NCBI RefSeq assembly: GCF_001735745.1
Contig: NZ_CP017260.1
Span: 2,700,001 to 2,732,000, forward strand
Source: Formosa sp. Hel1_33_131
Lineage (GTDB): Bacteria > Bacteroidota > Bacteroidia > Flavobacteriales > Flavobacteriaceae
Length of the DNA: 32,000 bases
Direction of reading: 5' to 3'
In this document: positions 1 through 32,000 of the stretch, piece after piece
Numbering within the stretch: position 1 is the stretch's first letter
How the letters are laid out: each line of letters starts with the position of its first letter
The notes under the pieces: model-generated
Told to the model about the DNA's origin: nothing
The model's input: the letters and a program-made list of their open reading frames with translations, nothing else
Databases searched by the model: none
Program-made: the position numbers and the translations under genes

Positions 1-66
1 GGAATAGCTGCTTCGCCTAGTGGAAAAATAATTATTGTTGGAGACGACGGTGTATTATTAAAATAA
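1..66 (+). CDS. 3' terminal fragment of an upstream gene (...GIAASPSGKIIIVGDDGVLLK*); product not assignable
   Basis: Frame 1 is open from base 1 to TAA at 64-66. A hairpin terminator follows at 111-142. Only 21 codons are visible. Confidence 0.35.
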   Translation, partial: GIAASPSGKIIIVGDDGVLLK

Positions 67-110
67 AAACAATTGTTTTTGTCTATTTGAATTATTTAGG
101 TAGTTAAATA

Positions 111-142
111 AAAAGTGAGTCTTGAAAAAGATTCACTTTTTT
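111..142 (+). terminator. Rho-independent terminator, potentially bidirectional
   Basis: AAAAGTGAGTCTT-gaaa-AAGATTCACTTTTTT. The core stem is 9 bp (115-123 pairs with 128-136, one G-U), extended by A/T pairs. It has a 4-nt loop and a T-tract at 137-142, with an A-tract on the other side. Confidence 0.6.
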
Positions 143-282
143 AGTATTTAGCTTGCTGATTTTTAATTCATCGAATTATACTACTCTCCTATCGTCGTTT
201 CGTAAAAAGAGTATTCCATTAAAATAATAATTCCGTGTTTTGGCACAATAATTGTAACTATATCGATTTAAAATAAAATATG

Positions 283-290
283 TAACTTTG
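283..290 (+). promoter_or_regulatory. Bacteroidota-type -7 promoter box (TAACTTTG)
   Basis: Exact match to the TAnnTTTG -7 consensus of Bacteroidota sigma-A promoters, 9 nt upstream of the ATG at 299. Confidence 0.35.
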
Positions 291-298
291 ATAAACGA

Positions 299-387
299 AT
301 GAGCCCCATGAAAAATAACATTCTTACAATAGCCCTTATTACTCTTTTAAGTTTTACAGGAATCGCACAGAACTCAACAGATCTAGT
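299..387 (+). pseudogene. Orphan 5' fragment of a secreted-protein gene (signal peptide only), cut off at the IS boundary
   Basis: ATG at 299 (or 308) encodes [30 protein letters not shown], a typical flavobacterial Sec signal peptide. The frame runs into the IS inverted repeat and stops at 401-403. No continuation exists beyond the IS: deleting the IS in silico gives GTT ATG TAA. Confidence 0.4.
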
Positions 388-1201
388 TGTAAGCTTCCCC
401 TAAAACCGCACTGTTTAAATTTCTACTATTATCAAATTTATTGTTTTTAATTTTAATGGAGCTAGCTCCATTAAAATTAATTTCTGCGTACTTTTTTGGT
501 GCTAATTTTCCTAGTGCATCATGGGGTCTTTTGTGGTTGTAATCATCCATCCAAATTTGTGTTTGCTCTCTAACCTGATCTAAATTTTCAAAAATATATT
601 TATTCAAAACACCTCTTCGATAACTTCCATTGAAGCGTTCTATAAAAGCATTTTGAGTCGGTTTGCCTGGTTGAATATATTTAAACTCTATAGAATGCAT
701 CAGACTCCAGTTGGCTGTTAAATGCGCTATAAATTCTGGTCCATTGTCCATACGAATACGTTTTGGTTTTCCATTTTTGTTAATTAAATGATTCAGCACC
801 CAAATGATGCGATTGCTTGTCAGAGAATAGTCGATCTCAATATGTAAGGCTTCTCTGTTATAGTCGTCAATAATGTTAAAAGCTCTAAAGCGTCTTTTAT
901 TCTCTAAAACATCGGTTACAAAATCCATGCTCCATGTATGATTAAGTACGCTAGGAACTTCTAAAGGCTCTTTAACCCGTGAGGGTAATCGTTTCTTCAC
1001 CTTTCTTCTAAGTGACAAGCCCATGGCTTTATAGACCCTATAAACCCGTTTATGATTCCACGTTTTTCCTTCTGAACGTAATCGGTCAAAGGCTTTCCAA
1101 AAACCTTCCTCTGAGTGGATTACTGCTTTTTCACTTAGTGCTGTCACTATCTCTGAATCATCCTTTGGTAATGGCTTGTAATAATATACACTTTTACTCA
1201 T
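383..1201 (-). CDS. IS3-family transposase OrfB (DDE integrase core), expressed as an OrfAB fusion by -1 frameshifting
   Basis: Carries the DDE triad context: [27 protein letters not shown]. The -1 frame is open from the slippery site at 1282-1288. The predicted fusion junction is ...EIIEKK|[35 protein letters not shown]. The stop codon (383-385) lies 3-5 nt outside the IS end. Confidence 0.9.
388..419. repeat. IS terminal inverted repeat (right end relative to the transposase)
   Basis: TGTAAGCTTCCCCTAAAACCGCACTGTTTAAA. The reverse complement of 1577-1608 is TGTAAGCTCCCCCTAAAACCGCACTGTTTAAA, one mismatch at position 9. Confidence 0.9.
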
Positions 1202-1275
1202 TTTTAGTACACGGCACGCCCTACTGATACCGTAGTGAGCAAGCTCATTACTTAGGCTTCTTTTAACGCAAGGCT

Positions 1276-1542
1276 TTAGAGCTTTTTTTCTATGATCTCT
1301 TTTGCCATTTGATGATCCAGAGCTAAAGTGGCATACATCTGCTTGAGCTTGCGATTCTCATCCTCTAGCTGCTTGAGGCGTTTTAACTCCTTAGCGTTCA
1401 TTCCTGCATACTTGGAACGCCATTTGTAAAAACTGGCAGAACTAACCCCATACTCTCGAGTGATTTCTACAACGGTTTTACCTGTGTCAAACTCTTTTAA
1501 AATCGTAGCGATTTGCGTTGGACTAAATTTACTTCTTCTCAT
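1276..1542 (-). CDS. IS3-family transposase OrfA (HTH DNA-binding plus coiled-coil)
   Basis: 88 aa. [17 protein letters not shown]...[14 protein letters not shown] is the IS3/IS911 OrfA helix-turn-helix, followed by the L-x6-L heptad [16 protein letters not shown]. It ends ...EIIEKKL* across the slippery site. Confidence 0.9.
1282..1288 (-). promoter_or_regulatory. Programmed -1 ribosomal frameshift heptamer A_AAA_AAG
   Basis: The minus strand reads GAA AAA AAG CTC TAA in the orfA frame. The orfB frame is offset by -1, confirmed by coordinate arithmetic. An imperfect hairpin (1232-1251, GTAATGAG-cttg-CTCACTAC on the minus strand) lies about 30 nt downstream. Confidence 0.8.
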
Positions 1543-1576
1543 TTTTTCTGTTTAAAGTTAATATTTTTTTTATACT

Positions 1577-1608
1577 TTTAAACAGTGCGGTTTTAGGGGG
1601 AGCTTACA
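1577..1608. repeat. IS terminal inverted repeat (left end, upstream of orfA)
   Basis: TTTAAACAGTGCGGTTTTAGGGGGAGCTTACA pairs with 388-419 at 31/32 positions. Confidence 0.9.
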
Positions 1609-1810
1609 TATGTAACGTTGAATAACAATATATTTAAGTCTGTAACAAATAGTATATTTGTTTAGTAGATTGTTTTTGGAAGGACTTATTTTGATTGTTT
1701 TAGGTATTGTAATTCAAATGCTGAAAATCATTTTATTTGTGTAAAAAAATTAAACGCATCCAAACTATTTACAACAACATTTTAAAAATCGGATTTTTAA
1801 TAATTAAATC

Positions 1811-2296
1811 ATGAAAAATTTATTAATATTCACATTTTCAATAACTCTTTACAGCTGTGACTTTCAAACAAAACCTGAAGCCATTGAAGGGGAAGTAAAC
1901 ACTTTAGAAATTAAAACTCCCAATCTTGAAGATGACAAAACGGCAATCCTAAAAGTAATGAAAGACCAAGAGATTGCTTGGAGTCAAAATGATTTGGAAG
2001 GATTTATGAAAGGGTATATTAAGAGTGATTCTTTAAAATTCTTCGGAAATAGTGGACTGACGAAAGGCTGGCAGCAAACACTTGATAACTATAAAAAAGG
2101 CTATCCCACCAAAGATCATAGCGGCACACTAAACTTTGAAATCATAGATATATCCCCTATTGAAAACCAAAGTTACTGGGTCATGGGCAAGTACTTTCTA
2201 AGTCGTAAAGTCGGGGATGCAAATGGAGTTTTCTTGATTGTATTTAAAAAAATAAATAACGAATGGAAAATTGTTGCAGATATGAGTTGTGGGTAA
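1811..2296 (+). CDS. Lipoprotein of the NTF2-like / SnoaL / DUF4440 superfamily
   Basis: Lipobox signal MKNLLIFTFSITLYSC. The body (ILKVMKDQEIAWSQNDLEGFMKGY...NEWKIVADM) resembles DUF4440/YybH-type NTF2 folds. Confidence 0.55.
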   Translation: MKNLLIFTFSITLYSCDFQTKPEAIEGEVNTLEIKTPNLEDDKTAILKVMKDQEIAWSQNDLEGFMKGYIKSDSLKFFGNSGLTKGWQQTLDNYKKGYPTKDHSGTLNFEIIDISPIENQSYWVMGKYFLSRKVGDANGVFLIVFKKINNEWKIVADMSCG

Positions 2297-2364
2297 ACTG
2301 ACGCGTACAAAATTTTAATTACCAGATAAAATAAGGAAAACGCTGCACTATTTGTACAGAACTA

Positions 2365-3633
2365 TTAAATAGCTGAAATAGATTCAATCACGCCCAATGC
2401 TGCCCTTTCGCCAGAAATCATGGCGGCATTTAAGGACGCATTTAATTGCGTATCTCCAGCTAAAAAAAGTCCGTTTGTTAAACGCGTCTCAGAGGGCATC
2501 ATTTCATATTTCAAATCTTTTAACTTTGGCAGTGCCATCGGGATACTGTACAATTTAATGAAATTCATTGTTGTAATCCCACACAACTCTTTTAGCTCTG
2601 TTTGAACCGCTTCGATAAGGGCTTTGCTAGAAAGGTCTTGATCATCTATGACGGTCACTGACAACAGTTCATTCTTGGGTCTTATAGCACATTCTAAACT
2701 ACTGTTGTAAAAGATGTTATTTATAAAGGTTCCCGATTTAGGAATGAGCCCAATTAACTTTTTATCAATACCTCGTGTTTCCGTTTCAAAATACAAGGTC
2801 GTGCAGGATTTCCACTCTGTAGATTGATTTTTTAAATTAGGAATTAAACCACTCGCCTCAGTGGCAACAATTGTATAATCACTTTCTAATTTTGTATCAT
2901 CATCAAGCGTAATCTTTCCATCTTTCAACGCTGTTACTTTCGTGTTATATTTAAAAGTTGTACTCTTTAAATTGTTTAATAATTGTTTTGGAATCGCCTC
3001 AATACCCGCTTTTGGAACCGTTGCATCGCCTTCACCAAACATCTTATATACAAATTCAAACATTCTACTCGATGTTTCAAGTTGTGTTTCAAGAAAAATA
3101 CCGCTAAAAAAAGGTGTAAAAAAATCAGTGATGATATCCTTTGAAAAACCAAAATTTATCAAATAGTCTAAGGTCGATTGTTCTTTTTCAGAAAATATGT
3201 CAGACATCTTTTTGTTCTTTAACTTTTGGTTCAGTTTTAGAATTTTAAGTTTATCAGAAAAATTCCCGATTCCAGATAGAAGTGTTGGAAATAGTAACGA
3301 AAGATTTCTTAAAGGATCGCCTATTATTTTTTGGGCATTTGCCTTAAAAATAGAAGCGCCTGGTAAAAATTTCTGCAATTCTAAAGCCTCATAATCTAAA
3401 TGTTTTTGAACTGCTGGATAGGCTGTGAGCAACACTTGAAACCCATGGTCCAATTGATACCCATTTACAACATCTGTTTTAACACGACCTCCTACCCGAT
3501 CTGTTGATTCTATAATCACAGGATGGTAGCCATGATTTTCTAAAACTCTGGCAGCGATGAGTCCGCTTATGCCAGCTCCAATAATATGTATTTTATAATC
3601 TTTTTTGTGCATCATTTTTTTATCATCTGGCAT
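2365..3633 (-). CDS. FAD/NAD(P)-dependent oxidoreductase (amine-oxidase / phytoene-desaturase-like)
   Basis: N-terminal Rossmann motif [37 protein letters not shown] and C-terminal LFLAGD FAD motif. It overlaps the upstream gene by 11 nt. The alternative ATGs at 3615/3612 would remove the overlap. Confidence 0.8.
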
Positions 3634-5080
3634 TTACATGTGTTTGTAAAAGGCGTTTCATTTCCCCCTGCACAGCGGGATGCTTTTTATGTCCCCATAT
3701 TTTATCTCTTGCCAGCCGTGCACTCTCTTGCAAATCCACAATTGGAAGTGGATAATCCTCTCCAATGCTAACCCCACAAAACGTCTGCTCCATAGCGGAC
3801 ATATTCCAAGGTTCGTGAATGTATGCTACAGGAACATTACTCAATTCTGGAATCCATTTTTTGATAAAGGCACCTTCGGGGTCGTGCTCCTGAGAATTTT
3901 TCACAGGATTGTATAAACGTACCGTATTAATTCCCGTAGTGCCAGCTTGCATCTGAAACTGTGGATAGTGAATGCCCGGTTCATAATCTAAAAACTGTCG
4001 GGCCAAATGGTAAGTGCCATCTCGCCAATCTTGATCTAGATTCAACGTTAAAAAAGACACCACCATGGCACGCATCCTAAAATTAATCCAACCCGTATTT
4101 TCAACAGCACGCATACACGCATCGATTAATGGATACCCTGTGCTGCCCGTTTTCCAAGCTTTGATAAACGCTTCATTCTTCTGGTGTTCTAAAAGCTCAT
4201 ACCCTTTGTTAATACACTCCGTTTCATAACGGCACTCCACTTCAAATTTCTGAATAAAATGACAATGCCAATGAAGTCTGGTAAGCATCGCCGAAAAAGC
4301 CTTGCTGTTTCTGGTGCCGTTAGGATGCGTGCCAATAAAGTGAAACGCTTGTTTGATACTCATATTCCCCCAAGCGAAGTAAGGGGATAAGCGACTGCAA
4401 GACATCCTGCTTTCGGTTGGTTTTGAGATGTGTTTCTGATAATTAAACCCGCGTTGGTTGGTAAAGGACTTTATATACCGCCATGCATTTTGTTCCCCTG
4501 CTGGTTGGTACTGTTTCGGATAGTCTTTTAATTGAGTCTCTAATTTTTCAGGCAGTAAAAAGGAATGTTCTAAAGGCTCTTCTTTAGATACAGAATAGCT
4601 GTTTTGAAGTACCAGTTTGTGCATTGTAATGTGCCACTGCTTGTTCCAATCTTCTCTATTTTTAATACCTCTTAGAATACCATCCCGTTGCGACTCTTGC
4701 CAATCAATTTGATGTTGCTTACAGAAAATGGTGATTTGTTTGTCACGTTGCCAAGTCCCTTGAGTGCCACTTTCGCGATAGCTAAAAATGTTGTTTATAT
4801 CAAAGCTTTCTTCAAGTTGTTCAAATACGTCGATGGCTTCTCCATAAAACACCTCTACACTCCTATTGAAAGGCGCCAGCGTTTTATTTAAGGCTGCAAT
4901 AGAATGGTACACAAACTGCAAATGCCGTGGGCTTGTATCTGGATATTCAATTCTAGAAGGCTCAAATACATAGATGATTCGATATGGAATACCAGCACGC
5001 TCAGCCTTTAATAAAGGTTCGTGATCTTGCGATCGAAGGTCCCGTTTTAACCAAACAATATTTACAGTCTGTTTTTTCAA
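3623..5080 (-). CDS. Cryptochrome/photolyase family protein with canonical domain order
   Basis: N-terminal alpha/beta domain ([16 protein letters not shown]). FAD-binding domain motifs [59 protein letters not shown] and [26 protein letters not shown]. Subclass not determinable by eye. Confidence 0.85.
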
Positions 5081-6195
5081 TATGTAAGCTGTTTTTTACA
5101 TTTTTTCCAAAATGAAAAGAAGGACGGGAAATAGCCCTGAACCTCAAACATCCAATCTCTCGATTCTTCAATGCCATGGTAATGCTGGCTTAACGGATGT
5201 TCTTTAAAATAGATATTTGTAAGCTTATAATCTGTAACTAGATCCTTAAATTCTCCTACATAAACTTGAATCGTATCTATATTTTCTTTTGAGATGTTTA
5301 GAATAAAATCAATTGTTTTTTGAGAGACGGGATAGGCCTCAAAATGAGAGGGCTCTAATAGTAATATCCTATTGACTGAAATATCTTTTTTCCAAAGGGG
5401 ATCTAAGTTATAGAAATTATAGATGCAGGTTGGAAGTGTACCATCAATCAATAAAGTAGTTTGTTTTGGCAACGGAGTTTTCAACTCAATATCAGGAGTA
5501 TCTTTTAAAATCTCAGGGATTTTCATCGAAGCAAATGCTTCATAAGGTACATCTAAAAAGGTGTTTTTTTGGGCTGTAAAACAGTACTTATTAATATTCT
5601 CTTGATTGGCTACATACTTTTTGTTGGCATTCGCCCCAGAAACCCACTGCCAACTTAAGGCATTACTCGCCCAGTCGGCATCCAATAAATGGTAATACAT
5701 CCACTGTGCTGGAACTTTCCAATGACTTTGGCCCATATTACACGCCACAGCAGCAGTGTACATTCTCAAATGATTGTGCATATAGCCTGTTTTGTAAAGT
5801 GCTTCAATAGCATCGTCTAGCGCCTCAACACCCGTTAGGGAGTCTACAATAGATTTTGAAATTGAATTGTTAGAAACGGGGGTTTGAGGGTGTTTTAAAT
5901 CTTGATTGATGGCATCGCTTTTTGCAATCCAAACCTGTTGCCAATAATCTCTCCATGCCAATTCTTGAATAAATTTTTCAATTTGTGCCGGTTTATACCC
6001 TTTTTTTAAAACTTCAGATAGTATAAATTTAGTTGAAATAATCCCCCTTGAGATGTAGGGAGATAAGTGCGTGATCGCCCCATTTATATAGTTTCGAGTT
6101 GAACTGTATTTAACAGGATCAATAGCGCGAACACGCTGAAGGATTTCATCGTAAGCTAAGGGAAACATCGTATTTTCTTGGTTAAATAATTCCAT
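5077..6195 (-). CDS. Photolyase/cryptochrome homologue with apparently swapped domain order (FAD helical domain first, alpha/beta domain last)
   Basis: Residues ~40-190 carry the FAD-domain motifs [41 protein letters not shown] and [19 protein letters not shown]. Residues ~250-372 resemble the photolyase N-terminal alpha/beta domain and end in the F-x-x-F-W-K linker motif ([10 protein letters not shown]). ATGA overlap with the next gene. Confidence 0.75.
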
Positions 6196-6403
6196 GTATT
6201 GTGTGCTTATTTATTATTTTGAAACTATTTGATAAAGATATAATATGTTTAACTATTATGCAGTATTGTCAAACGAGAATAATTCATATTATTAGGCAAT
6301 TAATTAAGCCTTCTCCTAAACTATTGGATTTGTTACTTTCGGACGCGCGCCCTCCTATTAAAAATTGAAATTCAACTTTTCAGTTTATTAAGTTTACACA
6401 GCG

Positions 6404-6411
6404 TATATTTG
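6404..6411 (+). promoter_or_regulatory. Bacteroidota -7 promoter box (TATATTTG)
   Basis: Exact TAnnTTTG match 48 nt upstream of the ATG at 6460. Confidence 0.4.
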
Positions 6412-6459
6412 TCCAAATATTTACGAATACATCTTTAACCAGTGATCTCTTAAATTTCT

Positions 6460-7071
6460 ATGCCTTTTAAAAAATTACATTCTGATATTCGAGAGAAATT
6501 AGAATCTCTAAACATACAAACGCCAACGCCATTTCAGAGCAGCAGCATTCCCATTATTAAAAGTGGTGTGAATGTATATTGCACCGCTCCTAAAGACAGT
6601 GGTAAAACAACCACCCTTGTATTGACTACCTTACAAAAGTTAAAATGTGAGGCTGACGGAAATGCGCCTAGAGCCGTTGTTCTTGTAGAAAACAAGGAAC
6701 GGGCGATGGAATTATACGAAACGTTTTTAGCCTATACAAAATACAATTCTTTACGCGTTTATGTAGGGCATGAACAGCTGCATATAGACATTCAGAAATC
6801 GGAAATATTTGAGGGTACAGACATTCTTATTTCTACTCCCAAAACAATGAATAAGTTGTTCTTATTAAATGGTGTCAGCACTGCACAATTAAAAATAATC
6901 AGTATTGATGATGCGGAATTTCTTTCGCAACACTCCTCCTATTCGGCGATTATGTCGATTTCTCAGAGTATCCAAAAATGTCAATATGTCATTTACTCAG
7001 AAAAAATGACTAAAATGCTTGAGCGTTTTGAATCTTATTTTATGGAACGTTCAAAAATCGTTTCTTTTTAG
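6460..7071 (+). CDS. Stand-alone DEAD-box helicase domain-1-like protein with degenerate motifs
   Basis: 203 aa. It has a Q-motif-like TPFQ, Walker A APKDSGKT, a PTRELA-position KERAMEL, STPKT for TPGR and DDAE for DEAD. No RecA domain 2 is present. Confidence 0.65.
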   Translation: MPFKKLHSDIREKLESLNIQTPTPFQSSSIPIIKSGVNVYCTAPKDSGKTTTLVLTTLQKLKCEADGNAPRAVVLVENKERAMELYETFLAYTKYNSLRVYVGHEQLHIDIQKSEIFEGTDILISTPKTMNKLFLLNGVSTAQLKIISIDDAEFLSQHSSYSAIMSISQSIQKCQYVIYSEKMTKMLERFESYFMERSKIVSF

Positions 7072-7101
7072 AAATTACCATTTAACATTCACGACGTCAC
7101 T

Positions 7102-7737
7102 ATGATACCTAAATTACATTATATTTCACAGGGGAATTCGCCCAAAGCACATCTGGATCACATTCAAAATGCCTGTGCAGCAGGTGCGGAATTAGTCGTG
7201 TTAAACCTTCAAAACAGTTCTGAAAAGAAGTATTTAAAAATAGTGAAACAGGCAAGAGAGATCACGTCTCATTTTCAAACACGTTTAATTATTAGCGCAC
7301 ATTATAAAATAGCTAAAGAACTAAAAGTAGATGGCATCCATTTAGATTTTACATCGCCCTGCCCTACTATTATTCGAAAAGAGTTACTCCCTTGGCAACT
7401 GATTGGAGCGACCGCAAACAACTTGCAAGATTGTGAGACTTACATCGAAAAGGAAGTCGATTATATATACTTAGCACCATTTAGAGCAAAGGAAGACATT
7501 CAAGGAACTCCATTAGGCTTGAACGGTTTTACCGCAATTACAGAAGCCTTAAAAACCGAAACGCCTATTATTGGCGTTGGAGGGATCACTACAACTGATG
7601 TTACAGCCATCTTAGAAACCGGAATTTCTGGAGTTGGGGTTTCTGATGAAATCACACAAGATTTTAATACCATAAAAACATTTAACCAACTATTGACGGC
7701 TTCTTCAACAGAAGAACAACGCCATTCGTTTCAATAA
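7102..7737 (+). CDS. thiE: Thiamine-phosphate synthase family protein (ThiE/TenI-like TIM barrel)
   Basis: KLHYISQG...AGAELVVLNL...GIHLD...IGATANN...YIYLAPF...IIGVGGIT...GISGVGVS matches the ThiE/TenI pattern. No thiamine-pathway genes neighbour it. Confidence 0.6.
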   Translation: MIPKLHYISQGNSPKAHLDHIQNACAAGAELVVLNLQNSSEKKYLKIVKQAREITSHFQTRLIISAHYKIAKELKVDGIHLDFTSPCPTIIRKELLPWQLIGATANNLQDCETYIEKEVDYIYLAPFRAKEDIQGTPLGLNGFTAITEALKTETPIIGVGGITTTDVTAILETGISGVGVSDEITQDFNTIKTFNQLLTASSTEEQRHSFQ

Positions 7738-7771
7738 ATGACTGTAGGAGTTGTTAGGTTAAATTAAGTTA

Positions 7772-8953
7772 TTACGCTAACAAATCATATTTGTTACTTG
7801 GAGGAAATAATAAATTTAAACTATTGTCTTTTAATTTAAATAAAGGTCCTTTTTCTGCGCCTCCACCAGTTGGAGTTCTTTTGATTAAATGATCTACTGT
7901 AATTATTCCTTGTTCTAAAAGTAAATCAAATTGTGAGATAATTGGTTTTCTTGTGTGTTCAACTAGTTTATATTGAAAATGTTCTTTGCCTCTTATTTTA
8001 ATACTATCAGCAGCGATCCAAAATGTTTCTTTATGTTTCTCTAATAGTCGTTGATGTAATTTTTCCAGAGTCCATACAACAAAATCACCAACTTCTTTTT
8101 TGTCCGAAGTTTCTATTAAATGGTTTATATCTGAATTAATTTTTAATGAGAGACCTTGTGAGTTGACTACAATAGTAGATAAAGTACAATACAATTTAAA
8201 AGCACTTCCTCTGCTATAACCGAACTCATTTAATATCTCTGTTGAATTTTTAAATTTGCTTAATGTCCAATCTGGTACTTGAGCAAATAAATTCTTCCGA
8301 TTCCCTTTTGAAGATCGATAAGATTTCAGTTCAATTCCTTTGTAATCTGGTAATTTAGAAGAATTAATATCTATTCCCAAGGCTGTTTCTAAAGTACGTC
8401 CAACAGATGTATCAGCATTAACCATTGAAGGAATTGGACCTTTCTTAGCAATTGTTGTTAATAAGCCTAGTAATTCATTCGCAATTACATTTTCATTATA
8501 ATTAATTTCTTGTACTAATTCTTTTAAGGGGTTAGAATTAACACCATTTATTAATTGGCTAACTGGCAGTTGAGTTACATTGATAATGTGAATTACACCA
8601 TCAAAACAAATTAATCCTAGAACATCATTTGGTTGTGTGTGTTTAGATATTTCTGAAAACCATATTCTTGGATCTCCTGTTTTTGTCTTAGGCCTGTATA
8701 ACGAAGTTTTGGATTTTAAAACAGAATTTACATCATAAATTAAAGCATCAATAATTATTTTATGATCAGGACCTTGAAGTTGTAAGCTATAATCGTGAAA
8801 GTTATTAGTTCTTAAATAATTCCTTACAGTTCCGGTTGCATCCATTATAGACTTCTTAAGTCCATTTTCAGTAGGTTCAATTAAAGTTAAGGAGATTGAG
8901 TTTTTAGTTAAAACCTTAAGCTTATCTTCTTCTTGGGGAGTTAATAATCTCAT
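7772..8953 (-). CDS. Putative type II restriction endonuclease: MutH/Sau3AI/MvaI-BcnI-like PD..ExK core in the C-terminal half, unassigned N-terminal domain
   Basis: Residues ~184-212 (GRTLETALGIDINSSKLPDYKGIELKSYR) match the MutH-family pattern G..lE..LG....s..PD...ELK(S/T). The start codon overlaps the methyltransferase stop codon (ATGA). Confidence 0.6.
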   Translation of the reverse strand: MRLLTPQEEDKLKVLTKNSISLTLIEPTENGLKKSIMDATGTVRNYLRTNNFHDYSLQLQGPDHKIIIDALIYDVNSVLKSKTSLYRPKTKTGDPRIWFSEISKHTQPNDVLGLICFDGVIHIINVTQLPVSQLINGVNSNPLKELVQEINYNENVIANELLGLLTTIAKKGPIPSMVNADTSVGRTLETALGIDINSSKLPDYKGIELKSYRSSKGNRKNLFAQVPDWTLSKFKNSTEILNEFGYSRGSAFKLYCTLSTIVVNSQGLSLKINSDINHLIETSDKKEVGDFVVWTLEKLHQRLLEKHKETFWIAADSIKIRGKEHFQYKLVEHTRKPIISQFDLLLEQGIITVDHLIKRTPTGGGAEKGPLFKLKDNSLNLLFPPSNKYDLLA

Positions 8954-11163
8954 TTAATGTGTTTCAAAATTTCAATTGCAACTGCTCTAGCCATTAATGG
9001 AGGCACTGCGTTTCCGACTAATGTATATTGGGGCAGTTCGGTTTTTCTATTATTTCCGCCCGTTGAACGTTTTCCTTGAAAAACGAATGAATCATCAAAT
9101 GATTGTAACCTTGCCATTTCCCTAACAGTTAATGCTCTTGGTGAGTTATAGTGAATGTAATCATCTGGAATAGTCATAACCGTAGGACTTTGATTCTCTG
9201 GTTTTAATACATTGTAATTTCTTTTATTAGACGATAAACCACATTCATTTAATTTATTTTGTGCTTTTTTATAATTTCCTTCTTTTAAAATTATATCAAG
9301 TCGTTTAATTACATCCTCTCCTTGGTTACTTGTTTTATGATTATGAAGTAGGTCATAAACTTTTTCTCCATTATTAAGAGCTAATTCACTTTTTACATAA
9401 AAAGGTTTGGTTGCTTTTTCAAATCGACCGTTTAGCCGACCTCTCTTACTCCATTCTGCAAAAGTTTTCCCTTTAGTTTTTATGAGTTTACCATCAATTG
9501 AACGAGCCTTAATTAGACCTTTCATTTTTTTAGCAGTTACATTATACTGTTTAGAAATATCTACTGACTGATATTGGTGAGCTTCTTGATTATTGCCAAT
9601 AAAATCTAAATCATAAAGCGCTTCGAAAACAGAAACCTTCTCTTCTTCCTTAACAGTAGCAGGAATCTCAGATATGAATTTTTGATCTTTTCTACACCCT
9701 ATAAATAAAACACGCTCTCTATTTTGTGGTACTCCATAATTTGATGAATTTGCTACAAATGGCGCTTCTATTTTATAAAGTCTTATATCACTGATAATTG
9801 TATCTAATTCATTGCTTTGTTCTTTGTCACAATAGGCACGAATCATTGTGAGACAATCATCAATATTTAGGACATATATTTTCAATGCTTGTATTATATC
9901 GTCACAAGATTTCTTAAAGTCTTTTACTACATTTAATCCATCAAATGCTTCTTCGACTTTATTGATTATTTCATTTGAATCAATATCCGTGAGGAATTGA
10001 GTGAAAGAATCTACAAAGAAATCGTTATCAATATTACAAAAATCCTTTTCACGAATAATATCTCGTTTAAGTTTTTCCCATTCTTTACTTCTAGCTAAAA
10101 TATTAAAACCGTGTCTGATCGTGCTAATTCTTTCATCCGTTTTACTCGTTTTGTAGTCAACAATATCTGGAGTTAACTTTCTGAACTTAGCATCAATTGT
10201 TCGTATATAAACTTCTTTCACTTCTTCAATTTTAGAATCCGTAAACTGTTCAATTTCAATTCTTTTAATCAAACAATCTAACAAGAAACCGTTATCTGTA
10301 TTAGTCGTTTTTAAAGATTTAATAAAAGAGGCTAAACGAGGGATTTCTTTAATATCAACAATGGAATTAATTTCTTTTAGAATTAGTTCTTTTATTTTCC
10401 CTTTTTCCTTTGTTAAAATTCCTTTTACATTCTCCATAATAAAGTACTTGGGCTGAAGTACTTTGATTACTCCCAAATAATGAGCAAATAAATCATCCTT
10501 TTTATCAAACTTCTTTCTTTTGCCTGCTAAACTAAAACTCTGACAAGGAGGGCCTCCACAAACTACGTCAACTTTTTTGCCTTTGGTTTTCGAAATTAAA
10601 TTATCCAAAAAATCAGGTTCTGTAATATCTTGACATAAAAAATCCGCATCCAATCCTAATTGATGATTGTATCTTACTATATGAGTTAATTCAGAGTTAT
10701 CATTTATATCATTTGCTACAAGAAAATCAAAGAATTTATTGTTATGCTCTGCTTGTAAAAAACCTTCACTAAAACCGCCCGCACCTGCAAATAAATCAAC
10801 AAACGTAAACGGTTTACCGTATAGAGGGATTTGTTCCCTTACAATGTTAACATTGTGATTCTCTTTGTAAGCTTTTACAAAACCATGTAACTTTGTTTTG
10901 ATTTCATTATTAGTATAACTTTTTTTATAGGAATTGTTTAGTAGTTCATCTGCCCTCTCCTTTAAATAATTCAAATAATGGTTAATTTCAGTAGATCTTT
11001 CTGAGTTTTGTTTTACAGTTTGAGTTTCCTTATCAAAATCTTGCCGTTTTATTTTTTCTCCAGTTGATAATTTAATTTGTTCAGAATTACAATTAATCCT
11101 TAAGTGAATTGGAGAGAATCCTTTTTTATTTGATTTATCGAGATAGAAGTTTATTGTAGCCAT
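8950..11163 (-). CDS. DNA (cytosine-5)-methyltransferase with an N-terminal integrase-type Arm DNA-binding-like domain and a large internal insertion
   Basis: C5-MTase motifs: I FVDLFAGAGGFSEGF (aa 121-135), IV GGPPCQSFS (aa 203-211), VI ENVKG (aa 244-248), VIII QNRER (aa 480-484), IX RALTVREMARLQSF, X GNAVPP. The N-terminus, MATINFYLDKSNKKGFSPIHLRINCNSEQIKLSTGEKIKRQDFDKETQTVK...EINHYLNYLKER, follows the Bacteroidota tyrosine-integrase Arm-domain pattern. Confidence 0.9.
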   Translation of the reverse strand: MATINFYLDKSNKKGFSPIHLRINCNSEQIKLSTGEKIKRQDFDKETQTVKQNSERSTEINHYLNYLKERADELLNNSYKKSYTNNEIKTKLHGFVKAYKENHNVNIVREQIPLYGKPFTFVDLFAGAGGFSEGFLQAEHNNKFFDFLVANDINDNSELTHIVRYNHQLGLDADFLCQDITEPDFLDNLISKTKGKKVDVVCGGPPCQSFSLAGKRKKFDKKDDLFAHYLGVIKVLQPKYFIMENVKGILTKEKGKIKELILKEINSIVDIKEIPRLASFIKSLKTTNTDNGFLLDCLIKRIEIEQFTDSKIEEVKEVYIRTIDAKFRKLTPDIVDYKTSKTDERISTIRHGFNILARSKEWEKLKRDIIREKDFCNIDNDFFVDSFTQFLTDIDSNEIINKVEEAFDGLNVVKDFKKSCDDIIQALKIYVLNIDDCLTMIRAYCDKEQSNELDTIISDIRLYKIEAPFVANSSNYGVPQNRERVLFIGCRKDQKFISEIPATVKEEEKVSVFEALYDLDFIGNNQEAHQYQSVDISKQYNVTAKKMKGLIKARSIDGKLIKTKGKTFAEWSKRGRLNGRFEKATKPFYVKSELALNNGEKVYDLLHNHKTSNQGEDVIKRLDIILKEGNYKKAQNKLNECGLSSNKRNYNVLKPENQSPTVMTIPDDYIHYNSPRALTVREMARLQSFDDSFVFQGKRSTGGNNRKTELPQYTLVGNAVPPLMARAVAIEILKHIK

Positions 11164-11174
11164 ACTTTATATTG

Positions 11175-11210
11175 CGGACGTTTTTACGGACACGGACAAA
11201 TTTACGGACA
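11175..11210. repeat. Four direct CGGAC(A) hexamer repeats (TGTCCG on the gene strand) just upstream of the methyltransferase start
   Basis: Copies start at 11175, 11187, 11193 and 11205, giving 12/6/12-nt spacing. The gene strand reads TGTCCG-taaatt-TGTCCG-TGTCCG-taaaaa-CGTCCG-caatataaagt-ATG. Confidence 0.85.
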
Positions 11211-11333
11211 GCAAGTAATATAACCTACTAAAATTTATAATATTTCCATTTACCCTGTTCAATTCACATCATCACTTTTGCTCAACATCCATAATAAAAA
11301 TTCAAAAAACTCCAAGTTAGAACAGAAATCGTT

Positions 11334-11341
11334 TATCTTTG
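11334..11341 (+). promoter_or_regulatory. Bacteroidota -7 promoter box (TATCTTTG)
   Basis: Exact TAnnTTTG match 115 nt upstream of the ATG at 11457. The long implied leader lowers confidence. Confidence 0.3.
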
Positions 11342-11456
11342 TGAGGATACCTGCAAAAAAACTTTCTGGAAAAAAGATCATTAATTTAGTAATTCCTCTG
11401 TGATTTACGAATTAAGCTATGCTTTTGGACAATTATAAAATTAAAAACGAGGAACT

Positions 11457-12401
11457 ATGAAGAAGGACAGAAGACAATTTTTAAAAAACACCACACTTGC
11501 GGTTATCGCGATGGGTGCATCTCCCTTACTAACAAAGGCTGATACTGGTAAATCTAGGGATCTATCAAATGTAAAACCACAAGAAGCCTGCAACCCGTTA
11601 ACACAAGATTACTATGGTACGGGGCCATTTTATACACCCAATGCGCCGATTAGCTCTGATGGTGTGATGATGCCAAGTGATGAAGTGGGAGTCCGTTTAA
11701 AATTATCGGGAATTATTAAAAATTTAGACTGCACAGAAGTCATTCCTGATACCGTATTGGACTTATGGCATGCCAACGACGCCGGTGCTTATGACAATAC
11801 AGGTTTCAGCTTGAGACGAAAAATCATATCTAACAGTGCGGGTTTTTATAATTTAGAAACTATTTTACCTGGAAAATACTTGAACGGCAGTAGCTACAGA
11901 CCCAGTCATATTCATGTGAAGGTGACCACTCCTGGGTTTTCAACTTTTACAACTCAACTGTATTTTGAAGGCGATACGAGTATTGCTGGAGACGCCGCTG
12001 CGTCCATTACTTCTGGTACTTTTGATGCCACAGATCGTATTATTCCTCTTGTGGATAATGCGGGTGTTTTAGAAGGCACATGGGATGTTATTGTCGATGG
12101 AGATGGCATTCTTTCTGCAGATGATTTACACCTCACAAATGGGATGATTTACAACGTGAGCCCCAATCCATTTACAGATCAAGTGACTATTAATTATGGT
12201 GTTTTCAAGTCCTCAAAAGCACGTATAGAAATTTATAATTTGCAAGGGCAACTCGTCGCCAATGTAGAAAATAAACAACTGAATGCAAATAAATATTCAG
12301 CCGTTTGGAGACCAGAACCGTTTATGGCTTCTGGACTTTATTTTTGTGTGTTAAAAATTAATGACCTTCAAGTACACTACTTGAAAATTTTGAAGAAATA
12401 A
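11457..12401 (+). CDS. Intradiol ring-cleavage dioxygenase-like protein with a Tat signal peptide and a T9SS C-terminal sorting domain
   Basis: Twin-arginine motif DRRQFLKNTTLAVIAMGASPLLTKA. Dioxygenase core LDLWHANDAGAYDN...YRPSHIHVKV. C-terminal ~85 aa (SPNPFTDQVTINY...IEIYNLQGQLV...ASGLYFCVLKI) matches the type A Por/T9SS secretion tail. Confidence 0.8.
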   Translation: MKKDRRQFLKNTTLAVIAMGASPLLTKADTGKSRDLSNVKPQEACNPLTQDYYGTGPFYTPNAPISSDGVMMPSDEVGVRLKLSGIIKNLDCTEVIPDTVLDLWHANDAGAYDNTGFSLRRKIISNSAGFYNLETILPGKYLNGSSYRPSHIHVKVTTPGFSTFTTQLYFEGDTSIAGDAAASITSGTFDATDRIIPLVDNAGVLEGTWDVIVDGDGILSADDLHLTNGMIYNVSPNPFTDQVTINYGVFKSSKARIEIYNLQGQLVANVENKQLNANKYSAVWRPEPFMASGLYFCVLKINDLQVHYLKILKK

Positions 12402-12402
12402 T

Positions 12403-12440
12403 AGATTTCGATGCGCCTGCTTATTCGAAATCTTCTTCTA
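12403..12440 (+). terminator. Possible intrinsic terminator
   Basis: AGATTTCGA (12403-12411) pairs with TCGAAATCT (12425-12433). The 9-bp stem has a 13-nt loop and is followed by a pyrimidine-rich TCTTCTA rather than a clean T-tract. Confidence 0.35.
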
Positions 12441-12495
12441 TAATATTTGAGACATATATCGATCGTTTTTACAGGAAATCGCATACCTTCGCCCG

Positions 12496-13371
12496 ATGCA
12501 TTTAGAAAACCCTTACAGCGATCGTTATGATCTGAAACGATTGGCAATTCACCATCCACAGTTACAAGAACACATTGTTTTAAACCCCTCAGGCGAAGAA
12601 ACGATTGACTTTAGTAATTCAGCCGCGGTCTATGAATTGAATAAAGCCATGCTTTTGGCCGACTTTAAAGTTGAGAAATATGAATTGCCAATGGGCTATC
12701 TCATTCCTCCTGTCCCAGGACGTTTAGAATATTTATTACATATACGTGAGTTTCTTTCAGAACAATTTAATATCGATAAAAACACCAAACTACGAGGGTT
12801 AGACATCGGATCTGGTGCGAATGGCATCTATTGTATTTTGGGATTACAACATTTTAATTGGACCATGGTAGGTGCTGAATGTGATGCCAATTCTGTAGAA
12901 ATTGCAAAGGCTAACATGCAACATACAAAGTCATTAAAAAATAAGATTGAAATTCGACATCAAGAAAATAAAAGTTTCCTTTTTAAGAATATAATTAAAA
13001 CGGATGAGCAATTTGATTTCACCGTTTGCAATCCCCCATTTCACACCTCTAAAGAAGAGGCGTTTAGAGGGTCTCAGAGAAAAATTAACAATTTAGGTCG
13101 TGAATTTGATAAAAAAGAAGTCGCTCTTAATTTTGAAGGTCAAGCCAACGAACTTTGGTGCAATGGTGGCGAAGCCCTTTTTATCAAACGATTGATAAAA
13201 GAAAGTACCGCGTTTAAAAATCAAGTGAAAGTCTTTTCTACACTGGTTTCAAAAACAGATAGCCTCTCTAGTATTGATAAACAGCTTAAAAAAGCTAAAG
13301 CGAATTCTTATGTGTTGCCAATGGATTTGGGCAATAAGAAAAGTCGTATTGTTCTCTGGTGGTTTGATTAG
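12496..13371 (+). CDS. rlmF: 23S rRNA (adenine1618-N6)-methyltransferase RlmF
   Basis: N-terminal NPYSDRYDLKRL...NPSGEETIDFSNSAAVYELNKAML...GYLIPPVPGRLEYLLHI, SAM motif LDIGSGANGIY and catalytic CNPPFH, colinear with E. coli RlmF/YbiN. Confidence 0.85.
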   Translation: MHLENPYSDRYDLKRLAIHHPQLQEHIVLNPSGEETIDFSNSAAVYELNKAMLLADFKVEKYELPMGYLIPPVPGRLEYLLHIREFLSEQFNIDKNTKLRGLDIGSGANGIYCILGLQHFNWTMVGAECDANSVEIAKANMQHTKSLKNKIEIRHQENKSFLFKNIIKTDEQFDFTVCNPPFHTSKEEAFRGSQRKINNLGREFDKKEVALNFEGQANELWCNGGEALFIKRLIKESTAFKNQVKVFSTLVSKTDSLSSIDKQLKKAKANSYVLPMDLGNKKSRIVLWWFD

Positions 13372-14687
13372 GTTTCTAAGACCGTTACCCGTACTTTTTT
13401 CTTTTTGAGGCGTGTATTATTTAATTTCTCTACCAAGTCCTCTGCGATCGACTTAGGCACTGCCACAAACGCACAATCTTGTTTTAACTCAATATTTCCG
13501 AGTTGATCCTTTGTAATATTCCCTTGTTTAAAAAAGAGTCCTGCAATATCCCCTTTTGAAATTTTGTCTTTTCGACCTCCAGAAATAAACAAAGTTTCCC
13601 AAAACTGTGGTTTACGAACCGACTGTTTAGAGATGTTAACGACTTTAGAATTATGAATGTACGCTGGTAAATCTTCAGAGTCTCCTTTCATTATATAAGC
13701 CGTTCCTTTAGAATCGACTCTAGCAGCACGCCCATTTCTGTGAATAAATTCTTCTTTGGCGCGAGGTACTTCGTAATGGATAATAAATTTCAACTCAGGA
13801 ATATCAATACCTCGAGAGGCTAGATCTGTCGCAATGAGAATCTGATTGGTGCCATTTCTAAACTTTATCAAAGAACGTTCTCTTTCTTTTTGTTCCATAC
13901 CTCCTACAAAACAACTGTGGTTGATCTTATTTTTATCTAAAAAACGACTCACGGAATCAACACTGTCTCTTAAATTACAGAATACAATCCCTGTTTGGTT
14001 GCCAAGGTGTCCTACTAAATCCAAAAGCGTTTGAGGTTTATTTTTAGACGGATAGACTACGGTTTTAATCTCCAGTTTAGAAACTACTTTTTCTTTCAAA
14101 TAATTGACAGTGGTGGGTTGATCCAAACGTACAAACCCAGGGATGTTGATACTTTGAGTGGCAGAGGTTAAAATCCGTTTGTTGATATGTGGCAACTGAT
14201 GGATAATTTCTTTCATTTCAGCTTCAAACCCATCTTCAAGCGACTTGTCAAACTCATCTAATATGAGCGTTTTTATGCTCGTTTTAGAAAAACGGTCGTT
14301 GCTAAAATGATCTGCAATTCTACCGGGCGTACCTATTAAAATAGCGGGTACGTGTTTGATTTCAATTTTATCTTTAGACATTGGACGTCCGCCATACACA
14401 GCATTCACTTTAAATCCAGAACCCATACTGCGGACTACTTGTTCAATCTGTATGGCCAGTTCTCTTGAAGGCACAATAATCAAGGCTTGCACCTCTTTAC
14501 TTTCGGGATCAAGTAATTTGATAAGTGGCAATAAAAAAGCCAATGTTTTACCTGTTCCTGTAGGTGATAATAAGATGGTATTGGTTGTTCTATCAATCAC
14601 CGAAATCGCTTCCTCTTGCATTGGATTCAATACATGAATATTTAATTTCGTTAAAATATCTTGTTGTTCTTTAATTGTATTTGCCAT
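13368..14687 (-). CDS. dbpA: DEAD-box RNA helicase with a C-terminal DbpA-type RNA-binding domain; motif II is DEFD
   Basis: Q motif PMQ, motif I SPTGTGKT, PSRELA, TPGR, motif II DEFD, SAT, HRNGRAAR. The C-terminus (ISGGRKDKISKGDIAGLF...VAVP...) matches the DbpA/YxiN RRM-like domain. Confidence 0.8.
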   Translation of the reverse strand: MANTIKEQQDILTKLNIHVLNPMQEEAISVIDRTTNTILLSPTGTGKTLAFLLPLIKLLDPESKEVQALIIVPSRELAIQIEQVVRSMGSGFKVNAVYGGRPMSKDKIEIKHVPAILIGTPGRIADHFSNDRFSKTSIKTLILDEFDKSLEDGFEAEMKEIIHQLPHINKRILTSATQSINIPGFVRLDQPTTVNYLKEKVVSKLEIKTVVYPSKNKPQTLLDLVGHLGNQTGIVFCNLRDSVDSVSRFLDKNKINHSCFVGGMEQKERERSLIKFRNGTNQILIATDLASRGIDIPELKFIIHYEVPRAKEEFIHRNGRAARVDSKGTAYIMKGDSEDLPAYIHNSKVVNISKQSVRKPQFWETLFISGGRKDKISKGDIAGLFFKQGNITKDQLGNIELKQDCAFVAVPKSIAEDLVEKLNNTRLKKKKVRVTVLET

Positions 14688-14692
14688 AATAA

Positions 14693-16024
14693 TTACTTCT
14701 TTTTTGAAACCTCAATTTTTGATTGCGCTGTACTTGTTTGCGCCAGATAATTTGCCAATACTTTTTCGATCAATTCCTCTTTGGTCAAATGGTGAAAAAT
14801 GGTACTTATATCTGCTCTGAATGTATCTGAAATCGTACGATTGGGTTTGGTCTTAAATATTTTTTTAGCCCACAACAATCCGTTGTTTTCTTCGATACTT
14901 TGGGCGTCTGCTTTTTTGAATTCATTAAATTTAATTCCCAATTCTTTTTCAAATTCAGGAAGGTCTTGAACTTCTTCTGCTTGTAATATGGTTAAGGACA
15001 ATCCCTTTGCGCCTGCTCTCGCTGTACGTCCACTTCTGTGTACATAGGCTTCAAAGGTGTCTGGCAAATGATAATTGACAACATAGGCGATTTCTTTCAC
15101 ATCAATACCACGAGCAGCTAAATCCGTTGCCACCAAAATATCAATAAAGCCTTCTCTAAATTGTCCCATGATCCGATCGCGAATGCCTTGAGACAAACTC
15201 CCATGAAGCGCACCAGATGAGAATTTATTAATGGCTAAATTTTTAGCTAATTTATTAACCGCTGCTTTTGTTTTACAAAATATAATGCTACGTTGTCCTT
15301 CTTTGCTACTTAAAAAATGCATCAAAACATTCAGTTTTTCAATAGGTTCCACCACCACATATTGATGATCGATGCCTTGATGACCAACCGTTTTCATGTC
15401 GGCTTCTATTTGCATCACATGTTTCGACATGTAATTTTGAACCAATTGTTTAATCGCACCTGAAAGTGTAGCGGTAAACAACAGCGTTCTGCGTGTTTTT
15501 GGAATTTCTTTAATAATAAGATCCAAATCTTGTTTTAAAGCACTCACCATTTCATCGGCTTCGTCCAATACTAAATACGATAACTGTTTAAGATTAATCG
15601 CGCCACGCTTCACTAAATCCACCAAACGTCCTGGGGTTGCCACCACAATATGGGTTGGCGATTTTAAACGTTCTATTTGAGGTCTTATAGGAATTCCACC
15701 ACAGACAGCTGCCACAGATATTTCTGGACTATGCACCGCATACGCAGTTAAGTTCGTATGAATTTGTTGTCCTAACTCACGGGTGGGTGCTAATATGACC
15801 ACTTGTACATGAGCGTTTTCTAGGTTGATTAACTGCAACAAAGGAATTCCAAAGGCCGCAGTTTTTCCTGTACCCGTTTTGGCAACAGCGACGATGTCTT
15901 CCGTTTGATTTAGAACCACCGGAATGGTTTTTACTTGAATGTCTGTAGGAACAGAAATTTGTAAATCGGCTAAGCCTTGTTGCAAGAGTATATTAATTCC
16001 TAAATCAGAAAACGGTTTTGACAT
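14693..16024 (-). CDS. DEAD-box ATP-dependent RNA helicase (RhlE/DeaD-like) with a C-terminal extension
   Basis: Q motif PTDIQ, AKTGTGKT, PTRELG, TPGR, DEADEM, TAT, ARGIDV, HRSGRTARAG. Confidence 0.88.
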   Translation of the reverse strand: MSKPFSDLGINILLQQGLADLQISVPTDIQVKTIPVVLNQTEDIVAVAKTGTGKTAAFGIPLLQLINLENAHVQVVILAPTRELGQQIHTNLTAYAVHSPEISVAAVCGGIPIRPQIERLKSPTHIVVATPGRLVDLVKRGAINLKQLSYLVLDEADEMVSALKQDLDLIIKEIPKTRRTLLFTATLSGAIKQLVQNYMSKHVMQIEADMKTVGHQGIDHQYVVVEPIEKLNVLMHFLSSKEGQRSIIFCKTKAAVNKLAKNLAINKFSSGALHGSLSQGIRDRIMGQFREGFIDILVATDLAARGIDVKEIAYVVNYHLPDTFEAYVHRSGRTARAGAKGLSLTILQAEEVQDLPEFEKELGIKFNEFKKADAQSIEENNGLLWAKKIFKTKPNRTISDTFRADISTIFHHLTKEELIEKVLANYLAQTSTAQSKIEVSKKK

Positions 16025-16039
16025 AACATAGTTTTATGC

Positions 16040-16047
16040 AAAGATAA
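16040..16047 (-). promoter_or_regulatory. Bacteroidota -7 promoter box (TATCTTTG on the minus strand)
   Basis: Exact TAnnTTTG match 15 nt upstream of the ATG at 16024. Confidence 0.45.
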
Positions 16048-16142
16048 CTATACAAAATCCGAGAATCGTGTAAAATGGATTGCGAATTCAATTTAAAAAA
16101 GATAAAAAGAATAGATTAAGAAAGCCCCACCAAAATAGACGC

Positions 16143-16592
16143 TTAAGCTTCTTGAACGGTGCGCTTAGATTTTCTGTAGATGTAATTCGGGTAAATGCTT
16201 CGTTTTGCAAAACGATTCAATTTGTTAGAATTAATCATCTTTATGTAGATTGGTTTTGTTACCCCAAAGTATTCGTAAGTAGTCCCATCTAAAAAGGTGA
16301 TTTCTAAGAGCATTCCTTTGTGAATATAATCTGCAATTCCAGAGTTGTTAATCGTCTCCGTATAAACATCTAAATTCGCTGCGATTGTTTCGGGAGCGAT
16401 GCTCACTAAAAAATGATAGCCATCAATGATTTCACGACTTTTTAATTCAGCCTCTTCCGCTTTAGAATCGTTTTCTTGAAACTTATCTGGATGCCATTCT
16501 TTTACTAGATTACGGTAACTCTTTTTGAGTGTCTTAAGGTCAATTTCCTTTTCAACACTAAATAGTTTCTTATATTGACTGATACGCTTCAT
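16143..16592 (-). CDS. J-domain protein fused to a KTSC domain
   Basis: J-domain: KKSYRNLVKEWHPDKF with the HPD tripeptide. C-terminus: LLEITFLDGTTYEYFGVTKPIYIKM, KTSC-like. Confidence 0.7.
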   Translation of the reverse strand: MKRISQYKKLFSVEKEIDLKTLKKSYRNLVKEWHPDKFQENDSKAEEAELKSREIIDGYHFLVSIAPETIAANLDVYTETINNSGIADYIHKGMLLEITFLDGTTYEYFGVTKPIYIKMINSNKLNRFAKRSIYPNYIYRKSKRTVQEA

Positions 16593-16716
16593 AAACTCAT
16601 TTTTTAGCAGCTGCGAAACTACATCTTTATTATGAACAAGGGACTGTAATTAGGCTGTTTTTATTTCTAAATAAGTTAAACAAAAATTTCAATCCTATCT
16701 TATTACGATTGGGCAC

Positions 16717-16750
16717 AAAAAAAGCCCAACATTTAATGTTGAGCTTTTTA
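16717..16750 (-). terminator. Rho-independent terminator downstream of the cold-shock gene
   Basis: The minus strand reads GCTCAACATT-taa-AATGTTGGGC followed by T7. The 10-bp stem has one mismatch. Confidence 0.7.
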
Positions 16751-16770
16751 TTAAACTTGAAGTATATTTA

Positions 16771-16962
16771 TTAGATAACTTTTACGTTTACTGCATTTAA
16801 TCCTTTGTTTCCTTCTTGAAGATCAAATTCAACTGAATCGCCTTCGCGAATCTCGTCAACTAATCCTGAAATGTGTACAAAATGATCTTTTTCAACTCCT
16901 TCTTCAGTGATAAATCCAAATCCTTTAGATTCATTGAAAAACTTTACTGTTCCTTTACTCAT
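16771..16962 (-). CDS. Cold-shock protein (CspA family, CSD)
   Basis: [18 protein letters not shown]...HFVHISGL carries the RNP1/RNP2 motifs. The start is trimmed to the ATG at 16962 because the longer ORF (TTG at 17004) contains the -7 promoter box. Confidence 0.92.
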
Positions 16963-16993
16963 AATAGTGTAATTAAAATTTATAATATTTTTG

Positions 16994-17001
16994 CAAACGT
17001 A
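16994..17001 (-). promoter_or_regulatory. Bacteroidota -7 promoter box (TACGTTTG on the minus strand)
   Basis: Exact TAnnTTTG match 31 nt upstream of the csp ATG. It is part of a 17-nt motif shared with the helicase promoter at 19165-19181. Confidence 0.55.
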
Positions 17002-17062
17002 CAACCTTTTAATTAAAATACCACTATTTAAATTACTTATTTTCAGTTTATTAAAAATATGA

Positions 17063-17596
17063 TTATTTTAATGTAATGCTTTCAATTGCTAAATAAAAGT
17101 GTTCATTGGTTTTGTTCCCTATTAAAAACGCAATTTGTTCAATTTTGTCCGCATCAAAATTGGGAAGATCCAATTGCCTACCTCTAAATCTTGGAGAAAA
17201 ATCTTTGAGTGGAATGCAGATTTCTTGTTCTAATCCTGTGGTTGTAAACGTATATATATACGAATGGCGTTGGTTATCTGAATCTTTTAATCTGAATTGG
17301 TAGGATTTACCATCGCCTTTTAATTTTAAAACAACCGTTTCAAAACCACTCGTTTTAATTCCATCAAAATCATAGCGAAGTGAAGAGAATCCCCCGTTGT
17401 TTTCAGTCGATACATAACCTTCAAACACTCCGAAACCCTCTGAATTGATCGTGAAATCTCCTTGAGACCTCCCTCCCATCACACGGTCATCTACAATTTG
17501 CCATCCTTTGGTAGAACTACCCGATTCAAATTCAAAAATAACATTTGGTGATTGGAACATATTCATAACGGTAAATATAATCAATGTATAAAACAT
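17063..17596 (-). CDS. CIA30 family protein (complex I intermediate-associated protein 30-like)
   Basis: [15 protein letters not shown]...[17 protein letters not shown] is the CIA30 signature. The N-terminus is hydrophobic. Confidence 0.75.
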
Positions 17597-17607
17597 AGTT
17601 TTAAAAT

Positions 17608-19149
17608 CTAAACTTTTGGAAGTGCTTCTAGAATTTCATCAAAATTCTCTCTTAAATAGGCTCTTAATTTCTTTTTGTAATCTTCTTTAAGCCACGTCAA
17701 AAAGTTATGTGTACTCTTACTTATACATTTTGAATAGCGATGGATTCTGAAATCAATATCATCTGTGAGAAGTTTAACAAGGGCCAATGCATCGTAAACA
17801 TCTTCACTGTTTTCTATACATATAAGCGCATGTTGCTCAATAGAACGTTTCAAAACTACCTTTGAGGACTCGCCACTTCTAATGGATTGAATATAGGTTT
17901 TATTGACGTCGAAATACACATCTTCAGAATTAGAGAATGAGGCTCTAATGTCTTCAGGCATTTCATAAATAAAATTACTTTCGAGCTCTTCATCACTTAA
18001 GACACCATCTAAATAATAATTTGGATACTTAAAAATGCGTTGCCAATCTAGGTTTGTACTTCCCCAAGGGCCAAAACGGTGAAAGTTATTCCCTAAATCA
18101 ATCACGTCAAAAGAGTTTTTATTCTTTAAAATACGAGACCCTCTACCAATCATTTGGTAGTATAGTGTCAACGATTTAGTCGCACGATTTAAGATAATAG
18201 ACTCTACAGTTGGCTCATCAAAACCAGTGGTCAATATACTCACTGAGGTTAGAATGGCATTGGGCGTCTCCTTAAACCATTTAAGGATTTGAGTACGTTC
18301 TTTTTTAGAGGCCGTATTATCTAAATGTGCTACAGGATAACCGGCGTTTCTAAACAAGTCATAAACAAATAAGGAGGTATTGATACCGTTATTAAATATC
18401 AATGTTTTCTTTCCTTCGCAACGTTCGTTATAGGCTTCCATTAACTTGGAAAGCATCTCATTATTGGTATATAAATCTTCCGAAGATTTCACTGTATAAT
18501 CTCCGTTGGCACCAACCACTAAAGAGGTCAATCCAACATTATAGGAATACATTTTAGCCTGAGCTAAAAATTCATTTTCAATCAGGGATTCAATACTCTC
18601 CCCAACAATTAATTCATTATAATTATCGGCCATTGGAAGTTCAATATTTGAACTTAAGGGCGTCGCAGTCACTCCTAAAACGAATGATTTTTCAAAGAAT
18701 TTGAAAAGTTTCGTGAATGAATTGTAATGAGCTTCATCAATAATAATCAGCCCGATATCTGAAATGTCTAATTTATCGTCTTTTAATCGATTGTTGAGGG
18801 TTTCAACCATCGCAACAAAACAATCAAATTTAGATTGGTCTTCTAAATTAGCTTTGCTATCAATCACTTTATTTTGAACTCCAAATTCTGTCAATACAGA
18901 AGATGTTTGTTTGCAGAGCTCAATTCTGTGGGTCATTACCAACACTTTTTTCTTGTGTGTTTTTAGGTATTGACTTACAATTTCAGAAAAGATAACGGTT
19001 TTACCACCACCTGTTGGCAACTGGTACAAAAGGTGATAATCATCTGCTGCTGTTTCAAAACATTGAAAGATTTTTTGTATGGCTCCCTTCTGGTAGCTAT
19101 AGAGTTCTTTGCCCGTTTTACGTTCTTCTTGTTCTGAAATGGAAAGCAT
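17608..19149 (-). CDS. SF2 DEAH-type helicase (SSL2 / type III restriction Res-subunit-like) with an uncharacterised ~150-aa C-terminal domain
   Basis: Motif I LPTGGGKT, II IIDEAH, III TATP, VI QMIGRGSR. The start is trimmed to the ATG at 19149 because codons 2-4 of the longer ORF form a -7 promoter box. Confidence 0.8.
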   Translation of the reverse strand: MLSISEQEERKTGKELYSYQKGAIQKIFQCFETAADDYHLLYQLPTGGGKTVIFSEIVSQYLKTHKKKVLVMTHRIELCKQTSSVLTEFGVQNKVIDSKANLEDQSKFDCFVAMVETLNNRLKDDKLDISDIGLIIIDEAHYNSFTKLFKFFEKSFVLGVTATPLSSNIELPMADNYNELIVGESIESLIENEFLAQAKMYSYNVGLTSLVVGANGDYTVKSSEDLYTNNEMLSKLMEAYNERCEGKKTLIFNNGINTSLFVYDLFRNAGYPVAHLDNTASKKERTQILKWFKETPNAILTSVSILTTGFDEPTVESIILNRATKSLTLYYQMIGRGSRILKNKNSFDVIDLGNNFHRFGPWGSTNLDWQRIFKYPNYYLDGVLSDEELESNFIYEMPEDIRASFSNSEDVYFDVNKTYIQSIRSGESSKVVLKRSIEQHALICIENSEDVYDALALVKLLTDDIDFRIHRYSKCISKSTHNFLTWLKEDYKKKLRAYLRENFDEILEALPKV

Positions 19150-19171
19150 AGTTCGTTTTGGTTGATTTTTG

Positions 19172-19179
19172 CAAAAGTA
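19172..19179 (-). promoter_or_regulatory. Bacteroidota -7 promoter box (TACTTTTG on the minus strand)
   Basis: Exact TAnnTTTG match 22 nt upstream of the ATG at 19149. Confidence 0.5.
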
Positions 19180-19341
19180 CATTCTTTATTGAGTATATAA
19201 AGAATTATTCTAACATATTTTTTTGTAATTGATTAAAATAAATATTAGTCTTATTTTTTATTTCTGAAAATTAAATCTATATGATTATTTTTTAATTGAT
19301 TTAAAAATTATTACTTTTAAAAAATTTTAACCTCAAATATT

Positions 19342-19773
19342 ATGAACGAAACATCAAATCGGCCTTCAATTAATTTTTGGATTTTCAGTAGTCTAGCCCT
19401 TGTTTGGAACTCCATGGGAGTTTTGGCCTACATAAGCCAAACTTTTATGAGCCAAAAAGTTCTTTTAACCTTATCTAAAGCTGAACAGCATTACTTCATT
19501 AACATGCCAGCATGGGCAACAGCAACATTTGCTACCGCTGTTTTTGCAGGTGTATTTGGATCCATTGCTTTGCTATTTAAAAAAAGAATCGCAAATCTTT
19601 TGTTCTCAATTTCAATGATTTCGCTGCTTATACATCAGTTCTACAATTTCTTTATTCAAAACTATATGGCTATTAGTGGTATGGAATTAATACTGCCAAT
19701 ATCCACCACTGTTATTGGGTTTTTCTTGCTTTGGTACTCCTCTAAAATGAGTAAACAGGGTGTGTTAAATTAG
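19342..19773 (+). CDS. Small integral membrane protein (about 4 TM helices), function unknown
   Basis: Four hydrophobic stretches: FWIFSSLALVWNSMGVLAYI, WATATFATAVFAGVFGSIALLF, LLFSISMISLLI and LILPISTTVIGFFLLWY. Confidence 0.6.
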   Translation: MNETSNRPSINFWIFSSLALVWNSMGVLAYISQTFMSQKVLLTLSKAEQHYFINMPAWATATFATAVFAGVFGSIALLFKKRIANLLFSISMISLLIHQFYNFFIQNYMAISGMELILPISTTVIGFFLLWYSSKMSKQGVLN

Positions 19774-20939
19774 TCGTTTTTCGCCTCGAGTTTGTGTGTT
19801 TTCTTGGTGCCCGCATACATTTCATATTTCGAAAATCTAGCTTCTAACTTCGCATTAAATAACTTGATTTTTCTAGAAGGTCTCAATCCTACGTGTTTAA
19901 GAGCTTCTAAGTTTGACGAAATCATCCATGCATTGGTGCCTGGGTATTTATGTTTAAGGGTAGAACCAATGGAACTGTAAAAGGTTTCCATTTCAATATC
20001 CAATCGTTCTCCGTAGGGTGGGTTAAACACCATGTGTAAATGCTCCTCGCCTCCTTTTTGAGTTTTGAAAAAATCTTCGTGTTTTATGTAGATAAAGTCT
20101 TCCAACTTTGCATTCTCAACATTCTGTGTGGCTTTTTCTACCGCACTAGGCGATTTATCAAAGCCCATAATCTTATGATGAAAATCACGTGTTTTAGAAA
20201 GTAAGGATTCTTCAATCTTTTCAAATAAATCGACGTCCCAATCTCCCCAACGTTCAAAACCAAATTCGTTACGCATTAAATTTGGAGGAATGTTACAAGC
20301 AATCATAGCAGCCTCTATCAAAACAGTCCCAGAACCACACATTGGATCCATAAAATCACTTTGACCATCCCATCCAGATAACATTATTAAACCAGCAGCC
20401 AACACTTCGTTGATAGGTGCTATGTTCGTTGCAATTTTATATCCGCGTTTGTGTAAAGATTCTCCCGAACTATCCAAAGAAACAGTACAAAAATGACGGT
20501 CGATATGAATGTCAATTTTTAAATCTGGAAATCTTAAATCTACGTTTGGACGCTCTCCAGTTTGATCTCTAAAACGATCCACAATCGCATCTTTTGTTTT
20601 AAGTGACACATATTGTGAATGCGTAAACGTATCGCCATTAAGGGTAGCGCCTACCGCCAAACTTCCATCCGACTTTAAATAATTCTCCCAAGGAATGGCA
20701 TTAACTTTATTATATAGGTCATTTTCATTTATAACTTTAAATTTTGCAATAGGTTTTAGGATTTTAATGGCCGTACGTAAACCAAGGTTTGCTTTATACA
20801 TAAAGCCCTTATCTCCAACAAAACTCACGTGTCGGACGCCTATAGTGACCGCTTGCGCACCCAGTTGTTTCAATTCCTTAGCTAAAAGTTCCTCAAAACC
20901 AAACAAGGTTTTAGCAACCATCTTAAAATTATTCTCCAT
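19770..20939 (-). CDS. THUMP-domain class I SAM-dependent RNA methyltransferase (RlmL/COG0116-like)
   Basis: N-terminal THUMP-type region, SAM motif DPMCGSGTVLIEAAM, catalytic NPPYGERL. The start is set at ATG 20939; the ORF-track start at 20942 is a TTG. Confidence 0.8.
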   Translation of the reverse strand: MENNFKMVAKTLFGFEELLAKELKQLGAQAVTIGVRHVSFVGDKGFMYKANLGLRTAIKILKPIAKFKVINENDLYNKVNAIPWENYLKSDGSLAVGATLNGDTFTHSQYVSLKTKDAIVDRFRDQTGERPNVDLRFPDLKIDIHIDRHFCTVSLDSSGESLHKRGYKIATNIAPINEVLAAGLIMLSGWDGQSDFMDPMCGSGTVLIEAAMIACNIPPNLMRNEFGFERWGDWDVDLFEKIEESLLSKTRDFHHKIMGFDKSPSAVEKATQNVENAKLEDFIYIKHEDFFKTQKGGEEHLHMVFNPPYGERLDIEMETFYSSIGSTLKHKYPGTNAWMISSNLEALKHVGLRPSRKIKLFNAKLEARFSKYEMYAGTKKTHKLEAKND

Positions 20940-20958
20940 CAAAATTATTTAGTACGCG

Positions 20959-20977
20959 CAAAAATACAGTATTTTTG
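20959..20977. promoter_or_regulatory. Palindromic back-to-back pair of -7 boxes (divergent promoters)
   Basis: CAAAAATAC-a-GTATTTTTG. TATTTTTG on the plus strand (20970-20977) lies 20 nt before ATG 20998. TATTTTTG on the minus strand (20966-20959) lies 19 nt before ATG 20939. Confidence 0.5.
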
Positions 20978-20997
20978 TTCGAGTTAGAAGTAAATAA

Positions 20998-21738
20998 ATG
21001 ACAAAAGAACATTCAAAGTGGTTTCAGTCTTGGTTTGATACCACCTATTATCATATCCTTTATAAACACAGAGATTATAAAGAGGCTGAAGTTTTTATTA
21101 AAAATATAGCAACGTATTTGAATCTCGATAAGGACGATTCTATACTGGACTTGGCATGCGGTAAAGGCAGGCATTCCATTTTCCTAAATGCCTTAGGTTA
21201 TAAGGTTACGGGGTTGGATTTATCTAAAAATAGTATCGAACATGCAAAAACACATGAATCAAGTTCTTTGCATTTTGACGTCCATGATATGAGAAATTCA
21301 TATCCGAACCAATTTGAAGTGGTTTTAAATCTATTCACAAGTTTCGGGTATTTTGAGGAGGAAGCGGATAATTTTAAAGTGATTCAAACCATCAAATCGA
21401 GTCTAAAACAAAACGGAATTGGCGTTATCGACTTTATGAACAGCCCTGTTGTCATTGAAAATTTGATTGCTCAAAACACTTACGAAGCTGAAGGAGTGAA
21501 ATTCAAACTCAAACGTAGTTATACAGATGGATTTATCACAAAAGACATCGAAGTGAAAGATGCTGATAAAACACATCATTTTGAAGAGAAAGTACGTGCG
21601 TTTGCCTTTCAAGATTTTGAAACAATGCTCTCAAATGCGGGACTGCATTTGTTAGACTGTTTTGGAAGTTATAAATTAGCCCCCTTTAACAGTAAAACAT
21701 CCGAACGTTTAATCTTAATTTTCATGGCGAATGATTAG
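20998..21738 (+). CDS. Class I SAM-dependent methyltransferase
   Basis: Motif I ILDLACGKGRHS, with an acidic post-I residue in GLDLS. Confidence 0.75.
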   Translation: MTKEHSKWFQSWFDTTYYHILYKHRDYKEAEVFIKNIATYLNLDKDDSILDLACGKGRHSIFLNALGYKVTGLDLSKNSIEHAKTHESSSLHFDVHDMRNSYPNQFEVVLNLFTSFGYFEEEADNFKVIQTIKSSLKQNGIGVIDFMNSPVVIENLIAQNTYEAEGVKFKLKRSYTDGFITKDIEVKDADKTHHFEEKVRAFAFQDFETMLSNAGLHLLDCFGSYKLAPFNSKTSERLILIFMAND

Positions 21739-22405
21739 TTTTTTAGCACCCATATTATCAGTTGTATTTGGGGTAGCCATTGTACTCTTATATAGCAAAT
21801 CAAAACCCTTAAATCTAAAACTATTTTTAGCATTTAGTGGTGCTTTTTTATTGTCAACCACAATTTTTGAACTCCTTCCAGAGGTGTACCAAAATGTAGA
21901 CACCAAACAAATAGGCGTATTTATTATGGGAGGTATTCTGTTACAGATTCTTTTAGAATTTTATTCTAAAGGCGCTGAACATGGGCACTTACATCACCAC
22001 GATTCCAATAAGAGGTTTCCATGGTTTTTATTTATAAGTCTAGGAATTCATGCCTTTTTTGAGGGGTTTCCTTTAAAAGACCACCATAACATTATCATTG
22101 GCGTTGTTATTCATAAAATCCCCATTGCGATTTTAATAACCACCTATCTGCTAAAATCAAAACTTCCCAAGTCGCAAGTGGTACTCTTCTTAATTATATT
22201 TACCCTCATGACGCCTTTAGGCTCTATTGCAGCCGAATTATTTAGCATTTCACCAACCCTGATTTACAGTATAAATGCCATCGTCATTGGGATGTTTCTT
22301 CATATCTCTACCATCATTTTGTTTGAAAGTAGCGAAGGACATCATTTTAATTTGAATAAAATTTTAATGATTATTAGTGCCGTTGTTTTAGCTTATTTTA
22401 TATAA
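21731..22405 (+). CDS. ZIP family metal (zinc) transporter
   Basis: Multi-TM protein with a His-rich loop (EHGHLHHHD) and the HxxxxG/E motifs HAFFEGF and HKIP. It overlaps the upstream gene by 8 nt. Confidence 0.75.
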   Translation: MISFLAPILSVVFGVAIVLLYSKSKPLNLKLFLAFSGAFLLSTTIFELLPEVYQNVDTKQIGVFIMGGILLQILLEFYSKGAEHGHLHHHDSNKRFPWFLFISLGIHAFFEGFPLKDHHNIIIGVVIHKIPIAILITTYLLKSKLPKSQVVLFLIIFTLMTPLGSIAAELFSISPTLIYSINAIVIGMFLHISTIILFESSEGHHFNLNKILMIISAVVLAYFI

Positions 22406-22410
22406 AAATC

Positions 22411-22839
22411 ATGTTTAGTAAAAATGAAGCCAAACTTCTAAGACAAGAATTCTGGACCAGTTTTGGAAAGTCCTTTCCTACAGAGTGGATTCTGTATAAT
22501 ACCAATGTTAAAGGTCTTAGTTTTAAATTTCATTTTGATACCAAAACTGCCTTTGTCGCATTTTGTATCGATATGGAACCTAGTAAACAACAAGCTTATT
22601 GGAACCAAATGCTTTCTCATAAATCAATCCTAGAAACCGATTTTTTACCACAAGTTAAATTTGAAGAGTATTTTGAAGTATCTGATGAAAAAATTCTTTC
22701 AGCAGTCTTTGTTTCTATAGAATCTAAGGTTTCAATTTACAATAAATCAACTTGGAGATCTGCAATGGAATTCCTGAATGAAACGATGCTGAAGTTTGAA
22801 GCGTTTTATGCCGTATATGAAAATACGATTAAGATTTGA
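22411..22839 (+). CDS. DUF4268-like protein
   Basis: The N-terminal EAKLLRQEFWTSFGK pattern and ~140-aa size resemble Bacteroidota DUF4268 proteins. Confidence 0.5.
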   Translation: MFSKNEAKLLRQEFWTSFGKSFPTEWILYNTNVKGLSFKFHFDTKTAFVAFCIDMEPSKQQAYWNQMLSHKSILETDFLPQVKFEEYFEVSDEKILSAVFVSIESKVSIYNKSTWRSAMEFLNETMLKFEAFYAVYENTIKI

Positions 22840-22969
22840 GTCTTAACCGTATTTAAGTAGGTTTTAAAAATAAAGGGCAAAAAAGATTAATTAAATCTCA
22901 TATAATAAAATCTTGAAATTTATTTCTGGTTCAAAATAACTGCATTTTATTCAAATCACAAAGCGTCAA

Positions 22970-23022
22970 GTAACAAGCGGTCATTCTACGTAACAAACGG
23001 TAGATATTCTGTAATAAGCGGT
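22970..23022. repeat. Three 12-bp direct repeats GTAAYAARCGGT phased at 20-21 bp
   Basis: GTAACAAGCGGT (22970-22981), GTAACAAACGGT (22990-23001) and GTAATAAGCGGT (23011-23022). They are bracketed by TCACAAAG (22956-22963) and an imperfect inverted copy CTTGTGA (23032-23038). Confidence 0.8.
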
Positions 23023-23060
23023 TTTGAACAACTTGTGAAAATGAACCTATTTAAACAATA

Positions 23061-23723
23061 TCAGTGTTTCCAATGTTCCAAAAGCTCATAAATATCAAAT
23101 TCATGAAAGGATTTTTGATATTCTAGCCGTCCACTTTGGAATTGACGCTGTAAGATGTCCTCTATCAAATAATCTTCTTCTGAAGTTTTGGGATCAAAAG
23201 GCAATTTTAAAGACATATTAAACAAGCTAGCGGTATTATTATACCAAAAGGCACGCCAACCACTTCTTAAATATTTAATGAGTTCAAAAGCGGTCTCCCC
23301 TGTTTGACGGTGAATTAATTTAATTAAAATTTGACCTTCCGTAATCGTGAACTTTTTGAGCTTTTCAGCAAACTCCCCTTCAATATACTTTTGAACCATG
23401 CGGGTGTACTTCTTTCGTTTCCGCTTACTTTTTAGGTTCAAGATCCGCTCATTCAAGCTTTCCAATCGTTCCGCAGCTAATTTTGCATACGGATATACTT
23501 TAATGGTTTTACGCTGTAAAATTAAATACCGTCGTCTGGATTCATTTGAAGTGAATTTAAGTTTTGGAAGTATATAAACCTCATTTAAATTAATTGAGTT
23601 ATTGGTAATGGTATCTCCAACAATGATTAAATAATTCTCTGGAAGCAAATCTTTTTGTACAGGAAATGTCTGCCCCAAAAGGAGAACAGGGAACCAAAAA
23701 AGAATACAACGAATCAACTTCAT
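23061..23723 (-). CDS. DUF4294-like secreted protein
   Basis: Signal peptide MKLIRCILFWFPVLLLGQ. The central TEGQILIKLIHRQTGETAFELIKYLRSGW resembles Bacteroidota DUF4294. Confidence 0.55.
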   Translation of the reverse strand: MKLIRCILFWFPVLLLGQTFPVQKDLLPENYLIIVGDTITNNSINLNEVYILPKLKFTSNESRRRYLILQRKTIKVYPYAKLAAERLESLNERILNLKSKRKRKKYTRMVQKYIEGEFAEKLKKFTITEGQILIKLIHRQTGETAFELIKYLRSGWRAFWYNNTASLFNMSLKLPFDPKTSEEDYLIEDILQRQFQSGRLEYQKSFHEFDIYELLEHWKH

Positions 23724-23823
23724 AACTAAGTTTACTTGTGGGTTTTCAAACTTACAAAATATGCCTTAATCTTTATGTGAATATCATTCATAATTGTTAT
23801 TTTTAACCAAAATTAAATTCAAA

Positions 23824-24912
23824 ATGGCAAAGAAAACAATCCTAGATAAAAACGCACTTACATTTTTAGAAGATTATCTCAACAATGCAGCCCCAACAGG
23901 CTACGAATGGGACGGTCAAAAACTATGGATGGATTATTTAAAACCCTATGTGGATACCTTTATTACAGATACCTACGGGACCGCTGTGGGTGTCATCAAT
24001 CCAGAGGCGCCTTTTAAGGTCGTGATTGAAGGCCATGCCGATGAAATTTCGTGGTATGTCAACTATATTTCAGATGATGGACTTATTTATGTCATTCGTA
24101 ATGGAGGAAGCGACCACCAAATTGCACCCAGTAAGATCGTTAATATTCACACAAAAAACGGGATTGTAAAAGGCGTTTTTGGATGGCCTGCAATCCATAC
24201 ACGTAGCGCAGCAAAAGAACAAGCGCCTAAGCCGGATAATATTTTTATCGATATTGGATGTAAAACCAAAGAAGCCGTTGATAAACTAGGCGTACATGTC
24301 GGTTGTGTGATTACCTATCCTGACACCTTCCACATACTAAATAAAGATCATTTTGTATGTCGTGCTTTAGACAACCGAATGGGTGGTTTTATGATTGCAC
24401 AAGTAGCCCGCTTATTACACGAAAACAAAAAGACCCTTCCATTTGGATTGTACATCACTAACTCCGTTCAGGAAGAAATTGGACTTCGAGGTGCTGAAAT
24501 GATTACGCATACCATACAACCCAATGTTGCTATTGTAACCGATGTGACGCACGATACCACCACGCCAATGATTGACAAAAAAACGCAAGGACACTGCGAA
24601 ATGGGCAAAGGCCCCGTGATAGCGTATGCCCCTGCGGTTCAACAAAAATTACGTGATTTGATTACAGAGACTGCCGAAGCAAATAAAATTCCATTCCAAC
24701 GTGCAGCACTTTCTAGAGCAACTGGCACAGATACCGATGCTTTTGCTTACAGCAATGGCGGCGTGGCTTCAGCATTGATTTCACTGCCCTTACGATACAT
24801 GCATACCACGGTTGAAATGGTGCACCGTGACGATGTTGAAAATGTGATTAAAATGATTTATGAAACTCTATTAAAAATTAAAGACGGTGAAACATTCTCT
24901 TACTTTGACTAA
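23824..24912 (+). CDS. M42 family metallopeptidase (FrvX/CelM-type aminopeptidase)
   Basis: EGHADEI, RALDNRMGG, SVQEEIGLRGA, VTDVTHD and LRYMHT follow the M42 metal-ligand pattern. The start is set at ATG 23824; the ORF-track start is a TTG. Confidence 0.8.
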   Translation: MAKKTILDKNALTFLEDYLNNAAPTGYEWDGQKLWMDYLKPYVDTFITDTYGTAVGVINPEAPFKVVIEGHADEISWYVNYISDDGLIYVIRNGGSDHQIAPSKIVNIHTKNGIVKGVFGWPAIHTRSAAKEQAPKPDNIFIDIGCKTKEAVDKLGVHVGCVITYPDTFHILNKDHFVCRALDNRMGGFMIAQVARLLHENKKTLPFGLYITNSVQEEIGLRGAEMITHTIQPNVAIVTDVTHDTTTPMIDKKTQGHCEMGKGPVIAYAPAVQQKLRDLITETAEANKIPFQRAALSRATGTDTDAFAYSNGGVASALISLPLRYMHTTVEMVHRDDVENVIKMIYETLLKIKDGETFSYFD

Positions 24913-24918
24913 TTTGTA

Positions 24919-25467
24919 GTGGAAGAATATTTAGATATTTGGAATTCTGAAGGGCAACCAACAGGCAAAATAGGCACAAAAGATGAAGCCCATCAAAAGG
25001 GTTGGTTCCATCCTACTGTGCATGTTTGGTTTTACACCCCTGCTCCTGCCCTTTTACTCCAAAAACGAGGTCTATCAAAACAAACGTTCCCAGGGTTTTG
25101 GGACGTTTCTGTTGCGGGGCATGTCAGTGCTGGAGAATCCATCTTAGAAGGCGCACTTCGCGAAGTCAATGAAGAGATCGGCTTGGACATTCAAGCCTCT
25201 GATTTAGTACCCCTAGACATTCGGAAAAACACCAATCGTTTTGACAATGGTGTTATAGACTGTGAATTTCAACATGTGTTTTTAGTGAAATTGGAAACTC
25301 CCATTTCTCAACTGCACATTCAAAAAACGGAGGTGGATGCCGTACGGCTGTTTTCTTTTGAAGAACTCCAAAACTGCATGCTTCAAAAGCATCCCAATTA
25401 TAAGATTGTCCCTGCCGATATGAGCTATTACCAATTTGTGATGGATGCGGTGTTGAAAATCTTCTAA
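24919..25467 (+). CDS. NUDIX hydrolase
   Basis: NUDIX box GHVSAGESILEGALREVNEEIGL. GTG start at 24919; no in-frame ATG lies upstream of the conserved region. Confidence 0.8.
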   Translation: MEEYLDIWNSEGQPTGKIGTKDEAHQKGWFHPTVHVWFYTPAPALLLQKRGLSKQTFPGFWDVSVAGHVSAGESILEGALREVNEEIGLDIQASDLVPLDIRKNTNRFDNGVIDCEFQHVFLVKLETPISQLHIQKTEVDAVRLFSFEELQNCMLQKHPNYKIVPADMSYYQFVMDAVLKIF

Positions 25468-25486
25468 TTAACACTAATTTTGCCGA

Positions 25487-26686
25487 ATGCAAAATCAACC
25501 TGCCCTCAAAATAGAGTTTGTAGCCATCATGGCACTGTTAATGTCTTTAGTGGCACTGTCTATTGATGGCATCCTCCCTGCCCTCGCCGTGATTGGAAAC
25601 GACCTGGGGGTGACTGATACGAAAGATCACCAATTACTGATTACCATGATTTTTCTTGGATTGGGGTTTGGACAATTAATTTTTGGCCCTTTATCAGATA
25701 GTTACGGTCGAAAACCAATTATCTATGTGGGATTTTTAGTGTTTGCAGTGGCAAGTATTATTTGTGTGAATACAAACTCTTATGAAGTGTTAATTGCAGG
25801 TCGCATTTTGCAAGGGATTGGATTGGCATCGCCACGTACTTTAAGTATTGCTATGATTCGCGATTCGTATGAAGGCGATTATATGGCCAAAGTCATGTCG
25901 TTTATTGTCATGATATTTATTCTCATTCCGATCGTAGCCCCCACGCTTGGACAGTTTTTAATGCTCACCTACAATTGGCAAGCCATTTTTAATGTACAAT
26001 TAGGACTCGGAATGTTGGTTATTTTTTGGTTTTGGAAACGGCAGCCTGAAACGTTGGCACTTTCAAATCGGATTCCTTTTAGAACTTCAACCTTAGTTTC
26101 TGGATTCAAAGAATTTTTTAAACACAAACAAGCCGTTGCTTTTACCTTAATATCTGGATTTATCACAGGTTCGTTTATGGTGTATTTGAGTACCAGTCAA
26201 TACATCTTTGAAGTTCAGTATGACTTAGGAGAAGATTTCCCTTTGATCTTTGCGAGTTTGGCAGTAGGTGTGGGTTTTGCAACCTATATGAACGGAGTCT
26301 TTGTGGTCAGAATTGGCATGAAACGCATTGCATTAATTTCTTTAGCGGGCTATACCTTGAGTTCTTTAATCTATGTGTTAATGTTCTTCAATCAAATAAA
26401 TCCTACGCTTTGGGTGTTACTCATCTTTTTTGCTTTACAGTTTACTGCTGTTGGATTTTTGTTTGGAAACCTTAGAGCTTTGGCCATGCAACCGATTGGG
26501 CATATTGCTGGAGTTGGGGCTGCTGTCAATGGGTTTATTTCAACCGTGATGGGCGTATTAATTGCCAGTATTATAGGTGCTTATGTTAGCGCCACCGTCT
26601 GGCCGTTGTTTTTAGGATTTACGGGATGTGGTTTTGCTTCTATGGTGATTTTTCTTCTTAACAAACCCTTGGAACGTACGATTTAA
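25487..26686 (+). CDS. MFS transporter, Bcr/CflA-type drug efflux family
   Basis: About 12 TM helices with the MFS loop motif GPLSDSYGRKP between TM2 and TM3. Confidence 0.75.
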   Translation: MQNQPALKIEFVAIMALLMSLVALSIDGILPALAVIGNDLGVTDTKDHQLLITMIFLGLGFGQLIFGPLSDSYGRKPIIYVGFLVFAVASIICVNTNSYEVLIAGRILQGIGLASPRTLSIAMIRDSYEGDYMAKVMSFIVMIFILIPIVAPTLGQFLMLTYNWQAIFNVQLGLGMLVIFWFWKRQPETLALSNRIPFRTSTLVSGFKEFFKHKQAVAFTLISGFITGSFMVYLSTSQYIFEVQYDLGEDFPLIFASLAVGVGFATYMNGVFVVRIGMKRIALISLAGYTLSSLIYVLMFFNQINPTLWVLLIFFALQFTAVGFLFGNLRALAMQPIGHIAGVGAAVNGFISTVMGVLIASIIGAYVSATVWPLFLGFTGCGFASMVIFLLNKPLERTI

Positions 26687-27729
26687 AACGCTCCAGTATC
26701 CACATCTTTGATAAATTTGATCAAGCCTTCAAAATAGATTTTTTGATCGTCAAATTGCGAAAGGTGACTCCCGTTAGGACATAATAAAAAACGACCGTTT
26801 TGAACTTCTTCAGAGATAAACTTCATTTGTTCGGGATCCATCGTATCATATGTGGCACCAATACTCAAAGTCGGGACTGTAATTTTATGCAAGTCTGCCT
26901 TCACATCCCAATACTTTAAGTTGGCATCGCCTTTGATTCCAAATTCACTTGGACCTTGCATGGTTACATATACATCGTGGTTGATATGTTTAAAGCTTCT
27001 ATTTAAGGGTTCAGGCCATTCGGCTACTGGCAATCGAATGATGTGTTCGGTATAGTAGTTATTGACCACCAATTCCATATAACGTGCGTTGGTATAATCT
27101 TCCTTAGCCTCGTACACCATGATTTCCTTCAATACTTCAGGATCTAGTTTAGGTGCTAACACTTCATCTGAATACTTTTGATAATCAGGGATGGAAGGTA
27201 CCATATTAGAAATGATCAATCCTTTTAAGTGCTGCTGATATTTCAATGCATATTGCATGCCTAAAATACCGCCCCACGATTGTCCATACAAATAAAAATT
27301 ATCGTTAGTCAAGCCCAAAGCAATGCGTACTTGTTCTACTTCTTCCACAAAACGATCTAAATCCCAAAGAGATAAGTCTTTTGGTTGATCGCTGTAATAA
27401 GACCCCAATTGATCGTAATAATAATATTCGATGCCTTCGTTTGGAATGTAGCCATCAAAAGATTCATAAATTTCATGCGTCATTCCAGGCCCTCCATGTA
27501 ATAAAAGTACTTTCATGGTTGGATTGTTTCCAACACGCTTGGTCCACACATTGAACTCCCCTTTTGGGGTTGAAATGGGAATCATTTTAATACCCCCTAA
27601 ATATTGATCCTCTTTTTGAGAACTGTCTAAATAGTCGGAGTCTGAAGTATTAATAGATGTTTTAATTTCTGTTTTACAAGCTGTTAACAGAAAAGAAAAA
27701 AGAAGAATGTACACTAAATTGGTTTGCAT
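26683..27729 (-). CDS. Proline iminopeptidase-family alpha/beta hydrolase lipoprotein
   Basis: Lipobox LLFSFLLTAC. Oxyanion motif LLLHGGPGMTH and nucleophile elbow GQSWGG. Confidence 0.8.
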   Translation of the reverse strand: MQTNLVYILLFSFLLTACKTEIKTSINTSDSDYLDSSQKEDQYLGGIKMIPISTPKGEFNVWTKRVGNNPTMKVLLLHGGPGMTHEIYESFDGYIPNEGIEYYYYDQLGSYYSDQPKDLSLWDLDRFVEEVEQVRIALGLTNDNFYLYGQSWGGILGMQYALKYQQHLKGLIISNMVPSIPDYQKYSDEVLAPKLDPEVLKEIMVYEAKEDYTNARYMELVVNNYYTEHIIRLPVAEWPEPLNRSFKHINHDVYVTMQGPSEFGIKGDANLKYWDVKADLHKITVPTLSIGATYDTMDPEQMKFISEEVQNGRFLLCPNGSHLSQFDDQKIYFEGLIKFIKDVDTGAF

Positions 27730-27759
27730 TGTGATTAGATTTTAAGTAAATATAAGTGT

Positions 27760-29661
27760 TTAAAGTGAATTTTTCATGATTGTTTCCACCACTTCCGGGT
27801 TTAGCAAGGTGCTGATGTCTCCTAAATTAGAAGTATCCTTACTGGCAATTTTACGAAGAATCCGACGCATAATTTTACCAGAACGTGTTTTTGGAAGTCC
27901 TGAAGTAAACTGAATTTTATCAAGTTTTGCGATAGGCCCAATTTGTTTACTAATCAATTGATTGATTTCGGCTTTTAAACTATCATTAGAGATATCCGAA
28001 TTTTTTAAGGTTACAAATCCGTACAAAGCACTGCCTTTTATATCGTGAGGATACCCCACAATCGCCGATTCCGCTACGTTTGGATGCTCATTAATCGCAT
28101 CTTCGATAGGAGCCGTTCCAAGGTTGTGTCCCGATACAATAATGACATCATCCACCCGACCTGTAATCCGATAATGCCCATTTTCATCTCTTAGTGCGCC
28201 ATCGCCTGTAAAATACTTTTGATCGTAAGCAGAGAAATACGTCTCTTTATAGCGTTGATGATTTCCCCAAATAGTACGTGCCATAGATGGCCAGGGGAAT
28301 TTAATACACAAACGTCCTTCGACAGAATTGCCCTCTAACTCTACCCCATTTTCATCCATCAATGCGGGTTGAATTCCCATAAATGGCAGGGTTGCAAACG
28401 CTGGTTTTCCTTCGAAACTGTTGGGGATGGGGGAAATCATAATCCCTCCCGTTTCGGTTTGCCACCAAGTATCCACAATAGGACATTTATTTTTTCCGAT
28501 ATGGTCATTGTACCAATGCCAAGCTTCTTCATTAATGGGTTCTCCGACCGTTCCTAGAATTTTTAAAGACGATAAATCATAAGGAGTCACCACCTCTAAA
28601 CCTTCTTTAGCCAACGCTCTTATGGCAGTGGGTGCGGTATAAAATTGGGTCACCTTATGTTTTTCGACAATGGACCAAAAACGACCGTAATCAGGGTAAC
28701 TCGGCACACCTTCAAACATCAAGGTCGTAGCGCCGTTTAACAGTGGTCCATACACAATATAACTGTGGCCCGTAATCCAACCAATATCGGCCGTACACCA
28801 ATAAACATCATTAGGTTCGTATTGAAATATATTTTTAAAGGTATAGGCGGTATATACCATATAACCCGCAGTGGTGTGAACCATTCCTTTAGGTTGCCCT
28901 GTGGAACCCGATGTATATAATATAAAGAGCGGATCTTCAGCATCCATAACGGTCGCTTCGCATTTTTCAGAAGCAGTATCTAAAAGTGGTTGCAACCAAA
29001 AATCTCTCCCTGAAACCATCGGAATATCGCTGTGAATACGTTTGGCAACGAGTACCGATTCAATACCATCACAGTCCAAAAGTGCCGTATCCACAATCGA
29101 TTTTAAATCAATTGTTTTGGCACCACGGTAACCACCATCACTGGTAATAACCATTTTACAGTCGCAATCGTTGATGCGGGTGGATAAGGCCGTTGCTGAG
29201 AACCCTGCAAAAACCACCGAGTGAATAGCGCCTATTCGGGCACATGCCAATACTGAAATTGCGAGTTCTGGAATCATGGGCAAGTAAATACAAACCCGAT
29301 CCCCTTTTTGGATGCCTTTGGAATTTAATACATTGGCAAACTGATTGACACGTTTGTGTAATTCGTTATAAGTAATCGCTTCGGAAGGTTCGTTTGGATT
29401 GTTAGGCTCAAATAAAATGGCTGTTTTATCCCCCTTAGTTTCCAAATGGCGGTCGATACAATTTTCGGTAATATTGAGTTGTGCACCTTCAAACCAACTG
29501 ACTTTTGGGATGGAAAAATCCCAATCTAAAACCTTGCTCCAAGGACGTTTCCAAGTGAAGTTTTTCTTTGCAATGGTCGCCCAAAATTCCTCAGGGTTCT
29601 GAATAGCAGCACTATAGTTTTTATTGTAGTCTTCTGAATTTTTAATTTCGAATTTAATCAT
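27760..29661 (-). CDS. acs: Acetyl-CoA synthetase (acetate--CoA ligase)
   Basis: 633 aa. AMP-binding signature YTSGSTGQPKG, WWQTETGG and SGKIMRRILRKIA, colinear with Acs. Confidence 0.93.
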   Translation of the reverse strand: MIKFEIKNSEDYNKNYSAAIQNPEEFWATIAKKNFTWKRPWSKVLDWDFSIPKVSWFEGAQLNITENCIDRHLETKGDKTAILFEPNNPNEPSEAITYNELHKRVNQFANVLNSKGIQKGDRVCIYLPMIPELAISVLACARIGAIHSVVFAGFSATALSTRINDCDCKMVITSDGGYRGAKTIDLKSIVDTALLDCDGIESVLVAKRIHSDIPMVSGRDFWLQPLLDTASEKCEATVMDAEDPLFILYTSGSTGQPKGMVHTTAGYMVYTAYTFKNIFQYEPNDVYWCTADIGWITGHSYIVYGPLLNGATTLMFEGVPSYPDYGRFWSIVEKHKVTQFYTAPTAIRALAKEGLEVVTPYDLSSLKILGTVGEPINEEAWHWYNDHIGKNKCPIVDTWWQTETGGIMISPIPNSFEGKPAFATLPFMGIQPALMDENGVELEGNSVEGRLCIKFPWPSMARTIWGNHQRYKETYFSAYDQKYFTGDGALRDENGHYRITGRVDDVIIVSGHNLGTAPIEDAINEHPNVAESAIVGYPHDIKGSALYGFVTLKNSDISNDSLKAEINQLISKQIGPIAKLDKIQFTSGLPKTRSGKIMRRILRKIASKDTSNLGDISTLLNPEVVETIMKNSL

Positions 29662-29710
29662 GTTTATAAAATTAAGTCCCTAAAGTAATACAATTCGCTC
29701 AATCTTTTTA

Positions 29711-29718
29711 TACATTTG
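29711..29718 (+). promoter_or_regulatory. Bacteroidota -7 promoter box (TACATTTG)
   Basis: Exact TAnnTTTG match 30 nt upstream of ATG 29749. It sits in the loop of the inverted repeat ATCTTTT/AAAAGAT. Confidence 0.45.
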
Positions 29719-29748
29719 AAAAGATTAACCAATTAGAGCAACATTAAA

Positions 29749-30948
29749 ATGAATTTTAAAAATATTCTGCAGGTTTCCTTATTATATTTTATTTTACAAA
29801 GTTGTTCATCGAATGATACCTCCACGACCCCCACAGACCCAACAGATAATCTTGAAACCCCAGTTGATTTATCTTCTTATTTTTCCGTGGAATTTGATGC
29901 CTTGCCTAACTATGCCAATCAAGACATTCCAAATTATATCACAAAAGACAATACACCTGCAGCAAATCCAATTACAGATGAGGGTGCTATTTTAGGACGT
30001 GTTTTGTTTTATGACACCAACCTTTCTTCCGATAATACAGTGGCTTGTGCTAGTTGCCATGTTCAAAGTGAGGCTTTTGGCGATGCCGATATAGCGAGTG
30101 TTGGGATTAATGGCACTACAGGAAGACATTCAATGCGTTTGGTGAACAATCGTTTTGCGAATGGAAATGAATTTTTCTGGGACAAACGTGCGGCAACTTT
30201 GGAAGCTCAAACAACCCAACCAATTCAGGACCATATTGAAATGGGCTTTAGTGGTGAAAATGGCGATTTAAGTTTTGACGATTTACTCACAAAACTAGAA
30301 AGTATTCCCTACTACCCTGTATTATTCTCCAATGCTTTTGGAACGGAAACTATTTCAGAAGACCGAATCCAGCAAGTACTTGCACAATTTGTGAGAAGTA
30401 TTCAATCCTTTGACAGTAAATATGACCAAGGTCGTTCCCTCGCTGCAAACAATAACCAGCCTTTTCCAAATTTTTCAGCTTTAGAAAACACAGGAAAACA
30501 ACTATTTAACCAACCTCCTGTTTTTAATAATACCGGAATGCGAATCAATGGAGGAGTTGGCTGTGCTGGATGCCATCAGGCACCTGAGTTTGATGTAGAT
30601 CCCAATTCGCTTAACAATGGTGTTATTGGAACAATCAGTGGAATCGGAACCGATTTGATCAGTACAAGAGCTCCTAGCCTTAGAGATGTTGTAAAACAAA
30701 ATGGAGACACCAATGGAAGCTTTATGCACAATGGTGCTTTTGTGGAGCTAATAGACGTTATCAATCACTACAATGTTATTGATGGGACAGGGAATAACAA
30801 TTTAGACCCAAGGCTTCGCCCAGCAGGAAATCCACAACGATTGAATATGACTCCTAATGAAAAAAATGCATTGGTAGCATTTATGGAAACATTAAGCGGC
30901 GCGGATCTTTACACAAATTCCAAATGGAGTAACCCTTTTATTGATTAA
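29749..30948 (+). CDS. Di-haem cytochrome c peroxidase family lipoprotein (CCP/MauG-like)
   Basis: Lipobox ILQSC. Two CxxCH haem motifs: CASCH and CAGCH. Confidence 0.8.
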   Translation: MNFKNILQVSLLYFILQSCSSNDTSTTPTDPTDNLETPVDLSSYFSVEFDALPNYANQDIPNYITKDNTPAANPITDEGAILGRVLFYDTNLSSDNTVACASCHVQSEAFGDADIASVGINGTTGRHSMRLVNNRFANGNEFFWDKRAATLEAQTTQPIQDHIEMGFSGENGDLSFDDLLTKLESIPYYPVLFSNAFGTETISEDRIQQVLAQFVRSIQSFDSKYDQGRSLAANNNQPFPNFSALENTGKQLFNQPPVFNNTGMRINGGVGCAGCHQAPEFDVDPNSLNNGVIGTISGIGTDLISTRAPSLRDVVKQNGDTNGSFMHNGAFVELIDVINHYNVIDGTGNNNLDPRLRPAGNPQRLNMTPNEKNALVAFMETLSGADLYTNSKWSNPFID

Positions 30949-30986
30949 TCCTTTTTAATTAAAACTCATTTTCGATTTTAATACTC

Positions 30987-30994
30987 TAACTTTG
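30987..30994 (+). promoter_or_regulatory. Bacteroidota -7 promoter box (TAACTTTG), first of two tandem copies
   Basis: TAACTTTGC occurs at 30987 and again at 31009, a 22-nt spacing. The first copy is placed appropriately for the TTG start at 31014. Confidence 0.4.
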
Positions 30995-31013
30995 CGGTTA
31001 AACCAATTTAACT

Positions 31014-32000
31014 TTGCAATTAAAACGTCTCTACTTCATTGACGCTATAAGAGCCTTTGCGATCTTAATGATGCTTCAAGGTCATTTTATAGACACATTA
31101 TTAGCGGTCGAATATCGAGATGCTAACAACTTAGCTTTTAATACTTGGAAGTATTTTAGAGGCATCACTGCGCCAGTGTTTTTTACAATTTCAGGATTAA
31201 TTTTTACGTATTTACTTCTAAAAGCTAAAGAAAAAGGTACACTCAACTTTCGAATGCGAAAGGGAGTCGTTCGAGGACTAATGTTGATTGGGATTGGCTA
31301 TGCACTTCGAATTCCACTTTTCAGATGGCTCACAGGGTCTTTTGGAACTTATTTTATGGTGATTGATGTATTGCAGATTATTGGACTCTCACTAATTTTG
31401 ATTGTGGGTGTGTATATCCTCACTCAAAAGAAGACCTTATTATTTTCTATTACCATGCTTTGTTTGGGAACTTTAGTGTTTCTAACCGAACCCTTTTATA
31501 GAACCTTTACAGCGGAAGGCATCCCCTTACTGTTTGCCAATTATCTTACAAAAGTAAATGGGTCTGTATTTACAATTGTCCCTTGGTTTGGTTACATGGC
31601 CTATGGTGCTTTTATTGCGACCTTATTTTATGGTTATTTATTACATCCACGGTTTAAAACTGCCATTGTAACTGGATTTTTTACGGTAGGTTTTGGTTTG
31701 ATTCTTGGGTCTTCCGCCTTCTTACATTGGCTTGCAACAACATCCGATTTTATACTCTTCTCCGAAGTTGCTAACTATAATTATTTATTTGTTCGACTTG
31801 GAAATGTTCTAATACTATTTGGATTGTTTTATGCCTTAGAATCCTATTTAAAACATGCTGTAATTTTAAAAATTGGACAAAAAACTCTTTCCATTTATGT
31901 GTTACACTTTATTCTTCTTTACGGAAGTTTTACAGGCTTGGGCCTTAACAAAATCTTTGGGAAAAACTTAAGCCCATTTCAAGCAATTACAGGTGCCCTT
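31014..32000 (+). CDS. DUF1624 / heparan-alpha-glucosaminide N-acetyltransferase-like membrane acyltransferase (3' end beyond the window)
   Basis: The frame is open from the stop at 30999-31001 to the window end (329 codons) and is absent from the ORF track because it has no stop. The N-terminus (KRLYFIDAIRAFAILMMLQGHF) matches the conserved R..D..R....M..H start of the family, which requires the TTG start at 31014. Multiple TM segments follow. Confidence 0.65.
   Translation, partial: MQLKRLYFIDAIRAFAILMMLQGHFIDTLLAVEYRDANNLAFNTWKYFRGITAPVFFTISGLIFTYLLLKAKEKGTLNFRMRKGVVRGLMLIGIGYALRIPLFRWLTGSFGTYFMVIDVLQIIGLSLILIVGVYILTQKKTLLFSITMLCLGTLVFLTEPFYRTFTAEGIPLLFANYLTKVNGSVFTIVPWFGYMAYGAFIATLFYGYLLHPRFKTAIVTGFFTVGFGLILGSSAFLHWLATTSDFILFSEVANYNYLFVRLGNVLILFGLFYALESYLKHAVILKIGQKTLSIYVLHFILLYGSFTGLGLNKIFGKNLSPFQAITGAL

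Follow-up and report, generated by a model that had tools for sequence, protein, structure and literature searches.

A probable NewPHL/SPL-type photolyase with reversed domain order and a reduced alpha/beta-like domain in Formosa sp. Hel1_33_131

The gene at 5077–6195 of the window (the whole 32,000-nucleotide stretch of DNA analysed here) most probably belongs to the NewPHL/SPL class of the photolyase/cryptochrome superfamily (CPF), Bacteroidota subgroup ‘Ba’, and encodes a permuted two-domain flavoprotein; we give this reading a probability of roughly 85%. The tie to the characterised members A8LJA9, M7YZC8, and CmSPL is indirect, through shared features; the published clustering of NewPHL and SPL relied on SSN edges below 1e-70 and a monophyletic SPL clade. 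The class itself is already known. Emmerich et al. 2020 (PMC7736829) reported NewPHL with an ‘inverted topology’, Xu et al. 2021 (PMC8476157) reported SPL, including subgroup ‘Ba’, and Haney et al. 2022 (PMC9426592) described the reverse-order Phr4/5/6 and named the Z-domain as an atypical short photolyase domain. The initial annotation had proposed a permuted CPF fold and knew of no such protein having been described; the permutation stands, in the form of two swapped blocks of homology, and the claim of novelty falls to these three reports. Our sole and modest addition to the literature is that the Z-domain, or ‘C-terminal extension’, appears to be truly homologous to the canonical alpha/beta domain as far as the FTPF motif, a view that rests on profile–profile comparison, a chain of intermediate sequences, and controls.

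Table 1. Features of the locus, with positions in the window.
Feature	Positions	Strand	Basis
Probable NewPHL/SPL-type photolyase CDS, complete	5077..6195	(-)	372 aa + TGA stop; ORF listing, homologue searches
All-helical FAD-binding/catalytic domain, aa ~10-215	5551..6168	(-)	hhalign, residue mapping, Pfam PF03441
Connector between catalytic and C-terminal domains, aa ~216-253	5437..5550	(-)	low conservation, many indels in alignment A3
Z-domain, reduced alpha/beta (photolyase N-domain-like), aa ~254-350	5146..5436	(-)	AF2, hhalign
C-terminal helix with FTPF-type motif, aa 353-372 (motif aa 353-364)	5080..5139	(-)	conservation and alignment
Normally ordered CPF, NewCRY/DASH-like type, downstream gene	3623..5080	(-)	Pfam, active-site residues, junction
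Amine-oxidase-like FAD oxidoreductase, third gene of apparent operon	2365..3633	(-)	PF01593 E 8e-37
Terminator-like hairpin, just past third gene	2343..2359	(-)	consensus match only

The reading frame opens with ATG, and the motifs first quoted from its translation were all present (aa 44–54, 80–89, 127–146, 170–187, 256–270, and 353–364). Homologue searches returned thousands of full-length homologues of approximately 360–390 aa, and a relative of the protein is encoded in 583 of 600 candidate stretches from species genomes, that is, in at least 583 species genomes, mostly of Bacteroidota. Given these numbers, the frame is neither a chance one nor the product of a split gene, as the initial annotation had also held, and its phylogenetic distribution is that of a large conserved family. 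Carriers in the species-genome survey were found in Bacteroidota, Balneolaceae, and Cyclobacteriaceae, with 53–56% identity for the Cyclobacteriaceae homologues. For an alphaproteobacterial homologue of 406 aa, the phmmer match (E 1e-29) was confined to the catalytic domain.

That the FAD-domain motifs come first was readily confirmed. Pfam places FAD_binding_7 (PF03441) at aa 75–195 (E 1.3e-21, profile positions 1–126 of 203), in agreement with the published NewPHL ranges of 71–78 to 196–212 (PMC7736829), and finds no other significant family in the protein and nothing N-terminal of PF03441; the same family was matched in 62 of 62 diverse Bacteroidota-type relatives. With hhalign, aa 10–195 align to residues 200–397 of E. 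coli Phr at a probability of 99.9%, while matches to PDB sequences span aa 29–193 only. Residue mapping shows that all five positions of the CPD pocket are kept (E78, W81, N141, M145, and W184, corresponding to E. coli E274, W277, N341, M345, and W384), as are the FAD residues R144, D172, and N178 (E. coli R344, D372, and N378). No variation was seen at these residues in 59 close homologues, and the 62 diverse ones largely conserve them, with an E274Q substitution (E. coli numbering) in 14 of the latter. A tryptophan dyad, W182 and W159 (E. coli W382 and W359), is conserved, and the third tryptophan, W306, is absent, its position falling in an unaligned gap. This pattern, in which the CPD pocket and R344/D372/N378 are kept, the tryptophans form a dyad, and W306 is missing, is the one reported for NewPHL and SPL. 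The alignment of the 62 diverse relatives (A3) holds no conserved cysteine column, which fits subgroup Ba without an Fe–S cluster; the four Fe–S cysteines are missing from subgroups A, Ba, and Be (PMC8476157), and subgroup-C-like relatives show a CxxC...C pattern. In the full AlphaFold2 (AF2) model, the FAD domain is of low confidence (pLDDT 36–66 across aa ~130–200), and a Foldseek search with that model was uninformative because this domain is poorly modelled.

Comparison of full-length profiles supports the protein being circularly permuted relative to canonical photolyases. Two collinear blocks match E. coli Phr in swapped order: the block just described (E 3e-31) and a second one in which aa 275–370 correspond to residues 32–162 (P 0.002). 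The canonical CPF order, with the alpha/beta domain at the N-terminus, a long linker, and then the FAD domain, is thus reversed. As expected of a circular permutant, the profiles indicate that both modules are homologous, that each is collinear within its block, and that the new termini lie inside the old linker.

The second module needs the closer argument. The canonical profile used for it was a broad one, built from E. coli and plasmid-borne photolyases, and against such N-domains the Z-domain profile scored a probability of 76–79% (E 2.2e-5). The real score of 36.4 compares with 12.8 +/- 2.3 (maximum 21.6) in a block-shuffle null, in which 0 of 150 shuffles reached the real score, and with 13.7 for a reversed template and 16.4 for the FAD domain. 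Among 54 family profiles from the neighbourhood, the best non-CPF score was 16.7. With a narrow profile made from NewCRY only, the right region came as the second match (P 0.06). Intermediate sequences offer another route. Matched to C-terminal domains from other subgroups, the Z-domain gives 98.5% and 96.9%; it reaches the C-terminal domain of cyanobacterial-type relatives at E 1.3e-10, and the cyanobacterial-type Z-domain in turn reaches canonical N-domains at 97.5% and E 7e-12 (E. coli aa 5–165), a match that spans the canonical domain in full, strand 1 and helix 1 included. On these profile data, the C-terminal ~120 aa appear to be a divergent, stripped-down homologue of the alpha/beta domain of photolyases, closed by an FTPF-type motif, much as the initial annotation had judged by resemblance.

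The AF2 model is consistent with this layout. It gives a confident five-stranded alpha/beta domain (pLDDT mostly >85; pTM 0.77), with strands at aa ~256–260, 275–280, 310–313, 328–331, and 342–344 and without the canonical domain's helices alpha1 and alpha4; the connector before it has no regular secondary structure beyond aa ~231. The linker motif noted earlier at the chain end is indeed found near the C-terminus, where it aligns with E. coli YKVFTPFKNAW in hhalign. Within its SFFxFW sequence, F359 and W363 show conservation of 90% or more among the 62 diverse relatives. By this alignment, the motif appears to correspond to the canonical (Y)xVFTPFxxxW with which the interdomain linker begins; in published NewPHLs its equivalent is the ‘GFF motif plus conserved Trp’, and the alphaproteobacterial member has AGFFKVKK at its position.

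By homology with characterised relatives, the protein is likely an antenna-less FAD photolyase that repairs CPDs in single-stranded DNA. Both the specificity for single-stranded DNA and the absence of an antenna come from two alphaproteobacterial enzymes, DsNewPHL and MmNewPHL (PMC7736829); RfSPL contributes CPD repair only. FAD in the helical domain would be photoreduced to FADH- through the two-tryptophan chain W182 -> W159. Blue or near-UV light would then excite FADH-, which would give an electron to a CPD held by E78, W81, N141, M145, and W184, and the dimer would split. The Z-domain may mainly close off the flavin's pyrimidine edge. Class relatives lack the canonical linker and its phosphate-binding loop, and the two characterised ones lack an antenna chromophore (PMC7736829); the substrate is therefore probably single-stranded DNA only.

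The gene stands first in an apparent operon. Its stop codon overlaps the TTG start of the downstream gene (aTTGA), which had been described as a complete and normally ordered CPF member and is one, with PF00875 at aa 8–131 preceding PF03441 at aa 266–461. In this NewCRY-type protein, the active-site residues are replaced (E274R, N341F, M345A, W384M, and N378H). The third gene overlaps the second by 11 nt, and the three, the NewPHL gene, the NewCRY-type gene without a repair site, and the FAD oxidoreductase gene, are probably co-transcribed. A sigma-70 promoter scan stayed at background level, the sigma-70 consensus being unsuited to Bacteroidota. Adjacency of NewPHL and NewCRY-type genes recurs in 17 of 80 related loci, and an FeS-BCP gene lies at most 8 kb away in 45 of the 80. 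The distribution of the family and its linkage to FeS-BCP agree with those given by Xu et al. (PMC8476157) for subgroup Ba and the SPL-FeS-BCP operon.

Could the C-terminal part instead be unrelated to photolyases? Xu et al. (PMC8476157) treat it as a non-homologous ‘extension’ and deny homology to the alpha/beta domain, Emmerich et al. (PMC7736829) found that its order of secondary structures does not fit a Rossmann fold and left homology open, and Haney et al. (PMC9426592) only imply alpha/beta homology. The protein would then be a FAD-domain-only photolyase with an added extension, its likeness to the alpha/beta domain a generic Rossmann-like convergence. Several searches fit that account. 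The initial annotation looked to hmmscan for both domains, and PF03441 appeared but PF00875 did not, either in the protein or in any of the 62 diverse Bacteroidota-type relatives (0/62); a Pfam scan restricted to the last 161 aa, with E allowed to reach 10, returned no family. HMMER searches of PDB sequences with the Z-domain profiles A4 and A5 gave chance matches only, with no photolyase among them, and Foldseek with the Z-domain model gave weak HUP-class matches headed by PPAT and USP, a class II photolyase coming tenth (E 0.15), an outcome that supports a fold class (HUP-type alpha/beta) and not specific homology. However, the profile–profile match runs collinearly from strand 2 as far as the FTPF motif, and its score far exceeds shuffled, reversed, and real-family backgrounds, including an SDR-type Rossmann family at 13.5, and the chain through subgroup-C-type Z-domains extends over the entire canonical domain. 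In one cyanobacterial-type protein (P0259), Pfam itself places PF00875 after PF03441 (E 0.002). We therefore consider an unrelated extension very improbable.

Another alternative concerns function: the protein would act as a photoreceptor or regulator of cryptochrome-like type instead of repairing DNA, in partnership with the product of the NewCRY-type gene directly downstream. Translational coupling to a CPF gene without a repair site, and the recurrence of that arrangement, would suit it, and Xu et al. (PMC8476157) raised a signalling role for SPL C-terminal extensions. Yet the whole CPD pocket and the N378 equivalent are conserved across the 62 diverse members while the neighbour has lost them, and characterised class members repair CPDs, which makes a photoreceptor improbable. 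A gene lying directly upstream of another CPF gene might be suspected of being an artefact of assembly or annotation, or two photolyase gene fragments fused and decaying, and in one database relative (P0266) a frameshift does seem to have fused the gene with the downstream one. Nevertheless, hundreds of genomes, and metagenomic proteins in the thousands, keep the same architecture of ~372 aa (47–87% identity) together with its conserved catalytic residues. We reject the artefact, which these conservation data effectively refute.

With the NewPHL/SPL reading retained, homology of the Z-domain matters for placing the class within the superfamily, as ancestral or as derived. Both founding papers (PMC7736829 and PMC8476157) proposed an ‘ancestral minimal photolyase’. 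Taking the Z-domain as a degenerate alpha/beta domain and the FTPF motif as the exact end of the chain, NewPHL/SPL as a whole would have been derived by circular permutation from an ordinary photolyase with two domains and would not be ancestral, a proposal we hold tentatively, at slightly less than an even chance. Such a permutant could have arisen by fission into Phr4/Phr5-like halves, or by tandem duplication, followed by re-fusion. Within the resulting series, reduction would have gone furthest in the Bacteroidota branch. This branch offers a naturally minimised alpha/beta domain that could serve structure–function work. For annotation, ‘NewPHL/SPL-type photolyase with reversed domain order’ is a better name than the less informative ‘deoxyribodipyrimidine photo-lyase’ or ‘FAD-binding domain-containing protein’.

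Among known systems, the protein shares catalytic residues, the FAD pocket, and both modules with class I CPD photolyase (E. coli Phr, PDB 1DNP) and Cry-DASH, and with Cry-DASH also the proposed single-strand-specific role. It departs from them in its reversed order, in the lack of ~75 C-terminal residues, the long linker, and W306, and in an antenna site that is not evident. Phr6 and the split pair Phr4 + Phr5 of Cyanobium and marine Synechococcus likewise put the FAD domain before the alpha/beta domain, but they keep Fe–S cysteines and a fuller alpha/beta domain with helix alpha1, which Pfam can recognise in P0259; the 372-aa protein has neither. The Z-domain of the latter matches the C-terminal domain of such proteins at E 1e-10. 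Like SPL of subgroup ‘Ba’ (for example, that of Cyclobacterium marinum), it has a distribution in Bacteroidota and Balneolaceae, lacks the four-cysteine Fe–S motif, and has relatives often linked to an FeS-BCP (6-4) photolyase gene; unlike the SPL-FeS-BCP operon, the window holds NewCRY-type and amine-oxidase-like genes in place of FeS-BCP. Another close system is NewPHL from Dinoroseobacter shibae (DsNewPHL) and Methylobacterium mesophilicum (MmNewPHL). The Bacteroidota protein is shorter (372 vs 405 aa), and its Z-domain is more reduced and can be aligned with that of the alphaproteobacterial member by profile–profile comparison only, not by phmmer. It shares with NewPHL a conserved CPD pocket, a tryptophan dyad in place of a triad, the absence of the canonical linker, an N-terminal FAD/catalytic domain with PF03441 at aa ~75–200, and a C-terminal Z-domain (~100–150 aa in the class; here aa 254–372) with the conserved tryptophan and G/S-F-F motif.

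The 372-aa open reading frame (ORF) taken from the ORF listing of the window begins with ATG and is genuine and conserved. Marine metagenomes and Flavobacteriaceae genomes are rich in homologues of 360-390 aa with 71-87% identity. In a 50%-identity representative library, 199 clusters matched with E < 1e-30, many of them aligning over the full length at 33-56% identity, and relatives turned up in at least 583 of 600 candidate stretches when one genome was scanned per species. Hosts among the relatives listed are mainly Bacteroidota (Flavobacteriaceae, Chitinophagaceae, Cyclobacteriaceae, Sphingobacteriia) and Balneolaceae, with a few from other phyla. The motifs quoted in the initial annotation were all found in the translated ORF where it had placed them.

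The N-terminal part is a photolyase catalytic domain. Pfam found PF03441 (FAD_binding_7) at aa 75-195 (E 1.3e-21) and no other significant domain; the hit takes in positions 1-126 of the 203 in the profile and only the first two thirds of the FAD domain, counted from its N-terminus. Matches to NCBIfam photolyase and cryptochrome models were confined to aa ~7-206 (model positions ~197-415), and those to PDB sequences to aa ~29-193. For profile-profile comparison, 62 diverse family members were set against a canonical profile of 16 photolyases, comprising E. coli Phr, 14 plasmid-borne proteins of bacterial and haloarchaeal origin, and a class-I-like protein encoded at a related Bacteroidota locus. 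Residues 10-195 correspond to E. coli Phr 200-397 (probability 99.9%, E 3e-31). In this alignment, the CPD-pocket residues E274, W277, N341, M345, and W384 (literature numbering) become E78, W81, N141, M145, and W184, and the FAD residues R344, D372, and N378 become R144, D172, and N178. In the electron-transfer chain, the proximal tryptophan W382 and the middle one, W359, have W182 and W159 as counterparts, and the distal W306 has no equivalent. At the mapped positions, 59 close homologues show no variation and the 62 diverse ones almost none.

The initial annotation had read the C-terminal region as the alpha/beta domain of photolyases and proposed hmmscan with PF00875 (DNA_photolyase) as a check. 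This search matched none of the 62 relatives and nothing in the C-terminal region of the window protein; a Pfam scan of that region alone returned no family, and an HMMER profile of this Z-domain found no photolyase among PDB sequences. We consider profile-profile comparison decisive in identifying the region, at the level of sequence, as an alpha/beta domain homologue. The Z-domain profile (57 sequences) aligned with the canonical N-domain over 97-99 collinear columns (probability 76-79%, E 1.6-2.2e-5), starting at strand 2 with RILLLEP opposite LALYIATP, continuing through an S-x-K/R-x-x-F helix and strands 3 and 4, and ending with SFFSFWKK opposite VFTPFKNAW. The real score, 36.4, was reached by none of 150 block-shuffled templates (12.8 +/- 2.3, maximum 21.6); reversing the template gave 13.7, and the canonical FAD domain gave 16.4. 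For 54 real family profiles from neighbourhoods of related loci, the top value outside the photolyase/cryptochrome family (CPF) was 16.7, with an SDR-type Rossmann family at 13.5.

In more distant family members, which are 400-445 aa long, only the catalytic domain matches the query. The C-terminal domains of two such subgroups are nevertheless homologous to the Z-domain in profile-profile comparison (98.5%, E 3.5e-15; 96.9%, E 1.3e-10). The C-terminal domain of the subgroup with Fe-S-type cysteines reads VWVHxExLSPxSPAL...FVFD...SLKRxxFIxECL and aligns with the entire canonical N-domain (97.5%, E 7e-12), covering E. coli aa 5-165 with both strand 1 and helix alpha1. Five database relatives (P0232, P0235, P0259, P0264, and P0270) combine Fe-S-type cysteines with a much fuller C-terminal alpha/beta domain. 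By sequence, they bridge the Z-domain and the N-domains of canonical photolyases; in P0259, which belongs to this subgroup, Pfam places PF00875 C-terminal to PF03441 (E 0.002).

The full-length AlphaFold2 model (mean pLDDT 74.8, pTM 0.77; built without Met1, so that its numbering is the protein numbering minus one) renders the catalytic domain poorly and the C-terminal domain confidently, and the latter kept its confidence when folded alone (mean pLDDT 83). It is modelled as a five-stranded alpha/beta unit that lacks helices alpha1 and alpha4 of the canonical N-domain. Foldseek placed the isolated model only in the general HUP-type class, where PPAT and universal stress proteins led the list (E 0.01-0.1); the tenth hit was a class II photolyase (E 0.15).

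With full-length profiles, the best alignment paired query 10-195 with Phr 200-397, and the second-best paired query 275-370 with E. coli Phr 32-162 (P 0.002). Such a pattern, in which two blocks are each collinear but have changed places, is what marks a circular permutation. Both new chain ends lie within the old interdomain linker, directly past the FTPF motif. For most of that linker, and for the last ~75 residues of a canonical photolyase, the window protein has no equivalent. The permuted CPF fold proposed initially is thus supported by profile-profile evidence, not by hmmscan.

The accompanying belief that no permuted CPF protein had been described was mistaken, as this architecture is already known from three papers (PMC7736829, PMC8476157, PMC9426592). 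Emmerich et al. 2020 defined, under the name NewPHL, a CPF subfamily of bacteria whose topology is "inverted", with its catalytic domain at the N-terminus, conserved CPD-site residues, a Trp dyad, no phosphate-binding linker loop, and a C-terminal Z-domain of ~150 aa bearing one conserved Trp and a GFF motif (PMC7736829). Two alphaproteobacterial NewPHLs bound FAD as sole cofactor and repaired CPDs in ssDNA, not dsDNA (PMC7736829). Xu et al. 2021 described the same class as SPL, including a Bacteroidetes subgroup "Ba" (representative, Cyclobacterium marinum SPL) without Fe-S cysteines and often sharing an operon with an FeS-BCP gene (PMC8476157).

Features of the window and of the 372-aa protein
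Feature	Position	Strand	Remark
IS3-family transposase orfB	383-1201	-	near photolyase cluster
IS3-family transposase orfA	1276-1542	-	near photolyase cluster
Terminator-like hairpin	2343-2359	-	3' of amine-oxidase-like gene
Amine-oxidase-like FAD oxidoreductase	2365-3633	-	third gene; 11-nt overlap with NewCRY-type gene
NewCRY-type gene	3623-5080	-	PF00875 then PF03441 (Pfam)
NewPHL-type ORF	5077-6195	-	372 aa
DEAD-domain ORF	6460-7071	+	203 aa; divergent from photolyase operon
Restriction endonuclease and methyltransferase genes	7772-11163	-	overlapping
Two complete DEAD-box helicases	within 13368-16024		
Z-domain strands (AlphaFold2)	aa ~256-260, 275-280, 310-313, 328-331, 342-344		protein numbering
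C-terminal domain helices (AlphaFold2)	behind strands 2 and 3; last helix aa 359-368		protein numbering

The next gene, which encodes a normally ordered CPF protein, starts with a TTG that shares bases with the stop codon of NewPHL (aTTGA). Its product has lost CPD-site and key flavin-environment residues (E274R, N341F, M345A, W384M, N378H, and W382F in E. coli numbering), losses that are invariant in 20 homologues. It matches "NewCRY", an uncharacterised bacterial group of Emmerich et al., and probably also the "DASH-like" group of Xu et al. In one 405-aa database relative (P0266), a strong canonical PF00875 (E 1e-21) and a tail that looks frameshifted come after the NewPHL catalytic domain; the protein probably owes its form to a gene call that joined a NewPHL gene to the NewCRY-type gene downstream, not to natural variation. 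The packing is operon-like, and the overlap of the third gene together with the hairpin behind it suggests a three-gene light/UV-stress operon. Among 80 related loci, the NewCRY-type gene lies directly downstream of NewPHL in 17, the amine-oxidase-like gene accompanies it in just two, and 45 have a gene for an FeS-BCP (6-4) photolyase no more than 8 kb away. The order in Zobellia and Gillisia (loci L004 and L005, 8001-12815) is NewPHL, NewCRY, a 208-aa protein, and FeS-BCP (6-4) photolyase. Because the last two genes are absent from the window and a transposase is close by, the cluster may have been rearranged here. Elsewhere in the window, the match of the 203-aa ORF to DEAD-box helicases is confined to their first RecA-like (DEAD) domain; the ORF has no Helicase_C domain and may represent half a helicase, either truncated or stand-alone. 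The gene of a restriction endonuclease of the MvaI/BcnI family overlaps that of a 737-aa C-5 cytosine methyltransferase, in which an Arm-type DNA-binding domain sits at the N-terminus and a long insertion separates the methylase halves.

By analogy with published relatives, the window protein would bind FAD, photoreduce it via W182 and W159, and split CPDs driven by light; it would be specific for ssDNA and carry no antenna, with the Z-domain sealing the flavin. If the protein is of the NewPHL/SPL type, ssDNA-specific CPD repair is quite likely its physiological activity.

Published opinion on the Z-domain varies. Emmerich et al. found no fit to the Rossmann fold in their text, noted a "striking similarity" to the antenna-binding domain in a figure legend, and raised early "domain swapping" as an alternative in their discussion (PMC7736829); Xu et al. 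held that SPLs lack an alpha/beta domain homologue (PMC8476157). Haney et al. 2022 described Phr4 and Phr5, and the fused Phr6, as a FAD domain followed by a "DNA photolyase domain", "in the reverse domain order", and the Z-domain of Phr7 (NewPHL) as "an atypical, short photolyase domain" (PMC9426592). Our analysis adds to this literature by showing more cleanly that the Z-domain is truly an alpha/beta photolyase domain, in reduced form and with the FTPF motif at its end, a result that counts somewhat against the published view of the class as an ancestral minimal photolyase. Compared through published descriptions, the window protein agrees with NewPHL/SPL subgroup Ba in all sequence-level features tested, and we put the probability that it is a permuted photolyase of this type at about 0.85.

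What the first reader, a model, noticed from the sequence alone, without database searches (positions are those of the whole stretch)
7738..11456. AT-rich two-gene restriction-modification island between housekeeping genes
Two genes (C5-MTase then nuclease, minus strand) form a translationally coupled unit. The MTase stop and nuclease start overlap as ATGA at 8950-8953. The unit sits between a ThiE-like gene and a dioxygenase-like gene. Hand counts of single 60-nt lines gave roughly 25-33% GC inside the island (lines 8401, 9901, 10261) and 37-48% outside (lines 12001, 24001, 28201), which fits horizontal acquisition. Both proteins have non-standard architectures (see the next two findings) and a repeat array precedes the operon. 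This makes the locus the most likely place in the window for an undescribed defence variant. No integrase, tRNA or flanking direct repeats are visible, so the insertion mechanism is unclear.
Basis: partly seen in the sequence, partly recalled or inferred. Interest (0 to 1): 0.7.

Follow-up and report, generated by a model that had tools for sequence, protein, structure and literature searches.

The report
Inserted restriction-modification cassette with self-regulating methylase
This is a real, horizontally inserted two-gene restriction-modification (DNA cutting plus protective methylation) cassette of a kind common in Bacteroidota; the system itself is ordinary, but its methylase carries an integrase-type DNA-binding domain matched by an almost invariant repeat in its own promoter, and its nuclease carries an unnamed domain shared with other anti-phage proteins.

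Summary
Two minus-strand genes, a 737-aa C5-methyltransferase (8950-11163) and a 393-aa MvaI/BcnI-family nuclease (7772-8953), overlap by ATGA. GC is 30.1% against 36.4% for the rest of the window, and GC3 lies 4-5 sd below the other genes. Close relatives have the ThiE-like and dioxygenase genes directly adjacent, so the pair is a ~3.7 kb insertion. No tRNA or junction repeat was found, and no integrase is annotated nearby.

It is a Type II R-M cassette, already annotated generically. The pair is kept in all 80 loci fetched from at least 152 species genomes, in different contexts.

Three details are unstudied.
1. The methylase has an N-terminal Arm-type DNA-binding domain. Four GTCCGT repeats (11174-11210) overlap a Bacteroidetes -7 promoter box and are nearly invariant in 74 loci. 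I infer autorepression like M.SsoII, using a different fold.
2. The nuclease's N-terminal 160 aa form a domain with no Pfam or PDB match. The same domain is fused elsewhere to TIR, DruF-like, HerA/DndH-like and GHKL proteins. The layout parallels the Type IIE enzyme UbaLAI.
3. The methylase has a 200-aa helical insert.

The target is possibly CCWGG, but this is unproven. Verdict: new variant of a known kind, moderate interest.

The parts
7738..7771 (.). Left junction: 34-nt spacer between the ThiE-like stop codon (7735-7737) and the nuclease stop codon (7772-7774)
   Evidence: Similarity to the empty site (L090) and to the RND-containing variant of the same species (L083, L089) ends at the ThiE-like stop on one side and at the nuclease stop on the other. 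No target-site duplication is visible.
7772..8953 (-). Restriction endonuclease gene, 393 aa, two domains
   Evidence: ORF. It is paired with the methylase in all 80 genome loci. Homologues are 64-100% identical across Bacteroidota.
7805..8461 (-). Nuclease catalytic domain (aa 165-383), MvaI/BcnI family
   Evidence: Pfam PF15515, 236 bits against a cutoff of 25. The only PDB sequence relative is MvaI 2oa9, with the motif pDYKGIELK aligned to pDFHDIEIK. P202, D203, E208 and K210 are invariant in 38 homologues.
8462..8953 (-). Nuclease N-terminal domain (aa 1-164), signature SLYRPxTKxGDPRxW, no named family
   Evidence: It has no Pfam match and no PDB sequence match. It is found in 655 clusters at 50% identity. 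Besides MvaI/BcnI nucleases it is fused to a HerA/DndH-like ATPase, a GHKL ATPase, a DruF-like protein, a MerR-HTH protein and an LRR-Roc-COR-TIR protein. In the AF2 model, aa 41-155 have pLDDT 65-89 and form about 7 strands and 2 helices.
8950..8953 (-). ATGA overlap of the methylase stop and the nuclease start (translational coupling)
   Evidence: Read directly. In most of the 80 loci the end of the methylase match coincides with the start of the nuclease match.
8950..11163 (-). C5 cytosine DNA methyltransferase gene, 737 aa
   Evidence: Pfam PF00145, E 6e-52; TIGR00675, 155 bits. Motifs I (FAGAGG), IV (GPPCQ), VI (ENV), VIII (QNRER) and X (GNAVPP) are invariant in 32 homologues.
10909..11142 (-). 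Arm-type DNA-binding domain of the methylase (aa 8-85)
   Evidence: PF17293, 29.8 bits against a cutoff of 22.6, covering profile positions 3-83 of 87. AF2 gives pLDDT 79-90 for three strands followed by helices. The first 26 residues are nearly invariant in 75 sequences. The domain is absent from the methylases that partner the proteobacterial homologues of the nuclease.
9769..10362 (-). All-helical insert of about 200 aa (aa 268-465) between methylase motifs VI and VIII
   Evidence: The Pfam match is split into aa 119-267 and about 451-736. AF2 predicts helices with pLDDT 79-93. No Pfam family matches it. It is absent from the 470-aa Phaeobacter partner methylase.
11174..11210 (-). Putative operator: four direct GTCCGT repeats, read on the minus strand as TGTCCGTAAATTTGTCCGTGTCCGTAAAAACGTCCGC
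   Evidence: The pattern is unique in the window. About 36 nt are at least 90% conserved per position in 74 distinct loci, while the sequence further upstream diverges. There are 137 pattern hits within 80 nt upstream of the methylase gene and 5 elsewhere in about 1 Mb. GTCCG density is 51.6 per kb there against 0.26 per kb elsewhere.
11197..11227 (-). Putative Bacteroidetes-type promoter: -7 box TAAATTTG (11197-11204) between repeats 1 and 2, and a weak -33-like TAG (11225-11227) 20 nt upstream
   Evidence: A box of the form TAnnT[TC][TC]G (a relaxed form of the -7 consensus) lies between repeats 1 and 2 in 67 of 74 loci. T[TA]G lies 19-20 nt upstream in 48 of 74. The consensus TTG-N19-TAnnTTTG comes from my own knowledge of Bacteroidetes/Flavobacterium promoters. 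No transcription start data exist.
11211..11443 (.). Right junction region; similarity to the empty site resumes at about 11430-11444 (AAAACGAGGAACTATG, just before the dioxygenase start at 11457)
   Evidence: Alignment with L090. Similarity to other copies of the cassette ends about 106 nt upstream of the methylase ATG.

Best explanation
The locus is a Type II restriction-modification cassette of about 3.7 kb, acquired horizontally and inserted between the ThiE-like and dioxygenase genes.

Shown by the evidence:
- The cassette has one promoter-proximal C5 cytosine methyltransferase gene and, overlapping it by ATGA, an MvaI/BcnI-family PD-ExK nuclease gene.
- Both genes have intact catalytic motifs.
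- The pair is conserved as a unit across Bacteroidota, in unrelated genomic contexts.
- Close relatives of this host have the site empty.

Inferred mechanism:
1. The operon is transcribed from a Bacteroidetes-type promoter whose -7 box lies between the first two of four GTCCGT repeats.
2. The methylase's own N-terminal Arm-type domain binds these repeats. Once enough methylase has accumulated, it blocks RNA polymerase. Methylase is thus made first on entry into a new host, and both enzymes are then held low. This is the logic of M.SsoII, M.EcoRII and M.MspI autoregulation, carried out with an integrase-type fold and direct repeats instead of an HTH and a palindrome.
3. The nuclease cuts unmethylated target DNA with its C-terminal MvaI-like domain, probably as a monomer that nicks each strand in turn.
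4. Its N-terminal domain acts as a second DNA-binding or sensor module that tethers or activates the enzyme. This parallels the monomeric Type IIE enzyme UbaLAI, which has the same N(1-164)+C layout.
5. The recognition sequence is possibly CCWGG. This is a weak inference.
For: Identity of the genes and their coupling.

Insertion:
- GC and GC3 are outliers.
- The site is empty in relatives L090-L094.
- The same locus in the same species sometimes also carries a 6 kb RND efflux cluster.
- The cassette sits in different neighbourhoods in Polaribacter, Parvicella, Flagellimonas and Confluentibacter.
- The methylase is 74-90% identical between different orders and classes of Bacteroidota.

Operator:
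- The 36-nt block is nearly invariant in 74 loci, whereas the proteins are only about 70% identical and the adjacent DNA diverges.
- The motif is enriched about 200-fold at this position and is unique in the window.
- It overlaps a TAnnTTTG box.

Link between the Arm domain and the repeats:
- The domain scores above the Pfam threshold, is modelled confidently, and its sheet-forming first 26 residues are nearly invariant.
- In six proteobacterial plasmid systems with a homologous nuclease that keeps the N-domain, the methylase lacks the Arm domain and the repeats are absent.
- So the repeats track the Arm domain, not the nuclease N-domain.

Precedents:
- The M.SsoII N-terminal domain binds a site at +7 to +21 of its own gene and represses it (PMC6100179).
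- UbaLAI has an effector domain at aa 1-164 and an MvaI-like domain at aa 165-405, and recognises CC/WGG (PMC5766183).

CCWGG hint:
- MvaI is the only PDB sequence relative.
- A single conserved CCTGGAC lies 62-73 nt upstream of the methylase start in 6 of 6 proteobacterial homologous systems.
Against: - No binding, transcription, methylation or cleavage data exist for any member of this family.
- Covariation between the Arm domain and the repeats could not be tested, because both are nearly invariant in all loci I could reach.
- The -33 element is weak: TAG in the window, and a match in only 48 of 74 loci.
- The nuclease N-domain shows no sequence similarity to UbaLAI-N or EcoRII-N, and Foldseek found no B3-like match. 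The Type IIE analogy therefore rests on layout only.
- Both AF2 models are poor overall (pLDDT 49 and 56).
- The word-bias test for CCWGG avoidance is uninformative. CCWGG has O/E 0.68, but other G+C-rich palindromes are equally depleted, and relatives lacking the island at this locus show 0.74.
- The methylase variable region does not resemble Dcm.
Confidence: 0.62

Rival explanations
1. It is an ordinary Type IIP R-M pair with no self-regulation. On this view the conserved 36-nt block is simply the promoter and leader that travels with the cassette (core promoter, UP-like or translation-initiation signals), and the Arm-like domain and the nuclease N-domain only add non-specific DNA affinity.
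For: The block contains a perfect -7 box, and it must work in many hosts, which alone selects for conservation. No regulator-binding data exist. Pfam support for the Arm domain is modest (29.8 bits).
Against: Promoter function explains conservation of the -7 box, not of four GTCCGT units that extend 30 nt downstream of it. Direct repeats at 12/6/12-nt spacing are typical of protein-binding sites. The repeats and the Arm domain are present together in 74 of 74 Bacteroidota loci and absent together in 6 of 6 proteobacterial systems.
Confidence: 0.22
2. The Arm domain and the GTCCGT repeats serve mobility rather than regulation. The repeats would be arm-type sites at one end of the cassette, and the methylase would help a host or ICE tyrosine recombinase to insert or excise the cassette.
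For: PF17293 is otherwise an integrase N-terminal domain that binds arm sites. The cassette clearly moves between genomes without any recombinase of its own. Many assemblies break just outside the cassette, giving 3.6-4.4 kb contigs. One subgroup has a similar motif in inverted orientation about 100 nt past the nuclease stop.
Against: No tyrosine-recombinase gene appears among the called neighbours of the four contexts inspected; the window junctions, three other chromosomal loci and one short contig showed no inverted or direct terminal repeats. The downstream motif occurs in one related subgroup only, and its count is within chance. The repeats sit 5-14 nt from the start codon, inside the promoter, not at the boundary of conserved sequence, which lies 100-390 nt further out.
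Confidence: 0.05
3. The nuclease N-domain is not a second site-binding effector. It would instead be a sensor of phage-derived or modified DNA (or of another signal), so the nuclease behaves partly as a triggered defence effector rather than a classical restriction enzyme.
For: The same domain is fused to TIR, DruF-like, HerA/DndH-like and GHKL proteins, which are typical defence effectors. An N-domain-LRR-Roc-COR-TIR gene lies directly downstream of the pair in L002. The domain shows no similarity to B3/EcoRII-N effector domains.
Against: The nuclease is coupled to a methylase in 80 of 80 Bacteroidota loci and 6 of 6 plasmid loci. This is the hallmark of self/non-self discrimination by methylation. 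The catalytic domain by itself belongs to a sequence-specific family.
Confidence: 0.1

Closest known systems
MvaI and BcnI (monomeric Type IIP restriction endonucleases; Pfam PF15515; PDB 2oa9/2oaa)
   Same: The C-terminal 220 aa belong to this family (236 bits). The PD...ExK motif aligns with that of MvaI.
   Different: MvaI and BcnI are single-domain proteins of about 240-250 aa. This protein has an extra 164-aa N-terminal domain. Identity to MvaI is low (phmmer E about 1e-3). MvaI's own methylase is an N4-cytosine enzyme (PMC3001055), whereas the partner here is a C5 enzyme.
UbaLAI (monomeric Type IIE enzyme, CC/WGG; PMC5766183; N-domain PDB 5o63)
   Same: The layout and size are almost identical: an accessory domain at aa 1-164 followed by an MvaI-like catalytic domain (405 aa vs 393 aa).
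   Different: UbaLAI-N is a B3-like pseudobarrel related to EcoRII-N. The N-domain here shows no detectable similarity to it by PDB profile search, by hhalign against EcoRII-N or by Foldseek. Unlike UbaLAI-N as described, it is also fused to non-nuclease defence proteins.
M.SsoII / M.Ecl18kI / M.EcoRII / M.MspI-type bifunctional C5 methyltransferases (PMC6100179 for SsoII; the others from my own knowledge)
   Same: A C5 methylase carries an N-terminal DNA-binding extension, and a dedicated, otherwise unique DNA element sits within or just downstream of its own promoter.
   Different: The SsoII domain is a 55-aa C-protein-like HTH that binds a 15-bp palindrome as a dimer, in a divergent M/R arrangement. 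Here the domain is an Arm-type beta-sheet domain, the element is four direct repeats, the genes are co-oriented and overlapping, and binding is not demonstrated.
Arm DNA-binding domains of Bacteroidetes tyrosine integrases (Pfam PF17293)
   Same: The HMM match is above threshold over nearly the whole profile. The predicted structure is a three-stranded sheet plus helix. The domain is associated with short direct repeats, as arm sites are.
   Different: No recombinase catalytic domain follows it; it is fused to a methyltransferase. The repeats lie in a promoter, not in an attachment site.
Homologous R-M pairs on proteobacterial plasmids (Phaeobacter pP75_g, Acinetobacter p10SAAs470 and pA52-1, Moritella, Vibrio, Alisedimentitalea)
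   Same: The nuclease is 41-47% identical over its full length, including the N-domain. The partner is a C5 methylase of the same subfamily (shared PDDxxHY...TVREMARxQSF...TTGG...PQYTQxGNAVPP block).
   Different: These methylases are 470-524 aa and have neither the Arm domain nor the helical insert. The genes are often divergent. There are no GTCCGT repeats; instead a single CCTGGAC lies 62-73 nt upstream of the methylase start.

Membership tests
Type II restriction-modification system | A DNA methyltransferase with a complete catalytic motif set | tested here: met
   PF00145 E 6e-52 and TIGR00675 155 bits. Motifs I, IV (PCQ), VI (ENV), VIII (QNRER) and X (GNAVPP) are invariant in 32 homologues.
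Type II restriction-modification system | A separate endonuclease gene with an intact active site, adjacent to the methylase and inherited with it | tested here: met
   PF15515 at 236 bits, with invariant P202, D203, E208 and K210. The pair is kept in 80 of 80 loci, mostly with the same overlap.
Type II restriction-modification system | Methylase and nuclease act on the same DNA sequence; methylation protects from cleavage | not testable with these tools
   This needs a methylome and cleavage assays. Only indirect hints point to CCWGG.
MvaI/BcnI restriction endonuclease family | Profile match above the curated threshold over the whole domain | tested here: met
   Residues 165-383 match profile positions 4-227 of 227, at 236 bits against a cutoff of 25.
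MvaI/BcnI restriction endonuclease family | Monomer that cuts the two strands one after the other at a pseudopalindromic 5-bp site | not testable with these tools
   This is a biochemical property (PMC1874612, PMC3203586).
Type IIE enzymes of the UbaLAI/EcoRII kind | Catalytic domain plus a separate N-terminal effector domain | tested here: met
   Two-domain layout, aa 1-164 plus 165-393, matching UbaLAI 1-164 plus 165-405 (PMC5766183).
Type IIE enzymes of the UbaLAI/EcoRII kind | Effector domain has the B3-like DNA-binding pseudobarrel fold | tested here: inconclusive
Type IIE enzymes of the UbaLAI/EcoRII kind | Needs two copies of the site for efficient cleavage | not testable with these tools
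   This needs kinetics on one-site and two-site substrates.
SsoII-like self-regulating C5 methyltransferases | N-terminal sequence-specific DNA-binding domain fused to the methylase | tested here: met
   PF17293 at aa 8-85, 29.8 bits against 22.6; AF2 pLDDT 79-90.
SsoII-like self-regulating C5 methyltransferases | That domain is a C-protein-like helix-turn-helix | tested here: not met
   The match is to an Arm-type domain, predicted as three strands plus helices. No HTH family was found.
SsoII-like self-regulating C5 methyltransferases | A unique regulatory site within its own promoter or leader, bound by the methylase, repressing its transcription | tested here: inconclusive
   A unique, nearly invariant repeat element overlaps the -7 box. 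Binding and repression could not be tested.
Arm DNA-binding domain (PF17293) proteins, i.e. tyrosine integrases | Arm domain followed by core-binding and tyrosine-recombinase catalytic domains | tested here: not met
   Only PF00145 follows the domain; no integrase family matched.
Genomic island acquired horizontally | Deviant composition and an empty site in close relatives | tested here: met
   GC3 z = -5.0 and -3.9. The ThiE-like and dioxygenase genes are adjacent in L090-L094.
Genomic island acquired horizontally | Integrase, tRNA target or flanking repeats that explain the insertion | tested here: not met
   No tRNA or Rfam match. No junction repeats. No integrase or transposase family among the four window ORFs scanned next to the pair or among the Pfam annotations of the called neighbours in same-species and other-genus contigs.

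The most novel reading that the evidence does not exclude
The cassette may carry two undescribed functional modules.

(a) A new class of R-M controller: an integrase-type Arm domain fused to the methylase reads four direct repeats laid over a Bacteroidetes promoter. This would be a self-contained, host-independent switch that lets the cassette establish itself across a whole phylum.

(b) A new, widespread DNA-sensing domain (SLYRPxTKxGDPRxW) that defence systems reuse in front of MvaI-like nucleases, TIR, DruF-like, HerA/DndH-like and GHKL effectors.

A further possibility is that the recurrent nesting of Dazbog genes between the methylase and the nuclease in sister loci reflects a functional link between Dazbog and this methylase.
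Probability: 0.4. Interest if true: 0.6.

Novelty: new variant of a known kind. Interest (0 to 1): 0.45.

Why it matters
R-M systems must delay and limit nuclease expression when they enter a new cell. The known solutions are C proteins, HTH-bearing methylases and methylation-sensitive promoters, described mainly in Proteobacteria and Firmicutes. Nothing comparable is characterised for Bacteroidota, whose promoters differ.

If the Arm-domain/GTCCGT pairing is a repressor-operator pair, it is a compact, portable switch that works across the phylum. It would be useful for genetic tools in Flavobacteriia, where R-M barriers hamper transformation. It would also be an example of an integrase domain recruited for transcription control.

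The nuclease N-domain is a candidate new sensor or DNA-binding family shared by several defence effectors. A single biochemical characterisation would therefore annotate hundreds of protein clusters.

The R-M function itself is ordinary.

Tried and rejected

2. B3/EcoRII-N homology of the N-domain. It was not detected by profile search against the PDB or by hhalign. I saw a resemblance by eye between YRPKTKTGDPRIW and the EcoRII C-arm YNSRHFGKTRNEKRITRW; this is only a lead.

3. Inferring the target from oligonucleotide avoidance. CCWGG has O/E 0.68 in 0.69 Mb of host flanks. But GGWCC, CCGG, GGCC, GATC and CTAG are equally low, relatives lacking the island at this locus show 0.74, and there is no deamination signature. 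The test is uninformative.

4. Mobile-element hallmarks. The window has no tRNA and the 22 related loci scanned have none. Neither the window nor the 14 related loci scanned against Rfam has an rRNA match, and no junction or terminal repeats were seen where I looked. Only group II intron fragments occur near two loci.

5. Phage carriage. There is no match in 50,697 phage records.

6. The sigma-70 promoter scan is not above chance and is not appropriate for this phylum.

7. The fragmented methylase in L084 is not evidence of a decayed system. It differs from the window by 14 single-base homopolymer insertions and only 2 substitutions, a pattern I read as sequencing error.

Full report

Yes. The minus strand carries two ORFs: 8950..11163 (737 aa) and 7772..8953 (393 aa). 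The stop of the first and the start of the second share ATGA at 8950-8953.

Pfam gives DNA_methylase (E 6e-52), split into aa 119-267 and about 451-736, plus Arm-DNA-bind_5 at the N-terminus of the first protein. It gives MvaI_BcnI (E 6e-70, aa 165-383) for the second. The neighbours are a TMP-TENI (ThiE-like) protein and a Dioxygenase_C protein with a T9SS sorting tail. PADLOC calls the two proteins Type II MTase and Type II REase. NCBIfam gives the generic dcm superfamily.

A full composition calculation gives:
- GC of 30.1% for 7738-11456 against 36.4% for the rest. This is the lowest-GC 3.7 kb stretch in the window.
- GC3 of 0.168 and 0.203 against 0.329 +/- 0.032 for the 25 other ORFs (z = -5.0 and -3.9).

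**2. Is it an insertion?**

Yes.
- Contigs of the same species, which carry an identical ThiE-like protein, have the same arrangement (L081, L082, L085). Some have an additional 6 kb RND efflux cluster between the ThiE-like gene and the nuclease (L083, L086, L087; also L089, nuclease 94% identical).
- Relatives whose ThiE-like protein is 87% and 80% identical have the ThiE-like gene followed directly by the dioxygenase gene, with 195 and 92 nt spacers (L090-L094).
- More distant relatives (78%, 73%) also lack the dioxygenase gene at this position.
- Similarity between the filled and empty sites stops at the ThiE-like stop codon and resumes about 15-25 nt before the dioxygenase start. There is no duplication or inverted repeat at the junctions.
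- There is no tRNA and no Rfam element in the window. No integrase gene is annotated among the neighbours in same-species contigs.

The spot therefore behaves as a variable region.

**3. How common is the pair?**

Very common.
- The nuclease has thousands of relatives. The best 120 are 69-100% identical and 379-395 aa long.
- The best 120 methylase relatives are 73-100% identical, and almost all are exactly 737 aa, with the same two Pfam domains.
- A scan of one genome per species found relatives in at least 152 genomes. Of the 80 loci returned, all but two are assigned to Bacteroidota: Flavobacteriales, Cytophagales, Bacteroidales, Chitinophagales and Aureispira. The exceptions are a Pseudanabaena and an Alcanivoracaceae MAG.
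- In all 80 fetched loci the methylase gene lies upstream of the nuclease gene, usually with the same one-base-shifted overlap.
- The flanking genes differ in every genus examined, and none of the called neighbours has a recombinase family on record.
- NCBI already names the genes generically.

The kind of system is therefore known and is widespread through horizontal transfer.

**4. The repeat array and the methylase N-terminus**

Read on the gene's strand, the 37 nt ending 11 nt before the ATG are TGTCCGTAAATTTGTCCGTGTCCGTAAAAACGTCCGC. These are four GTCCGT units at 12, 6 and 12 nt spacing.

Evidence that this block is a constrained element:
- GTCCGT-N6-GTCCG occurs only there in the window (2 hits, 0.08 expected).
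- Across 74 distinct loci whose proteins are only about 70% identical, this block is at least 90% conserved at nearly every position, while the DNA further upstream diverges.
- 137 pattern hits lie within 80 nt upstream of the methylase gene, against 5 in the remaining ~1 Mb. GTCCG density is 51.6 against 0.26 per kb.

Position relative to the promoter:
- The spacer between units 1 and 2 is TAAATTTG, which fits the Bacteroidetes -7 consensus TAnnTTTG (my own knowledge). A box of the relaxed form TAnnT[TC][TC]G is present in 67 of 74 loci.
- A weak -33-like T(T/A)G lies 19-20 nt upstream in 48 of 74.

Evidence on the methylase N-terminus:
- It matches Arm-DNA-bind_5 above threshold (29.8 against 22.6 bits, nearly the full profile).
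- It is modelled with pLDDT 79-90 as three strands plus helices.
- Its first 26 residues are almost invariant.

**5. A natural control**

Plasmids of Phaeobacter, Moritella, Vibrio, Acinetobacter and Alisedimentitalea encode nucleases 41-47% identical over their full length, N-domain included. These pair with C5 methylases of the same subfamily that are only 470-524 aa long. Those methylases have no Arm domain and no helical insert.

These systems have no GTCCG upstream of the methylase gene. Instead, all six have one CCTGGAC located 62-73 nt before the methylase start, and it is the only CCNGG in that region. The repeats therefore co-occur with the Arm domain, not with the nuclease N-domain.

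Together with the precedent of M.SsoII, this is my basis for proposing Arm-domain autorepression. The M.SsoII N-terminal domain binds AGGACAAATTGTCCT at +7 to +21 of its own gene and blocks RNA polymerase (PMC6100179). The proposal is inferred, not shown.

The conserved CCTGG in the plasmid systems, and MvaI being the only PDB sequence relative, are weak hints that the family recognises CCWGG.

**6. The nuclease**

The C-terminal domain has the PD-x4-ExK motif (D203, E208, K210) aligned to that of MvaI and invariant in homologues.

The N-terminal 164 aa have no Pfam or PDB relative. An exhaustive HMMER search found 655 clusters. Most have the same N-domain plus MvaI_BcnI layout. Others are fused to:
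- a HerA/DndH-like ATPase,
- a GHKL ATPase,
- a DruF-like Druantia protein,
- a MerR-HTH protein,
- an LRR-Roc-COR-TIR protein, located directly downstream of the R-M pair in L002.

The closest characterised architecture is UbaLAI. It is a monomeric Type IIE CC/WGG enzyme with an effector domain at 1-164 and an MvaI-like domain at 165-405 (PMC5766183). However, its B3-like N-domain is not detectably related to this one. I therefore propose a tethering, effector or sensor role by analogy only.

**7. Other points**

- The methylase has an all-helical insert of about 200 aa between motifs VI and VIII. It is absent from the plasmid homologues. Its role is unknown; oligomerisation on the four repeats is a guess.
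- Attempts to infer the target from word avoidance were uninformative.

**8. Verdict**

This is a genuine, horizontally acquired Type II R-M cassette of a widespread Bacteroidota family.

What is new is at the level of modules: a putative Arm-domain/direct-repeat control circuit, and an unnamed, promiscuous N-terminal domain on the nuclease. Novelty: new variant of a known kind. Interest: about 0.45.

Noticed in passing
L008:2624-4832; also L030, L033, L078, L099; remnant in L075:7481-7998; L105:1-2185: In five sister loci a Dazbog defence pair (DzbA, PADLOC E 3e-95; DzbB, E 6e-51) is inserted between the methylase and nuclease genes, in L008 with overlapping or abutting start/stop codons; the other four were identified by tblastn position only. 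One locus keeps only a remnant. On the Moritella plasmid, DzbA/B homologues lie right after the partner methylase. The recurrence across phyla suggests a functional link between Dazbog and this methylase family.
   Followed up: partly
L002:9205-12570: Directly downstream of the R-M pair lies a 1121-aa protein. It starts with a 36%-identical copy of the nuclease N-domain, followed by LRR, Roc, COR-A and TIR domains. L100 has an LRR-Roc-COR protein next to the pair as well.
   Followed up: partly
L101:8182-10847; L012; L011: A 753-aa GHKL ATPase (HATPase_c_3) and a small receiver-like gene are coupled to the 3' end of the nuclease gene in Flagellimonas and a Flavobacteriales MAG. The cassette often acts as the seed of a small defence island.
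   Followed up: no
L103-L108, 62-73 nt upstream of each methylase start codon: Six proteobacterial plasmid homologues each have a single CCTGGAC at the same distance from the methylase start, and it is the only CCNGG in the region. It is probably the cognate site or an operator overlapping a -35-like TGGACT, which suggests methylation-sensitive feedback.
   Followed up: partly
L083, L086, L087 (8669-14636 in L083); L089:3328-9221: Within the same species, some genomes carry an RND efflux cluster (membrane-fusion protein, a 1443-aa ACR_tran/OEP fusion, and a 134-aa ORF) between the ThiE-like gene and the nuclease gene. The window lacks it. The junction falls exactly at the nuclease stop codon.
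   Followed up: partly
L084:7612-9473 (window equivalent 9387-11243): One contig shows the methylase gene broken into four ORFs. The cause is 14 single-base homopolymer insertions, with only 2 substitutions, all confined to the methylase gene and its upstream region and none in the nuclease gene. This is probably sequencing or polishing error, but the clustering is unexplained.
   Followed up: partly
L020, L023, L025, L026, L029, L032, L036, L043, L054, L067 (whole contigs): In many assemblies, including isolates (Flavobacterium filum, Alkalitalea saponilacus, Seonamhaeicola, Mesonia), the pair sits alone on a 3.6-4.4 kb contig. In that clade about 190-390 nt upstream and 150-330 nt downstream are conserved between genera and contain hairpins. 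Group II intron pieces occur near L043 and L074. The reason for the assembly breaks is not established.
   Followed up: partly
window 11192-11204 (minus strand AAATTTGTCCGT): Part of the operator resembles the right half of the SsoII regulatory site AGGACAAATTGTCCT (PMC6100179), although the presumed binding domains are unrelated. This is probably coincidence.
   Followed up: no
window 6460-7071 (+): A 203-aa ORF contains only the N-terminal DEAD domain, with no helicase C domain. It sits just upstream of the ThiE-like gene and is conserved at that length and position in all relatives examined.
   Followed up: no

Follow-up and report, generated by a model that had tools for sequence, protein, structure and literature searches.

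Whether a newly entered host survives the establishment of a restriction-modification (R-M) cassette is decided by how the R-M genes are controlled. Known solutions include C proteins, methylation-sensitive promoters, and methyltransferases (MTases) fused to helix-turn-helix (HTH) repressors. The arm-binding domain, to our knowledge, has been described so far only as the recombination-directing module of tyrosine integrases. A gene of Formosa sp. Hel1_33_131, located in the 32,000-nucleotide stretch of DNA analysed here (the window), had been predicted to join such a domain to a C5-cytosine MTase, which raises the question of what an integrase-type DNA-binding domain does on a modification enzyme.

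By profile and motifs, the product of this gene (M) is a C5-cytosine MTase, with predicted activity. Profile searches gave 177.4 bits for PF00145 (DNA_methylase; cut-off 22) and 155.4 bits for TIGR00675 (cut-off 100.65). The canonical motifs lie in order along the protein, as originally predicted, and motifs I, IV, VI, VIII, IX and X are invariant among 50 homologues (Table 1). The strand had been left unstated; the M open reading frame (ORF) lies on the minus strand. A Foldseek search with the full-length AF2 model of M returned matches to the MTase core only, because the core dominates the model and is poorly modelled (pLDDT 61).

Several lines of evidence support assigning the N-terminal ~100 residues of M to the integrase arm-binding domain family. 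Pfam Arm-DNA-bind_5 (PF17293) matches residues 9-84 at 26.4 bits when the whole protein is searched (curated cut-off 22.6) and the isolated N-domain at 29.1-29.6 bits (gathering cut-off 22.6). Both families named in the original prediction, PF17293 and PF00145, score above cut-off, PF17293 by only ~4-7 bits for the window protein. PF17293 is also the sole family match in 20/20 homologous N-domains (best E 2.3e-11), and one homologue (P0121) reaches 38 bits. An HMM of the MTase N-domain finds a tyrosine integrase among 1449 ORFs (E 6.7e-5); this integrase carries PF17293 (66.8 bits) and Phage_int_SAM_5, and its arm domain is aligned with the MTase N-domain by hhalign over 93 columns (90% probability, E 1.5e-6). 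AF2 predicts strands at residues 3-8, 16-25 and 28-39, then a helix at 57-76 (pLDDT 80-89), and three strands plus a helix is the topology of the IntDOT and lambda arm domains (10.1101/542381). The predicted arm domain is thus upheld by profile, HMM, alignment and modelled topology. Searching PDB sequences with a profile of the N-domain gave no meaningful match, a homologue search with the N-domain by itself returned nothing but fragments of the same MTase family, without integrases, and no close sequence relative of the N-domain was seen among integrases. The possibility that M is itself an integrase of the CTnDOT type was rejected, since only PF00145 follows the arm domain, with no SAM-like core-binding or recombinase domains.

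The original prediction knew of no description of this domain on an R-M MTase. The fusion is not rare: of the 120 best clusters at 90% identity, 118 have the architecture, as do 124 species genomes, and Pfam annotates it automatically. In the literature, searches on Arm-domain MTases, PF17293 and the methylome of the strain found no relevant paper and none describing the architecture. The system is abundant among marine Flavobacteriia. It also occurs in strains available in culture (Formosa sp. Hel1_33_131, Allomuricauda ruestringensis DSM 13258 and Kordia antarctica), and it is therefore directly testable.

Motifs VI and VIII are separated by ~230-235 residues because a ~200-aa helical domain is inserted between them. 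This insertion, also part of the original prediction, is predicted to be all-helical and folds in the model as a compact domain (pLDDT 91.4, pTM 0.85), with conserved motifs Y-x-x-SKTD-x-x-[IV]-x-T-[IV]-RHG and [IV]-DND-x-FV. It is real but not peculiar to this protein, since relatives of 608-635 aa without the arm domain (45-51% identity) share it. The insertion is older than the arm-domain fusion and is a feature of a wider MTase subfamily, whose members are often paired with MvaI/BcnI-type endonucleases of ~390-400 aa. The searches run with residues ~255-465 found no Pfam family and no PDB or BFVD relative. The insertion, whose fold is predicted with confidence, marks an uncharacterised subfamily of C5-MTases. 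Its acidity makes DNA binding unlikely; we suggest, with low confidence, that it is a protein-protein or oligomerisation module.

The start of the adjacent restriction endonuclease (R) gene overlaps the M stop by 4 nt (ATGA). M is paired with a PF15515-type R in most loci, while in at least 16 loci M and the repeat array upstream of it are paired instead with a convergent, unrelated gene. When the window was compared with 91 loci by blastn, homology stopped at ~7780-7796 and ~11210-11277, and the GC content of the cassette is ~30% vs 34-37% in the flanks. Between positions 7778 and 11211 only M and R are found; the absence there of a C-protein gene, or any small HTH controller gene, led us to reject a C-protein-controlled system. 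Among 32 interrupted 5-mer palindromes, CCWGG shows the strongest avoidance in the host flanks (O/E 0.65), and it is nearly missing from the cassettes (O/E 0.05). These results suggest that the locus is probably a Type II R-M cassette specific for CCWGG.

Table 1 Features of the R-M cassette (nucleotide positions refer to the window; aa, residues of M unless R is named).
Feature	Position	Strand	Remarks
Horizontally distributed conserved cassette (operator/promoter, M, R)	7778..11211	-	~3.45 kb
R gene	7772..8953	-	393 aa
R N-terminal domain	8462-8953	-	R aa 1-164; no family assigned
R MvaI/BcnI-type catalytic domain	R aa 165-383		PF15515, 236.2 bits
M ORF, C5-cytosine MTase	8950..11163	-	737 aa; stop codon 8950-8952
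Arm-type (integrase arm-binding-like) DNA-binding domain	10855..11163	-	aa 1-103, pI 9.4
Probable flexible linker	10816..10854	-	aa 104-116; pLDDT <50 in AF2 model
C5-MTase catalytic domain, part 1 (motifs I, IV, VI)	10402..10815	-	aa 117-254
Motif I (FxGxG) DLFAGAGGFSEG	aa 123-134		
Motif IV GGPPCQSFS (PCQ, catalytic Cys)	aa 203-211		
Motif VI ENV	aa 244-246		
Helical insertion domain	9769..10401	-	aa 255-465; ~200 aa, 12 helices, acidic pI 5.1
C5-MTase catalytic domain, part 2 (motif VIII, target-recognition region, motifs IX and X)	8953..9768	-	aa 466-737
Motif VIII QNRER (QxRxR)	aa 480-484		
Motif IX REMARLQSFDDSF	aa 681-693		
Motif X GNAVPP (GNAVP)	aa 717-722		
Putative operator	11174..11210	-	two tandem 18-bp units: 11193-11210 and 11175-11192
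Four direct GTCCG(T/C) cores	11204-11209, 11192-11197, 11186-11191, 11174-11179	-	spacing 12, 6, 12 nt
Predicted sigma-A -7 box TAAATTTG (TAnnTTTG)	11197..11204	-	assigned from consensus
Predicted transcription start	11192	-	from -7 box position rule (PMC9723704); 5'UTR ~29 nt

The strongest functional clue at this locus, missed by the original prediction, is a conserved direct-repeat array in the predicted promoter. The array sits immediately before the M ATG, and its units (TGTCCGTAAAnnnGTCCG) form an 18-nt direct repeat with 83% identity. Promoter and transcription start were assigned from the flavobacterial sigma-A -7 box consensus and its -12 to -5 position (PMC9723704), and the resulting predicted 5'UTR can be set beside a flavobacterial median of 24 bp (PMC9723704). 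The array would then straddle both the -7 box and the transcription start. The first T and last G of TAAATTTG are common to repeats 1 and 2, and the 'nn' positions of the box are among the most variable in an otherwise near-invariant block. No -33 element stands out, and a single motif underlies the promoter assignment. A sigma-70 promoter and terminator scan gave chance-level counts, the sigma-70 model being inapplicable to Bacteroidota promoters.

The array is present in every one of ~80 loci from many genera. Mean pairwise identity across the 37-40-nt block is 0.88, whereas synonymous third positions have 0.61 and the sequence further upstream 0.37; over ~80 genomes the block is conserved like non-synonymous codon positions. 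Related loci are not independent, because a single cassette has spread horizontally, and the synonymous-site control addresses this non-independence. Part of the conservation beside the ATG could reflect translation-initiation signals. In a scan of both strands of 916 kb of related DNA, 79/79 GTCCGT clusters (at least 2 within 20 nt) lie <80 nt upstream of an M gene. Array and domain co-occur exclusively: diverged lineages with the domain (L081, L082, L085, L086 and L087; 47-62% identity) all retain TCCG-type direct repeats, and the array is absent in five domain-less lineages that keep the insertion (L084, L088-90, L091, L218, L219). An exact-pattern scan of metagenomes gave 126 matches, of which at least 81 lie immediately 5' of Arm-MTase ORFs; some of these ORFs have diverged N-termini not seen before. 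Repeat copies vary in whole units, with fewer in L017 and L048 and more in L071. Domain and operator co-vary only weakly, since conservation of the operator exceeds that of the protein domain; L081 and L087 provide the only hints of co-variation. From the conserved GTCCG array and its co-occurrence with the domain, we infer that the N-domain binds the direct repeats.

The reading we favor, with a probability of roughly 0.68, is that M represses its own promoter, and R where co-transcribed, through the arm domain on the direct repeats. The N-terminal domain that M would have acquired, carried on a flexible linker, is homologous to the arm domains of the CTnDOT-type tyrosine integrases of Bacteroidota. 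While the host is naive, the promoter would be open; as M accumulates, several molecules would bind the repeats via their arm domains, as integrase arm domains do on arm sites, and the bound array would occlude RNA polymerase. This would result in negative feedback on M, and the overlapping R would also be repressed where it is co-transcribed with M. Both the binding and the sign of regulation are deduced here from sequence. A precedent is found in C5-MTases fused to repressor domains, which PMC12707154 (section 11) and PMC3978073 describe for SsoII, Ecl18kI and EcoRII. Simple autorepression of an M-then-R operon does not itself explain how methylation comes before restriction in a new host; M and R overlap, and establishment timing therefore needs a further mechanism.

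Binding of the arm domain to the repeats could also have another outcome, namely activation, a timing switch that fixes the M:R ratio, allosteric inhibition of methylation by the regulatory site, or local tethering of the enzyme. The co-occurrence of domain and repeats fits such outcomes equally well, the M/R gene overlap counts in their favor, and for M.SsoII the regulatory site is reported to inhibit the methylation activity of that enzyme (PMC6100179). However, the cores fall across both the -7 box and the predicted +1 (PMC9723704), a classic geometry of repression, and the loci in which M and the operator face a convergent gene also count against these outcomes, which we judge unlikely. 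Those loci indicate that the conserved target is M's own promoter. A bolder reading, speculative and somewhat less likely still, is that the arm-binding domain, exapted to work by itself as a transcription-factor module, forms with its 18-bp tandem operator the portable 5' edge of the 3.45-kb cassette, which would have spread across Bacteroidota. At its boldest, the acidic insertion would oligomerise several MTases on the four-site array, and operator occupancy, and with it R-M expression, would depend on how much MTase is present or on whether it is engaged with unmethylated sites in the genome. The array might alternatively serve cassette mobility as well.

It is improbable that the block is a promoter, 5'UTR or RNA element read by host factors and that the N-domain has an unrelated job. 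The jobs meant are non-specific DNA affinity or processivity, targeting elsewhere, and partner binding. The block does hold a good -7 box, and A-rich leaders matter for translation in Bacteroidota (PMC6847099). Yet a generic promoter has no need of four GC-rich direct cores in 30%-GC DNA, and the array is missing from the five domain-less relatives and from the rest of the 916 kb. The repeats are direct and therefore form no hairpin, and Rfam gave no match on the leader region, so a structured RNA was rejected.

Very improbable is a role of the repeats as arm-type sites for cassette mobility, with an integrase acting in trans and the MTase domain as mimic or competitor. The loci cease to be homologous at ~11210, where the array has its outer edge, the cassette is found in many unrelated genomic contexts, and the N-domain family derives from integrases. 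Nevertheless, the opposite end of the cassette and the rest of the 916 kb lack a second array, and a pair of recombination sites was rejected; no integrase lies within the cassette or consistently adjacent to it, and searches of known plasmids and phages turned up no close relatives.

Hardly credible is an annotation artefact, with the true MTase start further downstream and the N-terminal region belonging to a small gene of its own or to an untranslated leader, even if some gene callers disagree on the start and give 758-760-aa versions that read through the operator. The M ORF begins at the first possible start codon downstream of a stop, and more than 100 clusters have a single uninterrupted frame of 734-739 aa. 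The MATINFYLDK start lies at a constant distance from the operator across loci. An internal Met start downstream of the N-domain, named beforehand as one observation that would overturn the fusion, was not found: the translated ORF has no Met among residues 1-243 except at the start, and therefore no internal AUG would yield a protein with motifs I-IV. In the first 30 codons, identity is 0.90 at positions 1 and 2 vs 0.61 at position 3, showing that selection acts on the N-terminal region at the protein level. Both an internal start and a separate gene for the N-domain were thus rejected.

If M does repress itself in this way, an integrase arm-binding domain used as a repressor module on tandem direct repeats would be a further solution to R-M control, and the first described use of this family outside recombinases found in the literature. 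The principle of the dual-function MTase would also reach into Bacteroidota, a group in which promoters and translation signals are unlike those of model bacteria. The 37-nt operator and 100-aa domain could serve as a compact, orthogonal repressor/operator pair for Bacteroidota genetics.

Among known systems, the best PDB matches of M are M.HhaI, M.HaeIII and 3g7u, with which it shares the ten-motif landmarks in order; M differs from such compact C5-MTases by the arm-type N-domain and the ~200-aa insertion between motifs VI and VIII. R resembles MvaI, BcnI and UbaLAI in its PF15515 domain and its match to R.MvaI in the PDB (2oa9), and the avoidance of CCWGG fits. The layout of UbaLAI (1-164, 165-405, CC/WGG; PMC5766183) is mirrored by R (1-164, 165-393). 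M.MvaI, however, makes N4-methylcytosine (PMC3001055), whereas the partner here is a C5-MTase. The idea that R is a demonstrable UbaLAI orthologue was dropped because its N-domain profile detected neither UbaLAI-N (5o63) nor EcoRII-N at E up to 10.

M.SsoII, M.Ecl18kI and M.EcoRII are, like M, C5-MTases of Type II systems (CCNGG or CCWGG) with an N-terminal extension on a flexible linker (here residues 1-103 and 104-116), and the M.SsoII group likewise has no separate C protein. The DNA-binding region of the M.SsoII type is described as a helix-turn-helix, and its regulatory site is a palindrome between divergent M and R genes. Here, by contrast, PF17293 is the only family matched, a beta-sheet plus helix fold is predicted in place of an SsoII-type HTH extension, and the array consists of direct repeats; the M and R genes run in the same direction and overlap, or a convergent gene takes the place of R. 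In SsoII, Ecl18kI and EcoRII, M is repressed when the extension binds a regulatory site located in the promoter of the enzyme itself (PMC3978073; PMC12707154, section 11; PMC3695355); these papers term the region only a fused repressor region. The array of M would overlap the -7 box and +1 of its own promoter, with promoter, binding and regulation all predicted. The arm domain of CTnDOT and NBU1 integrases is homologous by PF17293 profile, is likewise N-terminal and basic with three strands plus a helix, and is also linked to short direct-repeat DNA sites. In those integrases, SAM-like core-binding and catalytic domains follow it and its sites flank the recombination core, whereas in M a DNA MTase follows and the putative sites lie in the promoter.

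The reading frame of the methyltransferase (M) was confirmed, beginning at the first start codon past an in-frame stop. Profile searches upheld its identity as a C5-cytosine methyltransferase (Pfam DNA_methylase, 177 bits; TIGR00675, 155 bits), and the catalytic motifs lie where the original prediction placed them (I, aa 123-134; IV, 203-211; VI (ENV), 244-246; VIII (QNRER), 480-484; IX, 681-693; X, 717-722). M is identical to AOR29667.1/WP_069677809.1 of Formosa sp. Hel1_33_131, and these proteins are labelled only 'DNA cytosine methyltransferase' in the databases. One domain-less relative, P0124, has Trp instead of Gly in invariant motifs (FFAWAGG, WWPPCQ), which suggests a sequencing or recoding artefact of that metagenome record.

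Coordinates of the methyltransferase system and neighbouring features
Feature	Location	Strand	Details
M	window 8950-11163	-	737 aa
R, endonuclease	window 7772-8953	-	393 aa
Tandem 18-nt units	window 11193-11210 and 11175-11192	-	repeat search, 83% identity
Repeat array sequence	M promoter		GTCCGTAAA
Predicted -7 box	window 11204-11197	-	TAAATTTG; consensus match within block
Region similar to other loci	window ~7778-11211		operator through R
DEAD-box-like ORF	window 6460-7071	+	203 aa
Full-length DEAD-box gene	window 13368-14687		
Convergent ORF, example locus	L001 8207-9136	-	309 aa
Two additional genes between M and R	L006 8220-10435		

An arm-type DNA-binding domain had been proposed at the N-terminus of M. 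PF17293 (Arm-DNA-bind_5; gathering cut-off, 22.6 bits) matches aa 9-84 at 26.4 bits in the whole protein and 29.1-29.6 bits in the isolated domain, and reaches 38 bits in a 62%-identical homologue. All 20 diverse homologous N-domains searched match this family and no other (best E 2.3e-11); a sequence comparison of the N-domain with solved structures gave no match. When an HMM built from the methyltransferase N-domains alone was run against a set of 1449 ORFs taken from the retrieved DNA, the single non-methyltransferase match (E 6.7e-5) was a genuine tyrosine integrase (PF17293, 66.8 bits, plus Phage_int_SAM_5), and hhalign paired the two with 90% probability (E 1.5e-6, 93 columns). At the level of sequence profiles, the relationship is thus reciprocal. 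AlphaFold2 modelling of aa 1-100 predicted strands at 3-8, 16-25 and 28-39 followed by helices at 57-76 and 85-102 (pLDDT 80-89), with a low-confidence linker at aa 104-116. The predicted topology, three strands and then a helix, is that of the IntDOT and lambda arm-binding domains, described in the paper that created PF17293 (bioRxiv 10.1101/542381). The domain is basic (pI 9.4). Since Met is absent between residues 1 and 243, an active enzyme could not start at an internal AUG. Identity in the N-terminal coding region is 0.90 at codon positions 1+2 versus 0.61 at position 3, a pattern by which this region evolves as protein.

The original prediction is extended here by a direct-repeat array, a putative operator, upstream of M. 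The minus strand directly 5' of the M ATG reads ctGTCCGTaaatttGTCCGTGTCCGTaaaaacGTCCGCaatataaagtATG. Each 18-nt unit holds two GTCCG cores 12 nt apart. Of the five GTCCGT hexamers in the 32-kb window, three fall in a 24-nt stretch of this array. Relatives' loci (n = 80; contigs from one genome per species) were fetched from many Flavobacteriales genera, Cytophagales, Saprospiraceae, Bacteroidales and Marinilabiliales. The block TGTCCGTAAATTTGTCCGTGT(A/C)CGTAAAAACGTCCGT is present in all loci that retain upstream DNA, usually ending 8-14 nt before the ATG. Its mean pairwise identity is 0.88, compared with 0.90 at codon positions 1+2 of the adjoining coding sequence, 0.61 at third positions and 0.37 in the next 100 nt upstream, and this non-coding block is therefore under purifying selection as strong as that on the protein. 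On both strands of 916 kb, 79 clusters of at least two GTCCGT in 20 nt were counted; every one is situated upstream of an M-type gene at a distance below 80 nt, and none occurs elsewhere. Copy number differs between loci by entire units, with a single unit in L017 and L048 and an additional 12-nt repeat in L071. An exact-pattern scan of metagenome contigs gave 126 matches, at least 81 of them directly before ORFs of arm-domain methyltransferases, including some with very diverged N-termini. Most of the others consist of one pair in GC-rich DNA; we regard them as chance or unrelated.

On GC-richer metagenome contigs, the pair GTCCGTAAGTTTGTCCGT also precedes mraZ genes by a few nt (L108, L173, L179, L193, L195). 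Given that MraZ is known to bind direct repeats, an unrelated operator sharing the core by chance is the probable explanation. GTCCGT or GTCCTT arrays without a nearby arm-domain methyltransferase were seen in human gut metagenomes (L114, L128, L137, L143, L181) and in L174 and L120, some in low-complexity coding sequence (KDKNKDK), others between genes. Some gene callers lengthen the methyltransferase by 16-23 residues through the operator from an upstream GTG (MSVNLSVSVKTSAKYN-MATINF...; P0024, P0076, P0100, P0111, L006 5953), and the resulting 753-760-aa database entries are probably wrong.

The original prediction proposed to look for homologues with and without the N-domain, and 1.84 billion representative proteins were searched. 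Many relatives of 608-635 aa (45-51% identity) give a single alignment that begins at query residue ~117 and runs to the C-terminus; they lack the N-domain and retain the helical insertion described below. TCCG-type direct repeats stand immediately ahead of the ATG in all five diverged domain-bearing lineages whose contexts were fetched, for example the 47%-identical L081 (TTCCGTAATTTTTTCCGTAAATTA). No such repeats were found in the fetched contexts of five domain-less lineages (L084, L088-90, L091, L218, L219). A tree of the methyltransferase core groups the domain-bearing proteins in what is essentially a single clade (one member is ambiguous), which fits a single main event in which domain and operator were acquired. 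Domain-less loci have CCTGGAC or CTGGAC near the start codon (tgtCCTGGACtt, caCCTGGACac, gtCTGGACac), ~60 nt before the ATG in L091, ~10 nt before the GTG in L219 and also in L088-L090. This may be a recognition site in the promoter; if so, methylation-dependent control could replace the arm-domain/operator pair.

Flavobacterial sigma-A promoters carry a -7 box, TAnnTTTG, at -12 to -5, with a median 5'UTR of 24 bp (PMC9723704). The first T of the predicted box belongs to core 1, the most upstream core, and its last G to core 2, and its two 'nn' positions rank among the most variable of the block. The box position places the predicted transcription start near 11192, with a 29-nt leader. Relative to this start, cores 2, 3 and 4 would occupy -5 to +1, +2 to +7 and about +14 to +19, respectively, and core 1 would directly adjoin the box. 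With cores over the -7 box and +1, occupancy should block RNA polymerase. An Rfam search of the leader and array region gave no match, and an RNA hairpin is not suggested because the repeats are direct.

R overlaps the M stop by ATGA. Its aa 165-383 match PF15515 MvaI_BcnI (236 bits) and R.MvaI in the PDB; aa 1-164 match no family and contain an invariant SLYRP..K.GD.R.W. A similar arrangement is seen in the Type IIE enzyme UbaLAI (CC/WGG), where an EcoRII-N-like domain occupies residues 1-164 and an MvaI-like domain residues 165-405 (PMC5766183), although a profile of the R N-domain detected neither UbaLAI-N nor EcoRII-N. DNA similarity between the window and other loci is limited to the operator through R, where GC is about 30% versus 34-37% in the flanks. 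On this evidence, the 3.45-kb segment behaves as a cassette that has been distributed horizontally. It has no C-protein gene, and no close relatives were found on known plasmids or phages.

The methyltransferase and operator have a different partner in at least 16 loci, where a convergent 309-aa ORF overlapping the M stop takes the place of the MvaI-type gene (L001, L003, L008, L010, L011, L012, L017, L019, L021, L023, L025, L110, L126, L138, L145, L163). This ORF has no match in Pfam, NCBIfam or PDB and presumably encodes an alternative endonuclease, from a family not yet described. Five loci (L006, L014, L020, L049, L066) have two additional genes between M and R, encoding a 384-aa protein with weak GmrSD_N/DGQHR similarity and a 354-aa protein without a recognised family; the pair may be a second defence module nested in the operon. 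The resemblance of the 203-aa ORF in the window to a DEAD-box helicase covers the N-terminal half alone (GSGKT-like motif I), and the ORF may be a truncated paralogue of the full-length gene.

Among 32 interrupted 5-mer palindromes, CCWGG shows the strongest depletion in the host flanks (622 kb, L001-L080 plus window; O/E 0.65), and the cassettes contain hardly any (O/E 0.05). Of its 12 sites in the window, none falls between 3360 and 11867. This avoidance suggests CCWGG specificity. GATC, CCGG, CTAG and GGCC are likewise depleted in the host flanks. M.MvaI produces m4C (PMC3001055), whereas the partner of the MvaI-type R here is a C5 enzyme.

The ~200-aa insertion also stands: aa ~255-465 align across domain-bearing and domain-less relatives, and alignments to PDB relatives (3g7u, HaeIII, HhaI, DNMT1) cover aa ~120-260 and ~463-736, leaving out ~261-462. 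Its near-invariant motifs are Y-x-x-SKTD-x-x-[IV]-x-T-[IV]-RHG and [IV]-DND-x-FV. Modelled alone from a 21-sequence alignment, it forms a compact 12-helix domain (pLDDT 91.4, pTM 0.85). Neither Pfam nor PDB sequence searches gave a match, and Foldseek found none in PDB (best E 0.31, TM at most 0.25) or BFVD. Because the insertion is acidic (pI 5.1), a protein-protein or oligomerisation role is tentatively favoured over DNA binding. MvaI_BcnI endonucleases of ~390-400 aa are the partners of several insertion-bearing relatives as well.

The architecture is common (118 of the 120 best clusters, 124 species genomes), although our literature search located no paper that connects methyltransferases with PF17293 or arm domains. 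We infer the promoter geometry, start site, binding, repression and specificity; cultured strains are available, so the last four are directly testable. SsoII, Ecl18kI and EcoRII are C5-methyltransferases with a fused repressor domain acting on their own promoter (PMC12707154, section 11; PMC3978073; PMC3695355). The present system most likely works like these, yet stands outside that group: their module is an HTH, whereas here it is of the integrase arm-binding type. The site also differs, being an array of tandem direct repeats, as does the gene order.

Follow-up and report, generated by a model that had tools for sequence, protein, structure and literature searches.

Direct repeats bracketing a predicted promoter: a candidate operator of methyltransferases with an integrase-type arm-binding domain in Bacteroidota

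What is the role of four direct copies of a short G+C-rich word placed immediately before the start codon of a C5 methyltransferase gene, when the methyltransferase itself begins with a domain of the kind used by integrases to bind arm sites? The original prediction, made for the 32-kb stretch of DNA analyzed here (32,000 nt, below referred to as the window), was that the repeats constitute an operator recognized by this domain, and that the methyltransferase would thereby regulate its own gene within a restriction–modification (R-M) system.

The four phased repeats in front of the methyltransferase start codon are present in the sequence as described. On the gene strand (-), from 11210 to 11161, it reads TGTCCG-taaatt-TGTCCG-TGTCCG-taaaaa-CGTCCG-caatataaagt-ATG, that is, a 36-bp array (11175-11210, strand -) followed by 11 nt and the ATG codon at 11163-11161. 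The start-to-start spacing of the repeats is 12/6/12 nt, and all of them are direct, with no palindromic box in the array. The description of the repeated unit has been refined, as the fourth hexamer deviates at its first base and the core common to all four copies is the pentamer GTCCG; an extended form, Y-GTCCG-Y-R-A, is common to sites 1, 3, and 4. A repeat finder presents the same region as two tandem 18-nt units, 83% identical. CGGAC occurs 14 times on both strands of the 32-kb window, four of these occurrences being inside the array, and the window contains no second GTCCG-N7-GTCCG pair, one mismatch permitted. In simulations based on a first-order Markov model of the whole window, only four simulated windows out of 1000 had four same-strand copies of any G+C-rich pentamer within 36 nt; the clustering of repeats in the array is not a matter of chance. 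The sites, the predicted promoter elements, and the genes are summarized in Table 1.

Table 1. Features of the methyltransferase locus; positions are those of the window, and signed positions refer to the predicted transcription start.
Feature	Position	Strand	Description
Site 1, TGTCCG	11205..11210	-	CGGACA on the + strand; predicted -18 to -13; T-GTCCG 97-100% invariant in 78 aligned loci
Predicted sigma-A -7 box, TAAATTTG (TAnnTTTG)	11197..11204	-	Fills spacer 1; final TG common with site 2
Site 2, TGTCCG	11193..11198	-	CGGACA on the + strand; predicted -6 to -1; 99-100% invariant
Site 3, TGTCCG	11187..11192	-	CGGACA on the + strand; predicted +1 to +6; predicted start ~11192 +/- 2
Spacer 2, TAAAAA (with the next base, TAAAAAC)	11181..11186	-	83-100% conserved; not a -7 box
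Site 4, CGTCCG	11175..11180	-	CGGACG on the + strand; predicted +13 to +18; GTCCG 99% invariant
Rest of the short A-rich leader, caatataaagt	11164..11174	-	Length and sequence differ between loci
C5 methyltransferase ORF, 737 aa	8950-11163	-	PF00145, E 6e-52, in two stretches
Arm-DNA-bind_5-like N-terminal domain, codons 1 to ~105	10849..11163	-	PF17293 match at residues 9-84
Linker and C5 methyltransferase domain	8950..10848	-	~200-aa insertion at residues ~268-470, predicted all-helical
Restriction endonuclease gene, 393 aa	7772..8953	-	MvaI/BcnI domain at residues 165-383, PF15515, E 6e-70

By protein search, the two-domain architecture of the window protein has been identified in hundreds of Bacteroidota methyltransferases of about 737 aa. 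Eighty genome loci, whose proteins are 69-90% identical to that of the window, were chosen by protein match alone; they come from many genera of Flavobacteriaceae, from Marivirga, Roseivirga, Saprospiraceae, Chitinophagales, Bacteroidales, Draconibacterium, Alkalitalea, and others. An operator of the Arm-like domain should be retained in homologous loci encoding this domain, and this is what we observe: among the 79 loci with upstream sequence, 77 have the full four-site array (counted as GTCCG-TAnnTTT-GTCCG-T-GT(C/A)CG-TAAAAAC-GTCCG with at least 31 of 35 matches), two have half of it, a single 18-bp unit each (L017 and L048), and none is without it. Five sites are present in one locus (L071). 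Site 3 is GTACG in approximately two thirds of orthologous loci, the base at array position 20 being C in 26 of them and A in 52.

In the alignment of 78 loci, the information content is about 2 bits per column at array positions -1 to +34 and less than 1 bit immediately upstream. For pairs of loci whose N-terminal domains are less than 60% identical, the arrays have an identity of 0.91, compared to 0.345 for the 60 nt upstream and 0.356 for four-fold synonymous sites. As about 35% corresponds to saturation, the array DNA itself is under strong purifying selection, although a part of its conservation is explained by inclusion of the -7 box considered below. The spacers in these 78 loci are about as conserved as the GTCCG pentamers, and hence the division of the array into four short sites is an interpretation.

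The array can be followed to more divergent members of the family. In two loci encoding proteins of 739 aa with 62% identity (L081 and L082) it is a perfect tandem, TGTCCGTAAATTTGTCCG twice, and in a locus with 50% protein identity (L083) it ends 3 nt before the ATG codon. The loci with the most divergent N-terminal domains (L224 and L225) keep one 18-bp unit, TGTCCGTAAATTYGTCCG, and from this the ancestral element appears to have consisted of two sites around one spacer, with duplication at a later stage. Across approximately 200 loci the distance between the array and the ATG codon is 3-22 nt. No covariation between the N-terminal domain and the site is visible, as the motif is essentially invariant family-wide, the most divergent members included; this comparison therefore speaks for linkage of the two rather than for recognition.

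The array overlaps a predicted promoter. Spacer 1 together with the first bases of site 2 reads TAnnTTTG in 73 of 76 loci and TAnnTTCG in three, TA and TTTG being 96-100% conserved and only the "nn" positions varying (AA, AT, GA, GT, AG). The -7 box of flavobacterial sigma-A promoters is TAnnTTTG at -12 to -5, and the median 5'UTR length is 24 nt (PMC9723704). Given the position of the box in the array relative to this reported location, transcription would start at about 11192, at the first base of site 3. The resulting 5'UTR is predicted to be 29 nt in the window and 23-33 nt in most loci, near the reported median. No enrichment of the -33 TTG element is observed (15 of 72 non-redundant upstream regions vs. 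a 15% background), so that the promoter has been called from the -7 box alone.

With this promoter assignment, the sites are predicted to bracket both the -7 box and the start of transcription, and the array would mostly be a promoter/operator element and not a leader one. The original placement of the repeats in the methyltransferase leader is retained for sites 3 and 4, which lie in the predicted leader, and has to be changed for sites 1 and 2, which flank the -7 box in the predicted promoter. The leader was also considered as an RNA element, and this reading was rejected: the predicted leader RNA has no match in Rfam and is predicted to be unstructured (MFE -3.8 kcal/mol, z = +1.0).

Downstream, the start of the endonuclease gene (R) overlaps the stop of the methyltransferase gene (M) by 4 nt (ATGA), and no conserved -7 box (TAnnTTTG) is found in the last 400 nt of M; given these two observations, R is probably co-transcribed with M. 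With apparent co-transcription of the two genes, an operator of this kind alone cannot set the methyltransferase to endonuclease (M:R) ratio, as invoked originally. The cassette comprises M and R only, with no separate gene for a helix-turn-helix (HTH) controller. The endonuclease is matched by R.MvaI (2oa9) with E 1e-3. Founding members of the MvaI/BcnI family cut CCWGG or CCSGG. There are 12 CCWGG sites in the window compared to 27.4 expected, and the observed to expected ratio (O/E) of CCWGG in the host flanks is 0.59, GGWCC and GATC being equally depleted; CCSGG and GTCCG have O/E of 1.00 and 1.20, respectively, in the host flanks.

The methyltransferase translation has FAGAGG, PPCQ, ENV, QNRER, and GNAVPP (motifs I, IV, VI, VIII, and X). 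The Arm-like character of its N-terminus is upheld by a PF17293 match of 26.4 bits, above the gathering score of 22.6, with relatives scoring up to 38 bits. PF17293 has been defined for the IntCTnDOT subgroup of integrases, in which the AB domain is responsible for binding to subterminal arm sites (PMC8138268; PMC2817482). No HTH family matches the methyltransferase N-terminus, and neither PF13102 nor PF00589 is found in the protein, where the N-terminal domain is followed by the C5 methyltransferase domain instead. In the AF2 model of residues 1-111 (pLDDT 86.6), antiparallel strands 3-8, 16-25, and 28-39 precede helices (helix 55-76). The model of the full-length methyltransferase has a mean pLDDT of 55, with an unreadable arrangement of domains; only the N-terminal domain and the insertion, which is helical in the model, are confident. 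Foldseek search of BFVD with the N-terminal domain yielded three matches with E < 0.001, all of them N-termini of predicted phage integrases (E from 2e-6 to 8e-4, TM 0.66-0.72), and the search against PDB yielded nothing significant, so that the structural likeness is to predicted integrases rather than to solved AB domains.

Relatives among the integrases were reached by exhaustive profile search, word-index search with the N-terminal domain having returned fragments from the same family only. In the profile search over 1.8 billion representative proteins, the methyltransferase family ranks first and is followed by proteins of about 400 aa. All three of the sampled ~400-aa proteins carry PF17293, PF13102, and PF00589 and are thus tyrosine integrases, which are the nearest non-methyltransferase relatives of the domain. 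Five tyrosine integrases are 31-37% identical to the N-terminal domain of the window protein and align with it from residue 1, MAT(I/V)NFYLDK. The arm sites of the closest integrase (L104) are a different tandem 12-mer, not GTCCG. In 24 family members the mean identity of the N-terminal domain is 71% and that of the catalytic motifs 90-93%, synonymous sites being saturated; the N-terminal domain is conserved well above neutral expectation.

The linkage between array and domain also holds in the reverse direction. A 28-nt array pattern was scanned over metagenome contigs with genes ignored, and at least 119 loci were found; an Arm-type ORF starts 3-22 nt downstream in each of the 119 loci listed. 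The ORFs following these arrays belong either to the family of the window (MATINFYLDK..., 735/737 aa) or to family B (MINVKFYLDKADKSK..., 741 aa), whose protein is 58% identical overall to that of the window. Elsewhere in the 83 fetched loci (several kb each on average) there is no GTCCG-N7-GTCCG pair. Viral contigs contain 20 matches to one 17-nt unit, all of them isolated copies lacking both a second unit and a neighboring methyltransferase gene; these look like chance matches inside unrelated sequence.

The genomic context of the cassette varies widely. Its neighbors in the window (genes for a dioxygenase, an RlmF-like protein, and TMP synthase) recur in no other locus, and its G+C content is about 0.30 vs. 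0.35-0.41 in the flanks. The endonuclease partner is mostly an overlapping gene of the MvaI/BcnI type; in 11 of the 80 genome loci and in some metagenome loci it is replaced by a convergent unrelated 309-aa ORF that has no match in Pfam or PDB, and in a few loci two extra genes are inserted between M and R. The cassette has no transposase or integrase of its own. Integrase-like genes are present in the fetched flanks of only five loci out of 199 and are absent from the window, and no core-type recombination site, target duplication, or association with integrases is seen at the loci. The cassette is clearly mobile. As the flanks and the endonuclease partner differ and M is constant, the factor acting in trans on the array should be either M or a universal factor of the phylum or host. 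One seeming loss of the N-terminal domain (P0088) is an assembly gap filled with Ns, the array being present, and a single genuine 5' truncation (P0049) has removed the array, the promoter, and about 30 codons, with the partner ORF broken as well.

Autoregulation by the Arm-like domain through the direct repeats, as originally proposed, is supported by conservation of the array, its exclusive linkage to the domain, and its overlap with the -7 box, from which we infer binding by the N-terminal domain, its stoichiometry, and repression as the sign of control. In the reading that we consider probable, the domain binds the repeats and represses its own M-R operon. The array would then be the operator of a self-contained two-gene R-M cassette spread horizontally among Bacteroidota. 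The N-terminal domain, homologous to the arm-binding domain of CTnDOT-type integrases, would recognize GTCCG (in the extended form, Y-GTCCG-Y-R-A), with one domain per site and up to four per promoter. With the sites occupied, the -7 box would be covered together with the start site and the first transcribed bases, and RNA polymerase would be excluded or promoter escape blocked. Both the methyltransferase gene and the apparently co-transcribed, translationally coupled endonuclease gene would thus come under negative feedback: in a naive host with no methyltransferase the promoter would be open, and as the enzyme accumulates, the operon would be throttled.

Several details bear on this scheme. 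The spacing of 6 bp between sites 2 and 3 leaves little room for two domains of about 100 aa each. The isolated N-terminal domain of Ecl18kI does not bind without the methyltransferase body (PMC2760811), and hence the behavior of the domain alone may mislead here as well. If M and R share the promoter, autorepression would cap the total dose of the enzymes and would provide no delay of restriction in a naive host; candidates for such a delay are weak translational coupling and the unassigned 160-aa N-terminus of R.

Autorepression has to be weighed against other readings of the same array. The one that we place next, and still consider unlikely, is that of a promoter/leader element read by host machinery only, that is, by sigma-A with a conserved Bacteroidota factor or by an alternative sigma factor, with the N-terminal domain doing other work, e.g., helping the enzyme to engage DNA. 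Spacer 1 is indeed a bona fide -7 box consensus, the spacers are conserved like the pentamers, "CGT"-type -10 boxes are known for flavobacterial ECF-type sigma factors (PMC9723704), and it is linkage, not binding, that ties the domain to the array. However, the GTCCG flanks are absent from the described sigma-A elements; a regulon of a host factor should have sites elsewhere, and the motif pair is absent from the other fetched flanks and from the rest of the window. The occurrence of the cassette across many Bacteroidota orders in unrelated contexts points to a cassette-encoded factor, as does the presence of the array with Arm-bearing methyltransferases only (119 of the 119 listed loci). It is also improbable, and we rank it after the previous reading, that the N-terminal domain binds the array for a purpose other than repression, such as activation, tethering or loading of the enzyme in cis, or marking of the cassette for capture by CTnDOT-type integrases, a mimicry of arm sites that would favor mobility. 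This reading draws on the same evidence of linkage and homology as autorepression does, and on the mobility of a cassette that lacks its own transposase or integrase. On the other hand, the location of the sites over the -7 box and the predicted start corresponds to steric repression, known from Ecl18kI, rather than to activation; the ancestral single unit would already bracket the -7 box; and the hallmarks of recombination (core-type site, target duplication, integrase association) are not seen.

For two further readings the probability is much lower. We consider it very unlikely that the repeats are a substrate of the methyltransferase catalytic domain, with promoter methylation setting the expression level as in CfrBI or LlaDII. 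Methylation-dependent control of promoters does exist in other R-M systems (PMC3874152), and GTCCG contains cytosines, but the endonuclease is of the MvaI/BcnI type and the array contains no CCNGG; CCWGG is depleted in the window and the host flanks, and GTCCG is not depleted in the hosts; GTCCG is asymmetric and would be left unprotected on one strand by a single methyltransferase; finally, the Arm domain would be left without a role. A relic of arm-type att sites from a decayed integrative element, suggested originally as the alternative, or a neutral duplication by slippage, can for practical purposes be discarded. Arm-type sites are indeed arranged as direct repeats, the array can formally be described as an 18-nt tandem duplication, and its copy number varies between the single unit of L017, L048, L224, and L225 and the five sites of L071; yet its identity is 91% compared to about 35% for neutral DNA, in approximately 200 loci in unrelated contexts it stays 3-22 nt away from the ATG codon, integrase-like genes occur near just five of the 199 loci and are absent from the window, and the viral 17-mer matches are single, with neither a second unit nor a methyltransferase. 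A separate proposal, to which we assign only a very small probability, is that the array is in addition a mimic of arm sites, recruiting or read by resident CTnDOT-type integrases, which are abundant in these hosts. If true, this could explain how a 3.5-kb cassette lacking a recombinase comes to be in a different context in each genome, and the pair of domain and site would couple control of the R-M genes to mobility of the cassette.

Full-text literature search for the Arm domain in regulation by methyltransferases found no description of the architecture or of the repeats. The mechanisms listed in a review of R-M regulation are limited to autoregulation by HTH-type methyltransferases, C proteins, methylation-dependent promoters, and antisense RNAs (PMC3874152). 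Autoregulation by methyltransferases as such is known; what would be new here, provided that binding takes place as proposed, is the DNA-binding fold, the symmetry of the operator, and the promoter type. If autorepression by the Arm domain is confirmed, this would be the first case found of an integrase arm-binding domain acting outside recombination, as a promoter-specific repressor, and the third protein solution for R-M control, beside C proteins and HTH-fused methyltransferases. It would also be the first such control described for Bacteroidota, where promoters and regulators have so far been mapped only sparsely. Isolates with the cassette include Allomuricauda ruestringensis DSM 13258, Kordia antarctica, and Tenacibaculum agarivorans. 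It is found widely among marine and freshwater Flavobacteriia, Cytophagia, Saprospiria, and Bacteroidia, and being phylum-wide, the regulatory pair evidently works across Bacteroidota; a compact host-independent repressor with an 18-36 bp operator around the -7 box would, if the scheme is correct, be a useful genetic part for this phylum. The direct-repeat geometry with four sites also offers a clean system for studying how AB domains read DNA.

The N-terminal domain is homologous to the AB domain of IntDOT/CTnDOT, lambda Int, and Tn916 Int. Arm-type sites, like those of the array, are typically short direct repeats at about one-turn spacing. In attDOT there are five of them (PMC2817482). Unlike the integrase systems, the methyltransferase locus lacks the core-binding and catalytic recombinase domains as well as a core site, and no integrase is associated with it; the sites are located on the promoter of the domain's own gene, and the proposed output is control of transcription rather than assembly of an intasome.

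Among R-M systems, those with C proteins (C.PvuII, C.AhdI, C.Esp1396I) resemble the scheme proposed here in having cassette-encoded, host-independent feedback via a small promoter-side operator (PMC2175313; PMC3874152). They differ in that here the C gene and HTH are absent, the operator is direct and not palindromic, and the proposed regulator is the methyltransferase. In CfrBI and LlaDII the promoter of the methyltransferase gene is subject to feedback by its product (PMC3874152), as is proposed here, but their promoters contain the cognate site, whereas here the array has no CCNGG and GTCCG is undepleted in host DNA.

Methyltransferases of the SsoII/Ecl18kI/EcoRII/MspI/ScrFI type repress their own promoters via an extra N-terminal DNA-binding domain (PMC3874152; PMC2760811). 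In SsoII-type systems the N-terminal HTH region binds an inverted-repeat operator over the M promoter and excludes RNA polymerase (PMC2760811; PMC3874152; PMC3978073). The system studied here differs from the SsoII/EcoRII type in the added domain, which has the integrase arm-binding fold PF17293 instead of HTH; in the proposed operator, with two to five direct repeats instead of a single 15-bp inverted repeat; in the orientation of R, which is co-directional with M and overlaps it (or is convergent), while theirs is divergent with facing promoters; and in the promoter, which is predicted to be of the Bacteroidetes -7 type. At the same time, like M.SsoII, M.Ecl18kI, M.EcoRII, M.MspI, and M.ScrFIA, the enzyme combines a C5 methyltransferase domain with an added N-terminal domain of about 70-110 aa and belongs to a Type II system, probably of the CC(N)GG type, and, as in the SsoII/EcoRII type, a conserved site distinct from the methylation site is located just upstream of the M start, over the predicted M promoter, the expected outcome being steric autorepression.

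The cassette formed by the genes of the Arm-domain C5 methyltransferase and the MvaI/BcnI-type endonuclease is a horizontally mobile unit without a recombinase of its own. Its G+C content is approximately 0.30, compared to 0.35–0.41 for the flanks, its neighbor genes differ in every genome examined, and the two genes are the sole ones on many public contigs of 3–5 kb.

The partner of the methyltransferase is variable. In about one-seventh of the loci, a convergent ORF of 309 aa takes the place of the MvaI/BcnI-type gene (for L001 and the other loci, see the table). These ORFs are 47–81% identical across the loci carrying them, have no match in Pfam and PDB searches, and presumably encode an unrelated endonuclease paired with the same methyltransferase. 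In one locus, L006, the methyltransferase and endonuclease genes are separated by two additional ORFs of 384 and 354 aa, the first of them with a sub-threshold match to GmrSD_N; a distance of approximately 2.2 kb between the two genes is also observed in L014, L020, L049, and L066.

In L226, a natural 5′ truncation has removed some 30 codons of the methyltransferase gene as well as its promoter and the repeat array, and the partner 309-aa ORF is in two pieces of 134 and 96 aa; this cassette is thus decaying. L227, considered as a methyltransferase lacking the Arm-like N-terminal domain, was rejected, the “missing” stretch consisting only of scaffold Ns. In L083, whose methyltransferase is a relative with 50% identity, the gene is split into two ORFs (496 and 233 aa) and is followed by a gene for an HhH-GPD glycosylase, not an endonuclease; the four-site array is intact all the same.

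Coordinates of features in the window and in the compared loci
Feature	Sequence	Position	Strand
Cassette	window	7772–11260	
Endonuclease residues 1–164	window	8462–8953	(-)
Methyltransferase insertion	window	9754–10362	(-)
Array segment with the 9-mer	window	11193–11204	(-)
203-aa DEAD-domain ORF	window	6460–7071	(+)
309-aa ORF	L001	6207–7136	(-)
Other loci with the 309-aa ORF	L003, L008, L010, L011, L012, L017, L019, L021, L023, L025		
Two additional ORFs between methyltransferase and endonuclease genes	L006	6220–8435	
Truncated methyltransferase gene	L226	585–2735	
Split methyltransferase gene	L083	158–2342	
Tandem 12-mers	L104	100–123	

CCWGG sites are depleted in the window (12 vs. 27.4 ± 5.3 expected in 1–32000), with none inside the cassette, and their observed-to-expected ratio is 0.59 in approximately 860 kb of host flanks (L001–L223). 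CCSGG, at 1.00, is not depleted. This hints at MvaI-like recognition of CCWGG by the system, but GGWCC and GATC are depleted to the same degree in the cassette-host DNA to which this comparison is confined.

MvaI and BcnI are about 240–250 aa long. In the 393-aa endonuclease, the MvaI_BcnI domain spans only residues 165–383, and the N-terminal 160 aa or so have no family match. The methyltransferase contains an insertion of about 200 aa (residues ~268–470), which falls between positions 132 and 133 of the Pfam DNA_methylase profile and breaks the match in two, is on average 70% identical across the methyltransferase family, and is predicted with fairly high confidence to be all-helical. Elsewhere in the window, a 203-aa ORF looks truncated: of the domains expected in a DEAD-box helicase it has only DEAD, and the helicase C-terminal domain is absent.

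Among the sampled non-methyltransferase relatives of the Arm-like domain, the closest full-length integrase is P0189. Approximately 315 nt upstream of its gene, in L104, lies a perfect tandem 12-mer, two copies of TGACACCGAATC, which may be the integrase's own arm-type sites and is unlike GTCCG. The SsoII/Ecl18kI operator, AGGACAATTTGTCCT, and the window array (…GTAAATTTGTCCG…) have the 9-mer AATTTGTCC in common. The half-sites are inverted in this operator and direct in the array, the binding domains are unrelated, and the occurrence of the 9-mer in both is probably a coincidence.
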